NCBI GenBank assembly: GCA_019973955.1
Contig: BMAV01009759.1
Coordinates: 138,155 to 189,843 of the forward strand
Origin: Trichonephila inaurata
Taxonomy: Eukaryota
Direction: 5' to 3'
Length of the DNA: 51,689 nucleotides
Below, in pieces: positions 1 through 51,689 of this stretch. Made by a program: the position numbers and the translations under genes. The notes beneath the pieces are model-generated. The model ran no database searches and was not told the DNA's origin. It saw nothing but the letters and a program-made list of their open reading frames with translations. Positions within the stretch are counted from its first letter, which is position 1. The number at the start of each line of letters is the position of its first letter.

Positions 1-104
1 TTTTGCTTTATTCAAAAATTTTTAAAATTATTTATAGTTGAATTTCAGTTCCAAAGTTTCTATTACTTATAAAGATTTATTGATATGTATATATATTTTT
101 TCAG

Positions 105-213
105 TTGTCCTGTAAATTGTCTTGATCATCATCCTTACAAGCAACAAGTTGCTTGTGGCTTATGGAATGGAAATATAGAAATATGGGATACAGTTTCTTT
201 AAAACGGAACAGT
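105..213 (+). CDS. WD40-repeat protein gene, internal exon (first visible in window; gene continues upstream)
   Basis: Acceptor tttttcAG at 102-104, donor GTTAGT at 214. Translation CPVNCLDHHPYKQQVACGLWNGNIEIWDTVSLKRNS contains a WD-type ...GNIEIWD motif. Phase is consistent with the next exon. Confidence 0.65.
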
Positions 214-1067
214 GTTAGTAATGATTTAAAAAATATCTATTTTGCTTTCATTTTTTGTTCTTGTATCAAGTTTTGGGTTCTTAGAAATTTTATAAAAATG
301 TATTGTAATTTAATATTCAAATACTTTGAAGAATCAAATGTATTTAGAGATATTTTGTGTCTACTGTTTCAATTTATTAAAATTGAATAATTATGTCTTA
401 TTTTGAAAAATTTGCTTTTTTAAATATCAGTTGTCATTAATATCCTTTTAAGCAATGCATGCTGGAATTTGAAATTATTAAAAAATTTGAAACATGCTGT
501 TTTCTGAGCTAAACTATTTAATAAACATATTGATTGCGTCTTAAAAAATAAATGAGTTTTGAATTTTTTTCAAATTATCTGGTGTTATTAGTTTTTTTTT
601 CTGTTTAAAACATGGTAAAATTGTTGTATTTCATGAAACATCTAATTTCCATGTTGTATGAGCACATGATTATTTATACATTTTTTTTGTGTGTGTTTTT
701 CTATATTGTATAATTTTTTACTAAAATTTAAGAGCCTGTGCAATCTAAACACTTCCGTGAGACGAGTATAAGTTGAATTTCTCAGTGAATACGAATTTAA
801 GTTATATTGATTTATTACAAATATACATTCAAAATTAATATAGATTATCTTGAATGGCTTACTATAATTTTTATGTACATTATTAATGAATTTTATATTG
901 TATATTTTTGTGAGAGACATTCATTTTGGGAATAATGAATAATTACTTTTATTGTTTTTACTACCCTTCTCATATGTTAATTTGGTTTATATTAATGTTA
1001 ATATATATGATACACACATTCTCCTCCTTTTGAATGAGTTTTTATATTATTCTCATTATTATTTCAG

Positions 1068-1187
1068 ATACTTCCAAATAATAGCTCATCAGTTAAGTCA
1101 TTAGCTTTTACATCAGATGGTATCAATATTATTTCATCGTATATTAATTCAGATGTGATAATCTGGTCGTCTGAACAGAATTTAAAG
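1068..1187 (+). CDS. WD40-repeat protein gene, exon
   Basis: Acceptor ttatttcAG, donor GTATGT. Translation ILPNNSSSVKSLAFTSDGINIISSYINSDVIIWSSEQNLK (WD-like SDGxxI...IWS). 120 nt, phase 0. Confidence 0.75.
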
Positions 1188-1413
1188 GTATGTGTGTTTT
1201 ATGTTTTCATAATTAAAAAGTTGATATGAATTTTATGCTTTTAAATGAAATATTTAGACTGAATTTACAAACCATTTTCAGAAATAAAATGGGATATGTA
1301 AAATTTTCTCTTTCTCTCTCTGTGTATATATATCTTTTTTTCTCTCTTTTGTGAAAGGGTAAAGTATGAATTATTTTTCATTACTCTTCATGTATATAGT
1401 ATTTCTGTTTTAG

Positions 1414-1512
1414 ATCTCAAGTCTGAAAGGACATGCTTTACCTGTGAAATCTATTAGTTGCTCACCTCTAGGGGATATGATTGTTAGTGGAAGTGATGAC
1501 TGCACACTTAAA
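1414..1512 (+). CDS. WD40-repeat protein gene, exon
   Basis: Acceptor ctgttttAG, donor GTTAGT. Translation ISSLKGHALPVKSISCSPLGDMIVSGSDDCTLK, a canonical WD40 GH...SGSDD motif. Confidence 0.8.
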
Positions 1513-2559
1513 GTTAGTATATTTTCATTATTATACATCATATTACATTAAAATAAATTGTGTGGTTTTAAAGCAATGAATTACCATTTTTAAAAGAATT
1601 GTTTTATTAAGTATAATATTTTGAAAGATAAAAAGAGTAATGTCTAAAATTAATTTTCTTTAAAAAATGACAAAGCAAACACAACTTTTTTAAAGTTAAT
1701 TTTTTCGAGTTATATGTTTTCCAATGTTTTATTATTTCAAACACTAGAAACATTAATTTGTATGCATCATTGTGTAAATATATAATTTTTATTGGTATAA
1801 CAATTTGCATTAACTATAACTTTTTTCACTGACATGTATTTCATTTTATAAGAATTGCATTTTCAATTTAAAAAGTTCTATATCTTATTCTAATTTTTTT
1901 TTAAAAAAATTTAGTTAAAATTTGCTTTACAAGTGTGTTGTTTATTTGATAAATTTTAAACGTCTTAACTGGAAATTTTTTTTCTGATATTCAATAGTAT
2001 AAACAAGTAATTTACATAGGATCTTACATGCAAACTTTTATGTGTATTTAACAAGTGGTTTCCTTACCTGGCAGGAAAATGCCTTTACAATACATTGTAT
2101 AAGAAATTTCTTTTTAGAAATTTTTGGTGTAAGTGTTGTAAAAAAGGTGTTTTTAGAAACTTGTGTTTAAAATTATAATGTTGTGTTTTACACATTGTTA
2201 TTGTAACAAAATTACTATTTCTCAGAATTTTAAACAAGTTGAATAATTCAATAAAGTTAAATATGATTATTAATAAATTTTTGGCAAAATTTTGCGTTCT
2301 TCATCTTTGGTTTTGTATTTGGTTGCTAACTTTATTTCTTATAATTGATAAAGCTTTCAAACTGCAGTATCTCAGTTGCCAAAATTTTTCTTTCTAATGG
2401 GGTTGCAGTTTGGTAATTACCATTGCAGATCTTGGGCATTTCCCTGGAGCTGGTATCACTTTTTAATGTGGTACCATATAGGTGGATGTCGATTACCACA
2501 ATCTAATATTGACGCCCAGTTTCCTACCCAGAAGGGGGCATCTGAGCTCTATCAATGCA

Positions 2560-2775
2560 AACCTGTACTAGGAGTGTAATTTTGCTGAGATCATCCTAGT
2601 CAAACAGGCACTACTCTAGGGATCTTTAACATGCCGCGTAATCATATGACATGGACACTGTCGGTTTTTGCAGCATGAAATTTCACCAACCTGGACTGGA
2701 ATCGAACCCACAAACTTGGATGTACAAGGCCACAGGGCCAAACTAACTATGCCACCCACCTGGCTTCTTGCCAGA
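2560..2775 (-). mobile_element. tRNA-derived SINE (head at the right end; the body may extend to ~2380)
   Basis: The reverse complement of 2690..2774 reads as a tRNA-like GCCAGGTGGGTGGCATAGTTAGT...GGGTTCGATTCC with A/B-box-like arms. Confidence 0.55.
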
Positions 2776-3349
2776 AATAGCATTGATAAAATGAAGTAAT
2801 GTTAAATTCTGTGTTCAATGTTTGTTACTTCTAAAATACCTTTACATGAGTTAAATTTATTTTTAATGCATGAGGAAGAACTAATACCATTTATAAAAAT
2901 TAAACAACAAAGAAAAGTGTTAATTAATTCAATGAAGAATTCACAGCTAGAAAGCTTGTATACGTGTCTGGAGACGAAAACCAGAGAGTTATTTTTATTT
3001 AATAATTTGCAAATTAACATTTTTAATCTGCACACACATATTTATTATAAAAATAGTATATCTAAGAGAAAACTTCATTTAAAAAAAATAGTAAATTCCT
3101 TTTAGTAGTATTTCAGCATTACCCAGAATACCTACTGATGGTAATAGTTTGATTTTAATCTTAGACAATTTTTTTTGAATACACCCCTGGCTTAAATGTC
3201 AATTCATCTTTATTTTATCGCCTGTGTTAACGCTTATCGAAGTTTTTGGATGTTGTCGTGGCTTTAGAGGTATCAGGATTACTATCTTTCAGTCTGCAAT
3301 GTTCAGATTGATCCATGTTTTCGAATTTTGATTCAGGTATATATGTATG

Positions 3350-3576
3350 TGGTAGCGTTACTGCGCTTCTACGTCATAGGTCAGGGGTTCAAATTCCGGG
3401 CTGGGCAAGGTCGATTCAGCCTTTCATCCTTTCAGTGGGTTGATAAATGAGTACCAGGCTTGCTTGAGAACTAAACACTGGAGATTTTGCGTTGCTCATG
3501 ATCATGTTTACTGAGATGGGCACAGGAGGCCTTGGTCTTCATGGGCTGTTGGGGCGCTGGATTTTGGGTTTAGTTA
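3350..3576 (+). mobile_element. tRNA-derived SINE
   Basis: tRNA-like head GGTAGCGTTACTGCGC...GGGGTTCAAATTCCGGG. It is GC-rich against the AT-rich intron and is followed by (TA)12. Confidence 0.55.
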
Positions 3577-3600
3577 TATATATATATATATATATATATA
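3577..3600. repeat. (TA)12 microsatellite between the SINE and the ~355-bp repeat
   Basis: Uninterrupted TA run. Confidence 0.9.
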
Positions 3601-3952
3601 AGGATAATTAAATTAGATTAAAAATTAAATTCCCTATCTAGCACTTTACTTTTATTTTCCCCACACCTTGTCAAGTATCAAACTAATCACCCATTTATTT
3701 CTTCCGAACATATGGCCTAGCCAATAAACATGTCTAATTCCAGATCGTTATATTTAATAGCCCTATATGTCAGCATTAACTTTCAAGAGCACTCATGAAC
3801 GCCGCGATCGGTGTTTTAAGTGTTTAACCTTTTTAAGATTTTCGGTGGCGTTTTTTTTCTCTCTGCCTCTTGCGTCAGAAGAGATGTACTCATTCTAGAA
3901 TAAAGGCTTTTTTTAAAACTAAGTTTATTTCTGACTTCAAATCATGTCAGAA
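3601..3952 (+). repeat. ~355-bp interspersed/terminal repeat, copy 1
   Basis: Aligns along its full length with 6164..6520. Confidence 0.8.
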
Positions 3953-6163
3953 ATAAAGCCGGCAGGATTCTATCTGCGAATAAATTTCGAATCTTAAAGT
4001 AAAACTAATCTCAATAGTAAAATAATCTTAAATTAAAAACGAACGCCAACGACCGTAATAAATGATATGGAGAATTTGATGGAGCACCGACAGCGCTCTA
4101 CATATCTTTATTGAAGACATCAGGTTGCCGAAAATGAAAAGGAATGCTCTATGGTAAGAAAGGAGAAGAAACGCGATTTTGATCGCGAGAAGAAACCGTT
4201 TTTATCGCTGAATATTTCTGTCTTTGCTGAAGAGGCCAGCCGGATTGCCGTGAGTGAAAGAAACAACGTTCTAATGGTGAAGAAAAAAAATAAAAAAAAA
4301 GAGAAGCGTGGATCCCCTATTCCCATTAAGAAAGACATCGCTCCCTTCCGACAGAAAAAAATCTTCTTCTTCTCGGAATGGTATTGTGAATTAATTCCAA
4401 TAATACAGTGATTTGACCAACATCGAAAAAAATTACTAAATCAAATCATTGGGCAACAACATCTGGATTACCGTTCACCAAGGGTTTCTGCCGCTACGAA
4501 GTGGATTTCAGTTAAATTATATATTTTTAATTTTAGGAACATTGAAGTGACTGAGTTTTGCTGAACAGAACTTTAAGAATAATAATAATATATGATATGA
4601 TATATTTAATTTTTATAATATAATTATGTTAAATGAGATATTCTTTATATTTTAATTGAGAAAACTAAGTGTATAGGTTTTGTCATACAAAATTTTGAGA
4701 AATTTTAATATACTTCTCATAATTTTATCTTAAGATGTCGAATGAGTTAACATTTATGATAGAAATTGGTGTTTTAAAGTTGAAAGATATAAATTAAATT
4801 TTTAGAAAATTGACTAATGTACTAATACTAGTGATATTGATTTTTATAAGAAACAAAAGTAAAGTCACGTTGCATTCTTTTTTCTCCACTGAATTTTATT
4901 GCTTTGTTAATTATTTTATTCAGCAGTAACCTTATTTCATGTCATTTAAATTTTTTTCATTTTGAAATTGTGTGATCTGATATACCGGCCATGTATCAAG
5001 ATTCACTATATCTCGAAATTTTCTTCTCATCTAAATTTAAAATTAATTTAATTGAAGCTTATTTTTGGATATTGTTCAGTGGATAAGGGAGAATACAATC
5101 ATTATAATTTTGTATATGTCTTCAAACATTAGGACAAACGTGTTCAGTTTGATATGTACACCTCTTATTGTTTTCTTATTAGCATCCTTGAACATCTGTG
5201 ATTTGATCACGCAGATTTCTCAGAGAGATGTGTTCAAAAATAAGTAGTGTGGTACAGTTTATATTAGTGAATGTGTTATATAAGAGAAAGTCAAGAATTT
5301 TGTCTATGAAACGAATACTTAGAAGGTTACGGAGATATTCAAAATATTGTATGCGATATTGTGTTAAGTTACAGTGAATATTGTGGAAATTTTACATAAA
5401 TACTAAAGGTGATGATAGAAGAGAGTTCACATTTCCGACTCACAATTATTTAAAGAGCTCTTTTAAATCTTATAACTCTTATATTCTTTTATTCCTATAT
5501 TCTTATAGTTTATAACGCATATGAAATAAAAATATTGTTTATTGTGTTGAATAGTGCATATAAGTTGTTGTACACCGTTTTCATATTATTAATAATTTCA
5601 TTTTATTAGTGTCTATATTTTTTTTATCTTTTTAAAAAATGTATTTCATATATGCAAAATGTTGAGTATTACTACGATGGCGCCAGAGTAGATTTTTATA
5701 CAAAATTAGTATTTTAATATTTGTATGATACCATGTATTTTTATGTCTACTATCTTATTGTTTGATATATTATTTTCCAATATAAAATTTTTTTTTGAAA
5801 ACATCTGCTAGCTATAATACAAATCTATTATTATGAAGAAATAAAAGGAAATGTGAGCTCTTATTCTGGATGTCGAATAGATTTGAACAAGCTAATCTTC
5901 AGTTATATGTACAGAAATTCATTTTTATCAATTAATATTTTGGAAGTGTCATTACTGTGTTTGTTATAGTTTCATTTATTTTAGAGCAATTTGATTTTTG
6001 TATTCATTTTACATAAATATTTCTACTGTGTGTAATATGCGTTTCCAAATGATGTTATGTATTGTTTTCTATATGTTGAAATTTGATTAAGTTTGTAAAG
6101 AGAGAAAAAACCTCGCCATTACTCCCTTTTAAAATTGGGGCGGGGGGCAAATATAAGGATAAT

Positions 6164-6520
6164 TAAATTAGATTAAAAATTAAATTCCCTATCTAGCACT
6201 TCACTTTTATTTTCTCCTCACCTTGTCAAGTATCAAACTAAACACCCATTTATTTCTTCCGAACATATGGCCTAGCCAATAAACATGTCTAATTCCAGAT
6301 CTTTATATTTAATAGCCACATATGTCAGCATTAACTTTCAAGTTCACTCATAAAATCTGCGATACTTATCACATCTGCTTTTTAAGTGTTAGTCCACTTA
6401 AGATTTTTACGGTGGCGTGCTTTTTTGCTCTCTGCATCTTAGCGTCAGAATATGTCTAACTTTCATCCAATAAAGATCCTTTTTAAAAACTAAGTCTGTT
6501 TCTGACTTCAAATCATGTCA
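6164..6520 (+). repeat. ~355-bp interspersed/terminal repeat, copy 2
   Basis: Aligns along its full length with 3601..3952. Confidence 0.8.
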
Positions 6521-7250
6521 TATATATGGGGGAAATTTCCATATGAACATTCTTTAGAGGGCGCTGGGAACGCAGTCACCAGCGAAGTAACGAGGGAGAT
6601 GGGGATTGAGCGAGCGGACTCTAGACGCGGAGGTCGAAGATCCGGTGCTGAGAAATAAGGAGCAACGAGAAAAGTGGCCGAGTAGGGACCCACCACCCGT
6701 TGTTCACAAGATAGACGCGTAGGTCACTCTCAACAAAAAATACCAAAGACTGTCGTGAAGAATACGTGTCATCAATTGTACTAGAACTGTCGTTAAGAGC
6801 CAGAGGTGTTTAATCGAAATGTAAATATTTTATTATATGTGTAAACGTCTGTCGTAGTGAGTAGAACTTTAGTGTATCTGTTGTCCAGCATTAAACGTTA
6901 GTTTAGCAAAAAACGAGTGTAACCATTGAATACCCCTAGAACTGAGCTATAATCATATATATATATATGTGAGTGTGTGTGTGTTTAGTTTCTAACGCAA
7001 TTTTACTTTGAAAAGTTACAATCTGTTAATTTCTTTAATGCAATTACAGTGAGATCCGGATTATGTGGGTAAGCTTGTTAAATAATAAAATGTGGGCCTT
7101 GAAGGAATGGACGATCAATAATTAAAAAGTTATTAAAACTGATATTAAAGGGAATTATCACACACACCCATATATATAAGTAAGTTATTCATTTTGATGA
7201 ATGCAGTCGTTTTTACAGTTTTAACAGTTATATATGTTTCTGTTTTTTAG

Positions 7251-7395
7251 GTTTGGCCTACAGAATCTGGCCTTCCTATTAGTACTTTTTCTTCTTGCAA
7301 ATTTTGTCCTATTAGTCTGCTGGAAATCATATCACCTAACTATTTGGCCATTGCGTTTCAAAACTCTGACATATGGGTCTTGGACATGAACACTG
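7251..7395 (+). CDS. WD40-repeat protein gene, exon
   Basis: Acceptor tgttttttAG, donor GTTAGT. Translation VWPTESGLPISTFSSCKFCPISLLEIISPNYLAIAFQNSDIWVLDMNTG. Ends in phase 1, which is completed by the next exon. Confidence 0.7.
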
Positions 7396-7593
7396 GTTAG
7401 TATTTTACATTCAATGAATACTTTATTGTATTATATAAATCAGTGATTTTTTAAAAAAAAAGTTTGAAGTTTCAGTAGCATGTATTAATCTAATACTTTG
7501 ATGAAATCACAGTAAAATCTTATAATTAGGCTTCAAGCAGAAATGCAGACAGCATAAACTGTGCATAATATTACTACTTTCCACTTTAAAAGA

Positions 7594-8065
7594 AGTCGCC
7601 CAACAGGTATAGTGGTTAGCGACGCTGACTGTGGTGCCGTAGGGACTGGGTTTGAATCCCGGAGAAGACATGGATGTTTGTAAATGTATAGTGCCTTTGC
7701 GGCATGGGGGGTACTCTAACTAGGCGTCGAGCCGCAAGTCCTCTTGTGAGGTTGGTGGAAGGGGAAGAGAGGTGGGATGATCCTGGCCACCCCTAAGGTT
7801 TTCTCCCTCTAAATTGGGGTGGAACCGAGGAAAATCATACTGTCACCTGCATGGTGCTCAAAGCTAAGGCTATCGATAGGCGTAAAAATTCTAGCCTTTA
7901 GCCGCGATGAATTTTGCGGGCCTCGATCTGACTTCGTCAGGCAGGTGGCATTAGAGTCCCAACAACAAAAATTTAAAAAGAATGTCGAGTTAAGAAGCTT
8001 ATTTTATGAGCTCGATTCATGTGATGTCATGGTCACAGATGCAATGACATGTATAGGGCCTTTCA
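7594..8065 (+). mobile_element. tRNA-derived SINE, longer family
   Basis: tRNA-like head GTATAGTGGTTAGCG...GGGTTTGAATCCCGG, followed by a GC-rich body. The supplied ORF 7819..8184 lies inside it and is spurious. Confidence 0.5.
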
Positions 8066-8480
8066 GTTCATATGTTTTGTTTATTGCTTGCTTTTGCCTA
8101 TTACAGAAAATATCTTTAAAAAAATTATATTTGTGTGTTTACAGTATTATATCAATTCTTGCAAAATATTCATGTTTGGCTTAGAAAATTTCTTAAAGTG
8201 TTAGATCATTTTTCTTGTCTTTGATAGAGAAATGAAGTTGCTGTTGTCAAACATTTATAACAAGTAAAATAATATTACATTTTAGTCTATTTTCAGTTAA
8301 TTATTTATATCAGAAATTTAATATATGTTTTATATCTTTACAAGTTATCAGATAAAAAATGGAAATCTGTTTTGGTCCAGGAATGTTTAGTGCTCATGTA
8401 ATTTTTTTAGTTGCTTACTACAGAGAAGGAATTTCTTTGTCATTTGAAGTGATCAAACTACATTGATTTATTTTTTTCAG

Positions 8481-8620
8481 GATTTATTGCGACTAAGATG
8501 GCTGTAGATGCAGACATTGTTACTTGTTTTAGTAAATATGATTCAACTACATATGCATCCACAGAGAAAAACTGGGTTGATTTATCTCTGGTATTTGGAA
8601 CTCAAACTGGAAGAATATTG
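8481..8620 (+). CDS. WD40-repeat protein gene, exon
   Basis: Acceptor tttttttcAG, donor GTAAGA. Translation (G)FIATKMAVDADIVTCFSKYDSTTYASTEKNWVDLSLVFGTQTGRIL. The phase joins cleanly with the previous exon. Confidence 0.7.
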
Positions 8621-8696
8621 GTAAGATTTTCTATTCTTTTCTTCTACTGTATTTTAAATCTCTTTTAAAGCCTCTTTTATTTGAGTGAATCTCTTG

Positions 8697-8870
8697 GCAT
8701 AATGGGGAATATTAGCTCCCCTTCCCCCTGCAAAGTCAGGTTTCAAACCCCAAGCCGGATCTTACATAGTAAATGTACTTGGTTTGATTCAGGCTCTTTG
8801 GGACCCCTGGAATCCTGCCCCCCGGCAATGCTGGGGTGTACGTTACGCCACTGAGTGAATCAAAGTTTTA
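8697..8870 (+). mobile_element. SINE-related fragment (the gttacgccactg family that also occurs at 41800 and 50700)
   Basis: Shares ...attagc(g/t)cccc...gtacttgg...gtgtac(a/g)ttacgccactg(c)gagtga with the copy at 50700..51075. Confidence 0.45.
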
Positions 8871-11800
8871 TAGCTGATTAACGTCTGGGTTTAAGCTCTC
8901 TTAGTCATCTGCAATCACATTTTTTGGAATCTTTGTCTCTGGGAATTGACCTGTAACGAAAAAATTTAGTTCACACTTCCAGAACTCACTTTGAGATAGT
9001 TTTTCAGGATCCATCCTCCTGAATATAAAATTCAATGAATTTTCTTGCAATGATATATAGTTCCAATGCTGAACGTTCATCAGATCTAGTATTAGTAATG
9101 CAGTTTGAAATGTATGTTTTTAATTGACGAGATTCTTTTCGAATCTATGATAAAGCTGTTGTTGAGTCATTACACAGTTAAGTTCAGACACTATAATCTC
9201 ATTATAAGATGTCACTCAATTCCTTAGTTTGGTCCATAGTACAACCACAAACTCTAAGCAAGGTATTGTCGTTCGTTTGAGGGAAGAGATCTCAATTAAT
9301 TTGACTGACCTGGCGATTAGTTTTACTGTAATTAAAAGTTCTTTCTGCTCTACCATAGTTAACTGCTCCCTCCTTTACTAAGAATGCATCTGGGAATCCT
9401 GATATTATTGATATGGAGCAGTAAGTTAAAGAATAATTGCAACTCTTGTTCTTTTATGGGTTGATACTTCCTGCCTATTGAAAACAACCCCAACTTAGGA
9501 ATTAATATCTTTGATTTCGTTCAATTGATTGTGAAAGACCTAAGAGGTCAAAAATATTTGTGTGATAGTTGACAATAACATACAATTGTTAAATGGGGCA
9601 CCAGACTCTACTTTTGCCTTGATTGAAAAACTGTATATTTTTTGTTGTCATGGACACTCAAAGCCTTTATTTTTCAATGTTTCGAAATTAATAAACAATC
9701 TGAGTGATCATTTGAGGAATTGGAGATTTCCTAATTGTTTATGTTACTACCTGCTTAAAAAAACACCGATTGACAGATTTTGAAAAGCTCCTTTGCTTTA
9801 TCTAGTGTATCTGATCCTCTTGTCACATCGTCCATATAAAAACTGTCAAGTATTACCGGTGCTGCAATAGAAAACTCATTTGCTTCTATAGCTAATTGTT
9901 TTAAAACTCTCACTACCTAAAATGGGACAATAATTGGGCCATATATCATAAACTTCAACTAAGTTCATAAATTTTTATTGGGTCATTCATCTTTTCCATC
10001 CATAAGGTTTTTTGAAGAAGTCTTTAACTAGGAGGAATAATATGCAATATACTTTTACGATGTTCTGTGTAAATGCATAAATATACTTTCTGAACCGCAT
10101 CACGATTGATAGCAAACATTCACTGTCCGTAGTTCCATCATTATATTGCAAATAATTTAATGATTCCTTGTTTACTGTGGAAATATAGCGTTGAAAACTG
10201 CATGTAACGGCGTCGACTTATCTCCTGTATATGACTAAATTTGATATAATGTAAGTTGCGTTGTCTTCAGACTTTTGTACTTCATTCATGTGCCCTAAAT
10301 CTATATATTTTTTCAGGAAGTTTTGGTACAAAAATAAATAATCTGCATCTTTCATAGAAGATTTAAGAGTGAATTGATTTCTGAAATGCTGTATCTGTTG
10401 ATTTTCTTAAAGAAATAGGGTCTTCCTTGAGGGGGTTCCTAACAGGGTATCTACTCTACACATTTTTATGCAATTTTCCTTAAAATGTTTTTCACGAATC
10501 ATACTCTGTTTACTTTTAAATTTTTGAGGCTGATTTCTTACCACATCCTAAAATTTTTTAAAGGCGTCTTCTGAATCAACATTATTATAAATAAATCTAC
10601 AATATAAATATTTTTATCGTTTATAGCACTATTGATTAAAAATCCAAAAACAGTATTTTGAAGAGCCAATCTTGAACTGGGATTGTACATTAGCCCTGAT
10701 CTCAGAAGTTAATAAAAAGTTTCCACAGCTAACAATATACCTACACTACTTAGTTTTAATTTTTTATATGCTAATTAAATATTATTTAAGTCTTTAAATA
10801 AGTAACTCTCAAAGCCATAAAAAAATCCAATCTTCTCAAAGAGCTTAATAAGATTTTTTATTGTTTCTCTAGTTTTAGATTTTATCATCAGTCAAGAATT
10901 AATTTATCTGGATATCACATAATATTAATTTTATCTATGTTTAATTAGAACCTATCCGTGTATTCTCTGGTCTTAGAATTATTGATAGAGCAGTTGTTTG
11001 TGATATTACTCCCAGTTATTGTGCGTCATAATTTTCATTTTATGAAATTCAGATTAATATTTTGGTCGCAAATATTGTCATTACTTCCATTTAAAGATTA
11101 CTTTTTCTTTCTATTAATAAAATAAAAATCTCATTTTTCTTTGAAATTTTAATTGTTCTTTTATTAAATAGTTTTTGTGACATACAATTGATTTACACAT
11201 TGTAAAAATAACATGATCAAAAATTTGTTTTCTTGAACTAAAACTAATTAATCTGTAATTTAGTGCAAATGTTCATTGGCTTATTGTTAATTTTTTTTTT
11301 GATACATGTGATCAATAAGTCTTGAAATATGGTTTTTAAATAATTTTTACTTTATATAATATTTTTATGTGTAGTGTAATTATAAACATGTTTTCAAAGT
11401 ATAGGTATATTATTTTTCTTTCATGAAAAATTGAAATCACACAGTATAAAAATGGTGGAACTTAATTATCACTCAATTTATATTAATATCTTGACACATG
11501 GTTAATTTAACTCGCAGTTTAGCAATCGTGAGCTCTAATTACCGTTCCTTAACAAGATCAGACTGTGTATGAAGAGGAATAATACAAATAAATATCTGTT
11601 CCCATAATTATTTTTTATTCTTATATTTTATTTTATCTATTCTGGAAATTTGGCATTAATGTCAATCGTGAATAGAAATTTTTCTTTCAAATATAAGTTT
11701 ATTAATTTTTACATATTATGTTCTCTGCTATTTTTTGCATTACAATATAGTAATACGGATGTTTCAATGTATGTATAAACTGATTGCACAACAAACTGGG

Positions 11801-12269
11801 TATGATTGTACACTATTTTTTACCACTTTTTGTGGTTAAGACAATCCATCAGGTGCAGTAATATGTTTCTCAGTTTAGTTAGAATTACCTTTTTGTAACA
11901 ATAAAAAAAATAAAAATAAAATTTGGTAAAATAGAAAAATGAACATCTAAATTTTACTGTACATAAATCAAAATAGTGTTTCAAAATCCCTCGTCCAGTT
12001 TAGCTTTTTGTTTCATGTTAAATACTTTTTGTAGTTTTCAATATATTATATTTTCTACTTTTTTAAATCTATCATTAAACTACAGTTGACTTTAAAAGTA
12101 GGATTAAAAAAATAAAACTTTTGAATAATGTCAATAATTTTAAAAAAATTATATGTGTCCCTATTAAAAAGTAGTATAATTAAATAAAATGTTTGAAAAA
12201 AAAATGTAATAAGATTTTTTTCCATTGAACAACTTCCATTTTTCCTCAACTAATAAATTTTCATTTCAG

Positions 12270-12405
12270 GTGGGAAACTTATCTTCATCAGAGATAATCA
12301 CTGTAGGAAATGTTAAATCTCGTATTACAGCTCTTGTTCATAACAAAAGTATAATAGTCTGTGGTAGTTGTGAAGGTGGCATCAGATTATTTTCCTATCC
12401 AGAAC
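12270..12405 (+). CDS. WD40-repeat protein gene, exon
   Basis: Acceptor tcatttcAG, donor GTAAGT. Translation VGNLSSSEIITVGNVKSRITALVHNKSIIVCGSCEGGIRLFSYPEL. Confidence 0.7.
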
Positions 12406-13384
12406 TGTAAGTGTTTTTTCCTAAGTTGAAATAGGAATACATAATGAAGTAAAAATATCATATTTCTGTATTTATGTTGCTTCAGTAAATTTGTCTGTAT
12501 GTCAAAGTTTTTTAAATATCAATCTTTTTGACATTTTAAGCATATTTTCATTTCTTATACATATATATTAAAAGTTGTGAGAGAATGCAATTTTATTGAC
12601 GGGGAAGGGGTGGCGCACCTTTATTTAGCCTTATTACAATTTGCCTCCGACGAAGGATTGAAAAATATAGTTCATGCACAAAGTTCAAGGGATATCCATT
12701 TTTCGCATGGAATAGTCTTGAATGTTGGTAATGTACGTGGAAGTGGAAACTAGGCACTGGTTTAGTTCCCTAAAATCCCCATAAAGGCTCAATGATGTTG
12801 AAATAGGGAACTGAGGACACCATGTGCGTTATTCCACTTCATACATCATCCTTTTGAAACATTAGACATTCTACAGAAACCAAAGTGTGCGTCTAAAACG
12901 TACAGTGGAAATAATCTGTGGTACGATCTTTCCTCCACAGGGCTGAGTGATCGTCAGACTAGGTAACTTGTTCCCATTGCTGTTGTGTTCAGTTTTGCTG
13001 GTCTTGACGCCACTGTTTTAACTTAAAAGAATTCGATGGGGATATTAGCGTTTTTGGCATAGTCGTTTTTCCATGAATGCAGGGTCACTGTTTGGGTATA
13101 AGGCGCCCTTTTATGGGTTCTGTTGCACTCTAATAAAGTGCTGCAAATTATATGTGAAATACTTTTCTGTAGTATTCAAAATTTGACTTTCGAACCAAAA
13201 AGCTTTAAAAGTATATTAAAACACGTTTGTCTTATTGCTTTTTTACTATTTCATAAATTTTAAAAACAAAACAATGATAAAACATTTTTTTAAAGGAATT
13301 ATAAAAATTAGAAAATATATTCAAATATTGACTCTCCTAGCTGTAGCAGCTACAAACGCTCGTATCAATTCCTTTATATCTAAT

Positions 13385-13660
13385 TTATCCAAAATTCCAC
13401 TCTCTATGGATAAAATTGACAAGTCCGATAATCTCTCCCACACCATAGTAGATTGCATGTAGTTTTCTTATAATTTTAAGTTTTGAAAAACTTCGTTCTC
13501 CAGTAGCCACCGAAACTGGCAGAGTTAAAGAAATCTCCAAAGCTATTGCAATATTTGGAAATGTATCGGTAAGATTGTTTTTATAAATATAATTTAAAAC
13601 ATCAATAGGTGACAAATCCTCTTTAGTAAAACATCGCAAAGATTTTATTTCTTTAAACAA
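13385..13660 (-). pseudogene. hAT-family transposase C-terminal (dimerisation, hATC) domain fragment
   Basis: Translation ...FPNIAIALEISLTLPVSVATGERSFSKLKIIR... matches the hAT C-terminal signature (SxPxTSAxSERxFS). It is truncated upstream by the gypsy LTR at 13842. Confidence 0.55.
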
Positions 13661-13841
13661 ATTTAATCCATCAATGTTCTTTTCATTAACATCTTTAGTA
13701 TTTTAATTTTTGATCTAACTCTTTAGAGTGTTTTAAAATTTCATTGTCTCTCCAGTTTTTTAAATTAGGTATATACTTGAAGTAACTGTAATGTTCTTTT
13801 AATTGACTGAATCTTTCAGTAAATGATGAAATAGCAGTATA

Positions 13842-14149
13842 TGACAATCCCTCATGTTGTGTTTACGTTTTATTGGAAATAAAGAAGGCTGTACAGGAAC
13901 AAATAATATTTAATTTACCACAACGCAAGGGGGTTACTCAATAAAACAACAACACACATCTATTAAAGTAGTTATAGAAGGGAAACAGGCGTTCCCTGAC
14001 TCGACGTGTAAACGACTTTTTTCGTGGGGGGGGGGGGGCCCGGGCAGGAGGGCGAGGGAAAAAGGGAATTCCCCTTCTCAGAAGAACAAGTGGTGCCCCC
14101 TGGCTGTCGCCAATCGTCAGGGAGGTAGTGTTTAAATGTAGTTGTTACA
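13842..14149 (-). repeat. 3' LTR of the gypsy element
   Basis: ~93% identical to 20200..20506. Differences cluster in a G-homopolymer tract and at CpG/TpG sites. Confidence 0.9.
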
Positions 14150-14159
14150 TTCTCCCCCT
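14150..14159 (-). other. Polypurine tract (AGGGGGAGAA) immediately upstream of the 3' LTR
   Basis: Appears as a polypyrimidine run ttctccccct on the + strand, directly abutting the LTR terminus. Confidence 0.6.
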
Positions 14160-14314
14160 ACACCGCCGAAGACCGTCTCGACGAGGGGGTGTACTCGCAG
14201 ACATGGCATTCTCTCCGGCAGTTCCTCTAGGAATCAATGGCTGTTTGCGTGGCCTTCCTCTTTTCTTGAGAGGTACTACAGGAGACTAGGTCTCTGTGCC
14301 ATTCAAAAAGGGTG

Positions 14315-15824
14315 TTAAAGCTGATGTAAGGTAGACACATAATCAGGTTTGTCACAACTGGCTACTACAAAGGTAGTGGGAGATCTCTGGGATAACACAA
14401 TGCATGACCCGTCTCTCCTAGGCATGAGTTTTGCACTCCTGTTCTGACTCGCTTTACTTAATGGGTGAAGTTTTACCCATACCAGATCATTAATTTTATA
14501 GCTAGGACATGGTCTACGTGATTTATCTGCATATGTTTTTTGACGATCTTGACTCATCTCAATGTTTTCTTTAATTTGTGTCATATATCCTTCAAAACGC
14601 TTTAAGTAGGGTGTAAATTCAGGCACAAAATTATCGTTGTGGATGACAGACCGTAGATCAGTATTTACTTGGTCCAAAGTTCGTAGCTCTCTGGCGAAGG
14701 TTAGGTATGCTGCCGTGTGATCTGTGGACTCACATTTTGCAGTATTCAGTGCAAACCTAATAGCTGGTAGCTTTTCAATCCATAATGTGTGGTTGTTACC
14801 TACCATCATCGCCAAGCGAGGTTTCAAATCCCTATTTTTCCTTTCGACTGGGTTTGTCTGTGAGTGATATACGGGAATGAGACTATGATTGATATCCAAG
14901 ACAAAACATAACTGTTGCATTACCGCACTCACAAATTGAGTCCCATTGTCACTTATTAGTCGACGGGGCACTCCGTATCTTAGGAAGACTTCATTTAGAA
15001 GTGTCATGGTATATTCTTTAGCAGTAGCTTGCTTTAATGGGAATAACTCCACCCATTTAGTGGTGTAATCCTCCACTATGAATATCCACTTCATACCTTC
15101 TGTCGTTTCTGGTAAAGGACCAAAAAGATCAATAGCTATGCTCTCAAATCGTTGAGCTGGAACAGGGGTCTGCAGAAGACCAGCAGGTTTCTCATTTGTG
15201 GCTTTGTATCTAGTGCACTCTGAGCAGCTTTTCACATAATCAGCAATAAATTTTCTCATACCAGTCCAGTAATATTTCGTGGAAATTCTAGAAAAGGTAC
15301 CATAATGTGCAGCGGTGGAAGCATCATGGTGCAATTTTAATATCTTCTCTCTCATGAGTATGGAAAACTAGTTGAGCTTCTTCAATTTCAGCATGAGGTG
15401 AGTACCAGTACAGTACTTCCTGATTCATCACGTACCCTCTCCCAGTCCAATTGGCAAAGTCAAATACCTTGTTGGGATTTTCAAAACAATCAATTATCTT
15501 TTTTAGCTCAAGATCCTTCAATTGTTCTGTTCTTAGCTCATTAGCAGTTCTTGTCGGAAAATCAATAATTATAGTTTTTAATTCGCAAATTTCCTCATCC
15601 CTAGACTCTGGCCTGGAAAGCATATCTGCAATAAAATTGCAGTTCCCTGGAAAATAGTCAATATTCAGATTGTAAGATTGTATTTGAAGTGCCCATCGGG
15701 CTAATCTTTCGGTTGGTGATGTTAAACTCATCAGCCACTTTAACGGTTGGTGGTCGGATGCCACTGTAATTTCTGCCCCTTCAATATATCCTCTAAATTT
15801 GTTTAAGGCCCAGACTACAGCCAA
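14315..15824 (-). CDS. gypsy pol: RNase H C-terminal part plus integrase (two overlapping ORFs joined by a frameshift near 15340)
   Basis: An ADMLSRP motif is followed by an HHCC zinc finger (HHDASTAAHYG...CSECTRYK). DDE-core residues are present (IAIDLFGPLPET, ISDNGTQF). Confidence 0.85.
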
Positions 15825-16257
15825 AGGCTTCTCGCTTTGTTGTGGAGTAATTTTTTTCAGCAGAACTCAAGAGTCTACTGGCATATTCTATTGGCTGTTC
15901 ATCGGCTGGGCTTTCTCCTTGTAACAGAACTGTGCCTAGGGCGTCACTGCTTGCATCCGTACGGATGATAAAAGGCTTTTTAGGATCAACTTGTCTCAAT
16001 ATTGGCGGGGTTATTAAACATTGTTTGAGGGTTTGAAAAGCTTGTTGCTCAATTTCACTCCATTCCCAAGCAGTACTTTTCTTTGTCAAGTTGCTGAGGG
16101 GTCTAGTAATATCTGAAAAATTCGGGATGAATTTTCTATACCATGAACAGGTCTGTAAAAATGACTGTAGCTGCTTTAGGTTTCTTGTGGAAGGAATGTT
16201 TTGTATCGCTGCAGTTTTATCCTGATCCACCTCTATTCCCTTAGGAGTTATCCACAA
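15793..16257 (-). CDS. gypsy pol: RT-connection/RNase H domain (frame-shifted relative to RT and IN)
   Basis: Contains GIEVDQDKTAAI and RTDASSDALGTVLLQ, typical of gypsy RNase H. Stop codons separate it from the RT ORF. Confidence 0.75.
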   Translation of the reverse strand: MWITPKGIEVDQDKTAAIQNIPSTRNLKQLQSFLQTCSWYRKFIPNFSDITRPLSNLTKKSTAWEWSEIEQQAFQTLKQCLITPPILRQVDPKKPFIIRTDASSDALGTVLLQGESPADEQPIEYASRLLSSAEKNYSTTKREAFGCSLGLKQI

Positions 16258-16313
16258 TCCAAGGTATTTTACACGAGAGCAGAAAGCTTACATTTTTCTT
16301 TGTTAGCACATAA

Positions 16314-17153
16314 TTAAAATTTTTTAAGTCTGTCAAAGACCATTCTTAAGTCTGCAATGTGTTGTTCGAACGTTTCAGACAACACAACGATATCGTCTAA
16401 ATACACCAGAATATTTACACTTGGCAATCCATTACGAAATTGGTCCATAAGACGCTGAAAGGTTGCTGGGGCATTGCGAAGTCCAAATGGCATTCTTTTG
16501 TACCTAAATATACCAAAAGGGCAAACGAATGCAGTCTTGTCCTGGTCCGCTGGATTGACCTCTACCTGATGATAACCGGATTTTAAGTCAAGGGTAGACA
16601 TAAAAGCAGTAGATTTAGCATCATGTAAAAGAACATCCATGAGGGGCAGTGGATATTTGTCAGGTATAGTAATCGCATTTAGTTTACGATAATCTATACA
16701 CAACCTAACAGTTCCATTAGACTTGGGCACTGAAACTACTGGGGCTGCGTATGGGGACTCGCATTCTTCTATAATATTATCAGCCAAAAGGTTATCGATT
16801 TCTTTCCTGTTTGGAGATAGTCTATAAGGTGCAGTTGAAACTGGTGGGTAGTCACCTGTGTTTATAAAGTGTTTTACGAATGGAGTTGGTTCTCCCCCTA
16901 GTCTGAAAACATCTTTACTTTCATTAAGCAGGACCATCAAATCATTTCTTTCTTCTACATTTAAGGCTTGTCCTTCTTCTCGCAAAAGGAGATCATTTGT
17001 CTCAGTTTCATCAACAGTGTTTCTATGTAATGGAACCTCACTGGAAATCGAATTTGTGGGGCAAGAACTACTATTTATTTCAACAGGACTGTCGTCTAAA
17101 GGTAAAGGAACATCTTTCGAAAAAAGGTATCCTGAAGATTGGCTTGTCACCAA
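16314..17153 (-). CDS. gypsy pol: reverse transcriptase domain
   Basis: Contains FGLRNAPATFQRLMD and the catalytic YLDDIVVLS (YxDD) motif. Confidence 0.85.
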   Translation of the reverse strand: MVTSQSSGYLFSKDVPLPLDDSPVEINSSSCPTNSISSEVPLHRNTVDETETNDLLLREEGQALNVEERNDLMVLLNESKDVFRLGGEPTPFVKHFINTGDYPPVSTAPYRLSPNRKEIDNLLADNIIEECESPYAAPVVSVPKSNGTVRLCIDYRKLNAITIPDKYPLPLMDVLLHDAKSTAFMSTLDLKSGYHQVEVNPADQDKTAFVCPFGIFRYKRMPFGLRNAPATFQRLMDQFRNGLPSVNILVYLDDIVVLSETFEQHIADLRMVFDRLKKF

Positions 17154-17400
17154 AGTACCAAAAATCGTTACGCATGTCCATTACGATTCCTGATGTCCTT
17201 AAAAAGTCAACACCTAGAAGAGTGTGGTTACCTTTCGCATGAGGCAAAAAAATTAAATCAATTTGGAAAGTTCGTCCACCTATGGTGATTGGTACCGTAG
17301 CTTTTCGAACAAGGGATGTGGATTGTTGGCCATCAGCTAGGCACATAGCAAGATGAAATTCTGAGAATTTTTGTCCATGATTTCTCAAGAATTTAAACAT
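17080..17400 (-). CDS. gypsy pol: aspartic protease region
   Basis: Contains FLPHAKGNHTLLGVDFL and lies downstream of the DTGAS motif. Its position between gag and RT fits a protease. Confidence 0.55.
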   Translation of the reverse strand: MFKFLRNHGQKFSEFHLAMCLADGQQSTSLVRKATVPITIGGRTFQIDLIFLPHAKGNHTLLGVDFLRTSGIVMDMRNDFWYFGDKPIFRIPFFERCSFTFRRQSC

Positions 17401-17418
17401 TAATTCTCCCCCGACTAA

Positions 17419-18651
17419 CTAGCTGGCTCCTGTATCAGCACAAACTGTGCCTGTAGCCTCATAGACTTCGATGTCAAGTAGAGCTACTGGGGAGGTAAGA
17501 GAAGTAAAAATCTGTATGGCGTTGACAGATGCACTCTCTGTTTTTTGTGAGCATTTTGGACATTTAGCTTTTATAAATCCAGGGTTGCCACAACCATAGC
17601 AAGAAATAGGTGGATTGCAACCAGTGTTGATATTTCGTGCTGGCATGTAGCTAGGATTAGCAAAAGTACTGTTGTGGTTACCCGAAACATTCTTTTCAAC
17701 TCTGAATGAGTGAGACTTTCTAAACTGCGGATTGCCTGTGTTCCTAGAAAACCGAGTATTTAGCTCTTGCGGTTTCGGGGGTTTTGTTGATTTTTGCGAA
17801 GAGGGTTTAACATTTTCGTATGAGTCCAGCTTCTCAGCTAACAGGATCATTCAGTTTTTCCTACGTGTCTGGGAAATGATTCTTGCAATCGGGTGGACAC
17901 CTTTTTGTTATTTGATCTGCTATTATGAGATCTTTTAAGGTTTCAAATGATTCGATTTCTAATTCGCTTAGCCAACCTTCGAAAAAGGTTCTTAGCTCGA
18001 AAAAGAAATCTTTCCAAGTGGAATGATCCTGTTTCTGATGTCGACAGAAAAGGACTTTGAAATGGTCAGTTGTCAGCTTAAACCTTTGTAATAAAATATT
18101 GCGAATGTGAGCATAATTCTTAAACATCTTTTCTGGTTCTCTTGCAATTAACCTGCCAATATCACTTGGAAGAATTCCAATTAAGTGTGATACCCAAAAA
18201 TCTGCAGGTACATTTAGACATTTAGGAGCTTCATTTGTCTTTCGAACATTGTTAAAAATAATGATATGTCATCTTTATCAGGAATGAATGTGGGCAAGAC
18301 TGTTTTTAAATCCAGCCTCATGGGGCTAGAATCCATTTGAGGGGAATCCACTACGGAAGCTGGAGGATTTTGTGCTTGTAATTTAAGCTTTTCAAGCTCA
18401 AATGCTCTTTGATCAGCTAGGCGCTTATCCTCCCGTTCTATTTTCTTTAAGGCTTCGACTTCAAGCGATTTACGTTCATCAATAATGTTATCGAGCATCT
18501 CTTTCACAAACTGCTCATTGTCCTGAAAGAATGTACATGAAGTAATTTTTTCGCGTAAGTCAATTATTTTATCCTCTAAAGTCACAGAGACTCGTAGCTC
18601 GCTTGCTAAATTATAGAGGCCTATTTTCTTGCCTTTTGAGAGAAAAGCCAT
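17419..18651 (-). pseudogene. gypsy gag (capsid/nucleocapsid) region, split by at least two frameshifts into three ORF pieces
   Basis: ORFs 18214..18651, 17861..18127 and 17419..17850 are consecutive but in different frames. A CCHC-like knuckle CYGCGNPGFIKAKCPKC is present. The protease motif LLDIEVYEATGTVCADTGAS sits at the C-terminal end. Confidence 0.7.
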
Positions 18652-19853
18652 ATTTGTCTTTTAAAATAAAACTAGATTCAGGTTTTAAAGTATACAGGAA
18701 GCTATAAGTTTTCCTAATAGCAATGGATACGTATTAACTAATCATTAAACAACTACCTTCCCTGTAGAGAAAACATAAAAAAAGAAAAATTTACAATAAA
18801 GGGAATAAACAAAACATATTTACAAAGTTCTTCAGAAAATCTAAATTAAATGCCATAAATTCAACTGTATATAAAATATAAAATTAATCACGAGTCACAA
18901 AAGCAAAAACTCCAATACGTATTTGTTAAACTGATAATATTTATAACATACACTCACACTATTTATAGATATAAAAGTACTTTTATCAAAATATAATTCG
19001 AAGCTTTTCGCAATAACACAGGATGTGACTCATGCAATTAAAAAAAATATATATTCTCAAGAAACGTAAACTTTAAAATCACCAAATAGAACTTTTTGAA
19101 AGCTATAAATATATCAGTTCATGAAATAAAGAGTAAAAATAGCTAAATCTGAAAACATAACATATATCAAAGTTTGATAATTAAATGAGGTTTCTCCCCT
19201 TCTGCTTGATAGCAGAAATTATCTTTTATTTCAATATTTAACTTTAAGAAAAAAAAAAAATATGTTCAACAGCTCCTTATAATAATAATAACCAAGAATT
19301 TCATCATTTACTCAATATAGCAATTATTTACAGCAAATTATTATATAGCAACTATTTAAAATGCACCAATACATATTTATCAATAATGTTATACCAGCTG
19401 CTTCTTCCTGAAAGCAGAAATGATCTTTCACTATTTAAATTTCAAAGTTATTTTCAACAGCAGATTGAAATAATTATAATTAAAAAAATTGCATTATTGA
19501 AACAAAATATACAAATACTAATATCTCAAGAAAGATAAATGATCATATTCCTCAATATTATTGTGCAAAAGATTTGTTACATCTACTCACAAATTTAATT
19601 TCCGTTTTCTTCTTCAAGTACAGGTGAAGATTTCAGTAACACATAATCTCGGATGAGATTGTTTTTTTGTTTCAAAATAGCAGATATCTCGTAAACATCA
19701 CTCGCGCACTTCAAAACGATATTGAATATATTTATATTTAACGTAAAATGTGTTACATATTTCTTAAGCACACCATTTTCTTGATCACGATGGTAATTTA
19801 AACACATAAATCAACACAATTTCACTTTGGATTATTTTCTTCACATAAAATCG

Positions 19854-20010
19854 AGCACTTTCACCTTAGTATCCGGATGATACTAAAACCGCTAGTTTTC
19901 CAACGAAAAGATGAGCACTTTCACGTTAGTATCAGGACGATACTGAAACTGATGATTTCAAGCACTTTCACGTTAGTATCAGGACGATACCAAACTGATG
20001 ATTTTCAGAT
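19854..20010 (-). repeat. Three tandem ~47-bp repeats in the gypsy leader, each with the palindromic core GTATCaggacGATAC
   Basis: The unit gcactttcacgttagtatcaggacgatactgaaactgatgatttcaa is visible three times, with small variants. Confidence 0.8.
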
Positions 20011-20178
20011 GCAATCAATCACTTGCACGTTGACTGTCGGGGCGACACACTAAAATTTCCATACACGTGGTCAGTTGTTCGAAGAAAAGCGTCATGTCCG
20101 CTCAAGGAAAACGTTGGTCAGCATTTCGGTGCCCTGGTCCAGCTTAAACGTTGGGCCAACATCTCGGATTCCGATCAA

Positions 20179-20196
20179 GCCCCACGTTTGGCGCTA
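20179..20196 (-). other. Primer binding site, tRNA-Lys type
   Basis: The reverse complement reads TAGCGCCAAACGTGGGGC. This matches the canonical tRNA-Lys(1,2) PBS TGGCGCCCAACGTGGGGC at 16 of 18 positions. It lies 3 nt downstream of the 5' LTR. Confidence 0.6.
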
Positions 20197-20199
20197 CTG

Positions 20200-20506
20200 T
20201 GACAATCCCTCATGTCGTGTCTACGTTTTATTGGAAATAAAGAAGGCTGTACAGGAACAAATAATATTTAATTTACCACAACACAAAGGGGTCACACAAT
20301 AAAACAAAAACACACATCTATTAAAGTAGTTATAGAAGGGAAATAGGCGTTCCCTGACTCGACGTGTAAACGACTTTTCCGGGGGGGGGGGGCGATCCAG
20401 GGCAAAAAGCGAGAGAAAAAGGGAATTCCCCTTCTCAGAAGAACAAGTGGTGCCCCCTGGCTGTCGCCAATCGTCAGGGAGGTAGTGTTTAAATGTAGTT
20501 GTTACA
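20200..20506 (-). repeat. 5' LTR of the gypsy element
   Basis: Direct repeat of 13842..14149. Ends in TG..CA when read in element orientation. Confidence 0.9.
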
Positions 20507-23005
20507 AGTATCTAATATTATATTGTAAAATTTAACCTTAAATTTTTGTCTTGGATTGTTGATTGGTTTGTTGGTTTTTCATCTTGAAATAGTTTCTTTT
20601 TAAACCTGTTTCGACTTTGTGGAAAATCAGTATCAGTATCAAAATTTGTTTTGCATAAATGAAAACAACCTGCAGAAACGAAAACAACAGTAAAGTAAAA
20701 TTAAAATAAAATTTCATTTTATTGCTTAGAAAATATAAAACACGTAAAATTGCAAGCGTATAGTTAACAACTTTTATCTAAGTAACATTAAATTAAAAAA
20801 CTATAAGTGTTATATAAATTTTGGCGCCCCCCCCTCCTGCCACAGGTACCCTTGTACGGTGAACAATTTTGCAACCCCCACGCATCAGCCCTGCATGAAT
20901 GATCCCAGAATTCAGTTTCCACTGAATAACTTCGGTGGATACGGGGTTTCATTTTGGAATTTACTTGAAACATATATATAAACAAATTAAAGGCCTACCG
21001 CAAAGTGAACCATCTAGCAATAGTTTAGGTTGTTTATTTATATTTATATTTTTTATGGAAAATAATATATTATGTACATTGATTGTTATCTGTTTAAATA
21101 TATAAATGATCTTGTAATTTTTTGTAAAAGTAGTGAGTTAATATCAAATATTATTTTTATCGTAATTATTTAAAGTTTAATCCAATTAGCAGCCAATTAC
21201 TACAGATTATCAGATACAACTTTACATATTATGGAACATAAATAAAACATAAATATTTTTGATAAAAAATGGATGCTTCTAATTTTAACATTATTAAAGT
21301 TTCATTTTGTAACAATAATATTCATATATTTATTTATTGTAATGTTATTTCGAATCGTTAACATTGTAATTTTGATTTGTTAATAAAGATAAATTAATAT
21401 AATAATTTATTAGATATTGTTCAGAACATGGTTACTCTATTAAAGTTTTTAAAACTTACATTTGTAATAAGTCTAAAGCTAGTTTCTATTAATTTACATC
21501 TTTATAACAATTATTTTATTTGATCATTTGTGTGTTTACCAGTAGACTTATTTGGAATTTATTTGAATTTTGTTGTTCATTACTTTTAGTTTTAGCACTT
21601 TTCGAAAAGAAAACTTATTTAGCTAGTTTTATATTTTGTTTTCATATTTTCTGTTTAACATACTGTACTTTTCATTCAATAATACCTTGGAACAGTTATT
21701 TCTTAAAATACAATCTTGTACTCTTCATTGTTTTAGATCTTTAAAGGGAAAATTTGTATACTACTTTTTATTACTTTTTGTACTTAGCGAATACAAATTA
21801 ATTTAAGCATTTTTAAATTTCTTACACCTTTCTAAATTAGATTAAATTTTTATGCTATAAGATTATGAAGATTTACATTATAGAAATTAATTTTAGTATT
21901 ACATTTTTTTCAAAACTGCATTTTTTCTTATCTTATTGCATTCCTGTAATATAGGCAGATAAAGTAGAAGGTTTGCACCTTAAAACTATATTTAACCCTG
22001 CAGTTTTAGTCCTATATTTGAGTTTTCTATGGTATTACTATGACTATTCTTCTTGAACCTGTACTGTTTTTTCTATATTCTTACATATTGTTCAACGTTG
22101 AGTTAAAGTTATTGTAACTTAGACAGCTATTATTATAGATTATTAAGGATTATACTATCTGCTCGTATTGCATATATTTTTTTAAATGCATGAAATTTGT
22201 TTATTTTGTGTTTTTTTTAAAAATTGTCCAAGAGAATTATTTCTTTATTATGAAAAACTGCAGAAATAATTATAATGCGAGAATATCGTGGAAATATTTC
22301 AATAAAACATATTGTATCCAAAAACAATTGTGTTGGAGTGATCTACACAAACTGTGTTGGTGATGATTTCAAATCTACTGTGAATTTTTTTCTGCTATAA
22401 AGATTACCATATTTTTCATGCTCTTCTGCAATACAGGAAATCTCTGAATAATTTTCTCTTGTGACTAATATCTATTGCAATAACAAAATTATCGAAGTGT
22501 CATACCTTTCAAATTGAATGTTCCCAATCAATCCCTCTAATTTGCATTACTTAATTTAAATGTAAATTTATTACATTAAAATTACTTGTTTCAAAATCAA
22601 ATATATTGCTTCAATTATAAATTAAAACTAGGCAAACTAAAATTATTGTCTCTGGTTGTAAAATAATGAAAATTTGTGTCCTTCATGATGTAAATAATTT
22701 TTAAATGCTTTTCAAACTCGTGAATCGTTTTCTATTGCATTATTGTATTTTTTTATCTTTTGGATTTCTGTATGGCATGAGGATACTTGTCTCTGTATTC
22801 CCAGCTGCATTACAAATTTAGAAAAAATGCATGTGTTCTGAACTGGATTCAGTGCTTTAAACTCGACATAAAATTAAGTTATGATTCATTTGAAACCCAC
22901 AACTGCCTCTATGAAGCATTCTTTTAGTATATTTAAATACAACTTTATCAAATTCTTATTACATTTTTTGTTGTATATCTATTAGGTGGAACTTTTTTTT
23001 TATAA

Positions 23006-23111
23006 AAATAAATTTATTTTTCCAGGTCTTGTAGAGTTGTGAATAGTGGAGCACATAGTGGTTCCATTACAGCTTTGAGTTTATTTAATAAAGATAAGAA
23101 TGTGTGGATTA
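23006..23111 (+). CDS. WD40-repeat protein gene, exon (follows an ~10.6-kb intron that contains the gypsy element)
   Basis: Acceptor ttttccAG, donor GTACGT. Translation (L)SCRVVNSGAHSGSITALSLFNKDKNVWIMSTGSDK, a WD motif ending in SGSDK. The phase completes the ct left over from the previous exon. Confidence 0.75.
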
Positions 23112-23217
23112 TGTCCACTGGAAGTGATAAAGTACGTATATAAAAGTATATATATATATATATATATATACTAAAACTTTTCATTATAAATAATCTTTAT
23201 TATGTTTTAATCTGCAG

Positions 23218-23322
23218 ATAATAAAATTATGGGAGATAGATTTTGAAGAAATAGTTATGAAGAAAGAATTTAATTCAAAACATAATGATATTGTAACCTG
23301 TTGCAAGTATTATGGCTCAGTG
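23218..23322 (+). CDS. WD40-repeat protein gene, exon
   Basis: Acceptor aatctgcAG, donor GTAAGT. Translation IIKLWEIDFEEIVMKKEFNSKHNDIVTCCKYYGSV (WD terminal I.LWE). 105 nt. Confidence 0.8.
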
Positions 23323-23461
23323 GTAAGTAATATTCAAATAAATTATTTAGTTAATGTTACTATGTATTTTGAATTGAAATTCGTAAATTATTTTAAACAA
23401 ATTTCAATTTTAAAAAACTTATTTCATAATAACAATACTGAATTTTAAAAACTATTTTAAG

Positions 23462-23572
23462 GGTTGGAGTTTTCTCTCTGGTTCCCATGACAATACTGTA
23501 CTTTTAGAATCTGAGCAACATCAATCCGTATTTGAAGGATTGAAAACTAGTGTCATAAGCATTGACTACTCA
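23462..23572 (+). CDS. WD40-repeat protein gene, exon
   Basis: Acceptor ctattttaAG, donor GTGAGT. Translation GWSFLSGSHDNTVLLESEQHQSVFEGLKTSVISIDYS (WD SGSHDNTV). 111 nt. Confidence 0.8.
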
Positions 23573-23656
23573 GTGAGTATCAAATGATTTGTATTGATTT
23601 TGAATATTGAAACTGATAAATTATATAGTTTAACCCTTTAAGAGACTTTTTTATAG

Positions 23657-23783
23657 GATAAATACATTGTTGGCTGTGGAATTGACGGTAGTATTGCATT
23701 ATGGTCTACTGACGGGAAGTTATTGAGCTATACCCCTGGAATCGAACAATCATCTGTTGTTTTATCTTTTAGGATTGAAAAAG
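23657..23783 (+). CDS. WD40-repeat protein gene, exon
   Basis: Acceptor ttttttatAG, donor GTAATA. Translation DKYIVGCGIDGSIALWSTDGKLLSYTPGIEQSSVVLSFRIEK (WD GxDGSIALW). Confidence 0.8.
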
Positions 23784-25567
23784 GTAATATATTATTTATT
23801 TTTTAAGACTGATGCTATTAAAACTAAGTTATGACAAGATTTTGGGCAGTTTTTATGTAAATTATTTGAGGGTGAAGTAAAGAATGAAACTAAAGATATC
23901 TGAAACATAACTGAATTCACGTTGGAAAATGAATTTACTCTATATAACTCACGAATGTACTTTTTTGCCATGTGTGTTACGATTCTAATATATACTGCAA
24001 ACTGAATATACTTGTATTTTTATTTTTTATTATTGAGAATTATATTAAATTGAATTCATATTTTTCTAAATTTAAGTGTGCAGTTTGTAGACAGAAATAA
24101 AAATGTTTTATATTTATCAAATTTCATTTCTAAATGATGTTTTAGAAATATGTTAGTATAAAGGATTTCAGTTCTTAGTATATATTTATAAGATTTTTTG
24201 TTCATATGTGTATGTGATATTGTATGTGTGAATATTATATGTAAATACATATAAAATTTTTCGCAACCTTTTTAAATTTTAAATATGCTCTGCAATTTTT
24301 GGCATTAAACCCTGTTAAAAATTTATTTATTGTATTATCAGTTCCTATAAAGAAAGTAAATTATAATAAAATACTTATTTAAAGACCATTAGGAAAGTTG
24401 TTAAGAATTGAAAGTTAATGAAAAAAATCAACAAAAAATGTATGAATTTTCAGAATTTCACATGTGTAATCAAGAAAAGGTAGTAATCTTGAGCACAATG
24501 GAATGAACAAAAGAATTTGTTAAACTGAATTTTGAGCTATTTTGATTTGATATATTTTGAATAAAATCATTCTGCATGATGTTGCTTCTAAAAATACTCT
24601 CAGTTACATTATGAATTATTTGAATTTTGAAATTCAAATTTTGCAATTGATGAAATTGTTTGAAAGTTCCTTAGTTGCTGAGTAATTTAAAAAGAGATTA
24701 AAATCCAATTCTTTGTTGAACACTTGGAATACAAGGCATAAACTGTATTTTACAATAAAGTATTAAACCATTGAAGACAAAACGTTTCATAAAAATCTAC
24801 TGTAACTCCAAAAAGTCTTTTGGAATCTCACACTATATTTTTGTGGATTTAGCAGATGTCCATTGAGAAGTAAATACATTACTATATGAGTATCAGTATT
24901 TATTTTAGTAGTATTGTTTTAATTCTTTCATTCAAGTTGTACACTTTTATGTATGAAATACTTGAATTTCTCAGAAAACTTTTTACTTGCACTTTGTTAT
25001 TTAAGTTTTGAGAAACTTTAGTCTTTATTTTTAATCACTTATATTGCATCAAGTTCAATCATGCTTAGAATCCTGCATCCTTTATTCAACGTTGATGCTA
25101 TTTTACATATACTAAAGAAACTAGAATTAGAAATTTTATTTAGCTCTTGAATATTTAACATTTTAAAAAGATTATTAATATTTTTAATGCTTAACTCATA
25201 TTTTAATACTCAAATAATATTTTAACAAGAATTTTCATTTCAAGTTATAATTTCGTTTGTTATTGAATTGAATAACTTTAAAATTTCCTAAAATATTAAT
25301 AAGAGATAAATAGTGAATAATTAGGGGATAAAAGCATTGAGTGTAAATCTCAAACATTAAGTAATACGAAAGTATTATTTCGTTTTCAAAGAATTTTATG
25401 AAGCATTTGTTTAAAGTAGAAACTTTAAAATATGGTTATTGATTGGCGTGTTTCTTAAAAGTATTGCTTCGAAGATGCGTTTTTTCATATGTGTATGATT
25501 ATCAATGCTTATTGTGTATTAAGTTTTACATTTTATATGCATTATAAATTGAAATATTTCTCAACAG

Positions 25568-25644
25568 ATATATCTAATGAATTTGATATAACATTGGCAT
25601 TTGTTGATAAAGATGGTAGTGTAAAGATACGAAAACCAAATCAG
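25568..25644 (+). CDS. WD40-repeat protein gene, exon
   Basis: Acceptor tttctcaacAG, donor GTAAGT. Translation (D)ISNEFDITLAFVDKDGSVKIRKPNQ. The phase is continuous. Confidence 0.7.
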
Positions 25645-27328
25645 GTAAGTAGTTTACTTATAAATTGAGTTCTGAAAATTAGATTTTGTTTCTAGAATGT
25701 TTGAAATATGTTTGTGAATTAAATAAAAAAATTTGTAGCAAGAAAAGTTTCTACTCTATTTGAAAATCAAACAAGTTTAGTGTGCTTAATTTTCTAATTC
25801 ATTTTCTGTTTATTGTCTGTATTTGTCAGTTTTTAGTTTCAATTAATTCGATTCACCATATGTTACTTTCAAGTTAAATTTATTAATTCATACATATCGG
25901 AACATTATTTATGTGATTTTTATAATTACGCTTATGTGCATTGCTTTTTTGTAGTATTTTCGTAGAAAGATTGAACCTAGAAGTAAGAAAAAAAAATACT
26001 GCAGATGCTTTTTACTTCCCACAGTTTCCTAAATGTTGAGAAAAAAGAATCAATTATAATGTCTTGATTTTGATAGCTTTTGTCTTAGATTCTATTTTAA
26101 GAACTACGCATTCGTCGTTTTTAAAAATAACATATTGTTATTCTTTAGTTTCATGCTTTCAAATTTTTTGAATTTCCATCTGTTGTATCAAATTTAATAT
26201 TTATACTTTGTTCTTAAAAGTATATCTACTCGGAAAAAAATTGATAAAGCTACGAAATTAAACATGCAAATTCAGCTTGATAAATTATATAAAGGAATTA
26301 TATGCTTAGCCACAATAAAGAATAAATACTTATGAAAGTAAAATGATAGTTTGTGCCTTTGCAGGAGGTCCAGTAATCTCACCCCCTTTTTTCCATTGGC
26401 CTTAGAATGTCTTATAACTTGCTAAGATACTGAAATCAATTTACATTTGAAAGTATTGTGTAAGTTGTTAGGATTTGTTATAAGTGCTAAATATATATAT
26501 ATATATATACATACTCTAATGGAATTCAAGTTTGTATTGATATTGAAAAATGTCAAAAAGGTATGCCTCCATAATGTGCAATCGCTACGTCATGTATTCT
26601 GCTTTCTCTATAAATCGAGAGGAAGAGCAATTTATTTTTTTTCTCTCTTTCCTATTGTGCTTAAAATTCTTTGTTATGGTATGAATGTATTTGATGTTTT
26701 TCTTTTAAAGAAAATACTTTTCAAAATAGTTTCTAGTATCTTTCACTTAGTGCAAACTTGCCTTTGAAACATCAAAATGTGATTAAAAAAGGGTATGCCT
26801 ATTCTTTTTATTTGTTCTTTACCTCCACTATACTATTTTTGAAACTTTTTTCAGTATCCTTCAAATAGTGTCCCTTCTTAATAAGAGTCAAATACATTAT
26901 GGGGTACCTAGTTAAAGGAACCAGAACCAGCAGATTTAATAAAGGAAGCTCTGTGTGTAATATATATAAAAAATTTTCCCACACTCTTAAATTTCAGTGG
27001 ATATCCTATGGACAATATAATGAAAAAAAAAAACCCTTGTTAACTAATAAAATTTAATGCCTTATTTTATTTTGCTTAAGACTGAAATTTAAGGAGAAAA
27101 AAAATGATATTCCTTTCTATATATGTTAGAAAATTGTAATTGTTTTTCTGTGTCATATTTTAGTTTATTTTATTTTGTCTACTGATTAAATGTTTTAATT
27201 TGAAGTAAAAGTTTAAATGATCTAATTAAGTCATAGTTACAGTTAAATGATAAGTTTTGTATTAAACTTTTCCTTACCTTTTTTCAATAAATGTTTTGTT
27301 TATTAATTTTTATCTCTGTTTTTTTTAG

Positions 27329-27619
27329 CGGTCATTCTCATATTCTTTAGAAGGACACAGAAGAAGTATTACTTCTTGTTGTCTAAGTCAAAATCGAGAA
27401 ATTCTTTCATGTTCTTTGGATGGGACTGTCAATTTATGGAAAGTACCTTCTCCAGTTCAAGATATTCATTTATATCATTCAGCTAATGTGACAGGACTTT
27501 GCATTTCTGTATCTCAAAAAACAGTTATTAGCTCAGATGCTCATGGTAATATTGTGCTTTGGAAATTAGTATTTTCTTCTCCACCAAATTGTCCTCTAAT
27601 ATATGCTGGAAAGAAATCT
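27329..27619 (+). CDS. WD40-repeat protein gene, exon (largest; spans two WD repeats)
   Basis: Acceptor ctgttttttttAG, donor GTGAGT. Translation RSFSYSLEGHRRSITSCCLSQNREILSCSLDGTVNLWKVPSPVQDIHLYHSANVTGLCISVSQKTVISSDAHGNIVLWKLVFSSPPNCPLIYAGKKS. 291 nt in frame, with GH and xLW WD signatures. Confidence 0.85.
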
Positions 27620-28164
27620 GTGAGTATAGCATATATATTTTTAAGTGGTGTGTAAAAAATGTTATTGTATTACTAGTTAAAAACATTTATTTTTTGTGCA
27701 AAATATTTATTAAATTAATAAATAAAAGTTGTTGGAAAATATTGATAACATTTATGTATTAGGTATTTTACTCATTTAAATACCTAAAAAGGATTTCTTA
27801 TGTGATATCTAAGAAAGTAGAGCAATAATAATAAATTCTATGAATAAGATATATCTTAATATATTACGAATATATGCATAATACTCAATATTGTTTTATT
27901 AAAATACAAATGATTGATATACTTAATCTTTTGAATACTTATCAAATTTTCAAAATAAGAATCTTTGTGAATTGAATAGCAAGATTTTAACTTTTCCACA
28001 TAAATAAAGAAATAAGAAGTAAAACAGACTATAATGTACAACAGGTTAGTTCATGAATTTCTGGAATTATCCAGAACTGGTATCCTAAATGTGCAATAAT
28101 TGATGATAAATGACAAAAAGCCTTTACACACATTATGAATCATAGAGTGATTTAAATGACTTTA

Positions 28165-28170
28165 TATTGT

Positions 28171-28216
<46 letters not shown>
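28165..28216. repeat. (TA)n microsatellite (~26 units)
   Basis: Uninterrupted tatata... run. Confidence 0.9.
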
Positions 28217-28219
<3 letters not shown>

Positions 28220-29198
28220 ATGTATTATAATTGTTGAGATGTAGAATTTATAGCTTTAATGTGATAGTGATGGCTGTATTTTCTTTCAGTCCGGCATTGA
28301 TAGTAGTGTGCAGAATTACTGATTTTTACTTTTTTTTTTAGCCAGATAAAGAGAATTAAATAGTACTCTTCCTAGCACTTGCATTTACATAACGATATGA
28401 CAAGCTATTTTTTATCTCTTGTTGTATCATGCAATATATTTCGATAATTTATCGTTTTTGTAAGTGTCCTCAATGATTTTAACTTTTTTTGTGATGAGAT
28501 ATATTTTCATATTACCTGCATGATTCTAGTTTGAATTCAAAGATAAAGTGTTAAGAATGTGCTTCAAAAAGTTTACTTTATGACCTCGAACTAATGCTTT
28601 TGTTTCCCTCTTGTTGTATTTGCATAATTTTTTGATTATTATTTGCTCTATATGCAGGGTAGTATATAATTTGCTAAGACTAAGAAATATTTGTCTTACT
28701 TCTTTTAGGATTGCATTTTCATTTGGAAAAAGGTGCATTTTTAGATTGAAATTATTATTATTAATTAATTTTTTTGTGTCATTTGAAAAAGAAATTGTTT
28801 TGCTAATTAAAATGAATTTTCATGTAATGTAGCGTTTATTATCAAATAATGTTTGAAAGATATTGGTTTTTCCAATGTCATTTATCTTTTAAATATAATC
28901 TCATGGCTTAAAAGTTAAGTAGAATTTTAGTATTGCTTGTTTTGTGTCTTTAATATTCTATCTTATTTTGAAGTTGCATATTATTGTAGAATTAGAACGA
29001 TTAATTTACTTCAGTTTATATTTAGTTTACAAACAATTTTTCAGTCTTTTATTTTGATCTGACAACTTTCTGTTGAGATTACCTTGATTGTTCTTATTTT
29101 AGTTGATTTTTATATGCCATCTTAAGAATTGTTAAAATTATGCCATATATATGATTAAATGTATCTTTCTCCTTTACAATTTTGATTTTATTTTTTAG

Positions 29199-29353
29199 TA
29201 TGTTGGAGGTTTTGTCAAATCTGTATCATTTCTTAAGGACAAACATTTTGTTTGTGCTGTAACACAGACTACAAATGGTATAGATACTCATTTCCTGGAT
29301 ATCTTATCATCTGATTGTAAAACTTCTGATGATGATTCTTTATACTCTTTACA
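29199..29353 (+). CDS. WD40-repeat protein gene, exon
   Basis: Acceptor attttattttttAG, donor GTAAGT. Translation YVGGFVKSVSFLKDKHFVCAVTQTTNGIDTHFLDILSSDCKTSDDDSLYSLQ. Confidence 0.7.
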
Positions 29354-29449
29354 GTAAGTATCAATATATCATTTTGAACTCTCTTTTTTACTTCATAGTA
29401 ATTTGAAAGTGCAAATTAATCCTTATTCAATCTTTTTTCTTTTTTTTAG

Positions 29450-29584
29450 GGTTAAAACCTCTCATTCTCTTAAAAGTGAAGTACTATGTCTTGATACTGA
29501 TCCAGAGACTGAAACAATAGCTGCTGGTTTAAAATCTGGAAATTTTGTCATTATAACACCTAACGCAAAGAAAATACTTACTTT
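29450..29584 (+). CDS. WD40-repeat protein gene, exon
   Basis: Acceptor tcttttttttAG, donor GTATGT. Translation VKTSHSLKSEVLCLDTDPETETIAAGLKSGNFVIITPNAKKILTL. The phase is consistent on both sides. Confidence 0.65.
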
Positions 29585-31307
29585 GTATGTATTTATCAAA
29601 ATTATTACTTTTACATACATATGCTTTGTTAAAAGTTTCATAGAGTATCAAAAACAAGCGTCAGTATGCTTGTTTTTGATACTCTATGAAACTCCAATGA
29701 TTTTGTGTTTGAAGTCGTTATTTATCTCACATTTGATACCTCATTTGTAATTTTCATAAATTTCGTCTAATGATGTTTTCTTTTTTTATGCTGGATTTTT
29801 AATAGATATGGATTAATAAGGTTTATCTTTAGGAAATGATTTCATTTGGCAAAATTTGTATTTTTGATAAATTATTTCTGAAGTTTATGCATAATTTAAT
29901 ATTATTTCTAAGATGAAGCATATTCAGAAAAACTATTGCCATTATTTTGGAAGATTGTAGAATTATCTTTAGTTTTCTTAGCCATAATGAATCTAACTAT
30001 ATTTTTATTTGCAATGATATTTTGAATTTGATAGCTCATTTTAACGAAGTGACATTTAATTTGAAGTGATTAGAAAAATATATCCAACTGTTCATAATTT
30101 CAGCAAATACATAATTTGAGCTTTTAATATTGATTTGTGAATGTTGTGGACTATGTTCATTAAAAATGTAGTTAAATGGTCAATTTTATTAAAAGAATAA
30201 ACACATATAGAGAGAAGAAATGTTTTTTCCTCTTAAATGTAATATTTAGAAATCCCTGTTTCATGAGGAAATATATATTCACACAAGGTATTTTATTTCA
30301 CTTTTCACTCAGTATTACATCTAAGATCATAAATCATTATATATGGAAAATGCAAAAATTACTTTCTCAACATTATATTGCTCTCCAGTATCAAAGACCC
30401 TTTTATCTTTTTTATTTTCACTCTTTTTTCAAATAATATAATGGAATTTTTATATATTTTACTTTATTTCAATATAATTGTGTTACATTCAATTTTCTAT
30501 GATTTAAAACAAGTTGTTACAAGCACATGAATCATTTAAAATATCATTATTATTTTATTTATCTTATATAAACTTGAATATTCACTCTTGTAGCTATTTA
30601 TTTCAACACAAATAATCGAAACATTACTGAAGAAACTTGTGTTATGATTCTTAATCCTTAGTTCTAGCCACATGCTATAATTCAGACACATACTATGTTA
30701 CTTCCTTTTATTCTCTTCACTTTCAACAGATAAATGATGCAAATAGAGTGATTATTAGATTATACAACCATTTCCATATTCTAGAGTGGCCTTGACTGCA
30801 AGCTGTTTTCTTCTCACTGTCTAATTTCAAAGTAACATTCATCATTTTTTGAAAGTATTCTAAAAACAAATTCGTATTACTTTGGGTGAAGTGCTGTTTT
30901 AGCTGATGCATCTATTTTTTATTTATTTATTTTTTTTGTAAAATATTTCTTCTGGCAAGTTCTTGTAAAGTAATATATATCGGAGAATGATTCTCATTCT
31001 TTTTGAAACATATCACCACACATATTGGGATTTGAAGCAATAGGATATGACTTTTATTTTCTCTTAAATTTAGGATGTAAAGCTTACTTGTCCACTATAT
31101 AAGATTTACTTGTACATAATTATTACAAATGCATTATTTAATAGAGGAAGATTTAATTTACTCTCATTTGGTAAGAACGAAAATCCAATCTTGTTGTAGG
31201 ACGTCATTCTTGTACTAGGACATCTATTCATATTTTTTTAAAAAAATCTTTTTCATGATAATAGTATGTATAATCTAAGAGGCAAAAAATTGTGTTCTAA
31301 TTTTCAG

Positions 31308-31431
31308 ATCAGAAGATTGGGTTTTAGGTGTCAAGTTATTGCCTTCTAATGATTCTCCTAAATATTTGTTTACCTCATTGTTAAATGGCTCAATTAAACG
31401 CATTGAAATGTCCGAAATTCATCAACGTAAA
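31308..31431 (+). CDS. WD40-repeat protein gene, exon
   Basis: Acceptor ctaattttcAG, donor GTAAGT. Translation (L)SEDWVLGVKLLPSNDSPKYLFTSLLNGSIKRIEMSEIHQRK. Confidence 0.7.
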
Positions 31432-32901
31432 GTAAGTTAGTTATATTTTAAATTTTTAAAATTATTTCAGAAATTTAAACATCAATACTTACTTGAAAAT
31501 ACAGATTCATTTTTGTTGAAATTATTCAAAAACAAGTAACGAGTTCATTTATGCAATTAGAATATTGGTACACTCAGAATATTTACTAATTTTTGAGATA
31601 GTGTGATATAAGTATAATAAAGTGTTTAAAAGAAATTCTTTTGTAACTGATATTGTGAATTTCTTAAAATGTATCTTTGCTTTTAGTTTATTTTATTTAA
31701 AAGTAATAAAGTTGCAATATTTATTGAAAATTTATTGAGATAAGTAAATTAATGTTTAATTATTGGAAATAGTTTGGGAAAAATAGGCGTGGGATTGTTG
31801 AGTAAAATGAGGCAATGAAATAAAGTAATTAATTAAAAGAAAGTTTAAGAAATTTATTGTGAAAATGTAATTTTTTGTATTGTTTGATTCTAATTAAGTT
31901 GTTTCTAATTTTTTGATTCTAATTAATTTGTTTTTTTAAAATTGTTTCAAGTTTCTTTCAATTTAGACTCAAATTTATTGTTGCCACTCTTATAAAACGA
32001 TGTTGTTTTATTTTTAAAGATTTATTTAAGTACTTAAATTGCTTTATTGTTAAAAATTTTTAATGCAATTTTTTTATTCCAGTCATCTAGCAGTCTAATA
32101 TTTCAACCTAATGATGGACATTTTTTTCAATTCTTTAAAAATTCAATTCATTGTTTAAAGATATTTAATGTTAAATAATTTTAAATCTACTGTTTTATGA
32201 TGGTAATTTGCATTGAATTTAAATCACAGTAGCATATATTAGAGAAATTACTAGTTTTAGTTTTTTGTATTTTGTTGTAATTTTCCTAATTGTGTGTAGG
32301 ATTCTAATAATTTTTTAAAGTTTTGAATTCTTTGTTTGCCTGGTTTTACACAAAAATAGATATTGTGTTTTTCAGAAACATATTTGAAATGTATTTTTAG
32401 CACATGCATTTATGTTTTTTTTTATCTTTTTTAAAAAAAAATTGGATTTTTTTTAATTTTATAATTATTTTTGTTTTATTGTTTGTCATATTATTACATT
32501 TTCTCTTATTGCTATTAAAATGTAGTGTATCTAGTTCTAAAGTCATCCAAATTTTTCTTTGCTGTTTCAATTATCAATTATTGTAAAATTTTGAGCTTGG
32601 AATTCATGCAAAAGTTTATTCTCTTTATGTGTAAAAATATGCTAGCAATTTAATAATTTTGAGCTGTGTGTGCCTTTCTCAGATTTTTGTAATGTGTAAA
32701 GTTTATTAATATATTAAAAAAAATTTTTTTTCTATGATATACATCATATTAAGTAATGAGTAACATGAATTTAAAAAAATTATGCGTTATGATGAAAAAG
32801 GATTACGTTATCTCTCTTCAATAGATATGATTCTACATGTAAGACTTTAAAAAAATTTGCTGATTGCGTTATATGTATCTTTACCTTTTTTTCATATGAA
32901 G

Positions 32902-33060
32902 GATCATGAAAATGTTTCACTTGAAGAAATTGAGCATGAGGATTTTGGAAATAATTCTCCATATATAAGTTCATTTTGTTGTGAAAGTAACACAAGTGTT
33001 TATTGTGGTGATTCCCAAGGATGGTTAAGAAGATATTCAGATGTTCCTATGTCTAAAAAG
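32902..33060 (+). CDS. WD40-repeat protein gene, exon
   Basis: Acceptor tttttttcatatgaAG, donor GTTTGC (weak). Translation DHENVSLEEIEHEDFGNNSPYISSFCCESNTSVYCGDSQGWLRRYSDVPMSKK. 159 nt, phase 0. Confidence 0.6.
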
Positions 33061-34191
33061 GTTTGCTTTTCTTAGTTATAATTATTTTACTTTTGCATAA
33101 AAGGCTAAAATGCTCTCTCATTGCTTAATAATGAAATAAGAATGCTACACGTATATTTTTTGTAAGAAACTGTTTATTTAATTAATTAAAGTGTATTTGT
33201 TAAGGATTGAAGTTTGCTGTTTATTATGAGCAAGTTGATTTCAAAATATGCTATAAATGCAACATAAGAACCTGAAGAGAGTTATTTTTACACTTGAATT
33301 AAATAATCCCTTCATAAAGACAACCAAGTAATCAATATAGTTATTTGAAATTTCAGTAAAAATTTAGATAATGAAACTGAACACTAAGAGATATCCATAT
33401 TTTTTTATAAAAGGTTTTTCATGTAATTGTTTCCTTTATCTTATTTATTAAGTTACACACTTTATTGTAATTATTTAAGTGAAAGAACTCTACTCCTTTT
33501 TCAACACCTAACCATATAGTAAACGTGAATATGGTTTTTTGCTTAAACCTAGTATGTGCAGATAACTGAGTCTCTCTCTCTCTCTCTGTACAACTATAAC
33601 TAAATGGTTTTCATACAAAGCAGGGATAAAACTGCAATACATACTGAACATTTTTTGGCATGTATTTAATTTGTTTATAAAAATCAATGTTATTAAAGTA
33701 TGAATGAATGAATGCACATAATGCCTTCCTAATCTTTTTGTATTATTAGAAAACTTTAGAATTCAAATTTTTATTTTGCTATCGGAACAATTATTTTTTT
33801 TAACTTCAGTTACTTTTCAAACTGAAGGCCAAGAATATTTCATTATTATACATCTAATATGCTATGTAGCCGAAATATTTTTAATTATTAAATATATTTT
33901 ATGACACGCGTATGCAGTGTAAAATCGGAATTCTTAATTTGTTAAAAAATATTGTATTGATGAATTGAAAAGCTTTTGGACATTATTTCTGTTTGTTTTG
34001 CTTTGAATATTTAGTAAATTATAATTATGCTTAAAATACAACATTGGAAAAATTGTGAAATTTGTGAAAAATCAATTAATAGTCTTGTTTAAAAAAATGA
34101 CATTTTTATGATTAAACAATATAGTGAAGTATTATGACTTTTAAAGAGATGTAAAAGTAACATTTATTAAATTTCTTTTCAACTCTTCTAG

Positions 34192-34293
34192 ATCCATGAA
34201 GATTCAATAACTGGCATCATAAAGATTGGCTGTTACATTTTCACTTGTTCTGTAGACAGAACATTGAAAGGCTGGGATTCATCTCTAAAGCAG
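34192..34293 (+). CDS. WD40-repeat protein gene, exon
   Basis: Acceptor aactcttctAG, donor GTACAT. Translation IHEDSITGIIKIGCYIFTCSVDRTLKGWDSSLKQ (WD SxDRTLKGWD). Confidence 0.75.
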
Positions 34294-36541
34294 GTACATT
34301 TATTACTGTTTTAATGCTGTTACTGTTTTGTTTACTATATTAATACTGTGTTATGTTTTAATTAATTTTTGCCAAGCATTTGTTTATTTAACTAATACTC
34401 ATTGTGCTTGTGTGTGTACACAAATGCTATAGAAACTGATTATCTTAGTACTATTTCTAGTACTGGTATGTATTAAGTTGAGTATATATATTCTGCATTT
34501 TGGAAAATTTTGCATAGACCGAATGTCCTTTATGCTGTTTCAAATGGTATTTCCCTCATATGTGACTAAAGATATCCTGAACTTTGAATTATCCATTTCA
34601 TCTACTTTTCATTTCATTTATGAAATTGGGAATTTCAAATATGTTAAGGAAATAAATAACGTTACAATACTTTCTAGACTTTTATAATTATATAGTTTTG
34701 ATGTAATTTTATATTTAAATATGTAAGAGACCATAAAATCTTTCACCTGTTCAATGCAATTAGATTTTGAACTGTGAAACCTTTTTTGTTATTGAAATCC
34801 TATGTTGCTTTTAGAAAATATCGACGTTTTCTAAGAATATAGAACAGTTAAAAAGAAATTAAATATATATTTTACACTTTTGTTATGTGTAAAAAGTTGC
34901 GACTCTTGATTTGAATCAAACAAACTTCCTTTTTTAAGACTTATTAACCTGATAGAAAATTATTAATACCTTTTCTGAATGTTCAGTAGCCAACTTTAGT
35001 TATATTTTTTTGTGATTTTTCTAAAATTTTGTTTAATGTTTCCAATCTGCACATGGTATATTTATTTCCATCTTGACTTTGTCTATTGTTGCATTATCTG
35101 GTTTCAATGAAACCAAGAATAACCTTGTTTTCTTTTATGGTGTAAATAGTCTTTGTCAAAAAGGAAAAATAAATAAAATTTCCTGCACTGTTGACAAAAA
35201 GTAAGTTTAGTTATCTTATTTATCTTATTTTAATGGCAAAAAAAAAAAAAAAAAATAAAAAATAAATAAAAAAAATAACATCATTGGTCGATGATTAATA
35301 TGGAATCTGATAGATCATCAACTGCGGCTATGGCATAATAAATGACTCAGGTACAGATTTCCAGAGCTTCCTCATCACAATTGAATAACTTAATTCGTAT
35401 ATGTTCATTAGAGTGCTTTATTAAAAACTTGATAAATGATAAAAATTGACTGTCATATAAAATTAAAGAATAAGGCTTATTGATGTATTAAAATCTATTC
35501 TAAGGAAAGCGGAGAACTTCATTAGGATAAATAATGTATTTTCTTTCAGTAGTAAGAGTTTCTCATTTTAAACTCTTTGTGCTGCGCTTTTTGATGCAAT
35601 ATTAACATTTTTATCAAAAATAATTAAAATGCTTGACTCTCCATTTGATTATAAATTTTTTTCAAACAATCGGAAAAAAGTCACTAGTTTGTTTGTATGT
35701 TTTTTTAAATTTTTTAAAAAATACAGATCATTTAATGGAGTATTGACTGCCAATGAACTCTCTACGCATTCTTTGATATGAATTGTCACTAGAAAGTAAG
35801 AGATGTTCTTCAGATCAGGGGCGGCTCTAGGGCCGGACAAACTGGACCCCTGCCCGGGACGGCAAATTTTAAGGGTGGCATTTGGATCGAATTTGAGATA
35901 TATTTTTTTGTTGTTGTTTCAAAGAATTTTATATATTTTCTGAAATATTATTGGGTGGGTATTTGGTATTTTATTTAACGTATCTTATTTCCTTATTTTG
36001 TGCTCTATGTTTAATGCCAGTTTTCTTTTCTGTTGAAACTTGAAGGGTTCGAGGTGGGACAACTTGTTAAATCATAAATTTGATATGCTTACACATCTTT
36101 CACTAGTAACTTTCTCCCCAGCCTGGAGTAGGGTCACAATGGACATTCCTTTCACCCATATGATGTCCGGTTTCAGCAATCCAAAAGGGGACTAGGATAA
36201 TTAGAGTTTTTGGTAGAAAGAGAGCCACATGATATGTGTTTTATTTTAGTTTTGAGTGTAGAAACTATAGGTTAAAATAAACGTTTGTGATCCCCACCAT
36301 CAGTAAACACCTTTTCAAAGAAATTATCCTGCTGAAATGGGCGATTCCTTCTCTTACATTTTACTCGTTTCAAATAATAACATGCAATTATGTTCTTAAT
36401 TTCAAATTATTTTGTATTTTTTAAGACTTAAAATAATATATAATTGTTATGCTGCCTTTTTGTTCTCAAAAATTCAAGTTTTATAGATGTGTTTCTATGT
36501 GAACAATTAATCTTTTTTAATTATAGTTTTTTGCTTTAGAG

Positions 36542-36771
36542 CAGAGGTCGCCAAAGTGGTGGTCTGCGAAAAAATTTCGTTGGTCCCCAGAAAATTGCGG
36601 AATATACTCACTTATCACGTTAAGCTATGTTTTAAGATGTATTGATTGTGTTCTTAGATCACAATTATTTTTTATGAATATATTTAACGTTCACAAAATC
36701 CTATTAGTGGACCGCGGGATTTAAATTATGAATTTACTGGTCCGTGAGGTCAAAAAGTTTGGCGACCACTG
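36542..36771. mobile_element. hAT-type MITE (230 bp)
   Basis: TIRs CAGAGGTCGCCAAA and CAGTGGTCGCCAAA (reverse complement), one mismatch. A perfect 8-bp TSD CTTTAGAG lies at 36534..36541 and 36772..36779. The interior is non-coding and hairpin-prone. Confidence 0.8.
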
Positions 36772-39034
36772 CTTTAGAGAGAGGGGTGGCATTTTCCATT
36801 TTTTGTCCGGGGTGGCAAAACTACTAGAGTTGGCCCTGTTCAGACCATTCACTATAAATATTTTGAAAGCTAATTGTAATCTAAATAATTAAAAAAAATT
36901 AAGCCTGTGTCATTTGTAGAGCATGATGTTAAGTCCCTGGTGGACAGATTATGATAGTCAAGTCTGAATACCATTCTGTTAGAGAACTGTGCTTAATTTC
37001 ACAGACTCCCAACAATCGTGAGTTAGTTTTCCCTTTTTTAGAGCATTAAAAGGATAATTCATGTCACTCAGTATTTCTCTCTTACATATTTCGTTCAAGT
37101 CCTTATACATACACTTCCAAATAGTGTTTTTCTAAATTATATCATCTTCTAATTTTTGAAAGAAAAAATATCTGCACTGCCAGTCACTTGAGTAATGTTG
37201 TAAATAGTTGTAGATATTGTGACCTTATAAGTATCGACTTACCTCCAATGCCATTCGTAACAAACTGCAATTTTTTTATCATTTATTCTTTCTTAATGAG
37301 TTTTTAAAACTGTAACAGACTTTTAACGTACCTGGTATACATACATAGATACTTATTTCTGTTGGTGATATCTACTATGTATATATTATTATTATTTATA
37401 ATGAATAGTGTTTGTGTGGGAAATAAAAAAAAAGGTTAAATGAGTTGTGGAACTCTTTGAAACTGCAAAACTGCCTCTACTTAAAAAGCAATAAATGTTC
37501 TCAATAACATTTAATCTTTTATTGGGAATAATTTCTTTATATTCAGAGTAATTCTTAACTTTGCTATTTTAGTATGAAATAGTTTGTAATCTGAAATAAC
37601 ATTTTTTAACAATTCTTTAATGTCAAATATCCTGAAACTACAATTTCAATGGACATATAAAATTATTCAATGTCTGTGATATATTTCTCTCGTATGTTTA
37701 TAAAATTTATGCTTGAATTTTTTTGTAATGCGAATGTTTATTTCTTTACTATCCATAGCCTTTTTGTGTTCAGACACTTACAAAAAAATATCAATATTAA
37801 CTATTTGATGGATATAAAAACTCATTTATATCTTAGCCTAGCCATTTATATCTTGAAGCCCTTCCCCCCCCCCTGAGTTGTCACTTCATTTGGTGAATAA
37901 TTTTTTTAACATAGTAACTTTGTATCCGAATTTAAGCAAATCTAAAAATTAAGAGTTTCTTTTTCTTGTCTATCATCACTAATTACGTTAAACAGAAGTA
38001 GGACTAATTTTTATAATTTCAAATAAAAGCAATAGTTATAATACATTAATTAAAATTATGATTTGCATTTAATTATAAAAATCTCGAACAGTATATGCAA
38101 TTCTTAATAATATGATCATGGACCTTCGAATTCAGAAAGAATACCGATAAGGAAAAATGCGAGAGGGTGAAATTCTGGAATCGAGAAACTATTATCTATG
38201 GCTATTGAGATTTTTTGTGTGTGTATGATTTTGTCATAATTTTAATCCAGTTCAACAGTTGCTAAATTTTCTTCTTTGAGTTCTTTTAAAATAATTTTAA
38301 TGATGTCACTTATCAGCTAAAGTAATTTGAAAAAAAATAATAATTTTAATTCTCTAAAATTTGTCTTATAACATAATTTAACATTGAAAGTATGCGTTAT
38401 TTTTCTGATTTTGAATTTTTGAACATGAAAATTACGTTTCAATTGCCTCCCGGATCAGGTTTCTGAGTAATTTCACTGCATTTGGCGTTTAACGTTTTGG
38501 AAATGTAGTAGTACGATTAACATAACAGTTAACAAACTTTTCTTTTTACATGAGCATTTTTTTTGCCTGAGGTTTGAGGGGAACGTCTGGAGTATCTCTC
38601 TCTCTGTGTGTGTATCATCCTACAGAAATCATCCACTGACCCTTGAAACTGACAACTCTCCTTTGTAATGCTACTCCATTGCATAAATGTTCTGATGGAA
38701 TCGTTCTCCTTTTTCGTTTCTAAATGTGTCACATTTTGCTGGGAAGAGATCGATAATAGATGCTGGAAATGTATTCTTTGTGATGTGTGTGTAGCATCCA
38801 ATTTTCTCATAGGAAGATACTTCTTACATTTGGTGTTTGTCTGTATCTAAGTTTGAAGAGTGACCACAAATTGGATGCTAACATCCTGGAAACACAATAC
38901 CAGATATCAGAATTGGGATTAAATTAAACTCTTTGTCTTGTGAAGGTTTACTTATCTATAGATCTATAAATGCTTCCTGCTTAGATGTGGGGGCTTTTGA
39001 CATAAGTATTCATATGGCAGTTTTTATTTTTTGT

Positions 39035-39099
39035 TAACGACCTTCACACACAAATGCCTTCACAAGTCCCATTTTGTGGAAAGGCTGCAAGTCACTGTA
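39035..39099 (-). repeat. Terminal inverted repeat fragment of a second, different Tc1-like element
   Basis: The reverse complement reads TTACAGTGACTTGCAGCCTTTCCACAAAATGGGACTTGTGAAGGCATTTGTGTG, of the TACAGTG... type. No intact partner TIR is seen. Confidence 0.4.
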
Positions 39100-39197
39100 A
39101 GGTTTCTCTAGAGACCTGTATGAAACGTTTTTGTGCCTGGCCGCAAAGCTGTTCATAAAGGCCATTCTTTCTGTTTGTAATGGGGCTGTTTGTAATA

Positions 39198-40427
39198 CAC
39201 TCCAGAGCCAAAACATTATGACCACCCCTGCATTTTGAATTAACTCGCCTGGATGACGTGGAAGGCACGTGATCAGGTGGAAGTGGTATTTAACTGCTGC
39301 TGGAGAGTCTGAAGAATCGTTCTTTTACTTCTGTGTGTGATGAGAAAGGCTGCGGATCTAATCGACTTTGATAGAGGGCAGATTGTAATAGCTCGAAGGC
39401 TCAGAACAAGTATTTCCGAAACTGCACGACTCGTGGGTTGTTCGCAATCTAAAGTTGTTAGTACTTATGCAAAGTAGATGAATGGTGGTGAAGCCAAAAG
39501 AGACGACATGATGTTTGGCGGCCACACGCCATCAAAAAAAAAAAGTCGTAGGAGACTGTCTTGCATGGTGAATCAAAACCGGAGCCAGACAGTGACTCAA
39601 CTGACAGCCCAATACAATGCAGGGCTAAGTAGAATAGTATCGGAGCACACTGTTCAGCGGACACTGTTCAGCGGACACTGTTGGATATGGGGCTACGCAG
39701 CAAACGTCCCACTCGTGTGCCTTTGCTGACCAAGCGTCATCGCCAACTGCGCCTGCGCTGGGCCCGGGAACATCGCCACTGGTCCGTGGATCAGTGGGGG
39801 AGAGAGTTGCCTGGTAAGATGAATCACGGTTTGTCATTCATCACGCCAATGGCAGTGTCAGGATACGCCGTCTTCCCGGCGAACAGTTGCTCCCTCAATG
39901 TACAGTAGGTCATACACAGGTCGGTGGTGGTGGTATTATGCTTTGGGGGACGTTCTCTTGGGCGTCTCTGGGACTCGTGGTTGTGGTAGAGCAGACCATG
40001 AATGATACAGGGTATCTGAACATCATCGTGGACCAGTTGCACCCTTACATGGCGTCTGTTTTTCCAGCTGGAAATGGAATATTCCAACAGGACAACATCC
40101 CGTGTCCCAAGGCTAAAATTGTGTTGGAGTGGTTCCAGGAACATGATGCTGAATTCCAGTTAATGTCCTGGCCGCCTAACTCACCGGATGTCAATCAGAT
40201 AGACCACATTTGGGATGTCATGGGACGGCAGCTCAGAGCTCAAAGACCACCAATTCGCAATATCTCGGATTTGTGTGATCGTTGCTTAAACATCTGGTAC
40301 AATCTGTCTCCGGCCATCTACCAAGGACTTGTGGCATCAATGTCAAGGCGGGTTGAAGCTGTGTTGCCCTCCAAAAATGGACCAACTCGTTATTGACAGG
40401 TGGTCATAATGTTTTGGCTCTGGAGTG
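39198..40427 (+). mobile_element. Tc1-like DNA transposon (Tc1/mariner superfamily)
   Basis: Perfect 29-bp TIRs CACTCCAGAGCCAAAACATTATGACCACC at 39198..39226 and 40399..40427, flanked by TA on both sides. The internal transposase carries a QQDN(A/I)PCH-type motif and SWPPNSPDVNQIDHIWD. Confidence 0.9.
39340..40396 (+). pseudogene. Tc1-like transposase, frameshifted
   Basis: The N-terminal HTH part [21 protein letters not shown]..., the middle part and the C-terminal DDE part lie in three different frames. A 14-bp tandem duplication at 39647..39674 causes one of the shifts. Confidence 0.8.
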
Positions 40428-41799
40428 TATATAGCAGCAGTGTTTGTGTACCCATCGAGCAAAATTGCTACTCATTTTGAAACCACTATCTACTAACCAC
40501 ATGTTGATTGTAATTTACAAGATCCAGAAGGCGTTGATGTATGGGAAACTTTCTTTATCAAGGACTTCATAAGAAAATGGGATTGATGACAGTCTCGATA
40601 AATAGTCTTCAATCTTCCAATTGGTTCCAATGCTCAGTTTCAACAGCAAACTTTCAACACACACATCATTACGAAATACTATGTCATTGTCACAGCTGAA
40701 AAATCTTGCTAATTGTTTTTGACAAGATCATGGAGTCTAGCTATTTTATCTGTAACATCCAGGAGCATTTATTCCGGCAATCTGGATTACTAAAAGTCCA
40801 GCTTTGCAGTTTAGCAATTCTTAATCCTTAATCAGGTCATGAAGTTCCCATTGTGGAATTCACAGCGTACGTTACAATCCCTCCCCCTCTGTCGACATTC
40901 TGACAAACAGTTATATGGAGGAAGTCCTGGGACTGGCAATCTTTCGCCAAAGACTACTGGCAACACGGGTTATTTAAATCTTTTTATTATTAATTCCTTT
41001 TCTCAAGCATGCAGAAATAGCTATTGATGGTATAGTTTGTTGGTTCACGCTATACAACGGAATCACCTAAACTCGTGGAAACTATTTTGTTAAGCATTCT
41101 GGATGCATGAACAAATTCATACAACTAACGTGATTTATTCTTTATTAACGTGATCTGTGCCTTTTTCACTTTAGAAGTTAATGACCGCAAGTCACGTCAA
41201 CGCATCGGCGAATTTCTATAGGAACAGGGCTATTCAGTGGACCACAAGATTTATGTAAAATGTCTAAATTTACGAAATCCCTATTGCAGCAAGTCACTAA
41301 TTACACAAATCAGTAGAATAAAAAAACAAACAAACATGAATTTCTCCACGCTCTGCCACTAGTAAGACTGGGGTTATCGATTATTTTTACTAACGTCGCA
41401 TTCTGGAGCAACATGAAGGCTATTGGCGACGGACCTCTTAATTCTAAACAATGGTCAAATGATGAAGACGACACTTAGCTGGTATCTCTCTCTCTGAAAC
41501 TTTCATACTTTTTCGACAGATGTAGCGTGCATCGGACTCCATATACGGCAGGTCTTTAGTGCCATCCTACCCGCCGGAGGTCGTTGTATAAAACTGGTTT
41601 TAACCGTTCGATCATGTGATTCTTTAGATTAAAACTGAAAGCAACGATTGCGAGTAGGTAATATTTTTATCTAGAGAAACAGTGCCTATTTTATCTATTT
41701 TCCCTTACTTTTTAAAAATATTTCGCGTTACGTTGTTAAAATGTCTCATATATGTGAATTGTAAGCAGGGAAGTTACTCAAAACTATGAGCCAGGACAG

Positions 41800-42077
41800 T
41801 GGCCGCGGTAGCCGAGTGGTATAGGTATCGGACCGTGGCTTGCCTTGTCACGAGTTCGAGCCCAGTACCACTAAAGACCCGCCGTGTAGGGCAGTGATGC
41901 ACGTTAAATCTGTCGAGAGCTGAAACGTCCTGCCGTTGGTGTGGTGTGGTAGTTAGGAGAGGGGGGATGCCAGCTCAGGTGTCGTCCACGTCACTTGACC
42001 ATGGTTCAAAATTACGTGGTCCGTCGCTAAAAGCCCTCGTGTAGCTAATCTGTGCGACGTTAATAATCAATCAATCA
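41800..42077 (+). mobile_element. tRNA-derived SINE with a (TCAA)n tail, flanked by a perfect 14-bp TSD
   Basis: Head GCGGTAGCCGAGTGGT...CGAGTTCGAGCCC. The TSD ATGAGCCAGGACAG occurs at 41786..41799 and again at 42078..42091. Confidence 0.85.
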
Positions 42078-42257
42078 ATGAGCCAGGACAGAATTTTTAG
42101 GGTGATTTTCATGTTCAGAGACTCAAGTTTATGTGAAAGGGAGGTACTTTCATTTTGGTAAAAAACAGGAAATGAAAAATTTGTTGAATAATATAATAAA
42201 TGTTTACTGCTAATGCGGATCGGCAGATTGTCAGTAAGCTTATGCTTTTTCAAAGTT

Positions 42258-44236
<1,979 letters not shown>

Positions 44237-44497
44237 GTATTCTGTATTTCTTATAATCACCCTCAAAAAACGAATGTAACTACTGTTAATTTCAAGTACT
44301 GTATTTTTTAAAACCAATATTATTAATTTTGGTGTATGATCGATTTCTTCATCCCTTTACAACCTATAACGTACACTCAAAAAATCTTAAAAAATGTTTC
44401 TAAAATCTACAAATTTAAAGATGTTTTATTGTTATATTTCAAGAGTGGGGTATATAATATATATTGTTTACATTGTAATACTTTTTTTCATGTACAG

Positions 44498-44644
44498 GTT
44501 TGCCAGTTTCATTCTTCAGTTCCTATTACTAATCTTGTTGGAAGTAAATTCAAACTTACGAAGTCTCTTTCTACTTATATGCTGGTAATTGGTACCTCTT
44601 CAGGAGCCGTCCAGTGTCTGCACTTTCATGATGGAAAAATATAA
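44498..44644 (+). CDS. Probable terminal exon of the same WD40-repeat gene (carries the stop codon); exons may have been missed in the preceding 10-kb TE-rich interval
   Basis: Acceptor tttttttcatgtacAG. Translation VCQFHSSVPITNLVGSKFKLTKSLSTYMLVIGTSSGAVQCLHFHDGKI*. The phase-0 entry is compatible with exon 34192..34293. An AATAAA-like signal lies downstream near 44778. Confidence 0.5.
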   Translation, partial: VCQFHSSVPITNLVGSKFKLTKSLSTYMLVIGTSSGAVQCLHFHDGKI

Positions 44645-47600
44645 TGAACTTGTCTGTGTTACTTTAAATCGATGTAGAAATGAATTATTTTAAAAATAAG
44701 CCTAAGAGTCTATATTTGCTATTATATATTATGAATTCTGCTACTTTTGATTTCAAGATATGACTATTATATTTCTGTAAAATACAAATAAAGATATTGT
44801 GATGTCTTTTGTGTTCTGTTCAAAGTTACTGATTTTCAGGATATATATTAATTGTTGAGATTTATTGAAAAAGCATGTCACCCCCACTTCACCAGTAATA
44901 ATGCTTATATATCATTGATTTAACAGATTTGTTGAATAAAATCGTTATCTAAGACAACTCTGTTGTGTTTTCTCACTGTGATAATTTTGAAATTCATAAT
45001 TCTGATGGAAGCCAATAAATCGGAAGTCAGACAAGTAAAATTTTGAAAATGGAGAGTTTTAAACTGGAGAATATAGTAAAATTACTAATTTGATTTAAGG
45101 CATTTGGTATGAAGGGAATGTTTTTCTTAGGTTGTTATGATCATGGAAAGGAAGAGGAGGCTTTAATAATTTAAACATTGACAAACTTTTAAAGCAGCAA
45201 CATAAAAGTGCAGCACAAACACTATAGACAGACACACACACATTTAAAACAGTCACAAAAGCATTCATTGTTCACTCCTGAGATCTCATCTATTTATAGT
45301 CTTGGTCAACCTGAAGCTTTTCACGTCATATGATTCCATGTAAAAGCTTTTCTGATTAGTCCGAATACGCGGTTGATGCAAATTTACATCATCCTGTTTT
45401 AAAAACGCAGAAGTTTCAGTTTTTGGGAGATAAGATGTAGGGGTCTGGAGATCGCGGGTTAAGAGGGTTCGGGGAAGAAGAAGACATGATCTTAAAAACA
45501 GATACGTTTATTTATATTTATCGTTTTATAAATGATTTATAACTTTATTGCCTAACCTTGGGGGCAGTCATAAATCCTAATACTTAATCTAAATTATAAA
45601 ATTATTAAAAATGACTTAGCTTCAGTCGGAGCTTCTTATGACGATCCCTTTCGAACCCCGAGAGCTCGGTCAGCTCCGATGCTATTTACTTCCACCAGTC
45701 CTGAAGGGTTCTAAGATAAATATTAATTTCAGTCCACGCGACTTCCCAGTTGCTGTTCACTTTCTGTTATTCTTAGATTAATGATTAAACTCACACACCC
45801 AATCGTCTGGGCTTAAATAGTATTTACATTTGCATAAAACCAAGTCATCACTACAGAAAGTGGTTTTATTACTAAAATCACAGTTAAAGAATAGTTTCCC
45901 TGAGAAGATTAGTAGAAGGACCCGTTACAAAGGGTGTGGTTATTTCACATTTGGCGGGTAAACTAGGAATTAATTATCACGCGAAGTCTTGGAATGCTCA
46001 ACACCACTATGAAATAAAATCCCTTTAGAGAAAATGTTCGCGAATTATTACATATATTCTAAGAGAAAAAATAATAAGAATAACTTTTGGACTGAAAAAG
46101 GAGTTATCAAATGAAAAAGTTAACACTTTCATGTAGAAAATAATCCACTAAATTTCAGAGGTATTGAATATTTTATTTCAGCTGGTCATCGTAGGTTGTG
46201 TTTGAAATGAGACTTATCGATGACAATGGTTCCACCTTAGTCAGAAAAGTTTCCAAGTTCAACGAGTTTGGAATCGTTGCAAACGTACTTGTTGGTGTAC
46301 AGGTGAGAGGTTTCAGTACACTGGACACCTTAAGCTTCTACCTCATTCGCCAAGTCAGTCGCTTCCCATTAGTTTTCTTGCTCTCACTGATGACCCTGTT
46401 ACTTATTAGACTGTTATATCAGACGCTACAAGAGCCTTTAAGATCATTCTGCTTTTGATGTTCATTTTTTTGTTTTTTGTCGATTGCTACCTGTGTTCTA
46501 CAGTTTTCAAACCATATCTGTGAACATTTTTCATGCCATCCCACCGACTCAAATGCCGAGTGATCCTTTAATTTGGTCACTCTGATTATTTTTACGGAAT
46601 TATACATCCCTTCTTAAACAGTAGCATATGCTTATACTGAGAGCGAAAGCCTTAATTGAGACATTGAAAGAGCCAGAAAGAATAGACTGAATTAAGTTAG
46701 AATCAAAATTATATTTTAGAACTTGAATCTCTTCTACTTTACATACTAGCTATATTCTCTGTTGCAATGTACTTCAGCTCCAGTTACCCATTCTTTTTCA
46801 CCAAAATTCTATAATTTCCATGTTGGATCGAAAAGTATTTGAAGATGGGATTTAATTGCAGAGAGGTTAATACTCTGTAATGTTTTTATTTACTTTTTTA
46901 AAGAATCTAATTTAAAAGAGTTAAGAATTAATTGTATAATATTAAAACTGAAAGAAATGTGTGTGCTAGGAAGAAAAAGTTTTACTAAGCAATATGTTCT
47001 TAAAAGTTCTTCCATATGATGTATTTATTTAAAAAACGATTAAATTGTTTTCCTTTCATGGTGTGAATGATGATATTCTGTAATTATTGATATACTGGAT
47101 TGTTATCAACTGTTGAAGCTACTTGTATGTGTGCTAAAGCAATCTTAAGTATGTTAAGTTAAAGGAAACGTGTGTTAATATTAAATTTATAACATTTTAA
47201 ATACTTCACTTGCTATTTTTATGTTAAAAATATAATGATGGTTAAAGTTGGTCTTTAGAATTAAAAAAAAAAATGGATTTTATGATGATATGAAACATTT
47301 CGAATACTGTTTAATTAAGCATTTATGTTTCATTACTACTTAACTCTAGCGAGTCGCATCAGGTGTAAAAACGTTTCGGTGTAAGAAAATAAATCATGTT
47401 CTAGTAAAAAAAAAATTGCATCTTATTTTGAGTAGAGAACATGAAATGATGTGAGTTTAGTATAAATATTTACTGCACCCTCAAATGATTCTAAGAAATA
47501 TATTTATAAATAGTTATCGTTCATGTGTGTGTGACAGCGTTTCTCAAACTGTGGTGTGTGCCCCCCAGGGGGGCATGATAATCCTCGAAATCAAAAGATT

Positions 47601-49325
47601 ATTTCAAAAATTTATTAATTTACTGAAAGGAAGCAAACAGCAAGCAAGCACATTCTGACATAATAAAAAATAAAATACACATTCATACTGATATAATACA
47701 CTTATAAATGCCTCAGTACTGTACAATGTATTTGATAATTAATTTAACAATAATAAGTTACAATTAAGTTTAATAATTACCAGTGGCCCAATTTGCTTGT
47801 CATATATAAAATTATGCACACAACTTAATACTTGATAATTTGTACGGTTTATAATTAAAATCTATTGTAGCTTTAGCGTCAAAGTATATTATAATTGATT
47901 TCAATGCATTATTATTACTTGGGAGTGGGACGATGAAATTTATGATTGAAAATTGGATTGCAAATATTGAAAGTTTGAGAAGCACTGGTTTATGAAGAGG
48001 AAGAGTCTTCAAAAATAAATTTATAATGTGTGTATATTAACAAGAGTCGTGTTCATCTGATTTTGAATCCAAGTGTTTTAAATGTAGTAAAGAAAGTGGT
48101 GTGTTTTCAACAAACACAGTAGAAAATTTGTCAAATGACCATTTACATGGCTAGAATTTAATATTTATGTCGAACTAGGCCTACTGTATTCATGCTTACG
48201 GTTTACTTTTTTTTTTTTTTAAAAAAAGAAAAGCATTAGAACAAGCCTGTCAACCTTGTGGCTTTGTAATTTTAAGTTGACCAATATGGAAATCGAGTGT
48301 ATCTAATTATTATTCTGGTAATTATCATTGTTCTTTTTTAATTTCCATTCTTTTCAAAATGAACCTATATTTAACAGAATACTTTTTTTACGACTTACAC
48401 GTAAAATTAAATACATGTTCATTTGACTTGCATTAGTCTCTGAAATTAATACACTTCTTTTGGAAAATAAGCGAAACAATACACAAGCAAAATATAGTTG
48501 TACAGTTTTCTCACGGTTAATAATCCCTTTAAAAAAAGACATTAAAATAAATAAAATAAATGATCATGGTCTATTGCTCATTTTTAATACAAAAGTCCTC
48601 TCAATTTTGGATGTATCATAAACAATTTTTAACTGTGCATTCTATTCTAATTAAGTTTTATTATTAAGAACGGTTTGGAGAAAATGGGAAGAAAACTAGT
48701 TTTATTGTATTACTAACCTAAGAAAATTATATATTAATTTTTAAACCTTGAATTAAACATTGTAAAATTTTGAAATGTATTTGATTCTGTCTTCATTCAC
48801 GTATTGAATGACATAAGTAACTGAATTTGTATTTTTTGTAATAAAAAGGATTCTTCTCTGTGCCTTAAAACGATGTGTACTAAATAATTTAAGATATTCA
48901 GCTTTTGAATTTTCTTTATGGTGTATATTTTCAATATAGGCATGATGTATGCTTTCAGTCCAGACATGTCCCCCTCCCCTTTGACAAACATACTCTTAAT
49001 TCGTGGTAAATGATGAGATGCTAAATCTAGTTTAGCACGTAGCATAAAAAAAAAAAAAAAACTAGAAAAAAAAGCGTTATAAAAATGGATAAATTCAGAT
49101 GCAATGTTCAAATCTAATACACCTTACAAATGCTGATTGAAGGTATTAAAGCAAAGCTGATTGAGGGCTCTAAAAGCAATTATTTGACTTTGATGCTGCG
49201 TATTAATAAATTATTTTAATTCTCCTCAATGTTATTTTTATGTCAAATATTTTTGAGATTACTCCCTCATTTAGTTACAAACATTAACTAAATAATTATA
49301 AAATGTGAACAATAATGAAAATATG

Positions 49326-50700
49326 TATTGGTGTAGCAAAGTTTTAATTATTATTAAGAAGTAAACGAGAGATACCTGGATAAATTTTTTCTGCATTTTA
49401 ATTGATACTAATGTACATAATGTTGCAATTTACAGATATTAAGGTTTCTGTAAGGTATAATAATTCGCAGTATGGAGAAGAAAGAGATTCGTACTATGAT
49501 TAAGTTCCTTTATTGAAAGATTACATTGTCAGGTAAACTACGGTGAAATGATGGCTATTTATGCAATTGATAACACGTTACATTACATTGTTGGGAGGAG
49601 GAAATGGAATGTCTATATGTCCACATATTCCTCACAGACGATCCAAGAAGTGGAAAATAATCACTCAATCACACGATGCTATCACAATAAGGATAATGGA
49701 GGAATTTTTCCTATTATACCGAAGAGCAAACATTCAAATGATAATGAATGAGACTAATATCGAATCATAAAGTATGTGGAAAATAATTCACGACGTCAAA
49801 GGTCTTAGCACGTTGTGTTACATATTACTGATTCATTTTCAGAACCAAACACGGTATGATCTGTCAAGAGGAATGATGAATCTTTTGAAGCAAGACGAGG
49901 AGGATATTTCTGGTCACATGATAACTATGGATGAATCTTGGATCTAATAATATGATCCAGAGATCAAAGAGATAAGCAAGGAGGGGGGGGGGGGGGAGAT
50001 ACCGACTCTCCTCTTCCAAGATATCTTCCACATAACTATGGATGAATCTTGGATCTAACAATATGATCCAGAAATCAAAGAGATAAGCAAGGAGGAGGTT
50101 GGGGGAGGAGATACCGACTCTCCTCTTCCAAGATATCTTCCACATGATAACTATGGATGAATCTTGGATCTAACAATATAATCCAGAGATCAAAGAGATA
50201 AGCAAGGAGGAAGAGTGTGTGTGTGTGGGGGGGGGAGATACCGACTCTCCTCTTCCAAGAAAGTTAAGCCAGGAAATCTGTAGGCAAGATCTTAGTTTTT
50301 GGAACGAAATAATTTTTTTTATTGTTATGGAGGTATCTTATATCTTAACAAACAACCCAAAGAGGGGTTAGACCATCACTAGTACACACTGTTGAAAAAA
50401 TTCCGATCAAGAAATGGAGTGGTATGATCACCAAAGTTGTCCGACTTCTTTTCAACAATGCATCTGCCCATTTACCTCTCTTTGCGAGTGAGGAATCAAG
50501 GATCACACCCCCCAAGCGTTTTCTTAAAAAAAATTTTCAGATCTCTAAAAACCACTGCAGTGTCGGAGATTTGACAAAACAAATGATTTAATTCGAGAGG
50601 CAGAACAAGAGTTTTCCATACGAGATGCTGAATTCTAATGTGATAGCCTTCAACACTCCAAGAAATGCTGAAGAAATGTATAACTCTGGTGATTTGATTT
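49326..50700 (+). mobile_element. Second mariner-like element, highly degenerate, carrying an internal tandem triplication; its 3' part is disrupted by the SINE at 50700
   Basis: TIR-like tattggtgtagcaaagttttaatt at 49326. The ORF starts MEKKEIRTMIKFLY... at 49472. An ...ITMDESWI..YDPEIKEISKE block matches the mariner VTMDETWIHHYTPESKQQS motif. A C-terminal FFNNASAHLPLF remnant matches LFHQDNAPCH. Confidence 0.5.
49917..50268 (+). repeat. Tandem triplication (~117-bp unit) of a mariner transposase-derived segment, with variable G-homopolymer and (GT)n cores
   Basis: Three units starting with cat(ga)taactatggatgaatcttggatcta...agataagcaaggagg...gagataccgactctcctcttccaaga. Confidence 0.85.
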
Positions 50701-51075
50701 GATTTTTTTATTAAGTAGCACTATGAAGGACCTCGTAATTTTGAACCACGATCAAGCGGCGAGGACGACACCTGTGCTGCCATTCCCTCTCTTAACTTCT
50801 TTTTGAACTTCGCAAAATTTAGCGCACGTCAGTCCCTCTTTAGTGGATCTAGGTTTTGAACCCATGACTCAACAACGTCGGCCACGAGCTCAGGACAATC
50901 ATCACTCGCAGTGGCGTAATGTACACCCCCGCAAACCCAGCATCGAGGAAGGGTCTAAGATTCTAAGGAGGTGCAAAGCTTGACTGACGCCAAGTACGTG
51001 TTTGGGTTTTGGGGGCCAAAATGGCTGGGGGGCGCTAATATTCTCCGTTACGCCACTGATCACTCGGCTACCGCA
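50700..51075 (-). mobile_element. SINE of the same family as the 41800 copy, on the opposite strand, with an internal duplication
   Basis: The reverse complement has the head CTGCGGTAGCCGAGTG and the shared tail ggtgtcgtcc..cttgatcgtggttcaaaattacgaggtcc. Confidence 0.7.
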
Positions 51076-51689
51076 GACCCAACTCTGGTTGGTGACTATG
51101 TCTTAAGAATAATAAACAAAATTTAAATTCTATCTCGATTATTTTCTAGTAATAAGTAAAGAAACCTTCCAATACGTCTCCATACATAACATAACCTAAA
51201 ATTAGTAAATGTCCCATTTTAAGGATGAATATAAATTATCACGTGATGTAAAACTTTAAAAAATACTTTAAGGTATCCGACTACTTGCGACAACTATTTT
51301 TTTTTTTGAAAAAATGGAGATATGGAGATTTTTTTTGGATTCTTAGATTTATTTAGTATATTTTAAGTAAAAAATCTTAAAATTGAAAACAGAAAAAAAA
51401 AATTTATTATTGTTAAAATGGGAAAAAAGTGAAAATGTACAAAAAATTACATAAACGGTGCCCGCTCTGTACAAAACTTTTATGAACATATTCTTAATTT
51501 TTGAATTTTAATGTGTTGCTTTGTTATTCATGTTTGAAATGATATTCAGGATAAGAGATATTTTAATTTTTACGAAAACTAGAGCACTTTATCTTATTGA
51601 TTGTAAGAAATATCTTAAAAAACGGTGATTATACTCACATGCAGGACTCTAAATTTTGAAATAAAACAGTGATTGATAAATTTGAAGGT

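Follow-up and report, generated by a model that had tools for sequence, protein, structure and literature searches.

The stretch analysed here (the window) comprises 51,689 nucleotides of Trichonephila inaurata contig BMAV01009759.1. Between 13841/13842 and 20506, its minus strand carries one complete LTR retrotransposon with the gene order gag, protease (PR), reverse transcriptase (RT), RNase H (RH), integrase (IN). In agreement with the antisense intronic position given in a preliminary description of this DNA, the element lies between two plus-strand exons of a WD40-repeat gene with canonical splice boundaries. The upstream exon spans 12270-12406 (acceptor ...TTTCAG, donor GTAAGT); the downstream exon spans 27329-27568 (Y-tract-AG acceptor, GT donor) and encodes LEGHRRSI...LWK repeats. 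The joined host exons, 12 in the query, match WD40 proteins at E=5e-32 with a best identity of 26-28%; these matches are all generic, none in the protein database being a close ortholog, and three weak exon candidates used as a query returned no matches. The two exons flanking the insertion are of incompatible phase, so at least one small exon is unplaced and the limits of the intron are approximate. The window contains neither another copy nor a solo LTR of the element, and Rfam at gathering thresholds yielded no matches in it.

The LTRs are direct repeats at 13842-14149 (308 nt) and 20200-20506 (307 nt), both of the form TG...CA (termini TGTAAC...TTGTCA). They align end to end across their full length, a check set beforehand, and are 93.2% identical, with 21 substitutions and one indel (6.84% divergence; JC 7.2%), close to the 307-bp repeats at about 6-7% divergence first described. 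With their terminal bases included, the 5' LTR occupies 20199..20506 on the minus strand, reading TGTAACAAC...GATTGTCA(C) with the extra base at 20199, and the 3' LTR occupies 13841..14149, also on the minus strand, with a terminal T at 13841. The proposed 5-bp target-site duplication (TSD), AGTAT on the plus strand and ATACT on the element strand, is present at 20507..20511 on the 5' side of the element and at 13836..13840 on the 3' side, matching at 5/5 positions, but it adjoins the LTR only if the boundary is moved by 1 nt to 13841. Two Trichonephila clavipes copies, L004 (AAATT) and L006 (AATAT), have the same geometry, with an LTR ending ...CAT and a 5-bp TSD; both are also compatible with a 6-bp TSD and TG...CA ends, a possible alternative that fits 5/6 positions in the present copy. 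Extending the LTR start by one base (TTG...) was rejected, as the 3' LTR follows directly on the A of the polypurine tract (PPT).

The primer binding site (PBS), TAGCGCCAAACGTGGGGC, lies at 20196..20179 (minus strand), separated from the 5' LTR by a spacer of 2-3 nt, (C)AG. As first noted, it complements the 3' end of tRNA-Lys(CUU) at 16/18 positions (19/22 if extended), the reference being what we take to be the conserved animal tRNA-Lys-CUU sequence. It is the sole match in the window with up to three mismatches (0 expected by chance), and neither the window nor four spider loci yielded a tRNA gene. A perfect 13-mer, TGGCGCCCAACGT, occupies the PBS position in T. clavipes, Araneus ventricosus and a metagenome relative (L003), the last with the arrangement pol-LTR (about 343 nt)-PBS. 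Alignment places an extra 36 nt, GGGGCTTGATCGGAATCCGAGATGTTGGCCCAACGT, at 20148..20183 (minus strand), which are missing after the PBS of the T. clavipes copies. These lengthen the tRNA match and end in a second, degenerate PBS-like CCCAACGT, and their 3' 25 nt are similar to the next 37-nt leader unit (shuffle p=0.0015). For the extra segment, simple read-through of the tRNA as far as the anticodon arm was rejected, since similarity to tRNA-Lys stops at about nt 22 (remainder, shuffle p=0.25); the segment may instead combine tRNA-templated lengthening of a 13-nt PBS to at least 18 nt with duplication of a leader unit. The AT-rich leader that follows (18652..20178, minus strand, about 1.5 kb) contains three 46-60-nt repeats at 19853-20005, each with one small hairpin. 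It is 75-92% conserved in the T. clavipes copies and is therefore not a nested insertion.

The coding region is recognisable throughout and broken throughout. On the minus strand, Pfam detects in order RVP_2 (weak), RVT_1, RT_RNaseH with RT_RNaseH_2, Integrase_H2C2 and rve, supplying the RT and integrase homology on which the original call hung, and the DTGAS, YLDD, HHCC and DDE motifs it had listed are all located in that order. gag (17437..18651, ATG at 18651) contains two frameshifts and one in-frame stop. Its zinc knuckle, CYGCGNPGFIKAKCPKC (17601..17551), had been read as CCHC; it is in fact CX2CX9CX2C with Phe at the His position, a form common to this copy and all its close spider relatives, in none of which a canonical CCHC knuckle occurs. 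Canonical CCHC is confined to more distant relatives. The aspartic protease (17123..17436) opens with DTGAS at 17436..17422, which is followed at once by a stop. The reverse transcriptase (16281..17122; RVT_1 E=1.3e-29; YLDD at 16403..16392) has a 5-aa deletion and, at the end of the domain, a stop and a frameshift at about 16314-16285. RNase H and the connection (15339..16287; RT_RNaseH, RT_RNaseH_2) carry a frameshift at about 15825. The integrase (14160..15352) consists of an H2C2 zinc domain (HX7H...CX2C at 15331..15215), a DDE core (D, D(35)E at 15136..14834), an SH3-like C-terminus and a basic tail, and shows a 3-aa deletion, one frameshift at about 14342 and one stop. All of these features lie on the minus strand. 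Compared with an intact 1516-aa relative (P0002), the copy has seven frame changes and four in-frame stops, which takes in the 'at least five' frameshifts and the stop-containing RT gap described at the outset.

Where pol meets the 3' LTR, coding sequence and priming signal coincide. The 3' PPT, AGGGGGAGAA, lies at 14159..14150 (minus strand), directly beside the 3' LTR as originally placed; it codes for the final pol residues R-G-R-M, and the stop TAA falls inside the LTR (TG|TAA). A second copy of AGGGGGAGAA lies within L-G-G-E codons of pol at 16899..16890 (minus strand) and is probably a central PPT, judging from its pattern of conservation. The internal site has the pattern nnA GGG G[G/A]A G in 11 sequences: about nine lineages, with a mutual protein identity of only 55-67%, share three unchanging synonymous positions, and flanking third positions vary freely. 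Two sequences, both of one clade, have AGGGGAAG as their 3' PPT and carry AGGGGAAG internally too, a match that entailed a Gly-to-Glu change; this co-variation represents a single evolutionary event.

The internal AGGGGGAGAA could be kept only because it encodes LGGE, or for some other RNA-level reason, and have no part in plus-strand priming. The site does lie within a conserved peptide, FRLGGEPTP, and the Arabidopsis gypsy element ATGP3 has few if any central PPTs (PMC7197481). We nevertheless regard this account as rather unlikely. Coding constraint sits poorly with three synonymous positions held invariant beside neighbouring third positions that vary, or with a preceding codon whose final A is constant although the amino acid it encodes shifts between L, P and V. 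Nor does it sit well with the replacement of G by E to match the altered 3' PPT core in the AGGGGAAG lineage. On balance we lean, by a modest degree, towards an arachnid/arthropod Ty3/gypsy family with a functional central PPT, an 8-11-nt copy of the 3' PPT between protease and RT. What is new here is the PPT core repeated inside pol, its synonymous-site conservation and its co-variation with each lineage's own 3' PPT.

The divergence of the LTRs was at first attributed to methylation-driven decay, with differences concentrated at a homopolymer and at CpG sites. The homopolymer part stands: 13 substitutions and the indel fall within 37 columns flanking a C12-13 tract, outside which divergence is 3.0% (8/270). 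The CpG part does not, as CpG transitions make up 3/21 substitutions, and methylation as the driver is not demonstrated by so small a share. Transitions do exceed transversions (15 to 6), and CpG context accounts for four differences where about 1.5 would be expected (p about 0.06, a rough binomial estimate), but each LTR retains 11 CpGs, and comparison with the T. clavipes LTRs reveals derived changes in both LTRs of this copy inside the patch. It is accordingly improbable that the 6.8% divergence reflects CpG decay and measures age directly. The patch has the look of a stretch that is locally hypermutable or prone to slippage, and it also inflates the age estimate. Arthropod neutral rates are uncertain and are assumed to be about 3e-9 to 1.6e-8 per site per year; LTR divergence of 3-7% would then place the insertion, very roughly, a few million years ago.

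A search returned 3398 homologs, the best of which are in spiders (T. clavipes, GCA_019973935.1, and A. ventricosus, GCA_013235015.1) at 74-92% protein identity. These relatives are automatically annotated as 'Transposon Tf2-6/Tf2-9 polyprotein' or 'Pol polyprotein from transposon 17.6/297', and public spider annotations already carry fragments of this kind under the labels 'Tf2' or '17.6' polyprotein. Full-length T. clavipes copies, whose internal DNA is about 90% identical to that of the present element, have the same leader, PBS 13-mer, PPT, TSD geometry and pol stop in the LTR. Their LTRs, in contrast, are only about 71% identical to those of this copy, which therefore belongs to a different subfamily or species. 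Among solved structures, the best match by far is Ty3 Gag-Pol (7q5b, E=3.7e-116 over RT-RH-IN), with Ty3 RT at 1.8e-88 (4ol8); caulimovirus (3.7e-54) and retroviral RTs (about 1e-35 to 1e-38) are weaker. By these comparisons and by the Pfam matches to Integrase_H2C2 and RT_RNaseH, RT, RH and IN appear closer to Ty3/gypsy than to BEL/Pao, copia or retroviruses. Paired LTRs, a TSD, a PBS and a PPT, as expected of an LTR retrotransposon, are all present, and IN follows RT in pol, as Ty3/gypsy requires. The missing CCHC knuckle is compatible with this membership, because nucleocapsid CCHC arrays differ in number or are absent among Ty3/gypsy lineages.

Membership of another superfamily (BEL/Pao or Ty1/copia), or origin as an env-bearing endogenous retrovirus or errantivirus, is very hard to credit. 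BEL/Pao elements likewise have the order PR-RT-RH-IN and TSDs of 4-6 bp, and a tRNA-Lys PBS occurs also in Drosophila gypsy. The Osvaldo lineage shares this PBS complementarity to tRNA-Lys (PMC3286476). Against these readings, Pfam finds Integrase_H2C2, RT_RNaseH and RT_RNaseH_2 and neither Peptidase_A17 nor RVT_2, Ty3 is the nearest solved relative, and the position of IN after RT excludes copia. No env ORF was found between pol and the 3' LTR; pol crosses the PPT and ends inside the LTR with no further ORF, leaving no room for one. At the integrase C-terminus, Pfam gave no chromodomain match, only a weak SH3_Tf2-1 and the basic tail. The chance that the copy remains functional or has undergone domestication by the host is negligible: a 346-aa integrase ORF persists, several domains still score well and the near-identical P0002 is intact elsewhere, but the frame changes and stops are spread over gag, PR, RT, RH and IN, one stop directly follows the catalytic DTGAS, and LTRs and TSD are kept as in a plain insertion.

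We are therefore highly confident that the locus holds a degenerate single copy of a spider-lineage Ty3/gypsy (Metaviridae) element, antisense in an intron of a WD40 gene and now dead; the preliminary assignment to degenerate Ty3/gypsy is upheld by the domain order, by Integrase_H2C2 and RT_RNaseH and by the kinship with Ty3. We propose that the active family encodes a single gag-pol polyprotein of about 1500 aa and that tRNA-Lys(CUU) would prime minus-strand DNA on a 13-nt PBS. One member would have integrated in minus-strand orientation into an AT-rich intron of the plus-strand WD40-repeat gene, duplicating 5 bp of target. Decay since then was presumably neutral, with seven frameshifts, four stops, small deletions and 3-7% LTR divergence, leaving what is likely an inert intronic fossil.

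For annotation, 13841-20506 is best masked as a dead Ty3/gypsy copy so that it is not taken for genes. The copy itself is ordinary, an added example of antisense survival in an intron, and current understanding of LTR retrotransposons is unchanged; the one point of wider interest is the family's putative second, internal plus-strand primer site. The family offers a compact comparative system for how plus-strand priming signals persist inside coding sequence, with useful features in its single gag-pol ORF ending in PPT codons, stop in the LTR, 13-nt tRNA-Lys PBS, His-less knuckle and conserved internal PPT.

Of named elements, Ty3 of Saccharomyces cerevisiae, the type member of Ty3/gypsy, resembles the spider family in its gag-PR-RT-RH-IN order, TG..CA LTRs and 5-bp TSD. 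Ty3 expresses pol via a +1 frameshift and uses tRNAiMet as primer with a bipartite PBS. In the spider family, by contrast, gag and pol form one ORF, the PBS is of the tRNA-Lys type, the knuckle is CX2CX9CX2C, the leader measures 1.5 kb and an internal PPT is probable. Compared by features alone, the element is also like the metazoan Mag lineage (Bombyx Mag, mosquito) in its short LTRs, 5-bp TSD, single ORF, 5' repeats and lack of env and chromodomain. Mosquito Mag-like families have LTRs of 139-304 bp in Culex, 5-bp TSDs and often a single ORF, and some members carry tandem repeats in the 5' UTR (PMC3286476). Their PBS, however, matches tRNA-Leu or tRNA-Ser, rarely Arg (PMC3286476), and Mag nucleocapsid usually has two CCHC arrays (PMC2577118); the element has neither a tRNA-Leu/tRNA-Ser PBS nor two CCHC arrays, but a tRNA-Lys PBS and, as in its close relatives, one His-less knuckle. 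Mosquito Osvaldo-like elements are 9-12 kb long with 1-2-kb LTRs and 4-bp TSDs, unlike the 307/308-bp LTRs and 5-bp TSD here, and gypsy errantiviruses differ in carrying env and lacking CCHC arrays.

The closest parallels to the internal PPT are the central PPTs of HIV-1 and other lentiviruses, yeast Ty1 and Arabidopsis EVADE, in which a second PPT core matching the 3' PPT likewise lies within pol, close to the middle of the element (PMC7197481). Those sites have been demonstrated biochemically, whereas that of the spider element is known from sequence comparison, and its core is 8-11 nt long against 15-19 nt in HIV and EVADE. The demonstrated sites belong to lentiviruses or Ty1/copia elements, and the candidate described here to a metazoan Ty3/gypsy family; if it is functional, discontinuous plus-strand synthesis of the lentivirus/Ty1 type would occur in metazoan Ty3/gypsy elements as well.

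The main claim of the preliminary description holds: the element at 13842-20506 (minus strand) is an ordinary Ty3/gypsy copy, dead and intronic, and its family is already present, without a name, in public spider annotations. The sole part meriting specialist attention is a candidate central polypurine tract (cPPT) inside pol.

A direct-repeat search of the window returned 13842-14149 and 20200-20506 as one long repeat pair, each member reading TGTAACAAC...GGGATTGTCA (TG...CA) on the minus strand. The two long terminal repeats (LTRs), put at 307 bp in the preliminary description, are 308 and 307 nt and align end to end, and global alignment gives 21 substitutions and one 1-nt indel, a divergence of 6.84% (7.2% after Jukes-Cantor correction) that falls within the 6-7% range first estimated. 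The differences had been described as concentrated in a G-homopolymer tract and at CpG sites, with methylation-driven decay as the suggested cause. The first location holds: 37 alignment columns adjoining a C12-13 homopolymer (G on the + strand) contain 13 of the substitutions and the indel. The second does not, since CpG transitions account for only 3 of the 21 substitutions (15 transitions and 6 transversions overall) and 11 CpGs remain in each LTR, leaving methylation-driven decay unsupported. Without the homopolymer patch, divergence falls to 8/270 (3.0%), so the insertion may be only about half as old as 6.8% implies.

The sequence AGTAT is found at both 20507-20511 and 13836-13840, so the repeat described as a 5-bp target-site duplication (TSD) is real. 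Its direct adjacency to the LTR holds only if the LTR takes in base 13841, which intervenes between the TSD and the LTR TG. Two full copies from Trichonephila clavipes have matching geometry, with ...GATTGTCAT followed directly by AAATT in one and by AATAT in the other, and the same pentamers precede their 5' LTRs. The simplest reading is that the LTR ends in ...CAT and the TSD is 5 bp. The TSD may instead be 6 bp and carry one mutation, matching at 5 of 6 positions in the window element. An LTR beginning one base earlier is ruled out because the final A of the polypurine tract (PPT) precedes the 3' LTR.

Pfam searches of minus-strand ORF fragments reproduced the proposed order of protease (PR), reverse transcriptase (RT), RNase H (RH) and integrase (IN), with matches to RVP_2 (weak), RVT_1 (E=1.3e-29), RT_RNaseH_2 and RT_RNaseH (to 7.5e-27), Integrase_H2C2 (5e-15) and rve (5e-10). 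The motifs named beforehand were likewise located on the minus strand: DTGAS (17436..17422), YLDD (16403..16392), HX7H and CX2C (15331..15215), and the D, D, E triad with D-35-E spacing (15136..14834). A conceptual pol joined from these fragments retrieved 3398 homologues, the best being spider proteins from Araneus ventricosus (78% identity) and T. clavipes (81%, with 92% along a partial stretch); the intact gag-pol P0002 (1516 aa) was 74% identical at a coverage of 99%. Matches to solved structures were far stronger for yeast Ty3 Gag-Pol (7q5b, E=3.7e-116) and Ty3 RT (4ol8, 1.8e-88) than for retroviral RTs (~1e-35), so the Ty3/gypsy assignment is sound. The window itself evidently derives from a spider of orb-weaver type whose genome is AT-rich (23-30% GC). 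The gag knuckle needs correcting. Described as CCHC, CYGCGNPGFIKAKCPKC at 17551-17601 (minus) is in fact CX2CX9CX2C, with Phe at the position of the CCHC His. All close spider relatives carry only this His-less form; a canonical CCHC beside it occurs only in more distant, mostly insect, relatives.

One and the same intact 1516-aa gag-pol of this spider-type family, 74% identical to the window copy, was found in three unrelated ENA metagenome assemblies (L001-L003), one of them labelled marine metagenome, at 762x coverage in one assembly. Either the samples contained arthropod DNA or contamination might explain its presence.

Degeneracy was mapped by tblastn of the intact relative P0002 against the element. 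Seven frame changes were counted (~18220, 17845, 17122, 16290, 15825, 15345 and 14342), in line with an earlier estimate of at least five. Of four in-frame stops, all on the minus strand, one falls in gag (DT*EK), one immediately follows DTGAS, one ends the RT region (KKF*) and one interrupts the IN tail (ET*SP), and there are deletions of 5 aa in RT and 3 aa in IN; the stop-containing gap originally noted in RT is confirmed. The copy is dead.

Immediately internal to the 5' LTR, TAGCGCCAAACGTGGGGC at 20196..20179 (minus) is the sole site in the 51.7-kb window within three mismatches of TGGCGCCCAACGTGGGGC, where shuffles lead one to expect none. TGGCGCCCAACGTGGGGC is complementary to the 3' terminus of tRNA-Lys(CUU) from animals, and the proposed tRNA-Lys primer-binding site (PBS) is upheld. 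In T. clavipes copies the PBS is the perfect 13-mer TGGCGCCCAACGT, also present in A. ventricosus and the metagenome relative, suggesting that tRNA-Lys priming is a trait of the whole family. Directly after the 13-mer, the window element carries 36 additional nt (20148-20183, minus) that the T. clavipes copies lack. The first 9 of these prolong the tRNA match (GGGGCTTGA against GGGGCTCGA) to a total of 19/22, while the last 25 resemble the next leader unit (shuffle p=0.0015) and not the tRNA (p=0.25). The insert terminates in a second, degenerate PBS-like CCCAACGT. Speculatively, a unit of 36-37 nt with CAACGT repeats at its borders was duplicated long ago, and tRNA-templated sequence then overwrote the start of the first unit.

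The 1.5-kb leader is common to the window element and the T. clavipes copies, and so belongs to the family and is not a nested insertion. In both, it contains three 46-60-nt repeats (19853-20005, minus, in the window), each with a small hairpin, GGUAUC-N5-GAUACU (fold z=-2.5), that may act as a packaging or dimerisation signal. Full copies at three T. clavipes loci (L004-L006) are ~90% identical to the window element in internal DNA and only ~71% in the LTRs.

The host of the element is a + strand gene with a series of WD40-like exons and canonical splice signals, spread over 73-44641 with very long introns. The element, on the minus strand, lies in AT-rich, non-coding sequence between exons at 12270-12406 (TTTCAG before, GTAAGT after) and 27329-27568 (Y-tract-AG before, GT after), supporting its antisense intronic placement; further exons include 1414-1548 and 34192-34311. 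Twelve joined exons match WD40-repeat proteins (E=5e-32), and individual exons give weak Pfam matches to WD40 and EML beta-propeller; no close orthologue was found in the protein database, spider proteomes included. The two flanking exons are incompatible in phase, so a small exon probably remains unplaced.

The intron that contains the element also holds a Dimer_Tnp_hAT fragment (hAT transposase C-terminal dimerisation, E=9.6e-7) at 13385-13660 (minus), ~180 bp from the 3' LTR. Within a GC-rich block spanning 39-44 kb, 39478-40396 (+) is the remnant of a transposase of Tc1/mariner type (HTH_Tnp_Tc3_2, E=5e-14; DDE_3, E=6.6e-10). A GC-richer patch at 49950-50290 (+) encodes the peptide-like unit ..YDPEIKEISKE..GGGDTDSPLPRYLPH.. 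three times in tandem, probably another repeat or transposon remnant.

In its described structure the element resembles mosquito Mag-lineage elements, with ~308-bp LTRs, a 5-bp TSD, leader repeats, gag and pol joined in one ORF where relatives are intact, and neither env nor chromodomain. Mag nucleocapsids usually carry two CCHC arrays (PMC2577118). A PBS for tRNA-Lys typifies Osvaldo-lineage elements, but members of that lineage have LTRs of 1-2 kb and 4-bp TSDs (PMC3286476), unlike the window element.

The 3' PPT called previously, AGGGGGAGAA, was found at 14159..14150 (minus), just inside the 3' LTR. It forms the last codons of pol, whose C-terminus ...RGRM* (14148-14159, minus) is common to the T. 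clavipes copies; the stop TAA falls within the 3' LTR, directly after its TG. Many relatives have ...RGRM or ...RGRL at the C-terminus (GRM or GRL in 19/120 among the matches listed), which points to a PPT that is coding throughout the family. A second copy of this 10-mer lies inside pol at 16899..16890 (minus), encoding the L-G-G-E within FRLGGEPTP, a conserved motif that lies between PR and RT. It was compared across 11 sequences from ~9 lineages (the window element and loci L001 and L006-L014), whose proteins are 55-86% identical pairwise. In 11/11 the sequence at this site is nnA GGG G[G/A]A G: the preceding codon is CTA, TTA, CCA or GTA, its final A constant despite the differing amino acid, and GGG encodes the first Gly throughout, while adjacent third positions vary freely. 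The 3' PPT core is AGGGGGAG in all but two lineages, directly 5' of the LTR start TGTA[AG][CT]. Those two have AGGGGAAG, and exactly those two carry AGGGGAAG internally, where it entails a Gly-to-Glu change; they form one clade, so the co-variation is a single event. This is the pattern expected of a cPPT, and we infer such a function for the site as a candidate only. A limited literature search returned no report of a cPPT in a gypsy-type element, and in one study the Arabidopsis gypsy element ATGP3 showed few if any (PMC7197481). Lentiviruses, Ty1 and Arabidopsis EVADE have established cPPTs (PMC7197481).
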